Source of the DNA: Atribacterota bacterium
GTDB taxonomy: Bacteria > Atribacterota > Phoenicimicrobiia > Phoenicimicrobiales > Stramentimicrobiaceae
Assembly (NCBI GenBank): GCA_040767965.1
Contig: JAXGNR010000005.1
Coordinates: forward strand, 64,001 to 128,000
Length of the DNA: 64,000 bases
Reading direction: 5' to 3'
Shown: in pieces, positions 1-64,000 of the stretch
Numbering within the stretch: the stretch's first letter is position 1
Layout of the letters: the number at the start of each line of letters is the position of its first letter
Notes under the pieces: model-generated
The model's database searches: none
What the model was told of the DNA's origin: nothing
Seen by the model: only the letters and a program-made list of their open reading frames with translations
Made by a program: the position numbers and the translations under genes

Positions 1-773
1 ATGACTTGAGAAATCATCATCTTGATGCTGTGATTTTTGCTTGTCCCTGCAGTTCCAAACATTCAGCAGAAAATAAGATTGGCTGGATTGCAGATGTTGA
101 TTATCCAAAAGACAACCTGTTAAAAATAGGAATAGCTCATGGCAGTCTGGAAGGAATATCTCCAGATTTTAACAAATCATATTACCCGATGACTAGCAAA
201 GAATTAGAAGCAAGTGTTTCTGATCTTTGGTTACTGGGGCATACTCATTTATCATATCCGGAAAATCCTACAGAGAAAGATAAAATTTTTATTCCAGGTA
301 CACCTGAACCTGACGGATTTGACTGTAAGCATAAAGGCAATGCTTTTCTAATCAAAATAGAAAAACCCTCAGAAAAGGTAATTAAAAAAATAGATACTGG
401 TAAGTACAGATTTGTAATCAATAGTGTCTTACTGCAAGATGAAGGCAGTATTGAGAAAATGGAAGCAGAATATAGCAAAGTAGAATATAAAAATACTATC
501 TTGCGATTGATATTAGAGGGAAGATTGAAAAAAGAAGAGTTAATCAAGGCAAAAAAAGCTGTCAAGTCCATTGAGGAAAAGGCTTTATATCTGCAGACAA
601 TTTCAGAAGAACTTAACGAAGAAATTGGTCAGGGACTGATTAATAGTGAATTTACACAAGATTCATTTCCTCACCAATTACTTATATCATTACTGAATAG
701 CAATGAAAATGCTGCTTCTCAAGCTTTGCAAAAAGCTTACGACCTGATAAGGGAGATTAAAGATGAGGATTAA
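1..773 (+). CDS. SbcD/Mre11-like metallophosphoesterase DNA repair exonuclease, 5' truncated by the window edge
   Basis: C-terminal phosphoesterase motifs GIAHGS, LLGHTH and PGTPEPDGF. The frame is open to the window start and overlaps the SMC-like ATPase gene. Confidence 0.85.
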   Translation, partial: DLRNHHLDAVIFACPCSSKHSAENKIGWIADVDYPKDNLLKIGIAHGSLEGISPDFNKSYYPMTSKELEASVSDLWLLGHTHLSYPENPTEKDKIFIPGTPEPDGFDCKHKGNAFLIKIEKPSEKVIKKIDTGKYRFVINSVLLQDEGSIEKMEAEYSKVEYKNTILRLILEGRLKKEELIKAKKAVKSIEEKALYLQTISEELNEEIGQGLINSEFTQDSFPHQLLISLLNSNENAASQALQKAYDLIREIKDED

Positions 774-3204
774 AACATTGACATTGAAGCCTTTTGCGGG
801 TATCTCAGATCGAACATTACAATTTTCTCCCGGACTTAATATCATTACCGGTCCCAATGAGGCTGGAAAGTCTACTTTGCTTCAGGCCTTAGAGGCAGTT
901 CTATTCACACCAGTCGAACTAAGCAAAGCTAAATATGAAAAATTAATTAAGAATTATCTACCTGCCAGTGGAGGCAATATTATAAGGGTTTATCTTACTT
1001 TTCAATCTGCTGATAAAGAATTTCACCTGAAAAAAGAATGGAAGGCTGGAGGGAAGGATGGCGTTTGCATTATTAGATCTGAAGTTGACGGAGAATACAC
1101 CGGAGATAAAGAAGTGTCTGAATATTTCAGCCAATATCTGCCCGCAAAAGAAGGAACTATTAAAAATATATTATTAACATGGCAATCGGCTTTAGACAGA
1201 ACAAAGGATGTATTTAATGGCAATGGTCAGGATGTCCGTTCAGATTTAGGGAACATATTGCGTTCTTCCATTATGGAAACTGATGGAGTTTCTGTTGATA
1301 AGTTGAAAGAAAAAATTACCCAGGAATACAAAGATTACTTTGACCATTGGGATATAACAAAAAATGAACCGGAAAACAGAAGAGGCATCAATAACCCTTA
1401 TACAAGAGAAGTCGGGAAAATATTGAAAGCTTATTATGAAAAGGAAAATATTACTAGAGACTATACTCTTGCAGTCCAGATAGAGGAAGAAATTGACAGT
1501 ATAAATGATGAGATAAAAATAAAAGAAGAAAAGCAGGCAGGTATTAAGGATAAACTGACAAAATATGAATCCTTGAAATCTCCATTTATTGAGCGGCAAC
1601 AGATTGAAAGTGAAATAAAAATAATAAGCAATCAGATGGAGAATATAATAGAAAACAGTGAATCATGGACAATACAGGAAAATTGGCTATCCAATAATGC
1701 AGAAATAGAAATACAAAAAATAGAAGAAAGAATAAGTAGACTGGAAAAGGAAAAAGCAGACATACAAACATTTCTTGAACATAAAGGATTTCGGGAAAGA
1801 TTCAAAAAATTAAAAGAATTGTTTAATAATATTAGAAAAGCTGATAATCAACTATCTCAAGTTTTTCCTATAACAAGAGAAGAAATTGATATTTTACAGG
1901 AAAAAAAACAGCAAATTGAAGAAATTAAAAAAATTATTACTGCTTCAAAGTTAAGATTATTATTCAAAGCCAAAAATCTGCAAAAAATTATCACTAAAGA
2001 TACTACCGGATTAGCAGAAGAACATGTGGTTAACAAAGATCAGACTTTTGAAAAAGTGTTTCAAGGTAAATTATCTATAGATCAGCAGGATTGGTCTTTA
2101 GAAGTACAAGCCGGGGAAGGAGAAATAGATGTTTTGCTGGCCAGGAAGGAGAAAACAGAAAAAGAATACCTGGAAAAATTAACGAAAACAGGAGTAAGCA
2201 GCCTGGAAGAGGCTCAATCTGAAAATAGGAAATATGAGCAATATAAAAATGAAATGTATTTTGCCAGACAATCCTTTCAGCAAGAGTTGGGCAATGATAG
2301 TTATGAGAATTTGCAGAAAAAATATGAGGAACTTGCAAAAGAAAATCAGCCTTCATCTCTGGATGCAGATAAAAAAACTATTAACATTACCAATAGTATT
2401 CGCGATTTAAAAGAAATTGAAAAAAAGAAAGATAAATTTGCTGATAATATTAAGAGGTGGCAGGAAGAATACGGGACAAAAAGGGATTTACTGCTGAAGA
2501 TTGGAGAGAATCAATATAAATTAGAAAAAGCACGGGAAAAACTAAAAAATCTTCCTGAATTGCCAGCTGAATTTTCGGATTATAAAAACTTTTTTGATTA
2601 CCTGGATTTATTAAATAGGGAAAAAGAACAATACCGGGAAGATATTTATAATTTACGTGAGCAAAAGAATAAAAAAGAACTGGAAAAGCCTGAGTTTTCC
2701 TCTGAAGAGCTTCTAGCGATGCTTAATGAGGTAAAACAAAAATACCAAAGAATATACCTGGAAGGGGAAGCTATTGCCCTTATTAACAGTAAAACTACTG
2801 AACTGCTTTCTTCTACATTCCAGAATCCATACAAAGAGTTCCAATTGCTTTTTAAGGATTATTTCATGAAGATGTGTGCCGATTCTTTTACCAGTGTAAA
2901 AATGGAAGGAGATTATCCCAGCAGACTGATTAAACCTGATGGATCTGAATTATCTTATGATTTACTTTCATTTGGTACTAAAGATGTATTTTCTTTAGCG
3001 CTACGACTAACCATGGCAAACTATTTTCTGGCAGACAAGGAAGGCTTTCTTGTGCTGGATGACCCTCTAGTGGATATGGATTTTAACAGACAATCACTGG
3101 CTGCCCAACAGATTAATGAATTTGCAAAAACAAAACAGGTTATTTTCTTAACATGCCATAATCATACTGCAGATTTATTAGCTGGTGAGAGGATCATGTT
3201 ATAG
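763..3204 (+). CDS. SbcC/Rad50/YhaN-like SMC-type ATPase
   Basis: Walker A GPNEAGKS, long coiled coil, signature LSFGTKD, Walker B LVLDDPLVDMD, H-loop FLTCH. Confidence 0.88.
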   Translation: MRIKTLTLKPFAGISDRTLQFSPGLNIITGPNEAGKSTLLQALEAVLFTPVELSKAKYEKLIKNYLPASGGNIIRVYLTFQSADKEFHLKKEWKAGGKDGVCIIRSEVDGEYTGDKEVSEYFSQYLPAKEGTIKNILLTWQSALDRTKDVFNGNGQDVRSDLGNILRSSIMETDGVSVDKLKEKITQEYKDYFDHWDITKNEPENRRGINNPYTREVGKILKAYYEKENITRDYTLAVQIEEEIDSINDEIKIKEEKQAGIKDKLTKYESLKSPFIERQQIESEIKIISNQMENIIENSESWTIQENWLSNNAEIEIQKIEERISRLEKEKADIQTFLEHKGFRERFKKLKELFNNIRKADNQLSQVFPITREEIDILQEKKQQIEEIKKIITASKLRLLFKAKNLQKIITKDTTGLAEEHVVNKDQTFEKVFQGKLSIDQQDWSLEVQAGEGEIDVLLARKEKTEKEYLEKLTKTGVSSLEEAQSENRKYEQYKNEMYFARQSFQQELGNDSYENLQKKYEELAKENQPSSLDADKKTINITNSIRDLKEIEKKKDKFADNIKRWQEEYGTKRDLLLKIGENQYKLEKAREKLKNLPELPAEFSDYKNFFDYLDLLNREKEQYREDIYNLREQKNKKELEKPEFSSEELLAMLNEVKQKYQRIYLEGEAIALINSKTTELLSSTFQNPYKEFQLLFKDYFMKMCADSFTSVKMEGDYPSRLIKPDGSELSYDLLSFGTKDVFSLALRLTMANYFLADKEGFLVLDDPLVDMDFNRQSLAAQQINEFAKTKQVIFLTCHNHTADLLAGERIML

Positions 3205-3312
3205 ACTGTGAAAATCTATAAACTAATTATATGGAAATATTAACTTTCTTATAGTAAAATTATAAAAGTGTGTGAATCATTTTTAAAAAATCCGGAACAT
3301 TAAAATATTAAA

Positions 3313-3388
3313 GGGGGTATAGCTCAGTTGGGAGAGCGCTGCGTTCGCATCGCAGAGGTCAGGGGTTCGAATCCCCTTATCTCCACCA
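3313..3388 (+). tRNA. tRNA-Ala (anticodon CGC)
   Basis: 76-nt cloverleaf. Acceptor stem GGGGGTA/TATCTCC has the G3:U70 alanine determinant. Anticodon arm is CTGCG-TTCGCAT-CGCAG, T loop is TTCGAAT, and CCA is encoded. Confidence 0.97.
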
Positions 3389-3397
3389 GAAAATTAG

Positions 3398-3445
3398 AAG
3401 GCCAGGTATTTATATGGAAAAAGAAAAATGCCTGACTTTTTTATT
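3398..3445 (+). terminator. Probable intrinsic terminator after the tRNA
   Basis: Imperfect stem AAGGCCAGGTATTT...AAATGCCTGACTTT followed by a T run. Confidence 0.45.
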
Positions 3446-3534
3446 ATAGAAAATAAATTCATCTCAAAAAAAACAAGTAAATTACAATTATTTTATTAAT
3501 TCAGATAAAATTTGAAAAAAATAAGGAGATTTAA

Positions 3535-3987
3535 ATTAAAATATTAGCTTGTACAGACGGATCAGAATACAGCAAAAAAGCTTTACAGCAAGCAATGGAA
3601 ATTGCTGATGGATGTAAAGTTAACGAAGTTGTTATTTTACATGTGTATGATAGTAAAATTACCAATATATTGTCTTATTCATCTGAAGTTATAACCCCTG
3701 ATTTGATAACGCAATATCAACAGATGTTAGAAGAAGATAAAAAAAAGAAGGAAAAAATGTTACTTGAGGCAAAAAAAATCTTCCAACAGAGAAATATAAA
3801 AACCCGCACTATATTTAAAGAAGGAATTCCTTCAGAGACAATTATTCAGATTGCCAAGGAAGAAGAAATTGATGTGATAGTAATAAGCAGCAGAGGGCTG
3901 GGAGGGCTGAAAAAGGTATTGTTGGGTAGTGTAAGTAATTCTGTCATACAGGAGGCAGAAAATTGTAGTGTTCTTATTGTAAAGTAA
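3535..3987 (+). CDS. Universal stress protein (UspA family), probable ATT start
   Basis: Extending upstream of ATG 3595 gives (M)KILACTDGSEYSKKA, the canonical USP N-terminus. C-terminal SRGLGGLKKVLLGSVS motif. AAGGAG lies 6 nt before ATT at 3535. Confidence 0.88.
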   Translation: MKILACTDGSEYSKKALQQAMEIADGCKVNEVVILHVYDSKITNILSYSSEVITPDLITQYQQMLEEDKKKKEKMLLEAKKIFQQRNIKTRTIFKEGIPSETIIQIAKEEEIDVIVISSRGLGGLKKVLLGSVSNSVIQEAENCSVLIVK

Positions 3988-4056
3988 AGAATTCGATACA
4001 GGAACCGTAAGAATAATTGATTCAATTTTAATAAAATGAATAAGTATTTACTTTGT

Positions 4057-4086
4057 TGAAGCTTATATATGTGAAGCTTATATATG
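4057..4086 (+). repeat. 15-bp perfect tandem duplication TGAAGCTTATATATG x2
   Basis: Read directly in the intergenic region before the M20 peptidase gene. Confidence 0.9.
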
Positions 4087-4122
4087 AAAGTGCATTAAAA
4101 TATAAAAGCTAATGGTTTAAAA

Positions 4123-5229
4123 ATGAAAAAAGAATTAAATAAATATATCAGCAAGAATAAAAATAAGCTGATCAAAATAGCAGAAAAAATATGTAAAATA
4201 CCATCACCTACCGGACAGGAAGGCAAAAAGGCTGTGTTTATTAAGAAAATGCTTGATACTATTAATCCCGGGATTGCCAGAATAGATGAAGCAGGTAATG
4301 TTTTATATAGGCATACCGTTTCACCTGAAAAAAAATACTCTGTTTATGCGGCTCACATTGATACAGTTTTTAAAGATATTAAAGTAATTGAGCCAAAAAT
4401 TATTGCTGATAAAATGTATGCTCCGTCAATTGGGGATAATACTATAAATGTAGCTGCTCTCATATTTATAATAAAAATGATAAAAAAAGGAATCTTTTTT
4501 CCTGATAAAAACATAATATTTGTTTTTAATGTAGGAGAAGAAGGTCTTGGAAATCTTAAAGGGATAAAGTTGATTATAGAGAATTTTCAACAACAGATTG
4601 AAGAGGTTATTGCTGTAGATGGAGAATACTCTTTTGTTTATAATGCTGGAGTTGGGTCAAAAAGGTATTTGGTTAAAATTAAAACACCTGGAGGCCATAG
4701 TTATAGTGACTTTGGCAATGAAAGTGCTATCCGGGTTGCAGCTAAAATAATAGTTGGTATTTACAATATTACTGTTCCAGAAAAGGTCAAAACAACTTAT
4801 AACGTGGGAATAATAAATGGAGGAACTTCCATTAATACAATAGCTCAAGAATGTGAGTTTAATGTCGATTTACGTTCAGAAGAGAGCGATAGTCTTTTAG
4901 AGATAGAGAATAACTTTTTAAATATTTTAAATAATTATCAAAATGATAATACAGTAATTAATTTTGAATTAATTGGAGAACGCCCTTGTGGTTTTATTTC
5001 TATAAAAGACGATCTTGTTCAGAGAATTATTGAAACAAGAAAAGAATTAGGGCTTGAGATTAAGTTTGAATCCGGCAGCACAGATGCTAATTTGCCTTTG
5101 AGTAAGAGTATCCCGGCTATATCTTTTGGGGTATATCTGGGTAAAGGAGCACATACTACAAAAGAGTATATTGACATTAATTCTTTAGAAGTAGGAATAA
5201 AACACCTACTGTATTTTATGTTAAAGTAA
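4123..5229 (+). CDS. M20/M25/M40 family metallopeptidase (PepT-like)
   Basis: Motifs AHIDTVF, IGDN, GEEGLGNL, GGHS, STDAN and GAHT. Confidence 0.88.
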   Translation: MKKELNKYISKNKNKLIKIAEKICKIPSPTGQEGKKAVFIKKMLDTINPGIARIDEAGNVLYRHTVSPEKKYSVYAAHIDTVFKDIKVIEPKIIADKMYAPSIGDNTINVAALIFIIKMIKKGIFFPDKNIIFVFNVGEEGLGNLKGIKLIIENFQQQIEEVIAVDGEYSFVYNAGVGSKRYLVKIKTPGGHSYSDFGNESAIRVAAKIIVGIYNITVPEKVKTTYNVGIINGGTSINTIAQECEFNVDLRSEESDSLLEIENNFLNILNNYQNDNTVINFELIGERPCGFISIKDDLVQRIIETRKELGLEIKFESGSTDANLPLSKSIPAISFGVYLGKGAHTTKEYIDINSLEVGIKHLLYFMLK

Positions 5230-5257
5230 ACTGATAATTTTTGCTTATTAAATAAAA

Positions 5258-6028
5258 TCAATTGGATGAATTTTGTATAATATTTTCATATTTTTCTTGA
5301 TGGGCAAGATGTAAAATATTCAAAGGGCAATTTTTCACACAGGTGTTACATCTAATGCATTGTTCTTCTTCAAATTTATTATTATTAAATTCCAGGTAAG
5401 GCGTAAGCTGAACTGGACAGACTCTGGCACATTTCCCACATTTAATGCATTTTTCAGGTTTTTCAATAATAATCATTTCATCTGTTTTTCTTGTTAAACC
5501 AAACTTTTTACCAATTTTATAAAAAAACCACTGCATTGTACCCATTGGACAAAATTTACACCAAGTTCTTGGATTTATTATTATTGCCAGGAAACTTCCC
5601 GTAAGCAATACCATAAGATAAATATTAGAAAAAATAAAACCGAGCTTTTCATAAAATTCTGTAGTTCCCATTAGATTATATATTCGAAAAAAACGACTGC
5701 TTAAATTAAAAATAAAAAATATTAAAACAACTGCAATGAAATAACGGGATCCAAATAAGGAAGGTATTTTTTTATTACGGCTGATTTGTAGTGTAATATT
5801 GTCAAAGAAACTGCCATGTGGACAAAAATTTCCACACCAATATTTCCCTTTAAAAAGACTTGTTAAAATCAAAGCTATCATTATAAATGGTACCGCAAGT
5901 CCTAAAAAAGGAATGAATTGCCCAACAACTCCTATGAGTATAGTAAAAATCCATCCAAATCTACTAATAAATGAGAATGATCTGTTTGTTTTCAAATAAT
6001 AATTGTTGTTCTTGTTATTTTTCTCCAT
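5258..6028 (-). CDS. Membrane 4Fe-4S binding protein (NapH/RdxA/YccM-like)
   Basis: TM helices, two CxxxCP motifs (WCGNFCP, WCKFCP) and two C-terminal CxxCxxCxxxCP ferredoxin motifs. Confidence 0.88.
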   Translation of the reverse strand: MEKNNKNNNYYLKTNRSFSFISRFGWIFTILIGVVGQFIPFLGLAVPFIMIALILTSLFKGKYWCGNFCPHGSFFDNITLQISRNKKIPSLFGSRYFIAVVLIFFIFNLSSRFFRIYNLMGTTEFYEKLGFIFSNIYLMVLLTGSFLAIIINPRTWCKFCPMGTMQWFFYKIGKKFGLTRKTDEMIIIEKPEKCIKCGKCARVCPVQLTPYLEFNNNKFEEEQCIRCNTCVKNCPLNILHLAHQEKYENIIQNSSN

Positions 6029-6063
6029 TTCCTACTCCATTTTTAAAATATTATATTATTGCA

Positions 6064-6092
6064 ATCAAATATACCCCCTAGGGGTATGACAA
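6064..6092 (-). promoter_or_regulatory. Sigma70-like promoter with a CsoR/CstR-family operator (ATACCCC-CTA-GGGGTAT, 6071-6087) in the spacer
   Basis: Minus strand reads TTGTCA-N17-TTTGAT. The TAC-C-tract/G-tract-GTA palindrome is the typical CsoR-family box. Confidence 0.7.
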
Positions 6093-6138
6093 CTATAATA
6101 ACATTATTTAAAATAATGTCAAATAAAAAAAGAATTAT

Positions 6139-7498
6139 GTCTGTGTCAAATTTTTGTAGGTACTTTTTTCCACTGCCAAAATGTTTATGGTTTAAGGCAG
6201 AGCTACCTTACAGATTTGAAAAGACTATATTAGTTTTAATACACATCAAATACCCTTCTTTTATTTAATTTACAGTCATAAATACGAAATATGCTTTTTT
6301 AAATTTTTTCTATTTAATTACACAAGCTCTAATTGAGATAATTTTTCTAAAACACCTACCTGTGGTTTATCCTGATCTTGTCCATCCGCCGATCTTAGCC
6401 TGGATTACTGAAGAAGAAACTTCTTTGGTAAAAGAAGATGCTGATAAGGGTGGTTTAAGTGGTGTTATCTTGATAGGATGGTTCCTTTTGCCCCACCGTG
6501 AATCCCACTTGCCATTTAGAATGGTTTCTTTTACCTTCAGTAAAGAGAATGCTCCTTTTGCTCCAGCTTCGCCCTGCTTTTTAAAGCGGTTAGCAATGGC
6601 CAGTTTGACATTGGACTCAATCGCTCCTGTTTTAGCGATGTCCTTGTCCTTTAGAGTTGCCTGATTACTGATCCCCTAAAGGTTGTTCGCTATATAGGAG
6701 TAAAAAGTCTGCCAAAAGCTTTTTCTGTTTTGGCTCAGAAGAGACTACCAAGAGATTGTCAATCCCGGCTAGGGCTTCATCAATCCGGTCGGATAAAAGT
6801 AAGCTTCTGATCAGCTTCTGCTGGGTCTTATTGCCCGGAAGAGCTTCCTTGAGGCGTTTGTTCAGGTGAAAACGGCAAAGTAGATAAGTGGCAGAAGGGA
6901 AGTAGTCACGGATTCCGGAGGTGATCCACTTGTCTCCGTTAGACTCATGGCTGCGGGTATGACCCAGTAAAAGCTTGGTTTGGCCTACCACTTCCCGGTA
7001 GGAAGATAAGCTGGCAAGTAAACACTCGGTCATGGCACGGGAAAGGCTGATCCGCTGGTTTTTGATGGTAGAAAGAGCCTCATCCAAACAGGTATTGGGC
7101 TTTACCGGTCTTCTCAAGGTAACGGGTGCGGGAAAAGGAGACATCACTCAAAACGGGTTAAGAAGGTTTTGCTTCTTTTAATTTATATTTTTCAGTTTTC
7201 CACGTCTTCTGTTCTTGCGCAGGTAGTCATCAATATCAGAGAGCACTTTGGCAAGACCATCGTGCAATTTTTTGCATCAGTGTCAAAAGACTGTTCTCCA
7301 GAGTGCTGTGAGATCCCTTATTGGAATTTCTACCTGACCTGGGAAAAGTTATGGTTAATAGCATCAATATCCATAGGTGTAGTCTTACCTCCTATTTAAA
7401 GGATATTTGATGGGTATTTTTAGGTAAGTCTACACCTTTTTTATGTTAGTAAGCAAGTTTAAAGTATCTTTAAGTACCCCAGTAAATTTTACACTAAC
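6139..7498 (-). mobile_element. Degenerate ISLre2-family (UPF0236) insertion sequence
   Basis: Imperfect terminal IRs GTCTGTGTCAAATTT and GTTAGTGTAAAATTT (reverse complement of the right end). Perfect 9-bp flanking direct repeat AAGAATTAT at 6130-6138 and 7499-7507. Higher GC than the flanks. Confidence 0.88.
6340..7374 (-). pseudogene. ISLre2-family transposase pseudogene with stops, frameshifts and probably an internal deletion (3' end approximate)
   Basis: GGAGGT SD and ATG at 7374, followed by an early TAG. Fragments include NGDKWITSGIRDYFPSATYLLCRFHL and GAIESNVKLAIANRFKKQG. Confidence 0.8.
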
Positions 7499-7732
7499 AA
7501 GAATTATGTCAATTATATAAACTATTTCCTTTTTTGAAGAACATAATGCAAAAAAATGTTAATTTCTAAATAAAAAAATGGAAAAATATATAAAATAATT
7601 TATTTAACAATCTTTGTTGAAATAATTATAAAAAATAGTTAGTATTTAAATGTATTATTTTTGATGATAATATGTGTTAGATTTAATAATAAGACCTGAG
7701 AATTTATAGCACAAAATTACAGATAAAGGACT

Positions 7733-8386
7733 ATGATGTTTAAATTTATTGAAGTTAAATACAAAAAAATTATTTACATCCCAAAATTGATAATTAAACC
7801 TGGTTTTACTGCATTGTTTGGTCCAAGTGGAAGTGGTAAAACTACTATTTTAAAAATGCTAAATAAAATGATTTCCCCTACTACCGGTAGTATTATCTTT
7901 AATGGGATAGATTTAAAACAAATAAGATCTGTCGAGCATCGCAGGAATGCTATCCTTCTTTCTCAGAGTCCGGTTGTATTTGAAGGAACAATAAAAGACA
8001 ATTTGAACATAGGATTTAAATTCCAGGGAAAAACAAGCCCTGATGACAGGACATTGTCAGAGATGCTTGCTCAAGTCCAATTGAAAAAAGATTTATATGA
8101 ATTAGCAAATCAGTTATCAGGAGGTGAGAAGCAAAGACTTGCCCTGGGAAGATTGCTTTTATTTGATCCTACAGTATATTTATTGGATGAACCAGCAGCA
8201 TCTTTGGATGATAATTCTGAAGATATAATTATAAAAATGGTTTCTGAACAGGTAAAAATTTCTGAAAAATCAGTAATAATGGTTACACATTCCCGGACGG
8301 TGGCTGAAAAATATGCAGATGAAATAATTGAGCTAACAGACGGTAAAATAAAAAACAGCGGAGTTTTATATGCAGGGGATAACTAG
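7733..8386 (+). CDS. fetA: ABC transporter ATP-binding protein (FetA/YbbL-like)
   Basis: GPSGSGKT, LSGGEKQR and LLDEP motifs. Overlaps a UPF0014 permease gene. Confidence 0.75.
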   Translation: MMFKFIEVKYKKIIYIPKLIIKPGFTALFGPSGSGKTTILKMLNKMISPTTGSIIFNGIDLKQIRSVEHRRNAILLSQSPVVFEGTIKDNLNIGFKFQGKTSPDDRTLSEMLAQVQLKKDLYELANQLSGGEKQRLALGRLLLFDPTVYLLDEPAASLDDNSEDIIIKMVSEQVKISEKSVIMVTHSRTVAEKYADEIIELTDGKIKNSGVLYAGDN

Positions 8387-9158
8387 TTTGGAAATAGAGC
8401 AAGTAGCATTATCTTATATCTTTGTATTGCTGGTATTGTTCATAATATTTAAGAGGGGAATCAACAGAGAAAAAGATCTTTTTATTGCCTCTATAAGAAT
8501 GACTATTCAGCTTGTACTGGCTGGTTTTTTATTAACTTATATCTTAAATAATCCCAGCCCTGTATTAACAATTAGTTTTATTTTTGCGATGGAATGTTTT
8601 GCTATCAACACGGTATATAAAAGATTTTCCGGTAAATTATCAAAAAAATTAAAATTAATAATTGCTTTTTCCATGGGAGCAGGTACTTTTTCCTGTATTC
8701 TTTATTTTTTATTTGTGGTTATAAGGATTAATCCCTGGTATGACCCTCAATACTTTATTCCTATTGCCGGAATGCTGGTTGGAAATTCCATGACCGGTAT
8801 TTCTCTGGGAATTAAATCTCTCCTGGAGGGAATGAAAAACCAAAAAAGTATAGTAGAGGAAGCTCTTAATTTAGGAGCAACTCCTCAGATGGCTACTAAA
8901 TCAATAGTAGACAGTACCTTTGATGCATCTATTATGCCTACTATAAATTCTATGCTTGGAATGGGTATTGTTTTCTTGCCGGGAATGATGACCGGACAAA
9001 TATTGTCAGGCACATTGCCCACAACTGCTGTAGCATATCAAATAATAATTATGTGTGGTATTTTAGGGGCAGTAGGATTAACAGTTATTTTAATGCTACA
9101 ATTTGGTTATCGAAGCTTTTTTAATGAAGAAGATCAGTTAATTGAAAATAATTTTTAA
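8370..9158 (+). CDS. fetB: ABC permease FetB/YbbM (UPF0014)
   Basis: Motifs RMTIQL, IPIAGMLVGNSM and GIVFLPGMMTGQILSG. Confidence 0.85.
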   Translation: MQGITSLEIEQVALSYIFVLLVLFIIFKRGINREKDLFIASIRMTIQLVLAGFLLTYILNNPSPVLTISFIFAMECFAINTVYKRFSGKLSKKLKLIIAFSMGAGTFSCILYFLFVVIRINPWYDPQYFIPIAGMLVGNSMTGISLGIKSLLEGMKNQKSIVEEALNLGATPQMATKSIVDSTFDASIMPTINSMLGMGIVFLPGMMTGQILSGTLPTTAVAYQIIIMCGILGAVGLTVILMLQFGYRSFFNEEDQLIENNF

Positions 9159-9530
9159 TTTTTGTTGTTATGCATAACCTTTTTTAAATTAGTCTGTGAA
9201 TTATGCAAAAAGCTACCGACTTGACACATGATTATCCAGGCACTATACAGGCATCCAATAATTATTATTTTATAATAACCCTGATAATATGGTACCACAA
9301 AATATTCCTCACATCTAAAAAGATAATTAAGAAATTATCAATCTTAAAATGAACAGAAATAGTGGAGATTACTAGTAAGTTAATACAAAAATTTTAACTA
9401 ATATGGTACATTTGCATCTTGCTAATCGGATCCTCCTCTAAAAAACGTTTTGAATTTTATAAAAAAACTGTCCAGACCAGAATTGACCTTTTGAATGTGT
9501 AATAAAAAAATATTTAGCCTAGGAAAATAA

Positions 9531-9559
9531 TTGACAAAGAATATCCCACATAATAAAAT
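9531..9559 (+). promoter_or_regulatory. Sigma70 promoter of the hydantoin operon
   Basis: TTGACA-N17-TAAAAT, 37 nt before ATG 9597, with an AAGGAG SD. Confidence 0.7.
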
Positions 9560-9596
9560 ATTTGAAATTTAATATAATGTACAAGGAGATGTAAAA

Positions 9597-10979
9597 ATGG
9601 AAGAGTTACAATTAAACAAAGAAGCTGATTTGGGAGGAGAGGCTATCAATCCCATTCCCTACAGCAAAAGAACAGTAAATCCGGCCACATTATCTGCTAT
9701 TTGGTTTGGAATGGCTGTACAGCTAGCAATTTTTATGGCATCAGGACTAATGTATCCTTCACTATCAGTAAAAAACATTTTCATAGCACTTGTTTTGGCA
9801 AATACTTTGGTAACAGCAATAATATTTTTCACTCAAGACATTGGAATAAAATATGGCATTCCTTTTACCGTATCAACCAGAGCTTCTTTTGGTTATCTGG
9901 GAACCCATTTACCGGCAGTATTGAGAGCTGTACCGGCAGTATTCTGGTTTGGTTTTCAGACCTGGATCGGTTCAATGGCATTAGACGAGCTTAGCAAATT
10001 AATTTTTGGCTGGTCAAATCTAACATTTTATATTATCTTTTTCGGAGTATTGCAAATATTAACAACATTTTATGGGATTAAATTCATTTCACTACTAAAC
10101 TGGATAGGTTCACCAGTTTTATTGTTAATAGGAATTTATATTATTTTTTTATTGTTAAAGGCAAACAACGTTTCCTTGTCTCAGGTTATGAGTATGGGAG
10201 GAGAAGGCGGAGGTATTTCTTTACCGCTGGCGGTGATGGCACTTTTAGGAGGATGGGCTACATTGGCAGTTAGTATCCAGGATATTGTCCGAAATTGTCA
10301 CTACAGCGAAAAAGATGCCCAAAGTACTTATTTAAAAGCTAATGGTAAGTGGTTTGCTGCCCAGTGGATTGGCTGTGTTCCAGCAGGAGTACTATTTGGA
10401 ACAATTGGCGCCATGTCAATGGCATTAACTGGAGAGTGGAACCCAGTTGCCGTAATTGCTAATTTACCAGTACCGAAAACTGCTATTATTGTAGCGCAAT
10501 TTTTTGTTTTTCTAGCTACCTGGACTACTAATCCTGCTGCTAACTTGTTAAATCCATCATATACTCTATGCAATTTATTAAACGGTAAAATTGATTATTT
10601 TAAGAGTGTTATCATTGTAGGATCTCTTGGTTTGATTGCTCAACCATGGAAGGTTTCAGGTAATTTGCTTAATATTATGGGCTTTATTTCAGCTGCATTG
10701 GCTCCCGTTGCTGGAATTTTAATATGTGACTATTTTGTCTTAAGAAATAGAAATCTGAATATAAATGCCTTATACAATTCTCATGCATATTACAAATATG
10801 CAAATGGTATTAATCCTGCCGCTATAATTGCTTATATTATTGGAGTTATTTGCTCAATTCCTTTCTGGGATTATGTTTATATTGTCGGAATTGTGACAGG
10901 TTTTATCAGTTATTATATTTTAATGAAATTCTGGATTGTCAAGATCTATCGTCAACCTGATGTTACAGGGAGCAAATAA
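9597..10979 (+). CDS. hyuP: NCS1-family hydantoin/allantoin permease (Mhp1/HyuP-like)
   Basis: About 12 TM segments. GIKYGIPFTVSTRASFG, WFGFQTW and ATWTTNPAAN match Mhp1-type motifs. Confidence 0.85.
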   Translation: MEELQLNKEADLGGEAINPIPYSKRTVNPATLSAIWFGMAVQLAIFMASGLMYPSLSVKNIFIALVLANTLVTAIIFFTQDIGIKYGIPFTVSTRASFGYLGTHLPAVLRAVPAVFWFGFQTWIGSMALDELSKLIFGWSNLTFYIIFFGVLQILTTFYGIKFISLLNWIGSPVLLLIGIYIIFLLLKANNVSLSQVMSMGGEGGGISLPLAVMALLGGWATLAVSIQDIVRNCHYSEKDAQSTYLKANGKWFAAQWIGCVPAGVLFGTIGAMSMALTGEWNPVAVIANLPVPKTAIIVAQFFVFLATWTTNPAANLLNPSYTLCNLLNGKIDYFKSVIIVGSLGLIAQPWKVSGNLLNIMGFISAALAPVAGILICDYFVLRNRNLNINALYNSHAYYKYANGINPAAIIAYIIGVICSIPFWDYVYIVGIVTGFISYYILMKFWIVKIYRQPDVTGSK

Positions 10980-10981
10980 CA

Positions 10982-11713
10982 ATGAAAATCTTTGTTATCA
11001 ATCCAAACACTTCAGTGGAGATGACTGCTGGAATAAATCAAATGGCTGTGAAATATGCCCGGGAAGGTACTGAGATTACTACAGTTTCTCCCAAAAAAGG
11101 GCCCAGAACAATTGAAAGTTCGTATGAAGAATCTTTGGTTGCAGAAGGGGTTTTAGAAAGAGTACTTGAAGCCAATCATAAAGATTTTGATGCTATTGTA
11201 ATTGCTTGTTATGGTGACCCTCATTTGCATAGTGCTAAAGAAATTTCTGAAATACCTGTTTTTGGGATTGCAGAAGCTTCTATGCACATGGCTTGTCTAT
11301 TAGGATATAAATTTTCAATTGTAACTGTTTTGGAAAGAGCCAGACCTATTTTTGAAGAACTGGTTAAGCGTACCGGGCTTACCGAAAAATGTGCTTCAAT
11401 TAAAACAACCAGTCTATCAGTAGCTGAATTAGAAAAAGATCCTGGCATAACAGTTCAGGTGTTAATTGAAGCAGCATCTCTGGCGATCAAGGAAGATGGA
11501 GCTGAGGTGATCTGTTTAGGTTGTGCTGGTATGTATGGCCTGGACAAAGAAATTGAAAAATCAATAGGAGTGCCTGTGCTAGATGGGGTAGTATGTGCAG
11601 TTAAAATGGCAGAATCGGCCTATGATTATAATTTAAAGCATTCTAAGATAAAAGCTTATCAAAAACCAGGACCAAAAGAATTTTTAGGAATGAAAGAATT
11701 TGAGATAAAATAG
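10982..11713 (+). CDS. hyuA: Hydantoin/allantoin racemase (Asp/Glu racemase family)
   Basis: Motif INPNTS and the two catalytic Cys motifs IACYGDP and LGCAGM. Confidence 0.9.
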   Translation: MKIFVINPNTSVEMTAGINQMAVKYAREGTEITTVSPKKGPRTIESSYEESLVAEGVLERVLEANHKDFDAIVIACYGDPHLHSAKEISEIPVFGIAEASMHMACLLGYKFSIVTVLERARPIFEELVKRTGLTEKCASIKTTSLSVAELEKDPGITVQVLIEAASLAIKEDGAEVICLGCAGMYGLDKEIEKSIGVPVLDGVVCAVKMAESAYDYNLKHSKIKAYQKPGPKEFLGMKEFEIK

Positions 11714-11763
11714 ATTTCGTATTAAAATATTTAGAATAAATATTAGAAGGGATTGGTATTCAT

Positions 11764-13131
11764 ATGAGTAATAAAGTAGATTTAGTTGTAAAGAATGCTA
11801 AAATTGTCAGCCCTGCTGGAATTGTCGAAGCAGGTCTTGCTGTTAAGGGTGAAAAATTTGTGGCTATTGCAAAAGATGAAGAATTGCCCCAAGCTGAAAA
11901 GATAATTGATGCCAAAGGAAATTATGTAATGCCAGGAATAGTAGAGGAACATATTCATATTCTTGACATGAAATTAAATGAATGGGGAGATTATGCCTTT
12001 GATAGTGGATCAGCAGCAGTGGGCGGAGTTACTACTGTTATGGAGATGCCACTAACTGTCCCACCCACCACTACTCTGGAAGCTTTTCTGGAGAAAAAAG
12101 AAGTTGCATCTAAAAAGTTCCGTGTTGATTTTGCCCTGTATGGTGGAGTTGTTCCAGGACAATATCAGGAAGTATGCAAAATGGCAGAAGCAGGGGCAGT
12201 TGGATTCAAATCAATGATGGCCGGTTCAGTTCCCGGAGTATTTGAGGCTTCTGATGATGGTGAGTTACTGGAAGGATTTAGAGCCATAGCAGAATGCGAT
12301 TCGGTTATTACCGTACATTGTGAAAATGATGCCATTATTAATATGCTGGAAAATAAATTGAAAAGCGCTGGCCGTAAAGACATGCAAGCATTTTTTGAAT
12401 CACGTCCAATTTCACAGGAAATTGACTCCATAAAGAGGGCACTATTTTGGGCAGATGTTGCTGGGTGTCATTTGCATGTTGTTCATGTAAGTTGCCCTGA
12501 AGGTATTTCAATTATTAAAGAAGCCAAATACAAAGGACAAAGGGTAACCTGTGAAACTGGCCCACATTATCTAGTATTGAGCCAGGAAGATGGCGACAGG
12601 ATTGGTCCATATATGAAATTTGCACCACCAGCCAGAAGCAAAAAACATACTGAAGAGTTATGGAAACAGCTGGCTAAAGGTGATATTGATACACTTGCTT
12701 CAGACCATGGCCCTCATCCAAAAGAAAATAAAGAAGCAGGATGGAAAGATATCTGGGTTGCCGGAAATGGTGCAATAGGCCTGGAGGCTATTTTACCAGT
12801 AATGCTAAGTGAAGGAGTCAATAAAGGCAGAATATCTTTTGAGAAATTAGTAGAATTATTAAGTCAGAATCCTGCCAGAATATTCGGATTATATCCTCAA
12901 AAGGGAGCTATCCAAATTGGCTCTGATGCTGATTTCGTTATTGTTGACTTGAATAAGGAGTTTGTGATTGATGCTGAAAAGTTCTATTCTAAACAAAAAC
13001 ACAGTCCTTTTAACGGGTTTGAGGGCAAAGGCAAACCGATTATGACAGTTGTCAGGGGAAATATTGTTGCTGAAGAAGGAAAACTATTAAGTGAACCTGG
13101 CTTTGGTAAATTCATATCCCGCAAGAAATAA
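11764..13131 (+). CDS. hyuH: L-hydantoinase / allantoinase-type cyclic amidohydrolase
   Basis: EHIH metal motif, carboxylated-Lys region GFKSMMAGSVPG, HCEN, LASDH. Many segments match Arthrobacter aurescens HyuH as I recall it. Confidence 0.85.
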   Translation: MSNKVDLVVKNAKIVSPAGIVEAGLAVKGEKFVAIAKDEELPQAEKIIDAKGNYVMPGIVEEHIHILDMKLNEWGDYAFDSGSAAVGGVTTVMEMPLTVPPTTTLEAFLEKKEVASKKFRVDFALYGGVVPGQYQEVCKMAEAGAVGFKSMMAGSVPGVFEASDDGELLEGFRAIAECDSVITVHCENDAIINMLENKLKSAGRKDMQAFFESRPISQEIDSIKRALFWADVAGCHLHVVHVSCPEGISIIKEAKYKGQRVTCETGPHYLVLSQEDGDRIGPYMKFAPPARSKKHTEELWKQLAKGDIDTLASDHGPHPKENKEAGWKDIWVAGNGAIGLEAILPVMLSEGVNKGRISFEKLVELLSQNPARIFGLYPQKGAIQIGSDADFVIVDLNKEFVIDAEKFYSKQKHSPFNGFEGKGKPIMTVVRGNIVAEEGKLLSEPGFGKFISRKK

Positions 13132-13152
13132 AGAAAGGCTTGGAAGATAAAG

Positions 13153-14385
13153 ATGTCAGCAAATTTAGATAATATAAGAAATGACATTGATAAGTTAGCT
13201 GAATTTAACGCTACACCCGCAAATGGTTTAACAAGATTTTCTTATACTGATGAACATCAGAAAGTAAAAGAATACATTTCTCAGGAAATGAAAAAAGCCG
13301 GACTGGAAATATACGAGGATGCAGTTGGAAATTTGTTTGGACAACGTAGTGGGTTGGACAATTCTTTACCGGTGGTGATGGTGGGTTCTCATTTTGATTC
13401 AGTTAAAAATGGTGGAATATTTGATGGTACAGCAGGAGTTGTTGCAGGCCTTGAAATTGCCAGAATTTTGCATAGTAAAAATATCAAGACAAAGTATCCT
13501 ATTTTCATTGCTGCTCTTGTTGAAGAAGAAGGCGGCCGTTTCGGAAGTGGACTTTTTGGTAGCAGAGCAATGATTGGAAAAGTAGCACAGGATGATTTAA
13601 GCCGATATAAAGATGAAAATGGAGTAAGTATTGCAGAAGCAATGCAAAAATTTGGTTTAAAGCCAGAAAACCTGGAGAAAGCCAATAACTGGAAAGATAA
13701 AATAAAATCTTTCATTGAACTCCATATTGAACAAGGTCCAATTCTAGAAAATGAAAAAAAAGATATAGGTATTGTTGAAACAATCGTTGGTATCGCGGCA
13801 TATGAGGTAGAAATTACTGGTAGACCAGATCATGCAGGAACTACACCAATTGACATGAGAGCAAATGCCCTCTTGCTGGCAAGTGCGATTGTGCAATATG
13901 TTGACAAGCTGGCTATTGAAGCCGGAGAAGGGACTGTTGCTACAGTAGGAAAATTGGAAGTATTTCCTGGAGCAGTCAATATTGTTCCCGGGAAAGTTTA
14001 TTTTACCTTTGAAACAAGATCAAGAAACGAGCATAAGGTTGAACATATTGTGAATAGTGTTGAAGGTTTTTTAAAAGAAAAATGCAAAAATGGTCTTACT
14101 TATAATATTAAGAAAATACTATTAAAGAAACCAACACCGCTTTCTCCAAAAATAATCTCAACCATGGAAGAAAATGCAAAAAGATTAAATTTAAATTACA
14201 AAAATATGATTAGTGGTGCCGGACATGATGCTATGTTCATCAGAGAAATAGCGGATACTGGAATGGTATTTGTGCCAAGCAAAAACGGCAGAAGTCATTG
14301 CCCTGAAGAGTGGACCGATTATGAAAAAATAAAAATAGGAACTGATCTAATATATCAAACAGTTTTGGGTTTAGCTGAGATATAA
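13153..14385 (+). CDS. hyuC: N-carbamoyl-L-amino-acid amidohydrolase (M20, HyuC/AllC family)
   Basis: Motifs GSHFDSV, EEEGGRF, ELHIEQGP, DHAGTTP, SGAGHDA and SHCPEE. Confidence 0.88.
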   Translation: MSANLDNIRNDIDKLAEFNATPANGLTRFSYTDEHQKVKEYISQEMKKAGLEIYEDAVGNLFGQRSGLDNSLPVVMVGSHFDSVKNGGIFDGTAGVVAGLEIARILHSKNIKTKYPIFIAALVEEEGGRFGSGLFGSRAMIGKVAQDDLSRYKDENGVSIAEAMQKFGLKPENLEKANNWKDKIKSFIELHIEQGPILENEKKDIGIVETIVGIAAYEVEITGRPDHAGTTPIDMRANALLLASAIVQYVDKLAIEAGEGTVATVGKLEVFPGAVNIVPGKVYFTFETRSRNEHKVEHIVNSVEGFLKEKCKNGLTYNIKKILLKKPTPLSPKIISTMEENAKRLNLNYKNMISGAGHDAMFIREIADTGMVFVPSKNGRSHCPEEWTDYEKIKIGTDLIYQTVLGLAEI

Positions 14386-14473
14386 AAATAATTTACAAAA
14401 CACTTTCTGAATTTTCTAGAAAAATACAGAAGAATGTGAATAATAATTCTTATTAAATTAAAGTTCAATTCTT

Positions 14474-14510
14474 ATAAAGGGGGGATAAAAATCCCCTCTT
14501 TATTATTTTC
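14474..14510 (+). terminator. Intrinsic terminator ending the hydantoin operon
   Basis: Stem-loop ATAAAGGGGGGAT-AAAA-ATCCCCTCTTTAT followed by a T-rich tail. Confidence 0.7.
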
Positions 14511-14790
14511 AAAATAATAATTATAAAAGATAAAAAAATAGTATATTTTTTAATAAAACGGATTCTTCATGATATATTAAATATATATTAAGTATTAAGG
14601 TATTATTAAGGTAAAATAACATTTAAACAGAGAAAGAGAAAATATAAAATAATTATTTTAAAATTAATGATGGTAAAAAATAATAAATATATATATTTAT
14701 TTGAAAAAGGAAATATTTTCCTGTGGAATATTGTAAAATAATAAAGATAATAGAGATATTCCTGAATATTTCTAAAAAGAAGGATTACAA

Positions 14791-16107
14791 ATGTGTGACA
14801 CGATAATTGCTTTAGGATCTTCCACCGCGCACGGTATTACTTTATTTGGAAAAAATAGTGATAGAGAGCCGGATGAGGCGCAAAATATAAATATTATTCC
14901 TGCTAAAAAACATCAACCAGGGAAAATGGTAGAATGCACGTATCTTAAAATTCCTCAGGCAACTGAAACTTATCGGACAATTCTTTGTCAGCCCTTTTGG
15001 ATGTTTGGAGCAGAAATGGGAGCAAATGAATATGGAGTAGCAATTGGCAATGAAGCTATTTTTACCCGCGAAAATACAATCGCAAATGGACTAACCGGAA
15101 TGGATTTAGTCCGTTTGGCTCTGGAACGAAGCAAAACAGCCCGGCAGGCACTGCATACTATTATCAAACTGCTAGAAGAATATGGACAGGGAGGAAATTG
15201 CGGTTATCGATTTAAGCTTAGCTATATGAATAGTTTTATTATCGCTGATAGGAGAGAAGCTTTTGTTTTGGAAACAGTAAAAAGATGGTGGGCATGGAAA
15301 AAAATTAAACAATTCTGGAGCATTTCCAATGTTATTTCTTTAGAGAAGGATCTAGATGACTGCTCAGAAGGACTTATCAGTAATGCTGTGAAAAAAGGAT
15401 ATTGTAAAAGTGAGCAAGATTTTAATTTTAGAAAATGCTATTCGGGAAAATTGATGACCTGGGCTGCAAAAGGGATAAAAAGGGAACAGCGGTCCCGCGA
15501 ATTGCTTAACCAAAGAAAAAATGCTTTTACAGTAAAAGATTTTCTGAAAATTCTCAGAGACCATGGAGAGAAAAAAAATGACCAGCAATGGAATCCTATA
15601 CAGAATAGTCCTACTATTTGTATGCATGCAGCTGATCAATTGTTCCGTAGAACTCAAACAGTTTGTTCTTTTATTGCACAGTTAGGACCTGATAAAGAAA
15701 TTTTTTATACTACCGGGGCTTCCAATCCTTGTATAAGCGCTTATTTTCCGGTTTTTTTAAATAAAACTTTTTTGCCTGCTAAATATATCAAAGGGAACCA
15801 GTATTATAATAATGATTCTTTTTGGTGGCAGAGTGAGTTATTCCACCGCAATTCCCTGAAAAATTTTCCGGCGGTTGCAGAAAGTATACAACAGGTAATT
15901 AGTGATTATGAAGAAAAAATGATTTCTCACATTGAAAGTAATTACGCGGATATCGGTCAGGGTGCTATAGATAAATTTTTTTTACAGGTAAAAGAAATTA
16001 TTAAATATGGAAATGATCAATTAAAGAATATTGGAAATAGCCCATCTGGCCTGCTCTATCGTCGTTACTGGCATAAATACAACAATATTAATAAAATAAA
16101 TAATTGA
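14791..16107 (+). CDS. C69 family dipeptidase / secernin-like Ntn hydrolase
   Basis: N-terminal nucleophile MCDT, FGKNSDREPDE, GAEMGANEYGVAIGNEA. Confidence 0.9.
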   Translation: MCDTIIALGSSTAHGITLFGKNSDREPDEAQNINIIPAKKHQPGKMVECTYLKIPQATETYRTILCQPFWMFGAEMGANEYGVAIGNEAIFTRENTIANGLTGMDLVRLALERSKTARQALHTIIKLLEEYGQGGNCGYRFKLSYMNSFIIADRREAFVLETVKRWWAWKKIKQFWSISNVISLEKDLDDCSEGLISNAVKKGYCKSEQDFNFRKCYSGKLMTWAAKGIKREQRSRELLNQRKNAFTVKDFLKILRDHGEKKNDQQWNPIQNSPTICMHAADQLFRRTQTVCSFIAQLGPDKEIFYTTGASNPCISAYFPVFLNKTFLPAKYIKGNQYYNNDSFWWQSELFHRNSLKNFPAVAESIQQVISDYEEKMISHIESNYADIGQGAIDKFFLQVKEIIKYGNDQLKNIGNSPSGLLYRRYWHKYNNINKINN

Positions 16108-16214
16108 ATTTATAAATGCTATTTAAAGATTTTAAATGTATGACAATAAAAAAATAGACAATAAAAATATATTATATTAAATATAACTTAAAAAAGAAAT
16201 GGATTAATTAGCCT

Positions 16215-17255
16215 ATGGAAAGAGAAATAAAACTAACTTCTTTTTTGCCTAAAACAAGATTAGAAGTAAAAGAAACTTTAATTGAAAAACCAAAATTTCC
16301 TTTTATTGACGGTCATTCGCATCTGCAGCTTCTAGGGAAAAAATGGTTTGAAAATCCTATAGAGAAAATGCTTGAAATGATGGATTTTTATGGATTGAAG
16401 GCTGTGGTAGATCTTGATGGATTAAAAAATGATGAGGTTTTACAATCCAATATACATCATTACAAAGAGAATGCCCCGGATCGATTTTATCATATGGCTG
16501 GTATCGAATGGGCACAATGGCCTGTAAAAGGAAATAGTTTTGGGGAATGGGCTGCTGAAAGCGTTGAGAAAAAAATAAAAATTGGCGCTTCAGGCATAAA
16601 AATATGGAAAAACCTTGGTCTGCATATTAAAGATGAAAAACAGGAGTTGGTAAAGGTTGATGATTACAGACTGGATCCCATCTTTGAGAAGGCTGCTCAA
16701 CTACAAATCCCGGTATATATGCATATAGCAGATCCGGTTGCATTTTTTGACCCTGTTGATGAATATAATGAAAGATGGGAAGAGCTAAGCCTAAGACCAG
16801 ACAGATCTTTCCATGGAAAACAATTTCCCTCTTTTCAAAAAATAATTAACCAGTTTGCCAATCTTATCCGACGGCATAAAAATACTATTTTTGTTGGTTG
16901 TCATGTAGCCGGATATGCTGAAAACTTAAGTTGGGTTTCATCTTTATTAGATGAATGTCCAAATCTTTTTATTGATATTTCAGGTAGAATTGGAGAATTG
17001 GGCAGACAGCCTTATACTTCTAGAAGATTCTTTTTAAAACAACAGGATCGAATTATTTTCGGTACTGACAGAATGCCTGAAATCGAATGGTATAAAATTT
17101 ATGCACGTTTTCTGGAAACAGATGATGAGTATTTTAATTATTTTACAACTTATCCTCCGCGACAGGGAAGATGGTTTATTTATGGCCTTAATTTACCGGA
17201 CAGTGTATTAAAAAAGGTCTATACTGAAAATGTCTTAAAAATATTTAAGAAATAG
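16215..17255 (+). CDS. Amidohydrolase_2 family protein
   Basis: Motifs IDGHSH, MHIADP and IIFGTD. Confidence 0.85.
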   Translation: MEREIKLTSFLPKTRLEVKETLIEKPKFPFIDGHSHLQLLGKKWFENPIEKMLEMMDFYGLKAVVDLDGLKNDEVLQSNIHHYKENAPDRFYHMAGIEWAQWPVKGNSFGEWAAESVEKKIKIGASGIKIWKNLGLHIKDEKQELVKVDDYRLDPIFEKAAQLQIPVYMHIADPVAFFDPVDEYNERWEELSLRPDRSFHGKQFPSFQKIINQFANLIRRHKNTIFVGCHVAGYAENLSWVSSLLDECPNLFIDISGRIGELGRQPYTSRRFFLKQQDRIIFGTDRMPEIEWYKIYARFLETDDEYFNYFTTYPPRQGRWFIYGLNLPDSVLKKVYTENVLKIFKK

Positions 17256-17324
17256 AAATAGCAGAATTACTTAATAATATTTTCAAGTTTTAGTTGAAGA
17301 AATAAATAAGAAGGGAGCAGAGCA

Positions 17325-18530
17325 GTGAGTGAATGTGAATACAATTTTGATCAGGTTATCTCCAGAAAAGGTACTTATAGTGCAAAATGGCAGGGGTATG
17401 AAAAAAGATTTACTGGTTATGATGTAAAAGATGCTCTTTGCATGTGGGTAGCTGATATGGATTTTTCTTGTCCGAAGGAGGTAATTGAGGCTGTTCAACA
17501 AAGAGCAGCACATGGTATATACGGATATACTTCTGAAGATGCAGTAATTGCCTTTAAAAAAGCTGCTGCCGGCTGGTTTGAAAGACACTATTTATTTTCA
17601 ACAGAAATAGACTGGATGATATTTATCCCGGGAATTGTGCCTTCAGTAAATTCAGTTATTCAGGAATTTACAAATATTGGAGATGGAGTAATAGTACAAC
17701 AACCTGTCTATTACCCTTTCAGTGATGCAGTTTTAAATTGTGAAAGGAAAATTAGAATTAATCAGCTAAAAGAAGAAGATGGTTATTATACAATAGACTT
17801 CGAAAATTTAGAAAAACTTGCTCAAGAAAAAAATACTAAACTTATTATACTTTGCAATCCCCATAATCCTGTAGGCAGAGTATGGAGCAAAAAAGAGTTG
17901 CTTCAGATTGTGGAAGTATGCCATAAAAATAATGTTATGGTATTTTCTGATGAGATACATGCAGATTTTATTATGGAAGGAAACCAATTTACTTCAGCAG
18001 GTACGTTACCTGTTGAATTTCGCGATAAGCTTATTTTTGCTTTTGCTCCTTCAAAAACATTTAATATTGCCGGATTGGGTGCTTCTTTAATAGTAATTCC
18101 TGATGATAAGATCAGAAAAAGGGCACAAAAAAGAATGACTATGAATCGATATCCCGGATCAAGTGTTTTTGGTCCTATTGCTGGAGAAGCTGCATATTTA
18201 CATGGTGAAAATTATAACAGGGAATTAGTAAAATATATCGAGTCTAATTTTGATTATGTGGTGAAATATTGCGCTGAGGAGTTGAGGGGAATTCAAATAA
18301 AAAAGCCTGAAGGAACCTATCTTGCCTGGTTAGATTTTAGAAAAACGGGAATGATTAATAAAGAAGTTAATTCTTTTGTACTTGAAAAAGCAAAAATTAC
18401 TGTAGATCCGGGAGAATGGTTTGGTTTGGGTGGAGATTGTTTTGTCAGAATGAACCTAGCCTGTCCCAGATCATTTGTGATGGAAGCTATGAATCGCTTG
18501 CAAAATGCACAACATGGTAAATATGCTTAA
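17325..18530 (+). CDS. patB: MalY/PatB family PLP-dependent C-S lyase
   Basis: Motifs MWVADMDF, LCNPHNPVG, SDEIHAD and SKTFNIAG. Confidence 0.88.
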   Translation: MSECEYNFDQVISRKGTYSAKWQGYEKRFTGYDVKDALCMWVADMDFSCPKEVIEAVQQRAAHGIYGYTSEDAVIAFKKAAAGWFERHYLFSTEIDWMIFIPGIVPSVNSVIQEFTNIGDGVIVQQPVYYPFSDAVLNCERKIRINQLKEEDGYYTIDFENLEKLAQEKNTKLIILCNPHNPVGRVWSKKELLQIVEVCHKNNVMVFSDEIHADFIMEGNQFTSAGTLPVEFRDKLIFAFAPSKTFNIAGLGASLIVIPDDKIRKRAQKRMTMNRYPGSSVFGPIAGEAAYLHGENYNRELVKYIESNFDYVVKYCAEELRGIQIKKPEGTYLAWLDFRKTGMINKEVNSFVLEKAKITVDPGEWFGLGGDCFVRMNLACPRSFVMEAMNRLQNAQHGKYA

Positions 18531-18566
18531 ATTTGTTTTTATTTTATTAAAATTGAGGTAAAGCAA

Positions 18567-19097
18567 ATGATAGAGAGAACATTGGTACTAATAAAACCTG
18601 ATGCTGTCAAAAGAAAATTAATTGGAAAAATTATAAGTCGATTTGAGCAGGTAGATTTAACTATAGAGGAAATGAAGCTGATAAATAAACCTGCTTTTAA
18701 TACAGTAGCAAAGCATTACCCCGAAAAAAAGGAATGGTTGCAATTAATAGGTCAAAAAACTATTGAAAGTTATCAAAAATATAACTTTGATTTAAAAAAG
18801 GATTTAGGGACTGAAGACACTTTACAAATTGGTAAGCAGGTCAGAAAATGGCTTATTGAGTATATAACCGAAGGGCCAATAATTGCAATCATTATAACTG
18901 GCAATCATGCCATAGAGATGGTAAGGAAAATGATTGGTCATACTGCTCCGATCTTTGCTGATTTGGGAACTATCAGAGGAGATTTTTCAATAGATTCAGC
19001 TGAGTTTGCAGACAAAGAAGGAAGAGCTATTTATAATTTAGTTCATGCTTCTGGTAATTCTGAAGAGGCCATTGAAGAAATAACTCTTTGGTTTTAA
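18567..19097 (+). CDS. ndk: Nucleoside diphosphate kinase
   Basis: ERTLVLIKPDA, GTIRGDF and NLVHAS (phospho-His). Confidence 0.93.
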   Translation: MIERTLVLIKPDAVKRKLIGKIISRFEQVDLTIEEMKLINKPAFNTVAKHYPEKKEWLQLIGQKTIESYQKYNFDLKKDLGTEDTLQIGKQVRKWLIEYITEGPIIAIIITGNHAIEMVRKMIGHTAPIFADLGTIRGDFSIDSAEFADKEGRAIYNLVHASGNSEEAIEEITLWF

Positions 19098-19186
19098 AGA
19101 TTAACATGAGGTCTAAATTACATTTAAAATATCGAATTCAAAATATCATTAAAAGAACTGATATTATTTAAAGAAAGGTTGAGAGA

Positions 19187-20221
19187 ATGGATCCTCTTCT
19201 ATTAGCAATTTTTATTACTCTGGTTTTATTAGTCTTGCTGATGCTGGTACTTTTATTCAGAGGCAACCCTGATAATATATCTAATAAAATTAATACAGTA
19301 ATCAGAGATTATTTTGTTGATTTTCAAAATGATTTACACAGTGAATTAAACTCAACAAGAAGTGAAGTTTCGCGTTCAAAGGATTTGATTTCAGACCATA
19401 CGATTAAAACTATTGAAACAATTAAAGACATGGGGGAAATAATTCATCGTATTATCCAGCAGCAGGAAGAAGCACAAAAACTAGGACAATCTTTAAAGGA
19501 TATTTTGCAGACACCAAAGCTAAGAGGAAATTATGGAGAAGTTATTCTGGAAGAAATATTGGACAGAGTATTGCCGAAAGGAATTTGGGAAAGGCAGTAC
19601 TCTATTAATGGCAGAGAACAGGTAGATGCGGTTGTTAAAATCCGTGACATAATAATACCTATTGATGCCAAATATCCTCGTGATGATTATCAGAGATATT
19701 TGGAAATGACCAGTAAAGAAGAAAAAGCAAGGTGCTGGAAAAATTATGAAAATGCTTTAAAGAGTCAAATTTTAAGTATTAAAAATAAATATATTCTTCC
19801 TGAAAAAGGGACATCTGAATTTGCTTTGATGTTTATACCATCTGAGGCTATTTATTATGAAACCATTGCTGAAAAAAATTTTTTAGGAGATCCTTCAAAA
19901 ATTTACGAATTTGCCCAGGAAAATAATGTTATCCCTGTAAGCCCCAATACTTTTTATGCTTTTTTACAAATAATAGTGATCAGTATCCGGAATTTGGATA
20001 TTATTAAGAATGCTAAAAAACTGCAGACAAGCTTAACCACAATTCAGAAGTCTTTTGACCAGTTTTATAATAAGTATGAAGAAATTGGGAAAAATATTGA
20101 GAAGGCACAGGATTCATATCGTGTAGGGAGTGGTCATATCGATCGTTATAAACGTAACCTTGATAAAACATTGCAATTAACTGAACTTTCAATGGAAGAT
20201 GAACAATATCCGCCTGAATAA
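19187..20221 (+). CDS. rmuC: DNA recombination protein RmuC
   Basis: N-terminal TM segment, KLRGNYGE, PIDAKYP, FALMFIPSE. Confidence 0.88.
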   Translation: MDPLLLAIFITLVLLVLLMLVLLFRGNPDNISNKINTVIRDYFVDFQNDLHSELNSTRSEVSRSKDLISDHTIKTIETIKDMGEIIHRIIQQQEEAQKLGQSLKDILQTPKLRGNYGEVILEEILDRVLPKGIWERQYSINGREQVDAVVKIRDIIIPIDAKYPRDDYQRYLEMTSKEEKARCWKNYENALKSQILSIKNKYILPEKGTSEFALMFIPSEAIYYETIAEKNFLGDPSKIYEFAQENNVIPVSPNTFYAFLQIIVISIRNLDIIKNAKKLQTSLTTIQKSFDQFYNKYEEIGKNIEKAQDSYRVGSGHIDRYKRNLDKTLQLTELSMEDEQYPPE

Positions 20222-20299
20222 CTATTATCAAATAGTAAATGATAAAATAAAAATGAAGGATGAAGTTCATGGATTCAGCTGGTATTTCAGGATGTGAAC

Positions 20300-21328
20300 A
20301 TGAAAAAATATTTACCATTAGGAAAATTAGAATACAAATTACTTGCCGGATTATTAAAAAAATACGAAAACAAGCATGATAAAAGGGTTGTGGTAGGACC
20401 CAGGATTGGGGAAGACGCAGCTGTTATTGAGTATCCTGACCGATATCTGGTTGCTAAAACTGATCCTGTAACATTTGCTACCGAAGAAATAGGCTGGTAT
20501 GCAGTACAGATCAATGCCAACGATATTGCTACCAGAGGTGCAATCCCTAAATGGTTTCAGGCAACTATTCTTTTACCTGAAAACAAAACAAATTCAGAAA
20601 TTATTGATAAGATCTTTTATCAGATTTATACCGCTTGTCGACAATTAAATGTAACAGTTATCGGAGGACATACCGAAATCAGTTATAATCTGGATAGACC
20701 GATTATTGTTGGGAATATGTTAGGGGAAGTTGCTAAAAATAGACTAGTCTCCACTGCCGGGGCACTGTCTGGAGATTCTATTATTCTCACAAAAGGAATT
20801 ATCATTGAAGGGACTTCCATTATAGCAAGAGAAAAAGAAAGCGATTTGCTAAAAAAAGGATATGATATAGATTTTATAAAAAGATGTCAGAATTTTCTAT
20901 ACAACCCTGGACTGTCTGTACTGCAAGATGCTATTGTTGCTTGTAAAACAGAAGTGCATGCTATGCATGATCCTACAGAAGGAGGAATAGCAGCAGGATT
21001 AAGCGAGATTGCTATTGCCTCTCAAACAGGGTTACTGGTAGAAGAAGATAAAATTAAGATTCTTGAAGAGTCTGCAATAATATGTCAGGAGTACAATTTA
21101 GATCCCTTAAAGACTATTGCTTCTGGATCATTGCTGGTAGTAGTTCCTCCCAAAAAAGCTAACCAGACTATCAATAATTTGCAGAAAAAAGGAATAAAAG
21201 CTTTTTTGATCGGTGAAATTAAAGAAAAAGATTTTGGAGTTAAAATTATAAAAAAAGGGAAAATAGTAGATTTAGAATTTTCTGCAAAAGACGAAATTAC
21301 TAAAATATTTGAATTGAAAAAAGTATGA
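20300..21328 (+). CDS. AIR synthase-related (PurM/HypE-like) protein
   Basis: Motifs GEDAAV, KTDPVT, NANDIA, GGHTE and MHDPTEGG. Confidence 0.85.
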   Translation: MKKYLPLGKLEYKLLAGLLKKYENKHDKRVVVGPRIGEDAAVIEYPDRYLVAKTDPVTFATEEIGWYAVQINANDIATRGAIPKWFQATILLPENKTNSEIIDKIFYQIYTACRQLNVTVIGGHTEISYNLDRPIIVGNMLGEVAKNRLVSTAGALSGDSIILTKGIIIEGTSIIAREKESDLLKKGYDIDFIKRCQNFLYNPGLSVLQDAIVACKTEVHAMHDPTEGGIAAGLSEIAIASQTGLLVEEDKIKILEESAIICQEYNLDPLKTIASGSLLVVVPPKKANQTINNLQKKGIKAFLIGEIKEKDFGVKIIKKGKIVDLEFSAKDEITKIFELKKV

Positions 21329-21351
21329 CAGCTTTATAGAAGGAGAAAATA

Positions 21352-22578
21352 ATGAAAAAACCAGAATTATTAGCACCAGCAGGCAATTTGGAAAACTTAA
21401 AAATGGCAATTATTTATGGTGCTGATGCGGTATATTTAGGTGGTTTAAACTATGGATTAAGATCCAGAGCAAAAAATTTCACTCTGGAGCAGCTGACAGA
21501 AGGTGTTAGTTTTGCCCATGAAAGAGGTAAGCGAATTTATGTAACAGTTAATATTATTGCACATAATGAAGATCTGAAGGGATTGCCTGAATATTTAAAA
21601 GTTTTGCAGGATTTGAATATCGATGCAATTATTGTTTCTGATCCGGGAATAATTGGGATTGCAAAAGAAACAATACCAGAGATGGAGATACATTTAAGTA
21701 CTCAGGCTAATACTACTAATTATGCAGCAACAAATTTTTGGTATGGACATGGAATCAGCAGAATAATCCTGGCCAGAGAATTATCTTTAGAGGAAATAAA
21801 AGAAATAGTGGAGAAATCACCACCGGAACTGAAATTAGAAACCTTTGTACATGGAGCTATGTGCATTTCATATTCAGGAAGATGCCTGTTGAGTAATTAT
21901 CTTATTAACAGAGATGCCAATAGAGGTGATTGCGCCCATTCCTGTCGCTGGAAATACTATCTGATGGAAGAAACAAGGCCTGGAGAGTATTTGCCTGTTT
22001 TTGAAAATGAAAAAGGAACTTATTTTTTTAACTCAAAAGATTTATGTATGCTGGAATATTTACCTTTACTAATAGAAACAGGAATTTCTGTTTTTAAAAT
22101 CGAGGGCAGGATGAAAGGTTCTTACTATGTTGCAGCAGTAACGAAAGCTTACCGCAAGCAGATTGATAAATATCTTGCAGATCCAGATAACTATATTTTT
22201 GATATGAAATATCTGGATGAAATCCATAAGGTCAGCAACAGAGAATATACCACCGGATTTTATTTTGGCAAACCTGAAGATACTGAACAGCGTTATCATA
22301 GTGCAGAGTATATTCAAAACTACGATTTTATTGGACTGGTCATTGATTATAATTCTGATAAACAGCTGGCAACAGTTGAACAGAAGAACAGAATGCTTGT
22401 CGGTGATCAGATTGAGATATTTGGACCGAATGATGATTATTTTGTTCAGAGGATAGACAGGATATGGAAAGAAGACGGGGAAGAAATAGAAGTTGCACCA
22501 CATTCTGGGCAGATTATTCAGATTAAAACTGCAAAACCAGTTCAGCCATGGTATATAATAAGGAAGGCTCGCAATTGA
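21352..22578 (+). CDS. U32 family protein (TrhP/YegQ-like tRNA hydroxylation)
   Basis: Motifs PELLAPAG, HLSTQAN, CISYSGRCLLS, NRGDCAHSCRW and KIEGRMK. Confidence 0.9.
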   Translation: MKKPELLAPAGNLENLKMAIIYGADAVYLGGLNYGLRSRAKNFTLEQLTEGVSFAHERGKRIYVTVNIIAHNEDLKGLPEYLKVLQDLNIDAIIVSDPGIIGIAKETIPEMEIHLSTQANTTNYAATNFWYGHGISRIILARELSLEEIKEIVEKSPPELKLETFVHGAMCISYSGRCLLSNYLINRDANRGDCAHSCRWKYYLMEETRPGEYLPVFENEKGTYFFNSKDLCMLEYLPLLIETGISVFKIEGRMKGSYYVAAVTKAYRKQIDKYLADPDNYIFDMKYLDEIHKVSNREYTTGFYFGKPEDTEQRYHSAEYIQNYDFIGLVIDYNSDKQLATVEQKNRMLVGDQIEIFGPNDDYFVQRIDRIWKEDGEEIEVAPHSGQIIQIKTAKPVQPWYIIRKARN

Positions 22579-22893
22579 TTGTGCTTTTACAAGATAATGT
22601 AAATACAAAATTTTTTGCAAAATAGCTTTAAAATGAAATAAAACCGACCTTGAGAGGTTTAATGCTATTTTAAACAGCTTTAAAAAGAAATAGAAATATA
22701 CAGTATAATGTATTATAATGAAAAATAAATATATAAGTAATATTTATGTTTAAGTTAAAAGTAAAATAATTTTTAATAGAAAAAATTAATATAGATATAA
22801 ATAAGACAAAGGAGGTGTTGCAGAAAAGAGAGTCTAGTTTGAATAATATTTTGATTATTTAAATAAACAATTATCTTAGGAGGTATTTATAAA

Positions 22894-23868
22894 ATGAGAA
22901 AACTTTCATTAATGGTTGTTCTTGTATTATTCTGCTGTTTTTTCCTTGGTATTTCAGTATTTGCTCAAAAAGTCTCTTTTTATGCTAATATAACTGCAAT
23001 TGAACCAATTATGGAGTCTTTTGAGAAAGATACTGGTATCAAAGGTGAATATACCAGAATATCCACAGATAAATTTTTAGCTACTGTGATGACTGAATTT
23101 GAAGCAGGGAAATTAATTGCAGATGTTATACAAGCCCCCATACCGGTTTTAGAAATATTAAAAGAAAGAGGAGTTCTTTCTGATTATATTTCCCCGGTTG
23201 CACAAGATTACCCGGAATGGACACGTAAAGATGGTATTCAACTTTTTGGGATTGAATATGTAGCTCTTATCTATAATAAGGAAATGGTCAGTCCGGAAGA
23301 AGCACCTAGAAGATATGAAGATCTTACAGATCCCAAATGGAAAGACCGGATAGTAATGGCTAATCCTTCTATTCATCCTACAACTATCTCCTGGCTGATA
23401 GGTCTGAAAGAGAATGTTTTTGCAACAGAAGAAGAGTGGATGGAATTTCTGAAAGGTCTGGCAGCAAATAATCCTATGTTTGTTGCCTCTTTTGGTCCTA
23501 CTCCGGCACCAATTGAAAGTGGTGAAAAACATATAGGAATTTCCATGCCTAAATATATTATAACAAAAGCCCCGGCACCTTTGGATTGGGCTAGATTAGA
23601 GCAGCCTATAATGGGAACTCCCCGGGCAATTGCTGTAACTTCCTCAGCACCGAATCCAGAAGAGGCAAAGGCTTTTGTTGATTACTGGTTATCAGAAAAA
23701 GCTATGTCTACTCTGGCAAACGAAGTAGGTGAATATGTGTTAGCTCCTGGAATATATCCCCCGATTGAAGGTATGGATAAAGCAGAGGTAATTGCTATAC
23801 GGGAACTTTCAGATGAAGAAATACAAAAATGGGGAGAAGAATTTAAAGATATTTTTAATGTATACTAG
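22894..23868 (+). CDS. ABC transporter substrate-binding protein (Fe3+/anion SBP family)
   Basis: Signal peptide ending VFA-Q, YEDLTDPKWK motif, operon context. Confidence 0.85.
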   Translation: MRKLSLMVVLVLFCCFFLGISVFAQKVSFYANITAIEPIMESFEKDTGIKGEYTRISTDKFLATVMTEFEAGKLIADVIQAPIPVLEILKERGVLSDYISPVAQDYPEWTRKDGIQLFGIEYVALIYNKEMVSPEEAPRRYEDLTDPKWKDRIVMANPSIHPTTISWLIGLKENVFATEEEWMEFLKGLAANNPMFVASFGPTPAPIESGEKHIGISMPKYIITKAPAPLDWARLEQPIMGTPRAIAVTSSAPNPEEAKAFVDYWLSEKAMSTLANEVGEYVLAPGIYPPIEGMDKAEVIAIRELSDEEIQKWGEEFKDIFNVY

Positions 23869-23903
23869 ATAGTTATCATGAAAAGCAGGTAAGGAGGATA
23901 ACT

Positions 23904-24995
23904 GTGGAAATCCGAATAAAAGATGTCAGCAAACACTACCTCTCTGAAGGAAAAACTATTAAAGCGCTTGATAAAGTTAATCTGACAATACCGGGTGAGC
24001 AGATATTTACTTTGCTGGGACCAAGCGGTTGCGGAAAAACCACCTTGCTTCGTTGTATCGTAGGGCTGGAGACACCGGATACTGGTGAAATAATAATTGG
24101 AGATGATGTTGTTTTTTCTTCCAAGAATAAGATTAATATTCCGGTGGAAAAAAGGGGTTTGGCTATGGTTTTTCAGACATACGCAATCTGGCCGCATATG
24201 GACGTTTTTAATAATGTTGCTTATCCCCTCCAGATCCAGAAATTACCAAAAGAAACAATTCGCAAGAGAGTTAAAAAAACTTTGCAATTTGTAAAACTAG
24301 AAGGCTTTGAAAATAGGCCGGCAACCAATATATCAGGTGGCCAGCAGCAGAGAGTAGCCCTTGCCCGTGCTCTAATTGCGGAACCTAAAGTTATCCTATT
24401 TGATGAACCATTAAGTAATCTTGATGCAAAACTAAGAGAAGAAACCAGGAAAGAATTAAGAGTTTTCCTGAGCGGGTTAAACATTACAGCAGTATATGTA
24501 ACTCATGATCAAATTGAGGCTCTTGCACTGTCAGATATTATTGCTGTAATGAATTCTGGAAAAATTGTAGAGATTGGCTCTCCAAGAAAAATATACTTCG
24601 ATGCGTCCCACCGTTTTGTTGCAGATTTTATTGGTAGAGCCAATCTAATTAAAGCAACAGTCAAAAGTCAACAGGGAAATACAACTATCGTAGATACGGA
24701 TATGGGTATTTTCAAGTGCCAGAAAAGAGATTTTCCATTAGGAACTCAGGTAACATTATGTATCCGCCCGGAATTTATATTTTTAAATGGCGATAAAGAT
24801 AGTAATAGCGATAATAAAAATATATTAAGTGGACAGATAGATAATCTTGTTTTTATCGGTGAAGCATATGAAGGAGAAGTTAAAATTGGGGAAGAGCTTT
24901 TAATGGTAAAAATACAACCCGAGACAATGTTAAAAAAAGGCGATACTGCAAAATTTTATATTAATCCAGAACACTGTCTTTTAGTTTCAGTTTAA
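23904..24995 (+). CDS. ABC ATP-binding protein (FbpC/PotA-like) with TOBE domain
   Basis: GPSGCGKT, ISGGQQQR and FDEPLSNLD motifs. Confidence 0.9.
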   Translation: MEIRIKDVSKHYLSEGKTIKALDKVNLTIPGEQIFTLLGPSGCGKTTLLRCIVGLETPDTGEIIIGDDVVFSSKNKINIPVEKRGLAMVFQTYAIWPHMDVFNNVAYPLQIQKLPKETIRKRVKKTLQFVKLEGFENRPATNISGGQQQRVALARALIAEPKVILFDEPLSNLDAKLREETRKELRVFLSGLNITAVYVTHDQIEALALSDIIAVMNSGKIVEIGSPRKIYFDASHRFVADFIGRANLIKATVKSQQGNTTIVDTDMGIFKCQKRDFPLGTQVTLCIRPEFIFLNGDKDSNSDNKNILSGQIDNLVFIGEAYEGEVKIGEELLMVKIQPETMLKKGDTAKFYINPEHCLLVSV

Positions 24996-25006
24996 GGGAG
25001 AAGAAG

Positions 25007-26677
25007 ATGAAAAAAACTTCCCGCTTAACAATTGCTCTGATAATTATAGTAGGGTTTTTAACAGTATGTCCTGTGGTTATGCTTATTTTTGGCAGCTTTT
25101 CAGAGGGTTTAAGCGCTTTTGGGACTTTTACTCTAGAAAAATATATTTCGGCATATACTGACTCTTCTTTTGGAAAAATAATTATCAATACAATTGTTTT
25201 TGTTATTGGTGCTTCTTCTGTAGCCACATTGCTTGCATTGTTTTTGGCATACCTAAACAACAGAACAGATATACCTTTTAAATTTGTATTCAAAGTTATT
25301 TCTATCACACCCATGATGATACCGCATATTTTATTTTCTGTAAGCTGGGTCTTATTATTAAACCCTACTAATGGAATTTTAAATTTAATTTTAAAAGAAA
25401 TTTTTGCTTTAGAAGGCTCTCCTTTTAATATTTATTCTATCTGGGGGATGATCCTGGTAGAAGGATTGTTAGACATGCCTATTGCTTATCTGATCATTGC
25501 TCCGGCCATGGCTTCTTTTGATGTTAATCTGGAGGAGTCTTCCCGGGTTTTTGGTGCTAACACCAGCCAAACTTTATTTAAAGTGACTTTACCAGTCCTG
25601 AGACCAGCTATTCTGGCATCTTTTATTCTTTGTGCAGTACGTTGTATGGCTTCTTTTGCAGTCCCTTCAGTAATTGGTATGCCCGGAAGGATCTATGTTT
25701 TGGCTACCCATATTTATCGTACTGTTTCAATTGGTTTTGCTGTAGATTATGGCAAAGCAGCAGCTATCGGAATGAGTGTTCTGGTGACATCAGTAACACT
25801 TATTTATATCTATCGGTATCTGACTTCAGAAAGTGAAAAATATGTTACCATTTCAAGTCGTGGTTACCGGCCAGCTGTAATAGAATTGAAAAAAGCAAAA
25901 ATACCTTTATTTGTTATATTGGGATTTATAATGTTTATTTTAATTGTACTTCCGGTGCTGGTACTGATTTATACTTCATTGGTTCCTTATTCAATGGTAC
26001 CTAGTGCCAGAGCTATTTCAATGATGAGCCTGCGCCATTGGATTGCTGTAGTAAAAGACCCCATATCATTATTATCACTAAGAAATAGTTTATTCTTAGG
26101 TGTATTTGGTGCAACAATAGGAGTTATTCTCTCCATATTTGTTGCCTATACTATTGTTAAAGTAAAAACTAAAGCATCAGGATTTTTGGAATCTTTAAGC
26201 TTTTTATCATTTTCATTTCCAGGGATTGTAATTGGAATAGGATTTATGTGGTTTTTTGTCCGTACTCCTATCTATGCAACTATCTGGGCTTTATTCATAG
26301 GCTATATCGCCACTTACCTGCCTTATGGAATTCGCCCTTTGAGTAGTGCTTTTGTACAGATTCATAAGCATCTGGAAGAATCTTCTCTGGTATGTGGAGC
26401 AAATCAGCTTACAACTATGTGGAGGATTATAATACCTCTATTAATTCCAGGCATTGTTTCAGGATGGATTTTAATGGCAACTATGTTTTTAAGAGAACTT
26501 ACTCTATCTGTAGTGCTTTCCAGGCCAGGAACCGAAGTATTAGCGGTTCAAATTCTACGTTTTGCCAATGACGGACTTTGGGGAAGACTTTCAGCCCTTG
26601 GTATAATTATGATAGTAATTTCCACTAGCCTTGTTGCTTTGGTTAATTTTATTGGAGCCCGATTTACAAGCAAATAA
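25007..26677 (+). CDS. ABC permease (FbpB-like, two fused TM modules)
   Basis: Two EAA loops, LEESSRVFGA and LEESSLVCGA. Confidence 0.9.
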   Translation: MKKTSRLTIALIIIVGFLTVCPVVMLIFGSFSEGLSAFGTFTLEKYISAYTDSSFGKIIINTIVFVIGASSVATLLALFLAYLNNRTDIPFKFVFKVISITPMMIPHILFSVSWVLLLNPTNGILNLILKEIFALEGSPFNIYSIWGMILVEGLLDMPIAYLIIAPAMASFDVNLEESSRVFGANTSQTLFKVTLPVLRPAILASFILCAVRCMASFAVPSVIGMPGRIYVLATHIYRTVSIGFAVDYGKAAAIGMSVLVTSVTLIYIYRYLTSESEKYVTISSRGYRPAVIELKKAKIPLFVILGFIMFILIVLPVLVLIYTSLVPYSMVPSARAISMMSLRHWIAVVKDPISLLSLRNSLFLGVFGATIGVILSIFVAYTIVKVKTKASGFLESLSFLSFSFPGIVIGIGFMWFFVRTPIYATIWALFIGYIATYLPYGIRPLSSAFVQIHKHLEESSLVCGANQLTTMWRIIIPLLIPGIVSGWILMATMFLRELTLSVVLSRPGTEVLAVQILRFANDGLWGRLSALGIIMIVISTSLVALVNFIGARFTSK

Positions 26678-26872
26678 AATTTCCCCTAAGAAAGTTTTCT
26701 TTATTTACTGCAGTCGTTTTATTCTTTCAATATTCCCTTACTGCTTTACAAAAAAATAAAAAAAGTGTATGTTATGATAGTTTTGTAATTTTTGTTTATA
26801 AATAAAATATTAAAAAATATTTTAAGCAGGCAATTCTGAAAATAGACAGATATTCTAAGCGAAGAGGCAATA

Positions 26873-28636
26873 TTGATTAAATTATTGAAGAATTTAAAGC
26901 CCTACTGGATATCAGTACTGGGAATAGTATTTTTTGTTTTTTTACAGGCTATTACCGAACTGTATCTGCCAACTTTAATGGCTGATATAGTAGATATCGG
27001 TATTGTTAATGAAGATATTGACTATATCAAAAGAATAGGCGCCTTGATGATTCTTATTGCTTTTATTGCCATGACCGGCTCTATTATCGGAAGTTATTTG
27101 TCAGCAAAAGTATCAGTAGGATTTGCAAAAGACCTGCGCTTAGAAGTGTTTACCAAAGTGGAAAACTTTTCTCTGGAAGAATTCAATGATAAGGGAACTG
27201 CCTCTTTAATTGTAAGAACTACTAATGATATTACCCAGATTCAACGTTTGACGGTTATGCTGCTGAGAATGTTTTTAAGAGCACCGTTGCTTTTTGCAGG
27301 CGGTATTATAATGACAATTACCAAGAATTCCCAGCTTGCATTGCTGTTAATTGCCATTCTTCCAGCATTAACTATTATCATTATTATTGTTGCCAGAAAA
27401 AGCACCATCCTTTTTACTTCTATGCAGCAGAAGGTTGATAAACTAAATCTGGTTTTTAGAGAGTATTTAACAGGTATTCGAGTAATAAGAGCATTTAATC
27501 GTGAAAATTATGAAAAAAGCAGATTTGATAAAAGCAATTATGAATTAACAGAAACTACCAAAAAAGTCAATATAATAATGTCTGCCTTGATGCCCTTAAT
27601 GATGTTAATTCTTAATTTGACTATTGTTACCATTCTGTGGCAGGGTAGCATTAAAATTGACACTGGCAGTATGCAGGTAGGGGATTTGATGGCGTTTATT
27701 CAGTATGCTACTCAGATCATGTTTTCATTGATTATGGTTTCTATGATATTTATGATGATTCCCAGAGCTTCTGTATCAGCTGGACGTATTAACGAAGTAC
27801 TGGATATTGAGCCAGAGATAAAAGATCCGAAATTACCGGACAATAAGGAAACTATAATTAAAAAAGATTTTGATAGTAGAAATATAAGTAATTTTCAAGA
27901 CAAAAAGGCAAAAGGATATATAGAATTCCGGGATGTTTATTTTTGTTATCAATATTCTGAAGAATTTACTATTGAGAATATTTCTTTTGTTGCAAAACCT
28001 GGAGAAACAACTGCTATTATAGGAAGCACCGGTTCAGGAAAAACAACTCTTATTAATCTGATACCCAGATTTTTCGATGTTACAAAAGGAAATATCATGA
28101 TTGATGGCACTGATATTAGAGAAATGACTCAATTTGAATTAAGGGATAAAATTGGATTGGTTCCACAGAACGCAGTTTTGTTCACCGGAACAGTAACGGA
28201 AAATATCAGATTCGGAAATGACAATCTATCTCAAACTGAAATTATCAAAGCAGCTGAGACCGCTCAGGCAGCTGAGTTTATCAATAGTATGCCTGAAGGG
28301 TATCAATCAATAATAGCACAGGGAGGAACTAATTTATCAGGAGGTCAGAAACAACGCTTAGCGATTGCCAGAGCTTTGGCTAAAAACCCTGATATTTATA
28401 TATTTGATGACAGTTTTTCTGCCCTTGATTTCAAAACTGAAGCTAAATTAAAGAGCAAGCTGTTTGGTGAAACAAGGAATAAGACAGTGCTAATTATTGC
28501 GCAAAGAGTTACCACTGTAATGAATGCAGATCAGATAATTGTTTTGGATAATGGGCAAATTTCAGGGATAGGAAAACATCAGGATTTAATCAAAACATGT
28601 GCAGTATATAAGGAGATTGTCTCTTCTCAGTTGTAA
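26873..28636 (+). CDS. Heterodimeric ABC exporter subunit (TM287-like, degenerate site)
   Basis: TMD plus NBD. GSTGSGKT, LSGGQKQ, Walker B FDDSFSALD, Q switch (AQR). Confidence 0.9.
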   Translation: MIKLLKNLKPYWISVLGIVFFVFLQAITELYLPTLMADIVDIGIVNEDIDYIKRIGALMILIAFIAMTGSIIGSYLSAKVSVGFAKDLRLEVFTKVENFSLEEFNDKGTASLIVRTTNDITQIQRLTVMLLRMFLRAPLLFAGGIIMTITKNSQLALLLIAILPALTIIIIIVARKSTILFTSMQQKVDKLNLVFREYLTGIRVIRAFNRENYEKSRFDKSNYELTETTKKVNIIMSALMPLMMLILNLTIVTILWQGSIKIDTGSMQVGDLMAFIQYATQIMFSLIMVSMIFMMIPRASVSAGRINEVLDIEPEIKDPKLPDNKETIIKKDFDSRNISNFQDKKAKGYIEFRDVYFCYQYSEEFTIENISFVAKPGETTAIIGSTGSGKTTLINLIPRFFDVTKGNIMIDGTDIREMTQFELRDKIGLVPQNAVLFTGTVTENIRFGNDNLSQTEIIKAAETAQAAEFINSMPEGYQSIIAQGGTNLSGGQKQRLAIARALAKNPDIYIFDDSFSALDFKTEAKLKSKLFGETRNKTVLIIAQRVTTVMNADQIIVLDNGQISGIGKHQDLIKTCAVYKEIVSSQL

Positions 28637-28651
28637 GAAGAGGAATAAAAA

Positions 28652-30529
28652 ATGAGTGAAAAACCGAAAAAATCTGGAATTCCCATAAGAGGATTTGGCC
28701 GTGGTCCTGGAGGGCATGCAGGTTTAACCATGCCTGTAGAAAAAGCAAAAGATTTTAGAAGGACTTTACTGCGATTAATTGATTATTTAAAACCTCACAA
28801 ACTAAAAATAGTTATTACTTTTCTGCTAGCTATAGGAAGTTCGTTATTTCTTATCATAAGCCCCAAGGTAATGGGCAGGGCTACTACTAAATTATTTGAA
28901 GGATATCTGCTTAAATTACAAAATGTTCCAGGTGCAGCAATTGATTTTCAATATATATTTAATATTATTTTTATTTTAATAATTTTATATATTTTCAATG
29001 TGGTTTTTACTTATTTGCAACATTATTTCATGGTAGGAGTAACCCAAAAGACTGTTTATGAAATGAGAAAGAATATTAATAATAAGCTGTCTAATCTTCC
29101 ATTAAAATATTTTGATAGCAGGACGCATGGAGAAATACTTAGCAGGGTTACCAACGATATAGATACAATTAGCAATACACTTCAGCAAAGTATAACTCAA
29201 TTAATAACCTCTATGGTTTCTCTGGTGGGTATTTTTATTATGATGCTAACCATTAGTCCGATGCTAACACTGATTATGCTTTTTGTTTTACCCGCGAGTT
29301 TTTTAGTGACCAGAGTTATTGCCAGAAGATCACAAAAATATTTTTCCAGGCAGCAAAAAATATTAGGACAATTAAACGGCCATGTAGAAGAAATGTATAC
29401 CGGGCATAAGATTGTAAAAGCTTTTAATTATGAAAAACAGTCTATCGGGCAATTTGGTGAGTTAAATAATAAATTATATGAAACTGGATGGAAAGCTGAA
29501 TTTGTATCTGGATTGATTATGCCATTGATGATAGCTATAAGTAATTTGAGTTATGTCTTTATAGTCATTTTAGGCAGCACAGCAGTTGCCAATGGTTCTA
29601 TGACTATCGGCAATGTTCAGGCTTTTATTCAATATTCCAGACAATTCACTCATCCTATTGTTCAAACGGCTAATATTGCCAATATTATTCAATCAACTGT
29701 TGCTGCTGCTGAACGGGTTTTTGAAGTTCTTGATGAAAAAGAGCAATTACCTGAAAAAGAAAATCCGGTTAAACTAGAAAATCCACAAGGCAATATTCAA
29801 TTTGATCATGTTAGATTTGGGTATGATAAAGACAATATTATTATTCAGGATATGAATTTCAAAGTTCAGAAAGGTCAGATAATTGCGATTGTGGGACCAA
29901 CTGGAGCCGGGAAAACTACTTTAGTAAATTTATTAATGCGCTTTTATGAAATAGATGAAGGATTAATAGCAATCGACAGAAAAGATATCCGTGACCTGAA
30001 AAGAAATGAATTAAGGGATATATTTGGTATGGTCCTGCAGGATACCTGGCTATTTAAAGGGAGCATCAAAGATAACATTGCATATGGCCGGGAAAATGCT
30101 ACAGATGATGAAATTGCTAAAGCTGCTACAATGGCTTATGCCGATCATTTTATTAAAACACTCCCACAAGGATACGATACAGTTATCGATGAAGAAGCCA
30201 GTAACTTATCTCAGGGGCAAAAACAACTATTGACTATTGCCAGAGCTATTTTATCCAGTCCTTCTGTTTTGATTCTGGATGAAGCTACCAGCAGCGTAGA
30301 TACCAGAACAGAGGTCCTTATTCAGAAGGCCATGCTTTCTTTAATGGAAGGAAAAACCAGTTTTGTTATTGCCCATCGTTTATCTACTATTCAAGGCGCT
30401 GACCTGATTCTGGTGATGGACAAAGGAGATATTGTGGAAAAAGGAACTCATCATGAATTGTTGCAAAATAAAGGTTTTTATGCTGATTTATATAATAGCC
30501 AATTCGCAGTATTTGGTAATGGCAAATAA
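28652..30529 (+). CDS. Heterodimeric ABC exporter subunit (TM288-like)
   Basis: GPTGAGKT, LSQGQKQ, LDEATSS and AHRL motifs. Confidence 0.9.
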   Translation: MSEKPKKSGIPIRGFGRGPGGHAGLTMPVEKAKDFRRTLLRLIDYLKPHKLKIVITFLLAIGSSLFLIISPKVMGRATTKLFEGYLLKLQNVPGAAIDFQYIFNIIFILIILYIFNVVFTYLQHYFMVGVTQKTVYEMRKNINNKLSNLPLKYFDSRTHGEILSRVTNDIDTISNTLQQSITQLITSMVSLVGIFIMMLTISPMLTLIMLFVLPASFLVTRVIARRSQKYFSRQQKILGQLNGHVEEMYTGHKIVKAFNYEKQSIGQFGELNNKLYETGWKAEFVSGLIMPLMIAISNLSYVFIVILGSTAVANGSMTIGNVQAFIQYSRQFTHPIVQTANIANIIQSTVAAAERVFEVLDEKEQLPEKENPVKLENPQGNIQFDHVRFGYDKDNIIIQDMNFKVQKGQIIAIVGPTGAGKTTLVNLLMRFYEIDEGLIAIDRKDIRDLKRNELRDIFGMVLQDTWLFKGSIKDNIAYGRENATDDEIAKAATMAYADHFIKTLPQGYDTVIDEEASNLSQGQKQLLTIARAILSSPSVLILDEATSSVDTRTEVLIQKAMLSLMEGKTSFVIAHRLSTIQGADLILVMDKGDIVEKGTHHELLQNKGFYADLYNSQFAVFGNGK

Positions 30530-30552
30530 TCCTGTCTATTTCTATTGTTTGA

Positions 30553-31668
30553 TTAATAATTTTTTTTCACAGATTTTAAACCAGATCCGGTTAAAATTGT
30601 TACTGTTAATTCAGAATGATTAATTAAATTTGATTCAATCATTTTTAGTAAACCGGCAACAGCAACAGCACTGGTTAGTTCAATAAAAATACCTTTTTTG
30701 GCGATTTCCCGGTGGCTATTTATAATTTCATTCTCACTTACTGCCAGAAATTTCCCATTGGTTTCCCTAACAGCTTCCAGAACTTTACTGCCTCGAACAG
30801 GAAATGCAGAACTTATTCCTTCTGCAACTGTTTCTTTTTTTTGGATTATTGCCGGTTTTTTAAATTTTTTTTGAAATGCCTCAAAAAGAGGTGCGCAGTT
30901 TGCTGATTGAATTGCAAAAATATGAGGAATTTTTTCTATTTCTCCCGCTGCCTGTAATTCCCTGAACCCCTGGTAGCAGCCAAGGACCAGACTGCCTTGT
31001 CCTGCAGGGACTATTATATTATCAGGAGCTTTCCAGTTTAACTGTTCCCAGATTTCGAAGGCGATTGTTTTAATTCCTTCCAGGAAAAATGGATTCCAAT
31101 TATGGCTAGCATAAAAAGAGTTATTAGCAGCTTCAATGGTTGCATGAGAGGTTTCTTCTCTGGTTCCTGCAACTTTAATAGCTTTTGCTCCATACATTTC
31201 TATTTGGAGTAATTTTCCAATAGAAGTATAGGCAGGAACATATATATTGCATTTTATGCTGGCATAGGCACAATAAGCGCTAAGAGAAGCACCTGCATTA
31301 CCAGATGAATCTTCAATAACTTCTTTTATATTATTTTCTTTTAATTTGCTTACCAAAAGAGATGTGCCTCGATCTTTGAAAGAAAGTGTAGGTGCAATAA
31401 AGTCTAGCTTAAATAAAACATTAAAGTTATCTGCAAACAAAACTGGAATCAAAGGAGACATACCCTCTCCCAGAGTAATTATATTTTCTTTTCTAATAGA
31501 AGGAATTGCTTCCAGATACCTCCAGATATTATTATCACGTCTGCTGATAATTTTTTTCGGAAAATACGGTCTATTATTGGAAATATATTCAAATGGGCTA
31601 CCACAAGAGCATCTCCAGAGGATTGCATCTTCTGGATAAAACTTCTTGCATTGAGGGCAATAAAACAT
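30553..31668 (-). CDS. thrC: Threonine synthase-like PLP enzyme with N-terminal Zn ribbon
   Basis: Start moved to ATG 31668 (SD AAGAGG). CPQC..CSC, PTLSFKDRG, DSSGNAG, TGSGLK. Confidence 0.75.
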   Translation of the reverse strand: MFYCPQCKKFYPEDAILWRCSCGSPFEYISNNRPYFPKKIISRRDNNIWRYLEAIPSIRKENIITLGEGMSPLIPVLFADNFNVLFKLDFIAPTLSFKDRGTSLLVSKLKENNIKEVIEDSSGNAGASLSAYCAYASIKCNIYVPAYTSIGKLLQIEMYGAKAIKVAGTREETSHATIEAANNSFYASHNWNPFFLEGIKTIAFEIWEQLNWKAPDNIIVPAGQGSLVLGCYQGFRELQAAGEIEKIPHIFAIQSANCAPLFEAFQKKFKKPAIIQKKETVAEGISSAFPVRGSKVLEAVRETNGKFLAVSENEIINSHREIAKKGIFIELTSAVAVAGLLKMIESNLINHSELTVTILTGSGLKSVKKNY

Positions 31669-31971
31669 TCTATACCTCTTATAGGTCAAAGTATAAATAT
31701 TGAAAGAAAATATGAATTTCAATATTTATTATATAAATATTATATCATCTTATAAAATTACCGTCAGTAAAGTATTCAAAGGAAGATTTAAAAATATATT
31801 TTAGAAATAATTATGAAAGTTTTTCTGGAAACAGGAATAAAAATAATCAGTGTGTTATACTAAGTAAAATTCAATTTAAAAAAATCCCAAAATTAACCAG
31901 ATTATAAAACCAAATATAATCAAAAAATATTTATTCATCAGTAAATCGTAGAAAAGATAAAATATATAAAA

Positions 31972-34062
31972 ATGAATATATTCAACTCAAAAAATATTAT
32001 AAAAAAAGAAAACCTGCTGAAATTGCAAATTATTTTATTGCTGATACTTTTATTCTGCCATATTAGTTCATTAGCTAATCCAGTAAATATAAGAGAATAC
32101 CTGAATGGAAGGTTTCCTGCTGTTTATGTTTTGTACCTGGATTCCTTAGACGATCTTGATGCTTATGAAAAGGAGTTTGTTGATTTATTGGAAATATTGC
32201 CTGAGCAGGAGCAGAGATCCTATATTAAAGAAATCTATAAAGAGGGCTTTACCATTGAGAAATTAGAAAGGATAAGACAATGGCAGGAAAAAATTGAAAA
32301 ACCTTTTTTAAACATAGCTTTTCCTTCCCAGGGAGAGCTGACTGTCTGGAATAGTCCTTTGTATATTTTTGGAAAAACTGAAACTTCACCAGAGGCAAAA
32401 GTTACTGTTAATAATGCAGAAGTAGATCTTTTCGATCATAGAACCGGTAATTTTCTTACATTGATTAATATACCAGAGGGAGAAAAAACAAACCTTGTTA
32501 TAGCTTCCAGTGTAGGAGGAGAAGAAACAAAGATAGAAAGAACGGTTTATTATCCCAGGATCTGGGAAGAAATGCCAGAGAGTCCTTTAGCAATTCACTC
32601 TACCAGAATGCAGCCTCAAGTAAATCAAGTGTTGAGAATAGGTGACATACTACAGGTAATGTTTCAGGGAAGTCCTGGGGCTGAAGCATCGTTTGTAATT
32701 GGTGATAATGGGAAAGAAGTATTGATGGAAGAGATTAATGATTCACGATTACCAATGGGAGGCAACGGTATTTATAAAGGAAGTTATGTGATTACAGAAA
32801 ACGATCTGCTTTCAGTAACCGAAATGGTTCCCCAGGCAATAACAGTTACTCTTCGAAATGATTATGAGGAAACAAACAGAGAATTGCCTGGAATGGTTAG
32901 CTTTTATTCAAAAGACTATCTTAAAATTGTTGAAATTATAAATCAACAGGCCAGGATTTATAAGGTTTTAGAAGACTCTTTTGCGTTTCAAGGATCAACA
33001 ATCGGAGGAGATGGTCTAATTACTGAGTTACTGAGTTATTACTTATTACCAGGAACGTTATTGGAAATTACCGGAATGTCTGGAAATTATTTGCGAACAA
33101 GACTTGGAACAACTAATTATTTGATACATGAAGGTGATGTTCGAGATGTGAAAGCTAAATATCAAAATAACGACAGGAATATTTCTAAAATACGAATAAC
33201 TGAAAACAGAGAAAAAGCGACAATATTTTTCGATATGGAAGAAGGCACTCCTTTTATTATGGAAGATGGGTTAGACTGGATCAAATTTACTTTATATGGT
33301 ATAAGCGGCAGTCAGAATATCTCTTTTGAAGGTGAGTCGATGATAATTAAAAATATTAAAGCAGAGCCATCTTTTGAGAGAAATTTTACTGCAATTTCAA
33401 TAACTTTAGAGTTATATCAGTCTTTGGCAGGATTTGATTATAAATGGAATAATACAGGTTTAGAAATTAATATAAGAAAAAAACCTGAATTATTGATTCA
33501 AAATCCCCTACAGGGACTTACTATAGTTATTGATCCTGGTCATGGAGGTGAGTATGCAGGAGCTGTTGGACCTGATGATATTCATGAAAAAGATGTTGTG
33601 CTGGAAATTGGAAAATTTTTACAATCTTTGCTTGAAGGCAAAGGTGCAAAAGTGCTTATGACACGGAACAGGGATATAGAAGTAGGCCTTTATGACCGTA
33701 TTTTATTAGCAATAAAAAGTAATGCTGACCTATTTGTCAGCATTCATGCCAATGCTCATGCTGTTGGTGCAGATGCTGTGAATTATCATGGACATATGAC
33801 TATTTTTAATTATGCTTATAATGAAAAACTGGCTGAAAATATTCTGGATGCATTGGTAAAAAGGATGGGACTTCCAAGAGCCAGGCTCTGGAAGAGAGGA
33901 GATCTGATAGTTTTAAGACATCCGGAAGTGCCCAGCGTATTAATAGAAACAGCATTTATGATGCATCCTGAAGATAATTGGTATTTATTACAGCCAATTT
34001 TCCAGAGAGAGTTTGCAATATCTATAATGGAAGGAATACAAGAATATTTCCAGGAATTGTAA
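31972..34062 (+). CDS. Secreted N-acetylmuramoyl-L-alanine amidase (C-terminal Amidase_3) with a large N-terminal region
   Basis: Signal peptide. Zn-binding and catalytic motifs IDPGHGG, HEK, SIHAN and LIETAF. Confidence 0.88.
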   Translation: MNIFNSKNIIKKENLLKLQIILLLILLFCHISSLANPVNIREYLNGRFPAVYVLYLDSLDDLDAYEKEFVDLLEILPEQEQRSYIKEIYKEGFTIEKLERIRQWQEKIEKPFLNIAFPSQGELTVWNSPLYIFGKTETSPEAKVTVNNAEVDLFDHRTGNFLTLINIPEGEKTNLVIASSVGGEETKIERTVYYPRIWEEMPESPLAIHSTRMQPQVNQVLRIGDILQVMFQGSPGAEASFVIGDNGKEVLMEEINDSRLPMGGNGIYKGSYVITENDLLSVTEMVPQAITVTLRNDYEETNRELPGMVSFYSKDYLKIVEIINQQARIYKVLEDSFAFQGSTIGGDGLITELLSYYLLPGTLLEITGMSGNYLRTRLGTTNYLIHEGDVRDVKAKYQNNDRNISKIRITENREKATIFFDMEEGTPFIMEDGLDWIKFTLYGISGSQNISFEGESMIIKNIKAEPSFERNFTAISITLELYQSLAGFDYKWNNTGLEINIRKKPELLIQNPLQGLTIVIDPGHGGEYAGAVGPDDIHEKDVVLEIGKFLQSLLEGKGAKVLMTRNRDIEVGLYDRILLAIKSNADLFVSIHANAHAVGADAVNYHGHMTIFNYAYNEKLAENILDALVKRMGLPRARLWKRGDLIVLRHPEVPSVLIETAFMMHPEDNWYLLQPIFQREFAISIMEGIQEYFQEL

Positions 34063-34160
34063 AAACAATATAATTAATTAAGGAATATATTCTTGTTAAA
34101 TATTAAATTAAGTCTAAATAAAAAAAGTGAAAAAATAGTAAAAGATTGTATAACAAAAAA

Positions 34161-34837
34161 ATGAATATAACAATAAAGAAAATTGTAAGAAGCAGCAGAA
34201 AAACCATTTCATTGCAGGTATGTGATGATTCTTCATTGATTATCAGAGTACCCCTGAAGATTAAAAATAGCGAAATAGAAAAAATAATAAAAAAACATTC
34301 TAATTGGCTGAGAAAAAAGTTAAACGAGATTAATTCCAGAAATGCAGGGTTTACACAAAAATATTTTGTTGAAGGAGAATCTTTTCTTTATTTAGGCATT
34401 ATGTATCCGCTTAAAATTATATCTATGAAAGAACAAAAATGCCCTTTAACTTTCCGCAAAGAAGCTTTTTATTTATCAGAGAATGTTATTGATGCCAGAG
34501 AAGCTTTCCTTGTCTGGTATAAAAAAGAAGCTAAAAAATTATTTACTCAAGCTGTTAGTTTTTATGCAAAAAAATTGGCTTAAATTATAATAAAATAAGA
34601 ATATCCAACGCCCGTAAGCAATGGGGTTCCTGTACAAGCATGAACAATTTATACTTTTCATGGAGACTGATAATGGCGCCACCTTCAGTCATTAATTATG
34701 TAGTTGTGCATGAGCTTGTTCATATAATTGAAAAAAATCATTCACAAAAATTTTGGACAAAGGTGCAGTCAATTCTGCCAGACTTTAATTTGCAAAAAGA
34801 CTGGCTCAAAAAACATGGGTATCTTTTAACAATTTAA
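34161..34837 (+). pseudogene. YgjP/DUF45 (M48/SprT-like) metalloprotease, frameshifted at an A7 run
   Basis: ORF1 (RSSRKTISL...) stops at 34583. The -1 frame continues IGLNYNKIRISNARKQWGSC...VVHELVH..NHS..FW. Confidence 0.85.
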
Positions 34838-34943
34838 CATGGAATAAATAAATTATCTGGTATAATTATTTTGCATTAACCTACAAAGTAAAAATAACAA
34901 TCTAAAAAGCAAAGTATGGAAGTTTAAATATATATCTTCAAGT

Positions 34944-34973
34944 TTGACCAGATTATATGCATATTGTTATAAT
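34944..34973 (+). promoter_or_regulatory. Promoter of the nitroreductase gene, with palindrome ATATGCATAT in the spacer
   Basis: TTGACC-N18-TATAAT with an extended TG motif. Confidence 0.55.
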
Positions 34974-35023
34974 TTTATTCTATAAAGAATAATTATATAA
35001 ATTTAACTTTAAGGGAGGACAAA

Positions 35024-35686
35024 ATGGATCTTTATGAAGGAATGAAAAATAGGCAAAGCATTAGAGGTTTTTTACCTCAAGCAATTACCAAAGAAGAAAT
35101 TGAACAGATATTGGAGTCAGCAGGAAATTCTCCGTCTTATACTAATACCCAACCATGGGAAGTAGTAGTGGTAAGTGGAGCCAGAAAAGAAGAATTAAGC
35201 AATAAATTACTGGAGTTAGCCAAAAATCAAACACCTGCCAAGCCAGATATTCCTTTCCCTGCCAGTTGGCCTCTTGATATGGAGAACAGAACTAAAGAAC
35301 ACGGTGCCCGTAGGCTGGACACCCTGGGGATAGCACGAGGAGATGAAGAGGGCAGAAGAAAATTAAATTTAATGAATTATGAATTTTACGGCGCACCATG
35401 TGCAGCATTTTTGTTTATGGATAAAAATCTAGGCGAGTGGTCATTATTTGATATGGGGTTATTTACTCAAAATCTCCTTCTTGCAGCTTATGATAAAGGT
35501 ATTGGAAGCTGTATACATGCTTCAGTTACCGGTTATGCAGAGGAAATCAAAAAACATTTTAACATTGATAAAACAAAAAAATTAGTTGTTTGCGTATCTT
35601 TAGGTTATCCAGATTATAATGCAAAATTGAACAATTATCGCAGTATAAAGAAAGATTTAAATGAATATTATTCCTGGTATGAATAA
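35024..35686 (+). CDS. Nitroreductase family protein
   Basis: Motifs RQSIRGF, SPSYTNTQPW, FYGAP and SLGY. Confidence 0.9.
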   Translation: MDLYEGMKNRQSIRGFLPQAITKEEIEQILESAGNSPSYTNTQPWEVVVVSGARKEELSNKLLELAKNQTPAKPDIPFPASWPLDMENRTKEHGARRLDTLGIARGDEEGRRKLNLMNYEFYGAPCAAFLFMDKNLGEWSLFDMGLFTQNLLLAAYDKGIGSCIHASVTGYAEEIKKHFNIDKTKKLVVCVSLGYPDYNAKLNNYRSIKKDLNEYYSWYE

Positions 35687-35715
35687 AATTCCATAAAAAG
35701 TTAAAAAGGAATAAG

Positions 35716-36312
35716 ATGAATATATTTTTATTTAAAATTATAGCATTATTTATTTTATCTTTATTTACCTTCTTTGTTTCTGATCTCAGGAACAAAGAAG
35801 GTATGACCCCTTTAGTAAAAAAACAGCTGATTTTCTTTATCAAAGCTTTCTATTCTGTTCCGATTTTGGTTTATATTTATACAATAATGAAACTGGAAAA
35901 TATTTATATCTCCAGTTATTTTGGATTAGTTATCAGTTGCGCAGGTGCAATTTTAGTAATAAAAGCTAAGGTGGATTTAGGGAAATATCATACCTGGACC
36001 GGTCATACTCTATCTTCAACAAAAATTGTCAAAAATGGGATTTACGCTTTCATCAGACACCCTCTTTACACAGGTATTCATATTTTTATTTTTGGTGGAA
36101 TATTAATAGGAATTAATAACAATCCTTTCTCCTCATTGACTGTTTCAGCGATATTATTTTTTATTTTTTTGATAATGCTTTTTTTGAATTTCAGTGCTTT
36201 AAAAGAAAATAGTTTTTTGCATGAGAAGTTTGGCGAAGATTATCTTGAATATAAGAGACAGGTACATGCTTTCCTGCCAATTAGAAAATACAGTTTTAAT
36301 CAGGAAAATTAA
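35716..36312 (+). CDS. Isoprenylcysteine carboxylmethyltransferase / PEMT family membrane protein
   Basis: GIYAFIRHPLY and FGEDYLEYKRQV..FLP motifs. Confidence 0.85.
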   Translation: MNIFLFKIIALFILSLFTFFVSDLRNKEGMTPLVKKQLIFFIKAFYSVPILVYIYTIMKLENIYISSYFGLVISCAGAILVIKAKVDLGKYHTWTGHTLSSTKIVKNGIYAFIRHPLYTGIHIFIFGGILIGINNNPFSSLTVSAILFFIFLIMLFLNFSALKENSFLHEKFGEDYLEYKRQVHAFLPIRKYSFNQEN

Positions 36313-36402
36313 TTTTACCTGCTTATAAAAGTTATATTTATCTTGAGAATTGTAACATTTAAAAATCGTTTTAAACAGATTATAAGTTTAGGATAGGAAA
36401 TA

Positions 36403-37146
36403 ATGTCTGATATTTGTATTATAGCCCATCGTGGAGCTTCAAATATTGCCCCTGAAAACACAATGATAGCTTTTCAGAAAGCATATCAAATAGGTGCTGA
36501 CGGAGTAGAATTTGATGTTCACTTAACCAGGGATGGAAAACCGGTGGTTATCCATGATGAAAGAGTTGACAGGACGACAAATGGTATTGGTTATGTAAAA
36601 AGCTTAACTTTATCTGAAATAAAAAAACTAGATGCCGGAAGTTATTTTCATCCAAGATATTCTGCAGAAAAAATATTAACCCTGGAAGAAACTCTGGATT
36701 TGGTAAAAAACTTTAAAATAATTAATATTGAAATAAAAAATAATCTGCTGGAATATAAGGGTATTGAAGAAAAGGTAACAAACATAATTAGAGATAAAAA
36801 AATGGAACAAAAAGTAATCTGCTCATCTTTTAATCATTTCAGTATGCTTAAAATAAAAAAGATAGACCCGAACATTAATACTGGCTTGCTTTACATCTCT
36901 CATCTTTTTCAGCCATGGAAATATGCCCAAAGGTTAGGAGCACAGGCCATCCATCCTTTTTTTATCAGTGCCTCCGGAAAAATCATTAAACAGTGTCACG
37001 ACAATAATGTTAAAGTAAATGTCTGGACTGTTGATAAAGAAAAATATATCAGGAAAATGATCACAAATAAAGTAGATTGTATTATAACTAATAATCCAGA
37101 AATAGCCTTAAAAATTTTGAAAGGAATAAAAAATAGAAATTGTTAG
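36403..37146 (+). CDS. Glycerophosphodiester phosphodiesterase
   Basis: Motifs AHRGAS, PENT, EFDVH, HD..VDRTT, NIEIK and VWTVD. Confidence 0.92.
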   Translation: MSDICIIAHRGASNIAPENTMIAFQKAYQIGADGVEFDVHLTRDGKPVVIHDERVDRTTNGIGYVKSLTLSEIKKLDAGSYFHPRYSAEKILTLEETLDLVKNFKIINIEIKNNLLEYKGIEEKVTNIIRDKKMEQKVICSSFNHFSMLKIKKIDPNINTGLLYISHLFQPWKYAQRLGAQAIHPFFISASGKIIKQCHDNNVKVNVWTVDKEKYIRKMITNKVDCIITNNPEIALKILKGIKNRNC

Positions 37147-37642
37147 TTAAATAAAACACATTTGTGATATATTCAAATTAACATAGAAACAAATATAATA
37201 AATTTTAGAAACAGAATAGTCTTTAATAGAAGAAAAAGATATAATAAATACAGTAAAGTATTCATTTTATTATAATGAAATTATATTATAATTTACTCCT
37301 AACAAGATTATTCTAATATATTTAAATTTTAGCTTTTTTCAAGAACAGAAATGATTTTAAAAGAAACAAAAAAGCTGCAATCTAGGCTAAATTAAAAAAT
37401 ATTTTCTGAAAAGAAAATATCAATTATAATAAATTAAAGCAGATATCAATGAATTAATTTAAAATTACCAAGCATCAGGGGAAAAGATAGCAAACTTACA
37501 GAATATTAGTTAAAAATCAGATGTCCTGCAGGGGGTGATAGAAAAATATTTAAGTAAACAGACATATTAAGTTAGAGTATTATTAAAAATGTAATAATAA
37601 TACATAGCTTAATATTAATCCAAAATTAAAAGGAGAAGATAA

Positions 37643-38773
37643 ATGAAAAAAATATTATTCGTTTCTTTTGCGCTGATATTGTTATTTTCTGTTTCCAGCG
37701 GAAGTTTTGCTCAAGATATAGTTAAGTTTGGTATTTCCGAACCAATGACCGGGGCAATGGCAGTTGGCGGTGAGCTCTGTATGCAAGGGTATGAACTTGC
37801 TCATGAACAGAATCCCACTGTTTTAGGTAAACAAGTTGAATTAGTACTGGTTGACAATAAAAGCGACAAAGTTGAAGCAGCAAATGCGGTTTCCAGACTT
37901 ATTGAAAGAGACAATGTAGTTGCAGTATTCGTTGGTTATGGCAGTAGTATGGCTATCCCGGGTGGAGAAGTAGCTGATAAGGCAGGGATTCCTATGCTTT
38001 CAGCCAGCGCAACAAATCCTCTGGTAACCCAGGGCAAAGATTATGTTTTCCGTGCCTGCTTCCTGGATCCTTTCCAGGGGGAAGTCATGGCACGCTATAC
38101 CTACAATGATCTGGGAATTAAGAGAGCAGCCCTTCTGGTTGATATTGCTCAGGACTATTCAGTAGGTCTTGCTAATTTTTACAAAAGAACCTTTGAGTCT
38201 CTTGGTGGCCAGATAGTTAGTGATGTAAAATACAACACAGGTGATCAGGATTTCAGTGCACAGTTAAGCCAGATTATCAACTCCGGAGCAGAAGCTTTGT
38301 TTTTCCCTGGATACTTTGGGGATGTCGCCCTGATCGCAATACAGGGAAGAGAATTGGGATATACCGGGCAATTCCTGGGAGGAGATACATTGCATAATCC
38401 AACTTTGATAGAATTAGCAGGAGAGTCTGCTGAAGATTTGATTGCCAGCACTTTTTTTGTTGATGATGAGGCTTTGCTTGAGGCCAATCCGGAAGCCGGG
38501 AAATTTGTTCAATTGTTTAAAGAAAAATACAATGAATCTCCTAACGCAGTCTCAGTTCTCACTTATGACTCTTATAATTTAATGATTGATGCCATTGAAA
38601 GAGCAGGATCGTTGGATCCGGCTGCAATCAGAGATGCTTTAGCAAATACTAAAGAATTTCTTGGTGCTGGTGGCTCTATCACTATTGATGAAAATGGGGA
38701 TGCAGTAAAACCGGCAATTCTGGTTAAAGTTGTCAATGGCGACTTTGTCTATGAAACAACAGTTAATCCTTAA
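37643..38773 (+). CDS. livK: Branched-chain amino acid ABC substrate-binding protein
   Basis: Signal peptide, DNKSDKVEA, FRACFLDPFQG, followed by livHMGF. Confidence 0.88.
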   Translation: MKKILFVSFALILLFSVSSGSFAQDIVKFGISEPMTGAMAVGGELCMQGYELAHEQNPTVLGKQVELVLVDNKSDKVEAANAVSRLIERDNVVAVFVGYGSSMAIPGGEVADKAGIPMLSASATNPLVTQGKDYVFRACFLDPFQGEVMARYTYNDLGIKRAALLVDIAQDYSVGLANFYKRTFESLGGQIVSDVKYNTGDQDFSAQLSQIINSGAEALFFPGYFGDVALIAIQGRELGYTGQFLGGDTLHNPTLIELAGESAEDLIASTFFVDDEALLEANPEAGKFVQLFKEKYNESPNAVSVLTYDSYNLMIDAIERAGSLDPAAIRDALANTKEFLGAGGSITIDENGDAVKPAILVKVVNGDFVYETTVNP

Positions 38774-38794
38774 TTCTACCCATCTTTAATGTGA

Positions 38795-38836
38795 TTCAAA
38801 AGAGAGGCAGATTGTATAATCTGCCTCTCTTTTGAA
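38795..38836. terminator. Perfect 19-bp stem-loop between livK and livH
   Basis: TTCAAAAGAGAGGCAGATT-GTAT-AATCTGCCTCTCTTTTGAA. Confidence 0.8.
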
Positions 38837-38933
38837 ATGATCTTGATAAGTATTTTAAGAAAATCGATATTTAAATTTAAGATATGCTTTTTATTTTATA
38901 TGGATAATTTCAATAAATAATGAGGAGTAACTT

Positions 38934-39827
38934 ATGTCACTAAATTTGTTGCTGCAGAACATTGCCAATGGCTTCTCTTTAGGTAGTTTGTATGCATTAA
39001 TAGCTATAGGATATACCATGGTCTATGGAATATTGAGATTGATAAATTTTGCCCATGGTGAAATATTTATGCTGGCACCTTATTTTTTGTATTTCGGCTT
39101 TTTAATGTTTCACCTTCCCTGGTGGCTATCTGTCCTTGTTGCTATTATTTTAACTGCTCTTACAGGCATGTTGACTGAAAGAGTTGCCTATAGGCCTTTA
39201 AGGGATGCTCCAAGAATTTCAGCCTTAATTTCCGCTATAGGGGTATCATTTTTTTTGCAAAACCTGGCCATAGTTCTTTTTTCAGGAGTTCCAAAATCTG
39301 TTCATAGGCCAGAATTTTTCAGAACTTTATTTCAATTTGGAGAAATCAGAATCCAATCCACACTTATTGCTTCAGTAATTATTTCTGCTTTATTTTTAAG
39401 TATATTGCTTTACATTATATATAAAACTAAAACAGGCTTAGCCATGCGGGCAATTTCAACAGATATAGAAACTTCCAGGCTAATGGCTATTGATGTAAAC
39501 AAGACGATATCAATTACTTTTATAATAGGATCAGCGCTGGCAGCAATTGGTGGAATCTTGTGGGCTTTAAGATTCCCTCAAATAGTCCCTACTATGGGAT
39601 TGATTCCTGGTTTAAAAGCTTTTATTGCAGCTGTCGTAGGGGGGATTGGCAATATTTCAGGAGCTATGCTGGGAGGATTTATCTTGGGAATGGCTGAAAT
39701 ATTGTTTGTAGCTTTTTTCCCTGAACTTTCAGGATATCGGGATGCTTTTATATTTTTGATATTAATATTGATTTTATTATTCAAGCCTGATGGTATTCTG
39801 GGCAAAAATGTCCAAGAGAAGGTGTAG
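38934..39827 (+). CDS. livH: Branched-chain amino acid ABC permease
   Basis: GYTMVYGILRLINFAHG and GLAMRA motifs. Confidence 0.92.
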   Translation: MSLNLLLQNIANGFSLGSLYALIAIGYTMVYGILRLINFAHGEIFMLAPYFLYFGFLMFHLPWWLSVLVAIILTALTGMLTERVAYRPLRDAPRISALISAIGVSFFLQNLAIVLFSGVPKSVHRPEFFRTLFQFGEIRIQSTLIASVIISALFLSILLYIIYKTKTGLAMRAISTDIETSRLMAIDVNKTISITFIIGSALAAIGGILWALRFPQIVPTMGLIPGLKAFIAAVVGGIGNISGAMLGGFILGMAEILFVAFFPELSGYRDAFIFLILILILLFKPDGILGKNVQEKV

Positions 39828-39831
39828 CAAC

Positions 39832-40896
39832 ATGAAAAAACAACACGAAAAATATTTGACCATTATTTCAATAATTATACTGGGAATTGTTGTTTATTTA
39901 GCTCAAAACTATTTGGATGCCTATAAACTCAGGATTCTTAATCTGGGAGCTATCTATGTTACTCTAGGAGTAAGTTTAAATTTAATTTATGGGTTTACCG
40001 GGCAATTCTCTTTAGGCCATGCCGGGTTTATGGCAATAGGTGCTTACACCACAGCCTTATTAGTCCTTCCTCCTTATTATAAAGAAATAATATTTATTAT
40101 TGAACCTTTGGTTTGGCCATTTACTGTTTTACATACACCATTTATATTTGCATTATTGTGCAGCGGTTTTTTTGCGGCTATCGCTGCACTGTTAATAGGA
40201 TTACCAGTGTTAAGATTAAAAGGTGATTATCTCGGTATTGCTACTCTAGGGTTTGCAGAAATCATAAGGATTATAGCCAACAATATTCCTCAAATCACGA
40301 ACGGGGCATTAGGTATTAAAGGGATACCTGAATTTACAAACCTTTGGTGGTCTGTGGGGGTAGCACTATTTACAATATATATCATCAAAGGACTAATACA
40401 GAGCAGTTATGGTAGAGCGCTAATGGCAATCAGGGATAATGAAATTGCTGCTGAGGTTATAGGAGTAAATTTGACTTATCACAAGGTAATGTCTTTTACC
40501 ATAGGAGCCTTTTTTGCTGGTGTAGCAGGGGGTTTATTTGCATGCCTGTTAACAACAATTGACCCGAAAGCTTTTATGTTTGTTATGACTTTTAATATCT
40601 TAATTGTGGTTGTCCTGGGAGGTTTTGGCAGTATTACAGGTACTGTTATAGCAGCATTTTTGTTTAATTTTTTCCTGGAATACTTAAGACCTGTGGAAGA
40701 TGGACTTGATTTAGGCATATTTTCAATACCAAAAATACCAGGATTAAGAATGGTGACATTTTCTGCTTTACTGTTGATTATTATTCTTTATAAACAAAAA
40801 GGATTACTGGGTGGAGTAGAATTTTCGTGGCAGGGGCTTTTCCAGTTCTTCAATAGATTCTTCAATAAAAAATCTTCAGAGGGGAGTGCAAAATAA
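39832..40896 (+). CDS. livM: Branched-chain amino acid ABC permease
   Basis: GQFSLGHAGF, LRLKGDYL and GRALMAIRDNE motifs. Start taken at ATG 39832. Confidence 0.9.
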   Translation: MKKQHEKYLTIISIIILGIVVYLAQNYLDAYKLRILNLGAIYVTLGVSLNLIYGFTGQFSLGHAGFMAIGAYTTALLVLPPYYKEIIFIIEPLVWPFTVLHTPFIFALLCSGFFAAIAALLIGLPVLRLKGDYLGIATLGFAEIIRIIANNIPQITNGALGIKGIPEFTNLWWSVGVALFTIYIIKGLIQSSYGRALMAIRDNEIAAEVIGVNLTYHKVMSFTIGAFFAGVAGGLFACLLTTIDPKAFMFVMTFNILIVVVLGGFGSITGTVIAAFLFNFFLEYLRPVEDGLDLGIFSIPKIPGLRMVTFSALLLIIILYKQKGLLGGVEFSWQGLFQFFNRFFNKKSSEGSAK

Positions 40897-41669
40897 TGGA
40901 ATTATTGAATATGGATAATGTAACAATGAAATTCGGAGGTTTAACTGCTGTTAATAATTTTAGAATAAAGATTAATACAGGTGAATTAATTGGATTAATC
41001 GGGCCCAATGGTGCCGGGAAAACTACTGTTTTTAATATGATTACCGGGATATATAAACCTACTGTTAACAAGATATATTTTCAAGGACAGGATATTACTG
41101 AAGTAAAACCAGATAAAATTGCCAAAGTCGGAATAGCCAGAACTTTTCAAAATATGAGACTTATGAATAATTTGAAAGTAATTGATAATGTGATGATTGG
41201 CTTTCATCTTCATCTAAAGTCCAATCTGCTCTCGGCAATCTTGAAGCTCCCCGGTTATACGAAAGAAGAAGAAGAAATATATAATAATTCTATGGAATTG
41301 CTGAAAAAAGTTGATCTGGAAAAATATGAAAATGAAAAAGCAGGGGGCTTGCCATATGGACAACAACGAAAACTTGAAATAATAAGAGCCCTGGCTACAA
41401 AACCAAAATTACTGTTATTGGATGAACCGGCAGCAGGAATGAATCCTCAAGAGACAAGAGAATTGATGGATTTTATCCAACAAATACAAGACGAGTTTGA
41501 GTTAACTGTATTTTTGATAGAACATGATATGAAAGTTGTCATGGGAATTTGTAAAAGAATATTAGTTATGGATTATGGGGTTATAATTGCAGAGGGTAAA
41601 CCAAAAGAAATACAGGACAATCCGGAAGTAATAAAGGCTTATTTGGGGGTGGATTCAGACTATGCTTAA
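40896..41669 (+). CDS. livG: Branched-chain amino acid ABC ATP-binding protein
   Basis: GPNGAGKT, LPYGQQR and DEPAAGMN motifs. Confidence 0.92.
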   Translation: MELLNMDNVTMKFGGLTAVNNFRIKINTGELIGLIGPNGAGKTTVFNMITGIYKPTVNKIYFQGQDITEVKPDKIAKVGIARTFQNMRLMNNLKVIDNVMIGFHLHLKSNLLSAILKLPGYTKEEEEIYNNSMELLKKVDLEKYENEKAGGLPYGQQRKLEIIRALATKPKLLLLDEPAAGMNPQETRELMDFIQQIQDEFELTVFLIEHDMKVVMGICKRILVMDYGVIIAEGKPKEIQDNPEVIKAYLGVDSDYA

Positions 41670-42366
41670 GATTGAAAATTTAAATGTTTATTTTGGTGGC
41701 ATACATGCTTTAAAAGGGGTAACTTTTGATGTTCCGGCTGGAAAAGTGATAACTTTAATTGGAGCCAATGGAGCAGGCAAAAGTACTACACTAAGAAGCA
41801 TTTGTGGATTACTCAAGCCAAAAGAAGGGAAAATAAAGCTGGATGATGCTGAAATAAATAATATTTCTGCTGATAAAATTGTAAAAAGAGGGATTGCTCT
41901 GATTCCAGAAGGTAGAAAAATATTTCCTAATTTGACAGTACAGGAAAACTTAGCCCTGGGTGCATATGCACGTGGGGATAAAGAAGAAATTGAAAAAGAT
42001 CTATCATGGATCTATGAATTATTTCCCCGGGTAAAAGAAAGGCTCTGGCAAAAAGGGGGAACCCTTTCAGGCGGAGAACAGCAAATGTTAGCCATTTCCC
42101 GCGGCTTGATGTCTCGACCAAAATTGTTAATGATGGATGAGCCATCTTTAGGATTAGCACCACTGTTAGTAAAAGAAATATTCGAAATTATTAAACGTAT
42201 TCATCAAGAAGGTGTAACCGTGCTTTTGGTTGAACAGAATGCTTTTGCAGCATTAAAAATATCTGATTATGCATATGTGCTGGAGACTGGCAAAGTTGTG
42301 TTGCAGGGAACCGGGAAAGAATTATTGCAGGATGCCAGAGTAAAAAAAGCTTATCTGGGAGAGTAG
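41662..42366 (+). CDS. livF: Branched-chain amino acid ABC ATP-binding protein
   Basis: GANGAGKS, LSGGEQQ and DEPSLGLAP motifs. Confidence 0.92.
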   Translation: MLKIENLNVYFGGIHALKGVTFDVPAGKVITLIGANGAGKSTTLRSICGLLKPKEGKIKLDDAEINNISADKIVKRGIALIPEGRKIFPNLTVQENLALGAYARGDKEEIEKDLSWIYELFPRVKERLWQKGGTLSGGEQQMLAISRGLMSRPKLLMMDEPSLGLAPLLVKEIFEIIKRIHQEGVTVLLVEQNAFAALKISDYAYVLETGKVVLQGTGKELLQDARVKKAYLGE

Positions 42367-42420
42367 AAGAAAAGAAGAAAGGGATAATAAAAAATACCAA
42401 GGCAAAGGAAGTGATATAAG

Positions 42421-42885
42421 ATTAATATAAATATATTTGATGATTTACAGCAAATTTTCAATAATCGAATTCTTTTGATTGCGTTAACAGTATGGAGCAT
42501 CAACCAGATTATTAAGGTGATTCTTTTTTATATTACTGAAAAAAAAATGGATCCTGGTAGAATTTTTGGAGCCGGAGGAATGCCAAGCACTCATTCTGCT
42601 TTGTCAGTTAGCGTAGCAGTTTCTATAGGATATAAAGAAGGATGGGAGTCTACTATATTTGCTTTGGCATTAACTACAGCAATTATAGTGATGGCTGATG
42701 CAGCTGGAGTTAGAAGGGCTACAGGAGAGCAAGCAAAGGTTTTAAACAGAATTATTATTGAATTTTTTGAAGAAATAAAAATTAGAGATGAGCGATTAAA
42801 AGAGTTCATCGGTCATACTCCTTTTGAGGTAATAGTCGGTGCTATTATAGGATTAATTATTGCTACTATAATGTCTGTTTATTAA
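42421..42885 (+). CDS. Divergent PAP2 / DUF212 (YuiD-like) membrane protein; start uncertain (ATT 42421 or TTG 42475)
   Basis: Motifs GGMPSTHS, DAAGVRR and GHTPFEV. Confidence 0.85.
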   Translation: MNINIFDDLQQIFNNRILLIALTVWSINQIIKVILFYITEKKMDPGRIFGAGGMPSTHSALSVSVAVSIGYKEGWESTIFALALTTAIIVMADAAGVRRATGEQAKVLNRIIIEFFEEIKIRDERLKEFIGHTPFEVIVGAIIGLIIATIMSVY

Positions 42886-42921
42886 AAAGTTAAAAATCTA
42901 AAATCAGGTATAGATAAATAT

Positions 42922-43272
42922 ATGGATCGTAAAAAAGAATTAAAACAACAATATAAGCAGATGAAGACAAAGATGGGGTTATATATGATATACTCTGCTG
43001 CAAATAAAAAATCTTTTATTGAAACTACCAAAGACTTAAAAGGTAGAATAAATATGACCAAATTTAAATTAGAACTGGGAAATCATCCGGTAAAATCCCT
43101 CCAGGAAGACTGGAAAAAATTTGGTAAAAGTAATTTTACTATTGAAATTCTTGAAGAGGTTGGATATGAGGAAGGTAAATTAGAGAATGATTACCAGGAT
43201 GAACTATCATTTATGGAGATGATCTGGGAAGAAAAACTTCTAAAGCAAAATGTAGAACTATATAAGAAATAA
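42922..43272 (+). CDS. Small GIY-YIG-like (LuxR-associated type) protein
   Basis: RKKELK..YK, GLYMI and LQEDWKKFG..NF.IEILE family pattern. Confidence 0.7.
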   Translation: MDRKKELKQQYKQMKTKMGLYMIYSAANKKSFIETTKDLKGRINMTKFKLELGNHPVKSLQEDWKKFGKSNFTIEILEEVGYEEGKLENDYQDELSFMEMIWEEKLLKQNVELYKK

Positions 43273-43286
43273 TCAAACTAAAAAAT

Positions 43287-44360
43287 TTAACTACTATGCT
43301 TTTGCTGATTATGATTTTTTAAGATATTTTTATATAATTTACCTATCTTCCTCTCTTTTTGCCTTTTCTCAGCATAAGACATTTCGTAAAATTCTGATTC
43401 TTTCTGCATTTTAAGATAATTATCATATCTTTCTTGTGAAAGCAATCCACTGTTTAATGCTTCCAGGACAGCACATCCTTTTTCTGAAGCGTGCGTACAA
43501 TTACTAAATCGGCACTGCAAAGCTAGTTCTGATATTTCCTGAAAAGTTTGGCTAATTCCTTTTTGAGAGTCAGTTATACCTAATTCTTTCATTCCAGGGG
43601 TATCAATAATAGTACTGCCATTAATGAGTCTGATTAGCTGGCGATTGGTAGTTGTGTGTTTTCCTTTACCATCTTTGCGGACCTCTCCAGTTTTAAATAA
43701 ATTTTTTTCCAGAATATGATTCAGAAGAGTTGTTTTACCTACTCCCGATGAACCTAATAAGCAATAAGTCATCCCGCAGGAAAGTAATCCGGATATTTGC
43801 TCCAGATTGCTTCGTAGAAAATTGCTGAAAGGTATTATGATAAGATCTGGCATAATAGAAACTATTTCTGAAATTTTGCTGTCTGTTTCCTTTTGAAATA
43901 AAAGATCACTTTTACTGAGTAGTATTATTGGCTGTATATTACTCTCCTTGCTGATTGCAATGTAACGTTCCAGTCTCCTTAAATTAAAATCCTGGTCCAA
44001 TGATTGGATAATTAACGAAATATCAACATTGGCGGCAATTAATTGATATTCAGTTTTTCGACCGGCGATCTTTCTCTTTAATAATGTTTTTCTAGGGATA
44101 ATAGCATGGATAATAGCTGATTGATTTTGATTAAAAGGTTGTGTAAGAACCCAATCTCCCACTGTAGGAAAATCTAAAGATGATTCCAGATTGAATAAAA
44201 GATTACCGCTTAGTTCAGCAAAGACTTCATTGTGATCTCTGATTATCGTATAGCTATTTTTATGAACACTGGAAATCCTGGTAATCTCAAAATTGTCAAA
44301 TTTAAACGGTTTTGCTTTTTGTAAGACCCATTGAGGGATGTTCAAATTATTTATATTCAT
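43287..44360 (-). CDS. rsgA: Ribosome small subunit-dependent GTPase A
   Basis: Minus strand: the plus strand reads TTA at 43287 and CAT at 44358-44360, so the track strand is wrong. Motifs PTVGDWV, SKSD, GSSGVGKT, GKHTT, DTPG and Zn finger CRFSNCTH..EKGC. Confidence 0.92.
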   Translation of the reverse strand: MNINNLNIPQWVLQKAKPFKFDNFEITRISSVHKNSYTIIRDHNEVFAELSGNLLFNLESSLDFPTVGDWVLTQPFNQNQSAIIHAIIPRKTLLKRKIAGRKTEYQLIAANVDISLIIQSLDQDFNLRRLERYIAISKESNIQPIILLSKSDLLFQKETDSKISEIVSIMPDLIIIPFSNFLRSNLEQISGLLSCGMTYCLLGSSGVGKTTLLNHILEKNLFKTGEVRKDGKGKHTTTNRQLIRLINGSTIIDTPGMKELGITDSQKGISQTFQEISELALQCRFSNCTHASEKGCAVLEALNSGLLSQERYDNYLKMQKESEFYEMSYAEKRQKERKIGKLYKNILKNHNQQKHSS

Positions 44361-44564
44361 TACTGGTACCTTTATTAAGTTTTACTTTGGTAAAAATTCT
44401 CCGATATTGACTTTCATTATAAAATTGTTAATTAATAATATTATGAAAAAAACATAAAAGCAAATATAATTAAGATAGTAAAAACTGAGAATATACGCCA
44501 AAATAGACAACAGAGTAATTATAATTATTTTATCTAAAAAATGTTTAGAAAAGGAGAATCATCA

Positions 44565-45452
44565 ATGGATAAAACATTAAGAGAAGAAGAGATTAAGGAA
44601 TTGAAAAAAGCTCAACAGGATGAACTGGTCGGGCAGGAAGTTTATGGCAAGTTAGCAAAATTAGTTAAAGACAAACATAATTCTGCTGTTTTAGCAAAAA
44701 TTGCTGAAGATGAGAGAGAACATGCCAAAATATTTCAAAAATACACAAAAACTGACTTAAAAGTGAACAAATGGCGTGTATTCTTTTATGTCTTAATATC
44801 CCGGGTATTTGGGTTGACTTTTGGCATTAAGTTACAAGAAAAAGGAGAAGAGGCCGCTCAAAATAGCTATAAAAAAATGCTGCAGGCTATTCCTGAAATG
44901 AAAGCAATTATAGAAGCTGAAGAAAAACATGAGGCTGAATTAATTGGTATGATAAATGAAGAAAGATTATCTTATATGAGCTCAGTTGTTTTGGGTTTAA
45001 ATGATGCACTTGTAGAATTAACCGGAGCCCTGGCTGGTTTTACTTTATCAATTCAAAATTCTAGAATGATTGCCCTGCTTGGATTGATCACTGGAATTTC
45101 TGCATCATTTTCCATGGCTGCCAGCGAATATTTATCTACCAAGTCAGAATCTGATCCAGAGGAACAAAAGAGGGCAGGTAAATCAGCTTTATATACCGGA
45201 ACTGCCTATATTTTAACTGTAATTGCTTTAGTTGTTCCGTATTTTTTAATTAGCAATTATATCTACAGTCTTTTAACCACAATCGTTATTGCTTTATTTA
45301 TAATATTTATCTTTAACTATTATATTTCAGTTGCCAATGATTATAACTTCAAAAAAAGATTTATGGAAATGGCTACAATTAGTATTGGTGTAGCAGCCCT
45401 TTCTTTTGTTATTGGATATTTAGTAAAAAACTTTTTAGGTTTTGAGCTATAG
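44565..45452 (+). CDS. Ferritin-like/rubrerythrin fused to a VIT1/CCC1 iron exporter (MbfA-like)
   Basis: Two ExxH motifs (EREH, EEKH), then VLGLNDALVE and SMAASEYLS. AAGGAG SD before ATG 44565. Confidence 0.88.
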   Translation: MDKTLREEEIKELKKAQQDELVGQEVYGKLAKLVKDKHNSAVLAKIAEDEREHAKIFQKYTKTDLKVNKWRVFFYVLISRVFGLTFGIKLQEKGEEAAQNSYKKMLQAIPEMKAIIEAEEKHEAELIGMINEERLSYMSSVVLGLNDALVELTGALAGFTLSIQNSRMIALLGLITGISASFSMAASEYLSTKSESDPEEQKRAGKSALYTGTAYILTVIALVVPYFLISNYIYSLLTTIVIALFIIFIFNYYISVANDYNFKKRFMEMATISIGVAALSFVIGYLVKNFLGFEL

Positions 45453-45601
45453 GTATAATCAATAAATATTTCAGAACAGAACAAATTAATTTTATTGTTT
45501 GATAACATTTTTGAAAGTAATAATCTTAATATAATTGTATTCTTGTAATTAATATAATAGAATAATCAATATTTTATTATGAAAAGAAAAGGTGGGGAAA
45601 A

Positions 45602-46159
45602 GTGAATAATGAAGAAGACAAACAGAAAGTTGAACTTGACTGTGCAAAAGAGCAAATAGCAAGAGTGTGCCAAAGACTGGCTCTTTTGCACCTGTCATTT
45701 GCAAAAACAATTACCGATAAGCTGGGCAAAGAAGAAGGAAGAAAGCTGATTTTGGAAGCAATTAAAGATTATGGTAACAGAATTGGAGTAGAGGCAAAAG
45801 AACTGACAGAAAGACAGGGACTTGCAAATACACCTGAAAATTATAAAAGTGATCTGCCTTTTTTTGGTATGCATGAAAAGGTTGAAGAGGTAAAAGTGGA
45901 TGGAGAAGATAGAAAAAGATCCTATGGGTGTGTAATGGGAGAACTCTGGAAAAAATTAGGAGAAAATGAACTTGGTCGCTTGTATTGCTATGTTGATCCT
46001 GCAAAATATATGGCTTACAATCCTGAATATGTTTTAGTTCATAGAAAATCCATTCCGGATGGTGATCAATTCTGTGAATTCATTGTCAGGAAGACAACTA
46101 AAAAGGAACAGAAAGATTTTCAAAGCCAGGAGCAAGATTGGTCTTATATTGATGAATAA
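45602..46159 (+). CDS. ATC hydrolase-like (L-2-amino-thiazoline-4-carboxylate hydrolase / V4R-like) protein
   Basis: C...W.....G.LYC.VD and GD..CEF pattern. Confidence 0.65.
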   Translation: MNNEEDKQKVELDCAKEQIARVCQRLALLHLSFAKTITDKLGKEEGRKLILEAIKDYGNRIGVEAKELTERQGLANTPENYKSDLPFFGMHEKVEEVKVDGEDRKRSYGCVMGELWKKLGENELGRLYCYVDPAKYMAYNPEYVLVHRKSIPDGDQFCEFIVRKTTKKEQKDFQSQEQDWSYIDE

Positions 46160-46305
46160 TAAATCAGGCGGAAAAACAACAGAACAGAAACTCAATTAAA
46201 ACTTTATTATTCTTAGTAACAGCATATTTAAATATTTATATTCAATATAAAAGAATATTGTTGAATCTAGTTAAAAAAGAAAAAATTGAAAGAAAAGAGG
46301 CTAAA

Positions 46306-46788
46306 ATGTGGTTTATATATTTAACCGGAACTATATTATCTTTATCTTTCTTGCTGGATAGGGGAAAAACTAAATTAGCCCTGATAAAGGCTGCAAAAAG
46401 ATTTTTGTTTATTATACCTTCTTTTATGATAATGCTAGTATTTGTGTCGATAATATTATTTCTTTTCCCGCAAGAAAAAATAGTAATTTACCTTAACCAG
46501 GGTAACCAGATGTTAAATGTCATCTTGGCTGCATTGGTAGGCTCAATTACTATTATGCCGGGTTTTGTGGTTTTCCCACTAGCAGGTATTCTGAGAAATA
46601 GTGGAATATCTTATACTGTTATTGCTTCCTTTACTACTACTTTGATGATGGTGGGAACAATAACATTTCCTGTTGAGATAACTTATTTTGGCAAAAAAGT
46701 AACTGTAATCCGTAATGTGGTCAGTTTTTTAATCGCAATTATTATTGCATTAGCGATCGGGATTTATTTTAAAGAGGTTTCTTTATGA
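46306..46788 (+). CDS. Small permease subunit (DUF318/ArsP-like pair, first gene)
   Basis: Hydrophobic, GSITIMPGFVVFPLAG, E...FG..VT..RN. Confidence 0.7.
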   Translation: MWFIYLTGTILSLSFLLDRGKTKLALIKAAKRFLFIIPSFMIMLVFVSIILFLFPQEKIVIYLNQGNQMLNVILAALVGSITIMPGFVVFPLAGILRNSGISYTVIASFTTTLMMVGTITFPVEITYFGKKVTVIRNVVSFLIAIIIALAIGIYFKEVSL

Positions 46789-47318
46789 AAAAAGATACAA
46801 AAAATAAAAAAAATAAATATATTCAGCTTAGCATTATAGCTTTTTATCTGGTTTTCATTTTACTTTCATTTATTTTTAAAGTTGATGCGGGAGTTGAAAT
46901 AGGGAAAAATTTAATTTCTTTTTTGCTTTATATGCTAAAAATATTACCCTGTGCTTTCATATTAATTGGCTTGTTTGAGGTTTGGGTTTCCAGAGAAAAA
47001 GTTGAAAAACATCTTGGTTATGCAGGTGGTATAAGAGGGTATATCTGGGCAATAATTTTAGCAGGCACAATGGCAGGAGGTCTGCTGGTTGCATTGCCTG
47101 TTTCATCGGCATTATATCATAAAGGTGCCCGATTAAGTGTTATTTTTACCTTCATAAGTGCTTCTGCAATAGTGAGAATACCTATGACTTTATTTGAGGC
47201 TTCTTTTTTAGGAATAGAATTTACTATAATAAGATGGCTTATTTCAATTCCTTTAATAATTACCTTTTCCATATTTTTAGAAAAATATTTAAAAAAACAA
47301 AATTTTTCAATTACATAA
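46785..47318 (+). CDS. Small permease subunit (pair, second gene)
   Basis: Hydrophobic, RIPMTLFEASFLG, ATGA overlap with the upstream gene. Confidence 0.7.
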   Translation: MKKDTKNKKNKYIQLSIIAFYLVFILLSFIFKVDAGVEIGKNLISFLLYMLKILPCAFILIGLFEVWVSREKVEKHLGYAGGIRGYIWAIILAGTMAGGLLVALPVSSALYHKGARLSVIFTFISASAIVRIPMTLFEASFLGIEFTIIRWLISIPLIITFSIFLEKYLKKQNFSIT

Positions 47319-47374
47319 TTAGATCTTAACAAACAAATAAAATGGATTATTATAAGAAAATAAAGAGGAATTAT

Positions 47375-47402
47375 TTGACTTTTTTTGTAAATGTTGTATA
47401 AT
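47375..47402 (+). promoter_or_regulatory. Sigma70 promoter of the RRM gene
   Basis: TTGACT-N16-TATAAT. Confidence 0.6.
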
Positions 47403-47551
47403 TTAATGGTTAATTAAAATTTTTTTGTATAATACAGAAAATATTTTTTTGTAACAGAAATACAGTAATATAAAAATAGAGTTTTGATTTATCTTGATAT
47501 TTTTACCTCTAAATTTAATGTTACTGAAAAAATAAAAAGGAGGGAAAAAAT

Positions 47552-47824
47552 ATGCAAGGTAGTAAAGTTTACGTAGGAAATCTAAATTATTCAGTGAATA
47601 ACCAACAACTGGAAGAGCTTTTTGCTAATTATGGCACTGTTAAGAGTGTTAATATTATCGAAGGCAAAGGTTTTGGTTTTGTGGAAATGTCTTCTTCTGA
47701 AGAAGCAGAATCTGCTAAACAGGCATTAAATGATACTGAATTTAACGGTAGACCATTAAAAATAGACGAAGCTAGACCTCAAAAGCCAAGAAGAGATTTT
47801 GGCGGATATAGAAATCGTTATTAA
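47552..47824 (+). CDS. RNA-binding protein (RRM domain)
   Basis: RNP2 VYVGNL and RNP1 KGFGFVEM. Confidence 0.95.
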   Translation: MQGSKVYVGNLNYSVNNQQLEELFANYGTVKSVNIIEGKGFGFVEMSSSEEAESAKQALNDTEFNGRPLKIDEARPQKPRRDFGGYRNRY

Positions 47825-47830
47825 TAGATA

Positions 47831-47870
47831 AAAAAGCCCTTTTGATGGAAATCAAGAGGGCTTTTTCTTT
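47831..47870 (+). terminator. Intrinsic terminator
   Basis: AAAAAGCCCTTTTGAT-GGAA-ATCAAGAGGGCTTTTT. Confidence 0.85.
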
Positions 47871-47918
47871 ATGTATTTTTTGCCTGATAAAAACAAAAAA
47901 AATACTACAGGACGCAGA

Positions 47919-48785
47919 ATGGATAAAAAAGAAATAAAAAGTATTGCAGCAGATTATATTAAAAATTCAAATGATAATTACATTAATGAAAAATATGCCA
48001 TTTCAAAAAAATTAATTGGTACTAAAATATTTAATATACCTATATTTTCCTTTGGCAGTGCAGATGATGAATTATTTAAAAAACTAAAAGAACCATCAGT
48101 TATAGGTGAACATTTTTTATTACCGAAAGAATGGCTAACAAATGCCAAAACCGTAATTTCTTTCTTTTTGCCATTTAGTAAACAAGTACGAGAAAGCAAT
48201 TACCATGATCAAAAATGGCCTTCAGCAGAATGGTTACATGCCCGCATAGAAGGTCAGGAATTACTGAATAAATTATGTTCTTTTTTAAAGGAAAAAATAG
48301 AAAAGGAAAATTACAAAAGTATTGTACCTATATTTGATTCAAGGTTTTGGAGTAATACAAATGATAAGAAAAAAGAACTAATTAAGAATAAAAACCAGCT
48401 TGATCCACCTCTTTTTACCAGCAATTGGTCAGAAAGGCATACAGCATACATCTGTGGTCTAGGCACTTTTGGCCTTTCCAAAGGATTAATAACAAAAAAA
48501 GGAATAGCTGGCAGGTTTGGAAGTATTGTTACAGAAAAATATTTCCGACCAGATAAGCGAAAATATGACATGGTATCTGAATATTGCAGCAGGTGTGGGG
48601 AATGCGCAAAGCAATGTCCTGTAAATGCAATTTCTTTGCAGAATGGCAAAAACCATTTTATTTGTTCTGATTTTTTGAAGATTACCAGATCAAAATATAG
48701 TCCCCGTTATGGCTGCGGGAAGTGTCAGGTAAATGTCCCCTGTGAAAACAAAATACCTGTTAAATCCCTTAAAGAAAGTACTTAG
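47919..48785 (+). CDS. QueG / reductive-dehalogenase-like 4Fe-4S protein
   Basis: SNWSERH, GLGTFG, CxxCxxCxxxCP and GCGKCQ...PC motifs. Confidence 0.75.
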   Translation: MDKKEIKSIAADYIKNSNDNYINEKYAISKKLIGTKIFNIPIFSFGSADDELFKKLKEPSVIGEHFLLPKEWLTNAKTVISFFLPFSKQVRESNYHDQKWPSAEWLHARIEGQELLNKLCSFLKEKIEKENYKSIVPIFDSRFWSNTNDKKKELIKNKNQLDPPLFTSNWSERHTAYICGLGTFGLSKGLITKKGIAGRFGSIVTEKYFRPDKRKYDMVSEYCSRCGECAKQCPVNAISLQNGKNHFICSDFLKITRSKYSPRYGCGKCQVNVPCENKIPVKSLKEST

Positions 48786-48797
48786 TTAATTTTATAG

Positions 48798-49064
48798 TTA
48801 ATGCCGATCCCTTTCCAGGTCATAAATCATTTTTTCTAAATACCATTCTTCAGATCGATTTGGGTATTTTTGCTTAAGATTTGCTAATAGCCTGTCTATT
48901 GTTTCATCTGCTAACTCAGGGGTCAGACGTAATAAGGAATAACACCTTTGTCGCAATACCTTTTTCTTGCCGGGTACCTTGCTTTTTTTAGCTATATAAA
49001 ATATATAAATATAGATTACTACCAGAAATAAGGCTGTCCCGAAGATATAGAAAACCTGCTTCAT
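48798..49064 (-). CDS. Small membrane-anchored hypothetical protein
   Basis: N-terminal TM segment, AAAGG SD, YP.RSEEWYLEK..YDL.RDR motif. Confidence 0.65.
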   Translation of the reverse strand: MKQVFYIFGTALFLVVIYIYIFYIAKKSKVPGKKKVLRQRCYSLLRLTPELADETIDRLLANLKQKYPNRSEEWYLEKMIYDLERDRH

Positions 49065-49301
49065 AATAAAATACCTTTTTAGAATATGATTTATAAAAAT
49101 AGTTTCTTAAAAATGCCAGTCACATCTTTAGTTGTATTGGTAGGTTATTTTAACACTACTATAAATGTTTTTACAAGTTTTTATAAGCATATGTTATAAT
49201 TTAAAATCAAAAAGTTGCCAATCACAAAAAAACAGCCGAACAGAAAAATTGATAGCATTTATTTGTTTAAAAAATATTGTTTTGGATAATGGAGAGATGT
49301 T

Positions 49302-50339
49302 TTGATCGATATTGGAAGAGAAGAAGAGTTAATATCTTATTTACGCAAAATTAATTTTATCTCAACAGGAAATCCAGTCCAGATAAGCGAGTTTGGCGGA
49401 GGAGTCTCCTGTAAAGTAATTCAGGTAAAAACAAACGGAAATAGCTTTGTAATAAAACAGGCTTTATCAAAATTAAAAGTAAAAGACAGTTGGTATTCTG
49501 ACAGAAGTAGAATAATAAATGAAAGAAAATGTTTAGAAGTATATCAGGAGATAATTCCCGATTTCGTTCCCGGGATTTTATATCATGATGACGCCAACTA
49601 TCTTTTTATCATGGAATCAATATCGCCCAATGCAATTCCCTGGAAAAATATACTGTTAAAAGGGAATATTGATTATGATGTAGGGAGAAAAATATCATTT
49701 GCCCTGGCGAAAGTTCATGAACATTCATCAGGGGATTCCAAAATTAAAAATATATTCAATAGTGATAAATTTTTTATTGAGTTACGAATAGAACCTTATC
49801 TGGAGACAATTAAACAAAAACATCCGGCTTTAAATAATCTTATCAGTCAGGCAATCTATTTGCTTTTAACAGACAAAACAGTCCTGGTACATGGTGATTA
49901 TAGCCCAAAAAATATCCTAGTATTACATAAAAATATATTTATCCTGGATTTTGAGGTTGCTCATTGGGGGAATCCTATCTTTGACCTTGCTTTCTTAACC
50001 AACCATCTGCTGCTGAAGTCTATTAAAAATCCCCGGTTGATAGATGAATATCTGGGATTAATGATAGAGATGGTAAATGTGTATTTTGAAAACCGGGGAA
50101 GCGTAAATCGCGCGATTGTTGAAAAAGATACTATTAATTTATTAGCCCTTTTGTTTTTAGCAAGAGTTGATGGAAAATCCCCTGCTGAGTATATTGAAGC
50201 AGAAAGTGATAAAAAAGCAGTGAGAGAACTTAGCTATTCAATGTTATTAGAAGATAATTATGAAAAATATGAACAATTGCCTGATTTATTCAAAAAATAT
50301 TTATTGAAATTTAAGAAAGTAGAGGAATTAGATAAATAA
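49302..50339 (+). CDS. APH / methylthioribose-kinase-like phosphotransferase
   Basis: GGGVS loop, VIKQALSKL, LVHGDYSPKN, LDFE. Confidence 0.85.
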   Translation: MIDIGREEELISYLRKINFISTGNPVQISEFGGGVSCKVIQVKTNGNSFVIKQALSKLKVKDSWYSDRSRIINERKCLEVYQEIIPDFVPGILYHDDANYLFIMESISPNAIPWKNILLKGNIDYDVGRKISFALAKVHEHSSGDSKIKNIFNSDKFFIELRIEPYLETIKQKHPALNNLISQAIYLLLTDKTVLVHGDYSPKNILVLHKNIFILDFEVAHWGNPIFDLAFLTNHLLLKSIKNPRLIDEYLGLMIEMVNVYFENRGSVNRAIVEKDTINLLALLFLARVDGKSPAEYIEAESDKKAVRELSYSMLLEDNYEKYEQLPDLFKKYLLKFKKVEELDK

Positions 50340-51637
50340 TGAGAGGCAGCAAAATTAAAGCAATTAACGCAAGGCAAATATATGATTCAAGAGCCAACCC
50401 GACAGTTGAAGTAGAGATATTTTTGGAAGGAGATATCATTGGTAGAGGAATAGTTCCTTCTGGAGCATCGAAAGGACGTTTTGAAGCATTAGAGTTGAGG
50501 GATGGTGATAAAGGCAGATTAAACGGTAAAAGTGTATTCAATGCTATTGAAAACATTAAAAATATTATTTCACCCAGACTATTGGGTATTGATGTTACTC
50601 AGCAAGAGAAGATAGATCAAATTTTAATAGAATTGGATGGCACTGAAAACAAATCCCGTTTAGGGGCAAATGCAATTTTGGGTGTTTCAATGGCGGCTGC
50701 ATGGGCTGGTGCCAGTTTTTTTAGAGTTCCACTTTATCGATACCTGGGAGGAGATGAAGCAAATCTGATACCAACTCCAATGATTCAAATTATTGGTGGC
50801 GGAGCCCATGCTAATAATGTTATTGATCTGCAGGATTATTTGGTGATACCGATGAAATCTGACAGTTTTGCTTCAGGCTATGAAATGGTTGTTAATGTCT
50901 ATGAAAGCACTAAAAAAATATTTAACCAAAAAAATAAGCCTTTAGGGATTGCTGATGAAGGTGGTTTTTGGCCTTCAGATTTTAAAACTAATGAGGAAGG
51001 ACTGGAATTGTTAATGAGCGGGATAATTGCCGCTGGTTATATACCAGGGGAAGATATTGCAATTGCCCTTGATATTGCCTCCAGTGAGTTTTATGATCAA
51101 AAAATAAAAAAGTATGTATTTGATCTAGAAAAAAAACAATTCACAAGTGCTGAATTTGTAGACTATTTGTGCAGTATTCAACAGAGATATCCAATAATTT
51201 CTATTGAAGATGGGATGGCTGAAGATGATTGGGAAGGCCATCAGCAATTATCAAAAAAACTAAAAGGAAAAGTACAGCTTATAGGTGATGACTTATTCAC
51301 TACTAATGTTAAACGAATAAAAAAAGGTTATGACTTTGGTATTAATAATGCTGTATTGATTAAAATGAATCAGATAGGTACCTTATCAGAAACATTAAAT
51401 GTAATAAAATATACTAAGGAAATAGGATATTTGCCTGTAATTTCAGCAAGATCTGGTGAAACTGAAGATGTGACAATAACTCATTTGGCAATAGCTACCA
51501 ATGCAGGCCAGTTAAAAGTAGGATCTGTAGTCAGGTCAGAACGAACTGTTAAATGGAATGAGGTTATCCGTATTGAAGATAAACTTGGCCAAAAAGCAAA
51601 ATATCTTGGCAAGCATGTTTTTGATAGTATTATTTGA
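50339..51637 (+). CDS. Enolase paralog with a divergent active site
   Basis: DSRANPTVEVE, VPSGAS, DEGG, SIEDG, GDDLF and LIKMNQIG are present. SARSGET replaces SHRSGET and QDYL replaces QEFM. Confidence 0.9.
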   Translation: MRGSKIKAINARQIYDSRANPTVEVEIFLEGDIIGRGIVPSGASKGRFEALELRDGDKGRLNGKSVFNAIENIKNIISPRLLGIDVTQQEKIDQILIELDGTENKSRLGANAILGVSMAAAWAGASFFRVPLYRYLGGDEANLIPTPMIQIIGGGAHANNVIDLQDYLVIPMKSDSFASGYEMVVNVYESTKKIFNQKNKPLGIADEGGFWPSDFKTNEEGLELLMSGIIAAGYIPGEDIAIALDIASSEFYDQKIKKYVFDLEKKQFTSAEFVDYLCSIQQRYPIISIEDGMAEDDWEGHQQLSKKLKGKVQLIGDDLFTTNVKRIKKGYDFGINNAVLIKMNQIGTLSETLNVIKYTKEIGYLPVISARSGETEDVTITHLAIATNAGQLKVGSVVRSERTVKWNEVIRIEDKLGQKAKYLGKHVFDSII

Positions 51638-51855
51638 AATTATACTGGGACCATATTTTTTTCCATCGTAAATATAAAAGCAAGATGGATTCATTAAAAA
51701 AACTATATCTAAGCTAAATTGGAATTGCCATAATTTGAGCATTCCTTTTTCTTATTGGGAAAAACAGAAAGAAAAACAAAAAGATCTATTTGTGATCATA
51801 TTCTGAAAACTATTACTTGTTATCGGAAAAAATATAGTTTGCAGGAGGTTAAGTT

Positions 51856-52386
51856 ATGAAAAAAATAATTAAAGGAATTACAATAGAGTGTATTGTTGGA
51901 GATATTGCAACTCAAAGTGATATAACTGCAGTGGTTAATGCCGCAAATGCTCAATTAAGAACAGGCGGCGGTGTAGCTGGTGCACTCCATAGGGCTGCCG
52001 GGCCAGGATTAGAAGAAGAATGTCGTCCTTTGGCTCCAATTAAGCCAGGAGAAGCAGTTATAACCGGGGCCCATAAATTGCCAAATCGTTTTGTTATTCA
52101 TTGTCTGGGCCCAGTATATGGAATTGATAATCCAGAAGATGTTTTACTGGCTAATTGTTACCGAAATTGTCTTAAAATTGCTGAAGAACATCATATCGAT
52201 TCAATTGCATTTCCTGCAATCTCCACCGGTTCCTTTGGATATCCTATTCAGGAGGCTACTGAAATTGCCATATATGCAATTCAGGAGATGATCTGCAAGC
52301 TGAAAAGTATAAAGCATATTCGTTTTGTTTTGCATGACCAGAATGTACTATATATTTATGAAAATTTAATAGAAAGAATTTTATAG
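51856..52386 (+). CDS. Macro domain protein (YmdB-like O-acetyl-ADP-ribose deacetylase)
   Basis: Motifs GDI, VNAAN, GGGVAGA and FPAISTGSFGYP. Confidence 0.92.
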   Translation: MKKIIKGITIECIVGDIATQSDITAVVNAANAQLRTGGGVAGALHRAAGPGLEEECRPLAPIKPGEAVITGAHKLPNRFVIHCLGPVYGIDNPEDVLLANCYRNCLKIAEEHHIDSIAFPAISTGSFGYPIQEATEIAIYAIQEMICKLKSIKHIRFVLHDQNVLYIYENLIERIL

Positions 52387-52607
52387 TCTACCATTAAAAA
52401 ATTGAGATAAATCAAAATAATAAAAGAATGTTTGAAATAGAATTATTCTTTCGAATATTCTTTTATTATTATTTTTTGTGTATTTACAGGGGTTAAAGTA
52501 ATATTTTTCAATATTTATTTGTGCTATAAGCTTTTCTTTTTAATATTTGTATATTATAATAACTTTAAAAATATAAATTTTAATGAATTGAGAAAGGAGA
52601 ATTTAAA

Positions 52608-53627
52608 TTGAAGAAAAGTTTACTGATTTTATTGGTCATGATAATGGCTGTTTTTGCCTTAACCGGGTGTGATGGCATTACTCCGGCTGAAGGTGAAGGA
52701 GAAGGTGAGGGAGAAGGCGAATTTGAAGGGTCCTGTCCTGAAATAAGCCTGTCTGGTTCAGTTGTTATTGATGGCAAAACTTACGTAAGGGGTATGAGTA
52801 TTTGGGACTTGGAAGGCCCTGAATTATTAGATCTTTATGATGATATTACTCTTACCATAACCTATAAAACCCCTACTGAAGGAACTGCTGCTTATTTATC
52901 TGGTTTTACCTATGGGTTAATTGACACTATTTTTGAGGATGTTATTAAAGACAAAGAAATAGGATTGCTTGACTTAGAAATTCCCATGTTCCCTAATGAA
53001 GATTATACAGTGTACACAGGTTCTTTAAAGCCATACTTGTTAGGCTGGCAAACTGATTGCACTGCTTTTATGATCAAAGTAATTTCCTGTGATGGAGATT
53101 GTGTTTGCAAATTACCTTTTATAGTAGACAATAAACCTCCGTATGCAAGCATAGAAATAGATTTGGACGAAGAGGCTTGTCCTTGTGATGGATGCGCTTT
53201 AACATTTACTTCTGAAATTTTAGAACCAGACTGTGATGATGATATCCTTTGCTGTGGTGATGATTGTTCTGGTTTTGCAGGTTGGTCTATTGCTATTTAT
53301 GATACAAACCCACATAATAAGTGCTGCTCTATTCCATGCGCAGAACCAGTGTTTACCTGTTCGGGAACAGATTGCCCAATTGAATGCACTACAGATTGTT
53401 TGGAAGAAGGTACGTATTATGTAATTACAAATCTGGTAGACAATGTTGGTATAGAAAAAGAATACTATGTAAAAATTGAAATTGGTTCTGATTGTGATAT
53501 AGTAGAAATCATTGAATATGAAGCAAACATCAACATGGATCAATGCCCAGACTGGGAAAATGATTATTATAACATCACTGAAAGTAAAATTTATGGTGAT
53601 TGCGGAAAATTTGAATTTATTGGTTAA
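52608..53627 (+). CDS. Acidic cysteine-rich lipoprotein with a (GE)n linker, function unknown
   Basis: SD AAAGGAG with TTG start, lipobox LTGC, EGEGEGEGEGE, 23 Cys in total, own terminator. Confidence 0.85.
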   Translation: MKKSLLILLVMIMAVFALTGCDGITPAEGEGEGEGEGEFEGSCPEISLSGSVVIDGKTYVRGMSIWDLEGPELLDLYDDITLTITYKTPTEGTAAYLSGFTYGLIDTIFEDVIKDKEIGLLDLEIPMFPNEDYTVYTGSLKPYLLGWQTDCTAFMIKVISCDGDCVCKLPFIVDNKPPYASIEIDLDEEACPCDGCALTFTSEILEPDCDDDILCCGDDCSGFAGWSIAIYDTNPHNKCCSIPCAEPVFTCSGTDCPIECTTDCLEEGTYYVITNLVDNVGIEKEYYVKIEIGSDCDIVEIIEYEANINMDQCPDWENDYYNITESKIYGDCGKFEFIG

Positions 53628-53643
53628 TTAAAACAATATACTG

Positions 53644-53679
53644 AATAAAAAAGGGCCTTTTAAAAGGCCCTTTTTTATT
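53644..53679. terminator. Bidirectional terminator (perfect 36-bp palindrome)
   Basis: AATAAAAAAGGGCCTTTTAAAAGGCCCTTTTTTATT between convergent genes. Confidence 0.9.
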
Positions 53680-54304
53680 TTAAAATTTTTTTAACCTCAT
53701 GTACCGGAATAATATTGGGTTTTTTACCTAAAATAGCTTGCATTACTGTCAGGTAGGCAGATGTTTCCAGAGTTTCCATTCTGGCATAAGCTGTTTCAAT
53801 TGAGCTTCCACAAGTAGTAGCTCCATGATTTTCCATAATAAATACATTGTATCCATCTCGCACTTCTTTAACAAATTTTTCTGCAAATAATTCAGTACCC
53901 GGCTTGCAATAGGGCAAATAAGCAATTTTTTCTAATATTACAAGCGCTTCAGGAAGAGTATTTAATAAGATTTGCAGATTATTGATTGCGCATAATAAAA
54001 CATTTCTGGGATGGGCATGGAAAATGCTTTTAATATCTTTTTTGTTCTGATAAATTTTTATATGCATTTTAATCTCTGAAGAAGGTTTATATTTTCCCTC
54101 TAATTGTTTACCATTAAGATCGGTAACAACAATATCTTCTTTAGTAAAAAAATGTTTAATAAAATTAGAAGGGGTTATATAAATTCTATCATTTAACATG
54201 ATACTCATATTGCCTCCAGTAGATTCGGTGAGCTGTCTATCCCAGGTTAACCGTACATAGCTGACAAATTTTTGTAATAGTCTTTCCTCAATACAATTAT
54301 TCAA
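53675..54304 (-). CDS. fucA: Class II aldolase (L-fuculose-1-phosphate aldolase-like)
   Basis: GGNMS, ITPS, PSSEIKMH, HAHP and NHG motifs. Divergent from fucU-fucI. Confidence 0.75.
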   Translation of the reverse strand: MNNCIEERLLQKFVSYVRLTWDRQLTESTGGNMSIMLNDRIYITPSNFIKHFFTKEDIVVTDLNGKQLEGKYKPSSEIKMHIKIYQNKKDIKSIFHAHPRNVLLCAINNLQILLNTLPEALVILEKIAYLPYCKPGTELFAEKFVKEVRDGYNVFIMENHGATTCGSSIETAYARMETLETSAYLTVMQAILGKKPNIIPVHEVKKILK

Positions 54305-54530
54305 AATTTCCTCCTGACTTTATTGTATTTTCTAAAAATATTTTGCTATTACTTTTAAAAATTATATCATTGTTTCTAAAAAAAAGTTTAAAAGTCAAAA
54401 TATTTTAAAAAAACTGTTATAATTAATATCATAGGATTTTAAATAAAAATATATAAAAATGCTAATCCTTCAATTATTGCAAATTTCCAAAAGATCTTTC
54501 AATCTATTTTTTTAAGGAGGATTCTCTTTT

Positions 54531-54950
54531 ATGTTGAAAAATATTCCCCCAATACTATCTCCCACATTAATGTTATCAATTATGGAAATGGGACACGGTG
54601 ATGAAATAGTTCTAGCAGATGGGAATTATCCCGTTGAGTCAACTGCAACCATTTCAGTAAGAGCTGATGGACATGGAATTCCAGAATTATTAGAGGCAAT
54701 TTTAAAGTTTTTCCCCTTAGATCAACAAGCCATAAACAATGTCTTTTTCATGAAAAAAGATGAAAAGGAAAAACCATCAATCTGGCAAAAATACCAAACA
54801 ATTCTTGATAATTCTCAAGAAAAATATGCAATTGAAAAATTAGACAGGTTCCAGTTTTATGAAAGGGCAAGAGAGGCTTACACTATTGTTGCTACTGGAG
54901 AAAAAACACTCTATGCAAATATAATATTAAAAAAAGGTGTTGTGGAATAA
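54531..54950 (+). CDS. fucU: L-fucose mutarotase (RbsD/FucU)
   Basis: MGHGDEIVLADGNYP, RFQFYERA and YANIILKKGV motifs. Confidence 0.92.
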   Translation: MLKNIPPILSPTLMLSIMEMGHGDEIVLADGNYPVESTATISVRADGHGIPELLEAILKFFPLDQQAINNVFFMKKDEKEKPSIWQKYQTILDNSQEKYAIEKLDRFQFYERAREAYTIVATGEKTLYANIILKKGVVE

Positions 54951-55031
54951 CAAATTTATTTAAAGGATGCTGTAAGGGGATTTTTAAAATATAAAATCTT
55001 TTAATTAATAAAAGTAAAAAAGGAGAGTTTT

Positions 55032-56819
55032 ATGAAATTTGAGAACAGATTAATCGGGTCAATGCCAAAAGTTGGAATCAGGCCTATTATTGACGGGAGA
55101 AGAAGAGGGGTACGGGAATCGTTGGAGAAACAGACAATAGAGATGGCCAAGGATGTTGCAAAATTAATAAGTTCCAACTTGAGACATTCTAATGGCACGA
55201 ATGTTGAATGTGTTCTAGCTGATACCACTATTGGAGGTTTTGCTGAAGCAGCAAAGTGTGCCGATAAGTTCTCCAGGGAAAATGTGGGGGTTTCCCTAAG
55301 TGTAACTCCATGTTGGTGTTATGGAATGGAAACTATTGATCTGGATCCGTATTTGCCAAAAGCCATTTGGGGTTTCAATGGAACCGAAAGACCTGGGGCA
55401 GTTTATCTGGCAGCTGCCCTTGCTGGTCATGATCAGTTAGGGTTACCAGCTTTTGGAATTTATGGAAAAAATGTAAGAGATTTAGAAGATAAGAATATTC
55501 CTGAAGATGTGCAATCAAAAATATTTCAATTTGTCAAATCCGGATTAGCAGTTTCTTATATGAAAGGAAAATCATACCTGGCTTTAGGCGGAGTTTCTAT
55601 GGGGATTGCCGGATCAATAGTAAATCCAGAATTTTTTCAAGACTATTTAGGAATGCGAACTGAATTTGTTGATATGTCTGAATTTGTACGCCGTTTAAAA
55701 GAAGAAATTTTTGACAAAGAGGAATTTACTAGAGCTCTTGATTGGGCAAAAGAAAATTGTAGAGAAGGTGTTGATAGAAACAATGAAAAAATAAGACACT
55801 CTCGCAAAAAGAAAGATGATGAATGGGGTACAGTTATAAAAATGACTTTGATTGCCAGAGATTTAATGATTGGAAATAAAAAATTGATTGATTTGGGCTA
55901 TGAAGAAGAAGCAGAAGGCCATAATGCGCTAGCTGCAGGATTTCAAGGACAAAGGCAGTGGACAGATAATTTCCCTGACGGAGATTTTATGGAAACAATA
56001 CTTAATACTTCCTTTGACTGGAATGGAGTTAGAGAGCCATTTATCTTTGCAACAGAGAATGATTGTTTAAACGGTGTAGCTATGCTATGGAATCATCTTA
56101 TTTCCAATCGGGCTCAGATGTTTTCTGATGTAAGAACATTCTGGAGCCCTGAAGCAGTTTTCAGAGTAACTGGAAAACAATTAACAGGAAAAGCTGAAAA
56201 TGGTATAATTCATCTGATTAATTCAGGATCCACTACCCTTGATGCAACCGGTCAGCAAAAAGATAATCAGCAGTCAGTGATGAAACCTTTCTGGGAATTA
56301 AACCAGGAAGACGTGAAAGCTTGTTTAGAAAATACCAGCTGGAGTCCAGCAAATTTGGAATATATGCGTGGAGGTGGTTTTTCATCAACATTCTGGACTA
56401 AAGGCGAAATGCCAGTAACCATGTCCAGAATTAATTTAATTAAAGGAATAGGCCCGGTTTTACAAATTGCCGAAGGTTATACAGTTGAATTATTGGAGGA
56501 GATAAGCTTTATTTTAACTGAAAGGACTGACCCTGCCTGGCCAACCACCTGGTTTGTCCCTATATTAACTGGAAAAGGTGCGTTTCGAGATGTTTATTCA
56601 GTAATGAATCATTGGGGAGCAAATCATGGAGCTATCAGTTATGGACATATCGGAAAAGATTTAATTACACTAGCTTCCATACTGAGAATTCCAGTAGCAA
56701 TGCATAATATTTCTGAAGAAAATATATTCAGACCTAAGACATGGGGCTCGTTTGGTACTCAAGATCTGGAAGGAGCAGATTATAGGGCATGTAAAAATTT
56801 TGGACCATTGTATCGATAG
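55032..56819 (+). CDS. fucI: L-fucose isomerase
   Basis: Motifs [43 protein letters not shown] and WGANH. Confidence 0.96.
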
Positions 56820-56934
56820 TTTCAATTACTCTCTTGACAAATATTTAAATGAATATTTATTTATTCTAAAAATAAATATTTCATTTTTAAACTTACTAAA
56901 AAATTATTCGGAAATTAAAAAATCGAGTAATTTT

Positions 56935-59772
56935 TTAGTAGGTAAATATTTTAAACCTGGTTTTCTGAATAACTTCAAAAAAGATAGCTACTAAATCAGG
57001 GTCAAACTGAGTTCCTGCTTTCTTAGATATCTCTTCTAATGCTTCTTTTTGACTCATTACCTCTTTATAAGGTCTTTTTGTCTGCATGGTGTCAAAGGCA
57101 TCAATGATTGCAATTATCCTGGACAATATTGGAATTTCTTGACCAGTAAGACCCACCGGATATCCTGATCCATCCCATTTTTCGTGATGATAAAGGATTT
57201 CTTTGCAGATTGATGCAAAATCAGGAATGTTTTTGGTAATTCGGTATCCTATCTGGCAATGAGTTTTCATTATTTCCCATTCAGAAGGAGAAAGCGGTTC
57301 TTTTTTTAATAAGATACTTTCAGGTATGCCGATTTTGCCGATATCATATAATAATACCAATAAATGAAGCCTGTTTAATTCATAATAATTGAGATTGATT
57401 TTTTCACCAATTTCCAGAGCTATGGCAGCCATACAATTTCTGTTATTTTTTATATGAGGGTTTCTTTCTGACAGAATCGTAAGAAAGGCATTTAAAAGAT
57501 GCTTTTCTCTACTTTTAGTGCTGAACAATTTATTCTGATACATTTTTTCATCTGCTTCTCTAAAAAGCTCTTCTGATGTCTTTGATGAAGTTGCCTGTGT
57601 GGAATACCCTACAGAAATGTTTGGATTTAAATAAGCTGGAGAAAAATTATTCTGCTGACAGTAAGAAAGAAGTCTCTGGCAAAAAGCCTCAGCATCATTA
57701 GAGCTTGTGTTTGGTAAAATGATAGCAAATTCATCACCTCCTAAGCGAGCTATAATATCTCCACCTCGAGAAATATTTTTAAGTAATTGAGCCAGGTTTT
57801 TCAACAATTGATCTCCCTGTTGATGTCCAAAAGCATCATTAACTGCTTTTAAGCCATTAACATCAATCATTACTACATTAAGCGGATAATAACGGGGATT
57901 ATTCATTCTGTTTAATTCTTCTTCTAAAAAAGATCTATTATATAAACCGGTAAGAGAATCATGAAAACTAATATAAGTTATTTCTTCTTCGCTTTGCTTG
58001 CGGATGATGGCAGTGGCAACCTGATCAGCCACAATTTCCATTAATTTAATATCTTTTTCAGTATAACAATTAGGATTATAGTAGTTCTGGACAGTCATAG
58101 CACCGATTACATTCCCTTCAATTTTTAAAGGAACGCTAAGCCAGCAAATATCTTTTGTTATTTCACCAGGGTTTTTAACATCATTATTATCAATTAATTG
58201 ACATATATTGGAATAATTCAGCAATAAGGATTGCCCTCTTTCAAGTAAATATCCTGTTAAAGTGTTTTTGTAAATTAAATTTTCTGAAGAGAAATTATTT
58301 TCTTTTTCATCATATGCATATACAAAATCAAGCTGGTCACGTATTTTATCAAGCAAGGCAATGTAAAAATTTTTAGCGTCGATTACCTGGTTTAGTTTTT
58401 TATGAATAAGAGAATAAAGCTCTGACAGTTTTATTTGGGAATTAGCTCCCCTGGAGATATGGTAAAGGACCTGGTTTAAATTTTCATTTTGTTTTTGTTC
58501 GCTTATATCCTGATAAAGAGCAAATACTCCTTGTACTTTTTCATTATTTTTAATCTGAGAGGTTGAGATTTGTACAGGGATAACAGTTCCATCTTTCTTT
58601 CTGCGTTCAGTTTCATATTTTATCAGTTTTGAAAAAGGAGCTTTTTCTGTTAATTTTTTTCCTTCTTTAATTTTGCCAGAAGGATAAAAATTAATTTTAT
58701 CAATATTGATACCCTGGATCTCTTCCAGAGAGTAGCCAAATAGTTCTGTAAACTTTTGGTTAATGTCTAGAATGAAACCTTTATTATCATGGTAAATTGC
58801 AGCAAGAGGGTTATTTTTAAACAAGCTGGCAAATTTCTCTTCACTATTGCGAATTTTATCTTCTGCTTTTTTTTGTTCGCTTATATCCTGATAAAGGCAA
58901 ACTATTCTACTATTAAAATTGTCTATTTTTAAGGGTGAAGCAGATATGATTACCGGAAATGTAGTGCCATCTTTTTTCTTTCTTATAGATTCATATCTAA
59001 CTGGTTTATTTGCTGCAATCCTGGTTAATATTTCGCCCTGTTTTTTGGTTTTGGGAGGATGCAGGAATCCTTGATCAATATTTTTTCCCAGAAGCTCTTC
59101 TTTGGTAAAACCAAATACCTCAGTAAAACGGGAATTAACATCTAGAATAGTTCCTTCCGGGTCTATGTAAACCAAAGATTCTGGATTATATTGAAATAAA
59201 TGAGAGAATTCAAGGCGGCTTTGCCTTAAATGTTCTTCGATTTTCTTTTTTTCAATAACAGTTGCAATTTGCTCAGAAACAAATTCCAATAGGTGAATAT
59301 CTTTTTCGGAATAAATGTCTGGTATGTTGTAATTTACTACTGCCAGAGATCCAATTATTTCATCGCCATATTTAAGAGGAACTCCCAACCAGGAGGTTTT
59401 TGGCGTCAGAGTTCCCAGTTTGTTAATGCTTATGACATTTTTTGCTGCCATCCCAAGTATTTGCTCATAATTAACCCATAATGACTTGCCATATTTGATA
59501 TTGTAATTTGCAAGAGTTCCTGATGCATCAAACTGGTTAACTTCTGAGCCTAACCGGTCTTTTTCATCAACAAAATAGGAAAATGTTACCATATCTTGAT
59601 TTTTTTCTTTTAATGCAATATGTAAATTGGTTGCGTCGATAATAGTATTTAGTTCTTTATAAATGATACTGTAAAGTTCCTGTAATGAAATATCAGAATT
59701 AGCAGCCTTTGAAATATTATAAAGAACTTTATCTAAGTTTTTATTTTTATTGATTTTCTTTTTTGTACCCAT
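56935..59772 (-). CDS. GAF-PAS-PAS-GAF-GGDEF-HD-GYP c-di-GMP signalling protein
   Basis: Two GAF domains (WLGVPLK, WLSVPLK), two PAS domains (KKDGT..PV), HDSLTGLYN, RLGGDEF, HHEKWDGSGYP. Confidence 0.9.
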   Translation of the reverse strand: MGTKKKINKNKNLDKVLYNISKAANSDISLQELYSIIYKELNTIIDATNLHIALKEKNQDMVTFSYFVDEKDRLGSEVNQFDASGTLANYNIKYGKSLWVNYEQILGMAAKNVISINKLGTLTPKTSWLGVPLKYGDEIIGSLAVVNYNIPDIYSEKDIHLLEFVSEQIATVIEKKKIEEHLRQSRLEFSHLFQYNPESLVYIDPEGTILDVNSRFTEVFGFTKEELLGKNIDQGFLHPPKTKKQGEILTRIAANKPVRYESIRKKKDGTTFPVIISASPLKIDNFNSRIVCLYQDISEQKKAEDKIRNSEEKFASLFKNNPLAAIYHDNKGFILDINQKFTELFGYSLEEIQGINIDKINFYPSGKIKEGKKLTEKAPFSKLIKYETERRKKDGTVIPVQISTSQIKNNEKVQGVFALYQDISEQKQNENLNQVLYHISRGANSQIKLSELYSLIHKKLNQVIDAKNFYIALLDKIRDQLDFVYAYDEKENNFSSENLIYKNTLTGYLLERGQSLLLNYSNICQLIDNNDVKNPGEITKDICWLSVPLKIEGNVIGAMTVQNYYNPNCYTEKDIKLMEIVADQVATAIIRKQSEEEITYISFHDSLTGLYNRSFLEEELNRMNNPRYYPLNVVMIDVNGLKAVNDAFGHQQGDQLLKNLAQLLKNISRGGDIIARLGGDEFAIILPNTSSNDAEAFCQRLLSYCQQNNFSPAYLNPNISVGYSTQATSSKTSEELFREADEKMYQNKLFSTKSREKHLLNAFLTILSERNPHIKNNRNCMAAIALEIGEKINLNYYELNRLHLLVLLYDIGKIGIPESILLKKEPLSPSEWEIMKTHCQIGYRITKNIPDFASICKEILYHHEKWDGSGYPVGLTGQEIPILSRIIAIIDAFDTMQTKRPYKEVMSQKEALEEISKKAGTQFDPDLVAIFFEVIQKTRFKIFTY

Positions 59773-60210
59773 ATTTTTATTAGCAATCTATTAAAATCTG
59801 ATGTTTTTTCATATTAGATGGAAATTATTGTAAATAAAAAAGAATGTTTTAAAAAAATTAAAACATCTTAAATATTTAGAAAAACATTTTCTCAATAGTA
59901 ATATACTTTTTTTATTCATTTATTGTCCAAAAAGATGGCTTATTTTTATAATGATTTAAATTTATTATAAAATATTTATTTTAATATTGTCAAAATATTA
60001 ATTTTATAAGTATTTATGGAAATTAAGAAAAAGAGCGTTCGCTGTATAACCGGGAAACACCAATATAGACTGTTAAATGATAGAAAACAATATTCTCCTA
60101 TAGCCGGGAATTTTACATATGATATAATTATATAAATATATTGATAAAAATTAAGAATATACTTAGTACTCTAATAAGATTTAATCTTTAATATAAATAA
60201 ATGCAAAATT

Positions 60211-61233
60211 ATGAGAAAAAATATAATTGATAATATTAATTCTAGTGTTAATAATTCTACAGATCATACTGAAAATTATGAATATATGCAGGATTTTCAA
60301 GCCATGGGAACAACTATTCAGTTGCAGTTTAATGCTCCAAAGCAAGAGTGGAAGAGAATAGCTGAAAAATCCATCCGACTTATTGACAACCTTGAGCAGG
60401 TAATGAGTTTTTACAAAATAGATAGCCAGATTAGCCAGCTTAATAACAGGGCAGGAAAAGAATGGCTTTCAGTAAGTCCTGAACTATTTTTTATTTGTAC
60501 AGAAGCAAAAAGATATGCGCGTTTAACGGAAGGTTTTTTTGATATAACTGTTGCCGCTCTAACAGAAATCTGGCAGCTATACGGTAAAAATGAAAAAATT
60601 CCCCCACAAAGCATTATCGAAAATAGAATGAAGCTGACAAATTATGAAGGAATACTAATTGATGAAGAAAACAAAAAAATAAAACTAGAAAAGGAAGGGC
60701 AGAAAATAGATTTGGGTGGTATTGCTAAAGGATATGCTGCTAATCGGGTTATAAGTTTGTATAGAGAGCTGGGAATTAAATCCGGGCTGGTCAATCTGGG
60801 AGGGAATGTAAGTTTACTTGGTTGTCATTATAATGGAAAGTTTTGGGGAGTAGGGCTACAAAACCCCAACAATCTCCGGGGCGAATGTTTGGGAGTATTG
60901 CTTTTAGAAAACACTTCGGTTGTTACCTCAGGTGATTATGAGCGCTTTTTCAGCGAATCTAATAAATATTATCATCATATTCTAGATCCCTTTACAGGAT
61001 ATCCTGCACGAGGCGGGTTAAGAAGTGTTATTATAGTTCATCAGGATTCAATGTTAGCTGATGTACTATCCACAGCAGTTTTTATTCTTGGCATGAATAG
61101 AGGAATAGAACTAATTAAAAATTTTGAAGATGTTGAAGTTATAATGATAACTGATAATGAAATATACCTTTCCAGTAAGATTATTAAAAGTTTTCACTTG
61201 ACGGAAAATTGTTTTACTGTTTTTCAAATATAA
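60211..61233 (+). CDS. apbE: FAD:protein FMN transferase
   Basis: Motifs AMGT, FDIT, DLGGIAKGYA, NLGGN, TSGDYER, HHILDP and ADVLSTA. Confidence 0.92.
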   Translation: MRKNIIDNINSSVNNSTDHTENYEYMQDFQAMGTTIQLQFNAPKQEWKRIAEKSIRLIDNLEQVMSFYKIDSQISQLNNRAGKEWLSVSPELFFICTEAKRYARLTEGFFDITVAALTEIWQLYGKNEKIPPQSIIENRMKLTNYEGILIDEENKKIKLEKEGQKIDLGGIAKGYAANRVISLYRELGIKSGLVNLGGNVSLLGCHYNGKFWGVGLQNPNNLRGECLGVLLLENTSVVTSGDYERFFSESNKYYHHILDPFTGYPARGGLRSVIIVHQDSMLADVLSTAVFILGMNRGIELIKNFEDVEVIMITDNEIYLSSKIIKSFHLTENCFTVFQI

Positions 61234-61289
61234 TTTCTAAAAATATTCAGAATACGGAGATATTTAGTATGTCAGGGAGGATAAAAAAA

Positions 61290-61670
61290 ATGTTAAAAAT
61301 TTTATTATACATCGTCATTACAATATTTATTATCTTTGGCGCAGCATTTGCCTACTTCAATCAAGGGTTAATTAAGTATCGTAAAATGGCTATTAATGAT
61401 GTAGATTTACAGAAAACAGAAGATGGGATCTACCTGGGAGAGTTTACTGGTGGCAGATGGAAAAATAAAATAGAAGTGACAATAAAAGATCACAGGATTA
61501 CAGATATTAAAATGCTGCAAGCATCTGATATGTCAGGGTTGAAAGATATAGGAGAAAAGGTTTTTAAAAAAGTGGAAGAGAAGCAATCTCTTCAGATAGA
61601 TACTGTTTCAGGTGCTACTGTTCATACGAAAGCAATATTGAAATCAATTGAAAATGCATTACAAAAATAA
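61290..61670 (+). CDS. Membrane-anchored FMN-binding (flavinylation target) protein
   Basis: GGGAGG SD with ATG 61290, N-terminal TM segment, DGIYLG, flavinylation motif DTVSGAT. Confidence 0.9.
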   Translation: MLKILLYIVITIFIIFGAAFAYFNQGLIKYRKMAINDVDLQKTEDGIYLGEFTGGRWKNKIEVTIKDHRITDIKMLQASDMSGLKDIGEKVFKKVEEKQSLQIDTVSGATVHTKAILKSIENALQK

Positions 61671-61703
61671 AAACCCTTATGCTTAAGCATAAGGGTTTTT
61701 ATT
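61666..61703. terminator. Bidirectional terminator (perfect 38-bp palindrome)
   Basis: AATAAAAACCCTTATGCTTAAGCATAAGGGTTTTTATT between convergent genes. Confidence 0.9.
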
Positions 61704-61715
61704 AGAATAAAATAC

Positions 61716-62711
61716 TTAATTGCTAATCCATGGAATCATGTCACGAATTGTTTTGCCAACTTTTTCAAGAAGGGAAGTTGATTCCTGATGGCGCATAGCA
61801 TTGAAGAATGGTCTTCCTACCTGGTTTTCTAATAACCAATCTCTTGCAAAAGTTCCATTTTGGACTTCCTTTAAGATTTTTTTCATTTCTTTTCTGGTAT
61901 CTTCGTTAATAACTCTACTACCAGATTTAAAACTGCCATATTCAGCTGTATTACTGACATCATTGTGCATATGGGTAATTCCACCCTCATAAATTAAGTC
62001 AACAATTAATTTAAGCTCATGAAGACATTCAAAATAAGCTACTTCTGGCTGGTATCCTGCCTCGACCAGTGTATCAAATCCTGCTTTTATCATAGCGGTA
62101 ACTCCGCCACATAAAACAGCCTGTTCTCCAAATAGATCGGTTTCGGTCTCTTCCTGGAAAGTAGTTTCCAAAACTCCTGCCCTAGTTGCCCCAATTGCCT
62201 GCGCATAAGCTAGTGCAATATCTTTAGCATTGCCTGAATAGTCTTGATAAACTGCTATTAAACTGGGAACCCCTAAACCCTGGGTATAAATTTTTCTTAC
62301 AATTGCACCGGGTCCTTTTGGAGCAACCATTACTACATCAACATTTTTAGGTGGTATTATTTGTTTAAAGTGAATATTAAATCCATGAGAAAACATTAAT
62401 ACTTTGTTTTCAGTTAAATTTTTATCAATGCTATTATTATAAAAAACTTGTGTTTGAACTTCATCAGGAACTAGAATCTGGATTATATCAGCCTGTTTTG
62501 CAGCTTTCTCTACAGTTTCAACTTTTAAACCTTCTTTTTTTGCTTTATCCCAGGAACTGCTATTTTCTCTTAATCCTATTACAACATTTACTCCACTATC
62601 TTTTAAGTTTAAAGATTGTCCTCTACCTTGACTACCATAACCGATAACAGCAACAGTCTTGTTTTCCAGGAATTTTTTTTGTGCATCCTGATCATAATAA
62701 ATTTTTGCCAT
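61716..62711 (-). CDS. ilvC: Ketol-acid reductoisomerase
   Basis: Motifs GYGSQG, HGFNIH, APKGPG and [16 protein letters not shown]. Confidence 0.97.
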
Positions 62712-62800
62712 TATAAAATCCTCCCTAAATATTATTTATTTATTGTTTTAATTTCACTTAAAATACAAGTATATCAGAAAAAATAGTTACTCGGTATCTT

Positions 62801-63295
62801 TTACTTCAATATTTTATCTGCACCTCTGGTAAGTGCTATTTTGCCAGTTCTGGAAATTTCCAGTATGCCAAATGATTCTAATAGCTTTAGTTTAGCATTT
62901 ATTTTTTCCTGAGTCCCGGTAATTTCAATTGTAAGAGCTTGTTTGTCTATGTCTACTATATGACCCCGAAAAGCTTCAATTAATTGCATTATTTCTGTTC
63001 TCTGGTCTGTTGTTTTTGTTCTTACTTTTATCAAAGCTAATTCTCTTTCAACAGAAGTTTCTCTGGGTAAGTCTCTTACTCTGATGACATCTACCAGTTT
63101 GTTGAGCTGCTTGGTTATTTGCTCCAGAATGCCTTCATCACCTTCAGTAATTATTGTAATGCGAGTGATGCCTTTTTTTTCTGAATGTCCGGCAGCTATA
63201 CTTTCAATATTAAATCTCCTTCGATTAAACAAACTGGAAACTCGAGCTAGCACTCCCGGAGTATCTTTAACTAAGATGGCAATAGTGTGTTTCAT
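62801..63295 (-). CDS. ilvN: Acetolactate synthase small subunit
   Basis: ACT domain PGVLARV..LF.RR.FNIES, ERELAL, RTG. Confidence 0.95.
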   Translation of the reverse strand: MKHTIAILVKDTPGVLARVSSLFNRRRFNIESIAAGHSEKKGITRITIITEGDEGILEQITKQLNKLVDVIRVRDLPRETSVERELALIKVRTKTTDQRTEIMQLIEAFRGHIVDIDKQALTIEITGTQEKINAKLKLLESFGILEISRTGKIALTRGADKILK

Positions 63296-64000
63296 GATTC
63301 ATTTACTCCTAACATTTTATTAATTGGTTCCCCGGGTGCAACCATGGGGAATACATTTTCTTCTGGTGGTACCAGACAGTCCAACAGGATAAATTGATTA
63401 CAGGATAATGCCTCTTCAAGAGCTTTGTCAAAATCATCTTTGGTAGCAACTTTGATCCCTTTACCTCCATAAACTTCGGTTAATTTTGCAAAATCCGGAG
63501 TTCCTTCCAAAGAGGTAAAAGAGTATCTCCGGTCAAAAAACAATTCTTGCCATTGTCTGACCATTCCCAGGTAACCATTATTCATAATTATAGTTATTAT
63601 TGGTAATTTGTTATTGATGGCAGTTGCTAATTCTTGAACATTCATTTGAAAACCTCCATCACCTGCAATACAGAATATTTTTTTCTGTGGACATCCGAAT
63701 TGTGCCCCTATTGCAGCAGGCAATCCAAATCCCATTGTGCCTAATCCACCTGAGGTGATAAAGCTTCTTGGGTAGACATATTGATAATATTGGGCAGACC
63801 ACATTTGGTGTTGGCCAACATCTGTGACAATAATAGCGTCGCCTTTAGTTTTTTCTGATATTTTTTCAATAATATATTGTGGTCTAAGATATTCATCTCT
63901 TTTATAATTTAACGGTTTTTTTAATTTTAGCTGGGCAATTTTTGTAAGCCATCCTGTTTCATTTTTTGGTTCTACAAGCTGACCTAGTTTTCCAAGAACA
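63292..64000 (-). CDS. ilvB: Acetolactate synthase large subunit, C-terminal part (runs off the window)
   Basis: TDVGQHQMW, SGGLGTMGFG, TPP motif GDGGF...NN, GMVRQWQ. Confidence 0.95.
   Translation of the reverse strand, partial: VLGKLGQLVEPKNETGWLTKIAQLKLKKPLNYKRDEYLRPQYIIEKISEKTKGDAIIVTDVGQHQMWSAQYYQYVYPRSFITSGGLGTMGFGLPAAIGAQFGCPQKKIFCIAGDGGFQMNVQELATAINNKLPIITIIMNNGYLGMVRQWQELFFDRRYSFTSLEGTPDFAKLTEVYGGKGIKVATKDDFDKALEEALSCNQFILLDCLVPPEENVFPMVAPGEPINKMLGVNES

Follow-up and report, generated by a model that had tools for sequence, protein, structure and literature searches.

An MtnK-fold kinase coupled to an enolase paralog with an altered C3-hydroxyl site: a candidate phosphorylation-elimination module in an Atribacterota bacterium

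RESULTS

The window analyzed here, a 64,000-nt stretch of DNA from an Atribacterota bacterium, carries a kinase gene overlapping the gene of an enolase-family paralog, and the two families are coupled across bacteria and archaea. The paralog belongs to a clade of enolases in which Asp and Ala occupy the positions of yeast Glu168 and His373 (D/A enolases). We tentatively propose that the kinase 2-phosphorylates a small, glycerate-like D-2-hydroxy acid and that loss of the 3-substituent, catalyzed by the variant enolase, then yields phosphoenolpyruvate (PEP) or a homologue of it. The initial annotation, which had read the pair as a candidate sugar-acid phosphorylation/dehydration pathway, is partly supported as a whole, and the observation underlying it is confirmed.

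The kinase gene and its 5' signals

The pair and the signals in front of it are as follows.

49170..49175, + strand: -35-like hexamer TTTACA, 19 nt upstream of the extended -10-like motif
49192..49200, + strand: extended -10-like motif TGTTATAAT, within the 237-nt gap 5' of the kinase
49291..49296, + strand: RBS-like GGAGAG, 5 nt before the kinase TTG
49302..50339, + strand: MtnK-fold, APH-superfamily small-molecule kinase, candidate hydroxy-acid 2-kinase, 345 aa, TTG start
50339..51637, + strand: enolase-family paralog of the D/A clade, 432 aa, with Asp166, Ala205, and Ala370

The two open reading frames overlap as TAATG, exactly as first described, with TAA at 50337-50339, ATG at 50339-50341, and one base in common. 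The TTG start of the kinase is consistent with the N-terminus of its family (MIDI..., alignment A1) and with a homologue in locus L016 that also starts with TTG. The extended -10 motif reported upstream is present at 49192-49200, while the promoter itself fared less well: a scan of 48700-52000 gave 21 sites versus 15.9 ± 4.1 expected, which is not a significant enrichment, and with a spacer of 16 to 18 nt the scan of this interval misses TGTTATAAT. Given these counts, a promoter upstream of the kinase can be called plausible and nothing further. The TGNTATAAT pattern occurs 16 times in the window versus 7.2 ± 3.05 times in shuffled sequences. No terminator-like site was detected 3' of the enolase in the scan of 48700-52000, the sole match lying inside the gene. 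Exact matches to the pair came from contigs of two RNA-labelled libraries (X17, 265 nt at 50475-50739; X20, 189 nt at 51358-51546), cover that consists of short assembled contigs and as such cannot prove transcription or an operon transcript. A 190-nt contig of library X15, which is probably DNA, spans the kinase/enolase junction.

In a Pfam profile search the kinase matched APH (PF01636) with 42 bits against a cut-off of 23.2, and neither Gly_kinase (PF02595) nor MOFRL (PF13660/PF05161) was among its Pfam matches. Its score on the NCBIfam MtnK model (TIGR01767) was 72.2 bits, below the equivalog cut-off of 275. The HxDxxxxN loop and the metal-binding Asp of the APH superfamily are present as HGDYSPKN and LDFE, and the motifs HGD[YF]SPKN, DxE, and R[VI]DGKSP are invariant in alignments A1 and A2 and in a set of 81 kinases. 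An AlphaFold2 model of the protein (pLDDT 94.8) returned 9a5i, 2pyw, 2pun, and 2olc as top Foldseek matches, with TM scores of 0.79 to 0.84 and identities of 15 to 18%. The kinase may act as a glycerate kinase, yet one outside both known glycerate-kinase families. The family is large, with more than 5000 matches among 8000 candidates scored, and the names carried by homologues in an atlas search were a generic "phosphotransferase," apart from the lead given by dehydrogenase fusions.

One observation weighs against the proposed pathway. MtnK and PsiK, the proteins of solved structure to which the kinase is most closely related, act on the anomeric hydroxyl of a sugar or on a phenol, not on a carboxylic acid.

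Coupling of the kinase to D/A enolases

Loci related to the window pair were retrieved with the kinase alignment, and the survey covered the top 80 from a total of at least 585. A same-strand enolase gene was found at 64 of these 80 loci, and at 58 it adjoins the kinase directly, with a gap of at most 193 nt. The loci come from Atribacterota, Bacillota, Spirochaetota, Planctomycetota, Chloroflexota, Acidobacteriota, Verrucomicrobiota, Bacteroidota, Pseudomonadota, Actinomycetota, Halobacteria, and Nitrososphaerota, archaea thus being included, and the pair is chromosomal and spans more than 10 phyla. Of 71 long kinase homologues, 28 are fusions in which the kinase precedes the enolase, the enolase part containing SARSGE[TS] and ADEGG, and 33 are fusions to a D-2-hydroxyacid dehydrogenase; UxuA, PfkB, and FGGY domains also occur as fusion partners. 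One of the kinase-enolase fusions is the 761-aa protein P0271 of Seonamhaeicola maritimus. Ten of the 15 unlinked kinases belong to one Dehalococcoidia clade, and a D/A enolase is encoded elsewhere in 9 of 11 genomes with an unlinked kinase. The functional coupling claimed in the initial annotation thus holds at 64 of 80 loci, in the 28 fusions, and as co-occurrence even where the genes are apart.

Active site and phylogeny of the variant enolase

The window enolase contains both Pfam domains of the family (Enolase_N, 183.6 bits; Enolase_C, 318.2 bits) and scores 553.1 bits on TIGR01060 against a cut-off of 300. Its catalytic motifs are LDIASSE, SIEDG, IGDDL, LIKMNQIG, ADEGG, SARSGET, SGAS, and GGAH. 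In the yeast enzyme we take D246, E295, and D320 to be the Mg2+ ligands, K345 the base, E211 the acid, R374 and S375 the phosphate site, S39 and H159 loop residues, and E168 and H373 the C3-hydroxyl site. The window protein retains the Mg ligands, Lys342 (yeast K345), Glu207 (yeast E211), and Arg371/Ser372, and the Mg2+ ligand, base, acid, phosphate-site, and S39/H159 loop positions are invariant among 43 linked enolases (alignment A3). The Glu168 and His373 that are invariant in enolases are absent from the window protein and its clade, which have Asp (Asp166) and Ala (Ala370) instead; Ala205 precedes the DEGG motif.

The motifs that had been quoted as retained (DIASSEF, SIEDG, GDDLF, LIKMNQIG, and DEGG) and as changed (SARSGET, QDYL, GASKG, LKVG, and VKWN) are all found in the translation. 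Among the changes, E168D and H373A proved to be family-defining, while GASKG, VKWN, and LKVG are not supported as meaningful changes: in the table of 58 linked enolases 3 rows read GASKG, one of them the window copy, KWN occurs in about half of the 58, and the threonine of IKTG varies among canonical enolases as well. Judging from these alignments, several substitutions in that list are lineage-specific.

Across the 58 full-length linked enolases, Asp occupies the position of yeast E168 in all 58, Ala replaces H373 in 57, and Ala also stands in 57 at the position preceding DEGG, which is Gly in canonical enolases; the metal ligands and Lys345 are retained, and the general acid Glu211 is present with its DEGG context in 56. 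In a set of 196 aligned enolases, Asp and Ala occur together 78 times, Glu and His about 95 times, and mixed cases number 2. Three columns only discriminate the D/A enolases from those with Glu and His, namely E168D, H373A, and the Gly-to-Ala change before DEGG. A tree calculated with these columns masked placed 77 of the 78 D/A enolases beyond one branch (support 0.81), which suggests that they form essentially one clade. When the motif region was compared with the PDB, the five closest entries all read SHRSGET, and no solved structure from the D/A clade was found among them.

Other enolases and glycerate kinases in the carrier genomes

A separate canonical enolase, named in the initial annotation as a point to be checked, is present in the source genome (SHRSGET/QEF type; G000:C5:208975-210252) and outscores the window copy, with 682.5 bits versus 553.1. 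A canonical enolase likewise accompanies the pair in 14 of 15 other genomes examined, so that D/A and canonical enolases coexist. Conventional glycerate kinases of the Gly_kinase or MOFRL type were found in all five carrier genomes examined, and the module is therefore dispensable for plain D-glycerate. The source genome also contains, three times, a MOFRL/DUF4147 kinase directly beside a divergent enolase paralog (eno3, eno5, and eno6); these paralogs have lost Glu211 and carry the motif SSRSREA, SMRSNDT, or SIRSKST.

Gene neighborhood

All-against-all clustering of 837 neighbor open reading frames, which were called by a longest-ORF rule that is error-prone in GC-rich DNA, revealed no third conserved gene. 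The next commonest cluster was found at 14 of 81 loci, mainly those of the unlinked Dehalococcoidia kinases. Transport and regulation are represented by GntP or SSF permeases and a CdaR-like regulator, the latter together with GntP at 6 loci, and locus L024 has a GarL-like aldolase and a GH38 mannosidase. An aldehyde dehydrogenase lies immediately upstream of the pair at 5 loci. The neighboring D-2-hydroxyacid dehydrogenases, immediately downstream at 3 loci and with their cluster present at 5, are closest to PGDH and glyoxylate/hydroxypyruvate reductase. Further neighbors are LutB/LutC-like proteins, a LarAH10-type 2-hydroxyacid racemase, and xylose-isomerase-like TIM barrels, presumably the fold of hydroxypyruvate isomerase, and homologues of MtaA/CmuA-family methyltransferases follow the pair at several Clostridia and Spirochaete loci. 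The LarAH10 family is described as broad, with a native substrate that is not known (PMC11770544), and the racemase neighbor therefore does not fix the substrate of the module. Taken together, the neighbors and the fusions to dehydrogenases favor a small D-2-hydroxy acid of glycerate type as the candidate substrate.

Downstream of the pair, the window contains three genes that had been associated with fucose.

53675-54304, - strand: class II aldolase
54531-54950: FucU
55032-56819: FucI, 1056 bits

These genes lie where they had been placed, and the functional tie to fucose that had been suggested from them is not supported: FucI and FucU were unmatched by tblastn in all 80 related loci, and the class II aldolase of the window found a match only in L017, the nearest relative. 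A link to arsenic biology through two upstream half-permeases was considered and rejected as an over-reading of a weak ArsP_1 match.

DISCUSSION

Proposed pathway

The module would be a self-contained catabolic unit of two genes and two steps. The ATP-dependent kinase would phosphorylate the 2-hydroxyl (the position is our inference) of a small D-2-hydroxy-3-substituted carboxylic acid, which would be glycerate-like and probably not simply the D-glycerate that is served by conventional kinases and the housekeeping enolase. The 2-phospho acid would then be held by the two Mg2+ ions and the Arg/Ser phosphate site of the paralog, where the conserved Lys (yeast K345) would take the C2 proton and the conserved Glu (yeast E211) would expel the C3 substituent. 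The product, presumably PEP or its 3-substituted homologue, would feed central metabolism. The triple change of E168D, H373A, and Gly to Ala before DEGG would remodel only the C3-facing portion of the site. This conserved remodelling and the conventional glycerate kinases of the five genomes argue against plain D-glycerate as the substrate. It is quite possible, though we hold this view with some reserve, that the D/A enolases represent a second and ancient function of the enolase family, dehydrating a 2-phospho acid other than D-2-phosphoglycerate in partnership with an MtnK-fold 2-kinase; candidate acids are L-glycerate, tetronate or 4-deoxytetronate, and 3-O- or 3-S-substituted lactate.

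Alternative readings

CdaR, GarL-like, and hydroxypyruvate-reductase-like neighbors are themes of known D-glycerate pathways, an observation that weighs against the proposal, and the ordinary D-glycerate reading therefore stays strong as a competitor. It would make the kinase a fourth type of D-glycerate 2-kinase and the D/A enolase an isozyme that converts D-2-phosphoglycerate to PEP, co-inherited for flux or regulation, with a signature that is a neutral or kinetic variant. Because the D/A enolases form one clade, they might have inherited this signature as another way of carrying out the same 2-phosphoglycerate chemistry, with no change of substrate. Known routes would accommodate the CdaR-like regulator with GntP (6 loci), the GarL-like aldolase with GH38 (L024), the aldehyde dehydrogenases, the dehydrogenases near PGDH and glyoxylate/hydroxypyruvate reductase, and the xylose-isomerase-like TIM barrels, and the enolase itself retains every ligand for phosphate, carboxylate, and metal as well as the acid and base residues, with a score of 553 bits on the equivalog model TIGR01060. 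What makes this reading less likely in our judgment is that E168 and H373, which all 94 of the canonical enolases in the comparison possess (as the definition of that group entails), are both replaced across the D/A clade; in yeast enolase, mutagenesis by Poyner and Reed and by Brewer reportedly found that E168Q almost eliminates activity. Both halves of the module would also be redundant, since 14 of the 15 genomes examined have a canonical enolase and all 5 of those examined for it have a conventional glycerate kinase.

The restriction of the changes to residues of the C3-hydroxyl step would also suit an enolate chemistry other than dehydration, in which the paralog racemizes or epimerizes a 2-phospho acid or expels a leaving group other than hydroxide, such as methoxy, amino, thiol, sulfonate, or phosphate. 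Reactions of all these types occur within the enolase superfamily (PMC6946804). The methyltransferases that follow the pair at Clostridia and Spirochaete loci and the other paralogs of the source genome, which are without Glu211, fit such a chemistry. We regard it as improbable, since 56 of 58 linked enolases retain Glu211 together with the surrounding DEGG, the discriminating columns offer no residue fit for a charged leaving group, and the methyltransferase neighbor is confined to one group of related loci. Less credible still is a kinase that does not feed the enolase, acting either as a regulatory or protein kinase on it or as an APH that inactivates an enolase-targeting antibiotic and is accompanied by an insensitive enolase copy. 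Membership of the kinase in the APH/protein-kinase-like superfamily would allow this, and duplication of a target together with a modifying enzyme is an established resistance strategy that the pair would match. The nearest fold, however, is that of the metabolic kinase MtnK and not of the APHs, the 33 fusions to 2-hydroxyacid dehydrogenases and those to UxuA, PfkB, and FGGY domains point to small-acid and sugar metabolism, and the pair is chromosomal in more than 10 phyla, with permeases and catabolic genes nearby and no mobile elements.

Significance

Enolase is among the most conserved enzymes, and its family is usually regarded as isofunctional. If phosphorylation and elimination by the module are as proposed, bacteria and archaea would possess a widespread and undescribed "phosphorylate then eliminate" route that converts small hydroxy acids to PEP-type compounds, a catabolic step that is absent from metabolic maps. 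Automatic annotation names all members "phosphopyruvate hydratase," so many genomes would be wrongly credited with two glycolytic enolases, and the kinase family, which goes under the labels "phosphotransferase" and "methylthioribose kinase," is likewise left without an annotation of its own. The pairs of MOFRL kinase and enolase paralog in the source genome would then be more variations on the same theme. The pair is compact and is found in cultured organisms, among them Microbulbifer sp. HZ11, Vibrio hannami, Flammeovirga sp. SJP92, Sporomusa termitida, and Desulfitobacterium hafniense.

Comparison with known systems

No description of a kinase-linked or E168D/H373A enolase was found in the open literature, a scope that leaves most subscription journals outside. 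Two reports of enolase paralogs concern other matters, one dealing with MR-type superfamily members in SAR202 (PMC6946804) and the other with archaeal duplicates in a ribosomal superoperon (PMC4390880).

With glycolytic enolase (TIGR01060, PF03952 plus PF00113) the paralog shares the two-domain family, the length, and a catalytic apparatus of Mg ligands, Lys base, Glu acid, and Arg/Ser phosphate site. It differs in its Asp/Ala/Ala signature, in being an extra copy beside the canonical one (14 of 15 genomes), and in its linkage or fusion to a kinase. The kinase, in turn, has the fold, the HGD loop, and the DxE motif of 5-methylthioribose kinase MtnK (TIGR01767; 2pyw, 2olc, and 2pun), whereas it is about 50 residues shorter, has only 15 to 18% identity, carries its own invariant C-terminal motif R[VI]DGKSPxEY, and is partnered by an enolase or a 2-hydroxyacid dehydrogenase and not by methionine-salvage genes.

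A glycerate 2-kinase followed by an enolase step operates in the serine cycle, in glucarate/galactarate degradation (GarL-GarR-GarK), and in the non-phosphorylative Entner-Doudoroff pathway. These pathways resemble the proposed module in converting a hydroxy acid through its 2-phospho derivative to an enol phosphate and in their neighbors; they rely on the housekeeping enolase with no dedicated paralog, and the module kinase is related to neither of the known folds of glycerate kinases. An enolase homologue of phosphinothricin biosynthesis, carboxyphosphonoenolpyruvate synthase, is biosynthetic and belongs to a narrow actinomycete group. It sets a precedent for an enolase-family protein acting on a 2-phosphoglycerate analogue outside glycolysis, and to our knowledge it is neither kinase-linked nor a member of the D/A clade. 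A parallel in arrangement is offered by the MOFRL/DUF4147-enolase pairs of the source genome, which like the window pair join a hydroxy-acid-kinase-type gene to an enolase-family gene, with another kinase fold and with enolase paralogs that are far more altered.

The kinase-enolase gene pair and its surroundings

The pair comprises the gene of an MtnK-fold protein of the APH superfamily (the kinase) and, directly 3' of it, that of an enolase paralog.

Features of the gene pair (window coordinates)
49192-49200, gap upstream of the kinase: promoter-like TGTTATAAT, read from the sequence
5 nt 5' of the kinase TTG, + strand: ribosome-binding-like GGAGAG, read from the sequence
49302-50339, + strand: kinase ORF, 345 aa, TTG start
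50339-51637, + strand: enolase ORF, 432 aa, ATG start

The ORFs overlap as the initial annotation had claimed, the kinase TAA stop and the enolase ATG having one base in common, and the motifs that it quoted are all found in the window translation. The kinase scores 42 bits against Pfam APH and 72 bits against the MtnK equivalog model, below the cut-off of 275, while the enolase matches both enolase domains and reaches 553 bits with the eno equivalog model (cut-off of 300). The TGTTATAAT-type pattern occurs 16 times in the window versus 7.2 in shuffles (∼2-fold enrichment), yet sites from a general promoter scan were not above background, so the candidate promoter at 49192-49200 is plausible only.

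Upstream on the same strand, two neighboring half-size permease genes (46258-47318) gave weak ArsP_1/"predicted permease" matches. Since homologous half-permeases lie directly before a small reverse ORF and the kinase in the nearest relative's locus (L017), they could encode the pair's transporter in this lineage. The enolase is followed by a macro-domain protein (51856-52386) resembling O-acetyl-ADP-ribose deacetylase (180 bits; cut-off of 200), also kept 3' of the pair in L017 with 75% identity, and by a predicted lipoprotein of 339 aa (52608-53627) in which the signal-peptide cysteine precedes a (GE)n run and the body is very rich in Cys and Asp. A fucose set (53675-56819) holds a class II aldolase, for which FucA is the best-matching model with a score under the cut-off, a FucU mutarotase, and a FucI isomerase (1056 bits); the suggested tie of these genes to the pair was not borne out, no conserved relation being found. 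On the minus strand, 56935-59772 encodes a 945-aa protein in which PAS-like repeats, GGDEF (RLGGDEFAI), and HD-GYP-type (HHEKWDGSGYP) motifs were recognized by eye from the translation.

Conservation of the linkage and gene fusions

Over 5000 of 8000 candidates scored were significant relatives of the kinase, named by pipelines only "phosphotransferase" or "methylthioribose kinase." A kinase alignment was searched against one genome per species, many of those surveyed being metagenome-assembled (MAGs), and among the best 80 of at least 585 relatives, 64 loci carry a same-strand enolase homologue. The proposed linkage is thus conserved. The enolase is downstream in 63 loci and upstream in one, and the gap between blast alignments is ≤193 nt in 58 of the 64. 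Taxa represented among the 80 loci are Atribacterota, Bacillota including Negativicutes, Spirochaetota, Planctomycetota, Chloroflexota, Acidobacteriota, Verrucomicrobiota, Bacteroidota, Gamma- and Betaproteobacteria, Actinomycetota, haloarchaea, and Nitrososphaerota. Such counts rule out adjacency by chance. One of the 16 loci lacking an enolase has just 75 nt of downstream sequence, and 10 of the 15 unlinked kinases that are informative group in a single clade made up purely of Dehalococcoidia (support of 1.0), which indicates that the unlinked cases mostly trace to a single event. Nine of 11 genomes in which the kinase is unlinked encode the characteristic enolase at another site, where the 1.5-kb flanks contain no kinase gene.

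Fusion proteins were also observed. An exhaustive search returned long proteins (P0123, P0153, and P0146) with 320 to 340 kinase-like N-terminal residues and an enolase part bearing the signature described below. A search limited to long proteins gave 71 kinase homologues, including 28 kinase-enolase fusions with the kinase N-terminal (SARSGE[TS] or SARSGDT in 23; ADEGG in 26). In 33 others, first met as an Atlas cluster, the kinase is fused to a D-isomer-specific 2-hydroxyacid dehydrogenase, to which the phosphoglycerate dehydrogenase and glyoxylate/hydroxypyruvate reductase models are nearest, with scores under their cut-offs. The remaining 10 carry UxuA (twice), PfkB, FGGY, 3-hydroxyacyl-CoA dehydrogenase, an SGL-type domain, PF14486, an alpha/beta hydrolase, or APH only (two). 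The fusions to mannonate dehydratase (UxuA), PfkB, FGGY, and 3-hydroxyacyl-CoA-dehydrogenase domains (P0336, P0340, P0305, P0333, and P0276) indicate that the kinase family probably holds several sugar-acid specificities. The kinase and enolase genes are functionally coupled.

A rewired active site in the linked enolases

Among the 58 full-length linked enolases, Asp occupies the position of yeast E168 in all, Ala replaces H373 in 57 (L043 has Gly), and Ala also precedes DEGG in 57; we call the first two changes the D/A state and the canonical one E/H. The Mg ligands, Lys345, His159, Ser39, and Arg374/Ser375 are retained, and Glu211 is part of DEGG in 56 of the 58, the other two reading HEGG or EEGG. 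The roles presumed for these residues are those described for yeast enolase.

The exhaustive search with the window enolase gave 24,731 matches at E ≤ 0.001. A comparison of 196 sequences (linked enolases, same-genome enolases, and members of 395 to 470 residues among the top 150 matches) contained 78 D/A and about 95 E/H enolases, one with Glu and Ala, and one with Asp and His. Exactly three columns discriminate 78 D/A from 94 E/H sequences: yeast 168, yeast 373, and the Gly-to-Ala change before DEGG. In a FastTree phylogeny built without these columns, a single branch (support of 0.81) separates 77 of the 78 D/A sequences, together with eight odd variants and four E/H enolases, from the rest. 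The window enolase therefore belongs to a distinct and old clade, marked by a rewired C3-facing part of the site. The enlarged C3 pocket initially proposed from the Glu-to-Asp and His-to-Ala changes is a reasonable reading of the sequence; the Gly-to-Ala change before DEGG adds bulk. The other changes that the initial annotation had listed, GASKG, VKWN, and LKVG, proved to be lineage specific or at positions variable in canonical enolases. The five PDB entries that best match the motif region each have SHRSGET.

Enolase-family genes of the source genome

In the source genome (2.33 Mb, 30 contigs, 98% complete), seven genes of the enolase family exceed the eno cut-off, and the kinase has one copy. 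A separate canonical eno is present at C5:208975-210252; it has the genome's top enolase score (682.5 bits), the window copy being second, and reads SGASTG, QEFM, GDEGG, SHRSGET, IKTG, and AKYN. Across 40 relatives, Enolase_C matches number none or one in 36, two in 2, and three in 2, and only one, G013, has the kinase, with the same pair in the same setting. Of 15 other genomes checked, 14 encode a canonical enolase in addition to their D/A copy, the exception being a Chloroflexia MAG with just a broken, divergent second match. The D/A enolase is thus extra to the housekeeping enzyme.

Five further, much more divergent family members lie outside the window.

Loci of divergent enolase-family genes in the source genome
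C10:95887-98620 (L012)
C6:22823-25464 (L014)
C11:51374-54065 (L015)
C10:10808-14861 (L013)
C10:83928-85211 (L011)

Genes eno3, eno5, and eno6 each directly adjoin a DUF4147/MOFRL glycerate-2-kinase-type gene, and eno4 is flanked by genes for 2-oxoacid-dehydrogenase E1/E2, SDRs, and acetate-kinase/PTA-like proteins. All four have lost the Glu211 acid, and their His373-site motifs are SSRSREA, SMRSNDT, and SIRSKST (twice). One of the odd variants in the D/A grouping is eno3. In eno5 (L014, C6:22823-24090), two overlapping frames encode a 94-aa N-terminal and a 351-aa C-terminal piece, reflecting a frameshift, misassembly, or a split gene. The pairing of MOFRL genes with enolase paralogs is not confined to this genome, as Halopenitus (G044), a haloarchaeon with the kinase-D/A pair, has a MOFRL-type gene with a third, divergent member of the enolase family immediately after it (C12:7086-9668; L108).

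Structure and possible substrate of the kinase

With an alignment of 50 sequences, AlphaFold2 modeled the kinase confidently (pLDDT of 94.8; pTM of 0.92). The solved structures closest to the model in fold are those of MtnK (TM of 0.79 to 0.84; 15 to 18% identity), followed by PsiK; by sequence, MtnK is the kinase's sole detectable relative in the PDB (E of 3e-6). The ATP-site Lys52, the HGD[YF]SPKN loop, and the DxE motif are invariant, as is R[VI]DGKSPxEY, which is specific to this family. Invariant basic residues (R70, K115, R162, R288, and K292) would suit an anionic substrate.

Gene neighborhood and proposed function

With neighbor ORFs called by a simple rule, no generally conserved third gene was found beside the pair in the loci surveyed (best 80 of at least 585). 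Directly upstream on the same strand are a GntP permease (4 loci) or an SSF symporter (3 loci). In Microbulbifer, Flammeovirga, Vibrio hannami, and an Akkermansia-like MAG, the gene immediately upstream encodes an aldehyde dehydrogenase, and a Chloroflexia locus has a further one. A D-2-hydroxyacid dehydrogenase is directly downstream in three loci (L028, L061, and L080). Recurrent same-strand neighbors include a CdaR/PucR-type regulator, RraA-like aldolases, and LutC- and LutB-like proteins. Locus L018 has a LarAH10-family 2-hydroxyacid racemase and a lactate permease, and L024 has a GarL-like HpcH aldolase and a GH38 mannosidase. Loci of Clostridia, Negativicutes, and Spirochaetes (L018, L022, L023, L024, L026, and L032) also encode a methyltransferase homologue of the MtaA/CmuA family (URO-D fold), whose gene comes immediately after that of the enolase in L022, L023, and L024; a corrinoid protein was not in view at these loci.

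The kinase would make a 2-phospho acid, which the D/A enolase may convert to an enol phosphate. A sequence running from 2-oxo acid through D-2-hydroxy acid and 2-phospho acid to enol phosphate is suggested by the dehydrogenase-kinase fusions. A different reaction of the enolase, without dehydration or with another leaving group, appears improbable, and a regulatory or resistance role of the pair very remote.

The recurrent neighbors belong to the metabolism of small 2-hydroxy acids, and the likeness of many of them to known D-glycerate routes favors ordinary D-glycerate as the substrate. We consider this rather unlikely, given that a conventional glycerate kinase already occurs in each of the five genomes tested (isolate or complete), that the source genome has three MOFRL-type genes, and that a canonical enolase so commonly coexists with the D/A copy. 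We tentatively favor, at somewhat short of an even chance, a specialized substrate that is glycerate-like but distinct from the D-glycerate/2-phosphoglycerate pair of the conventional enzymes.
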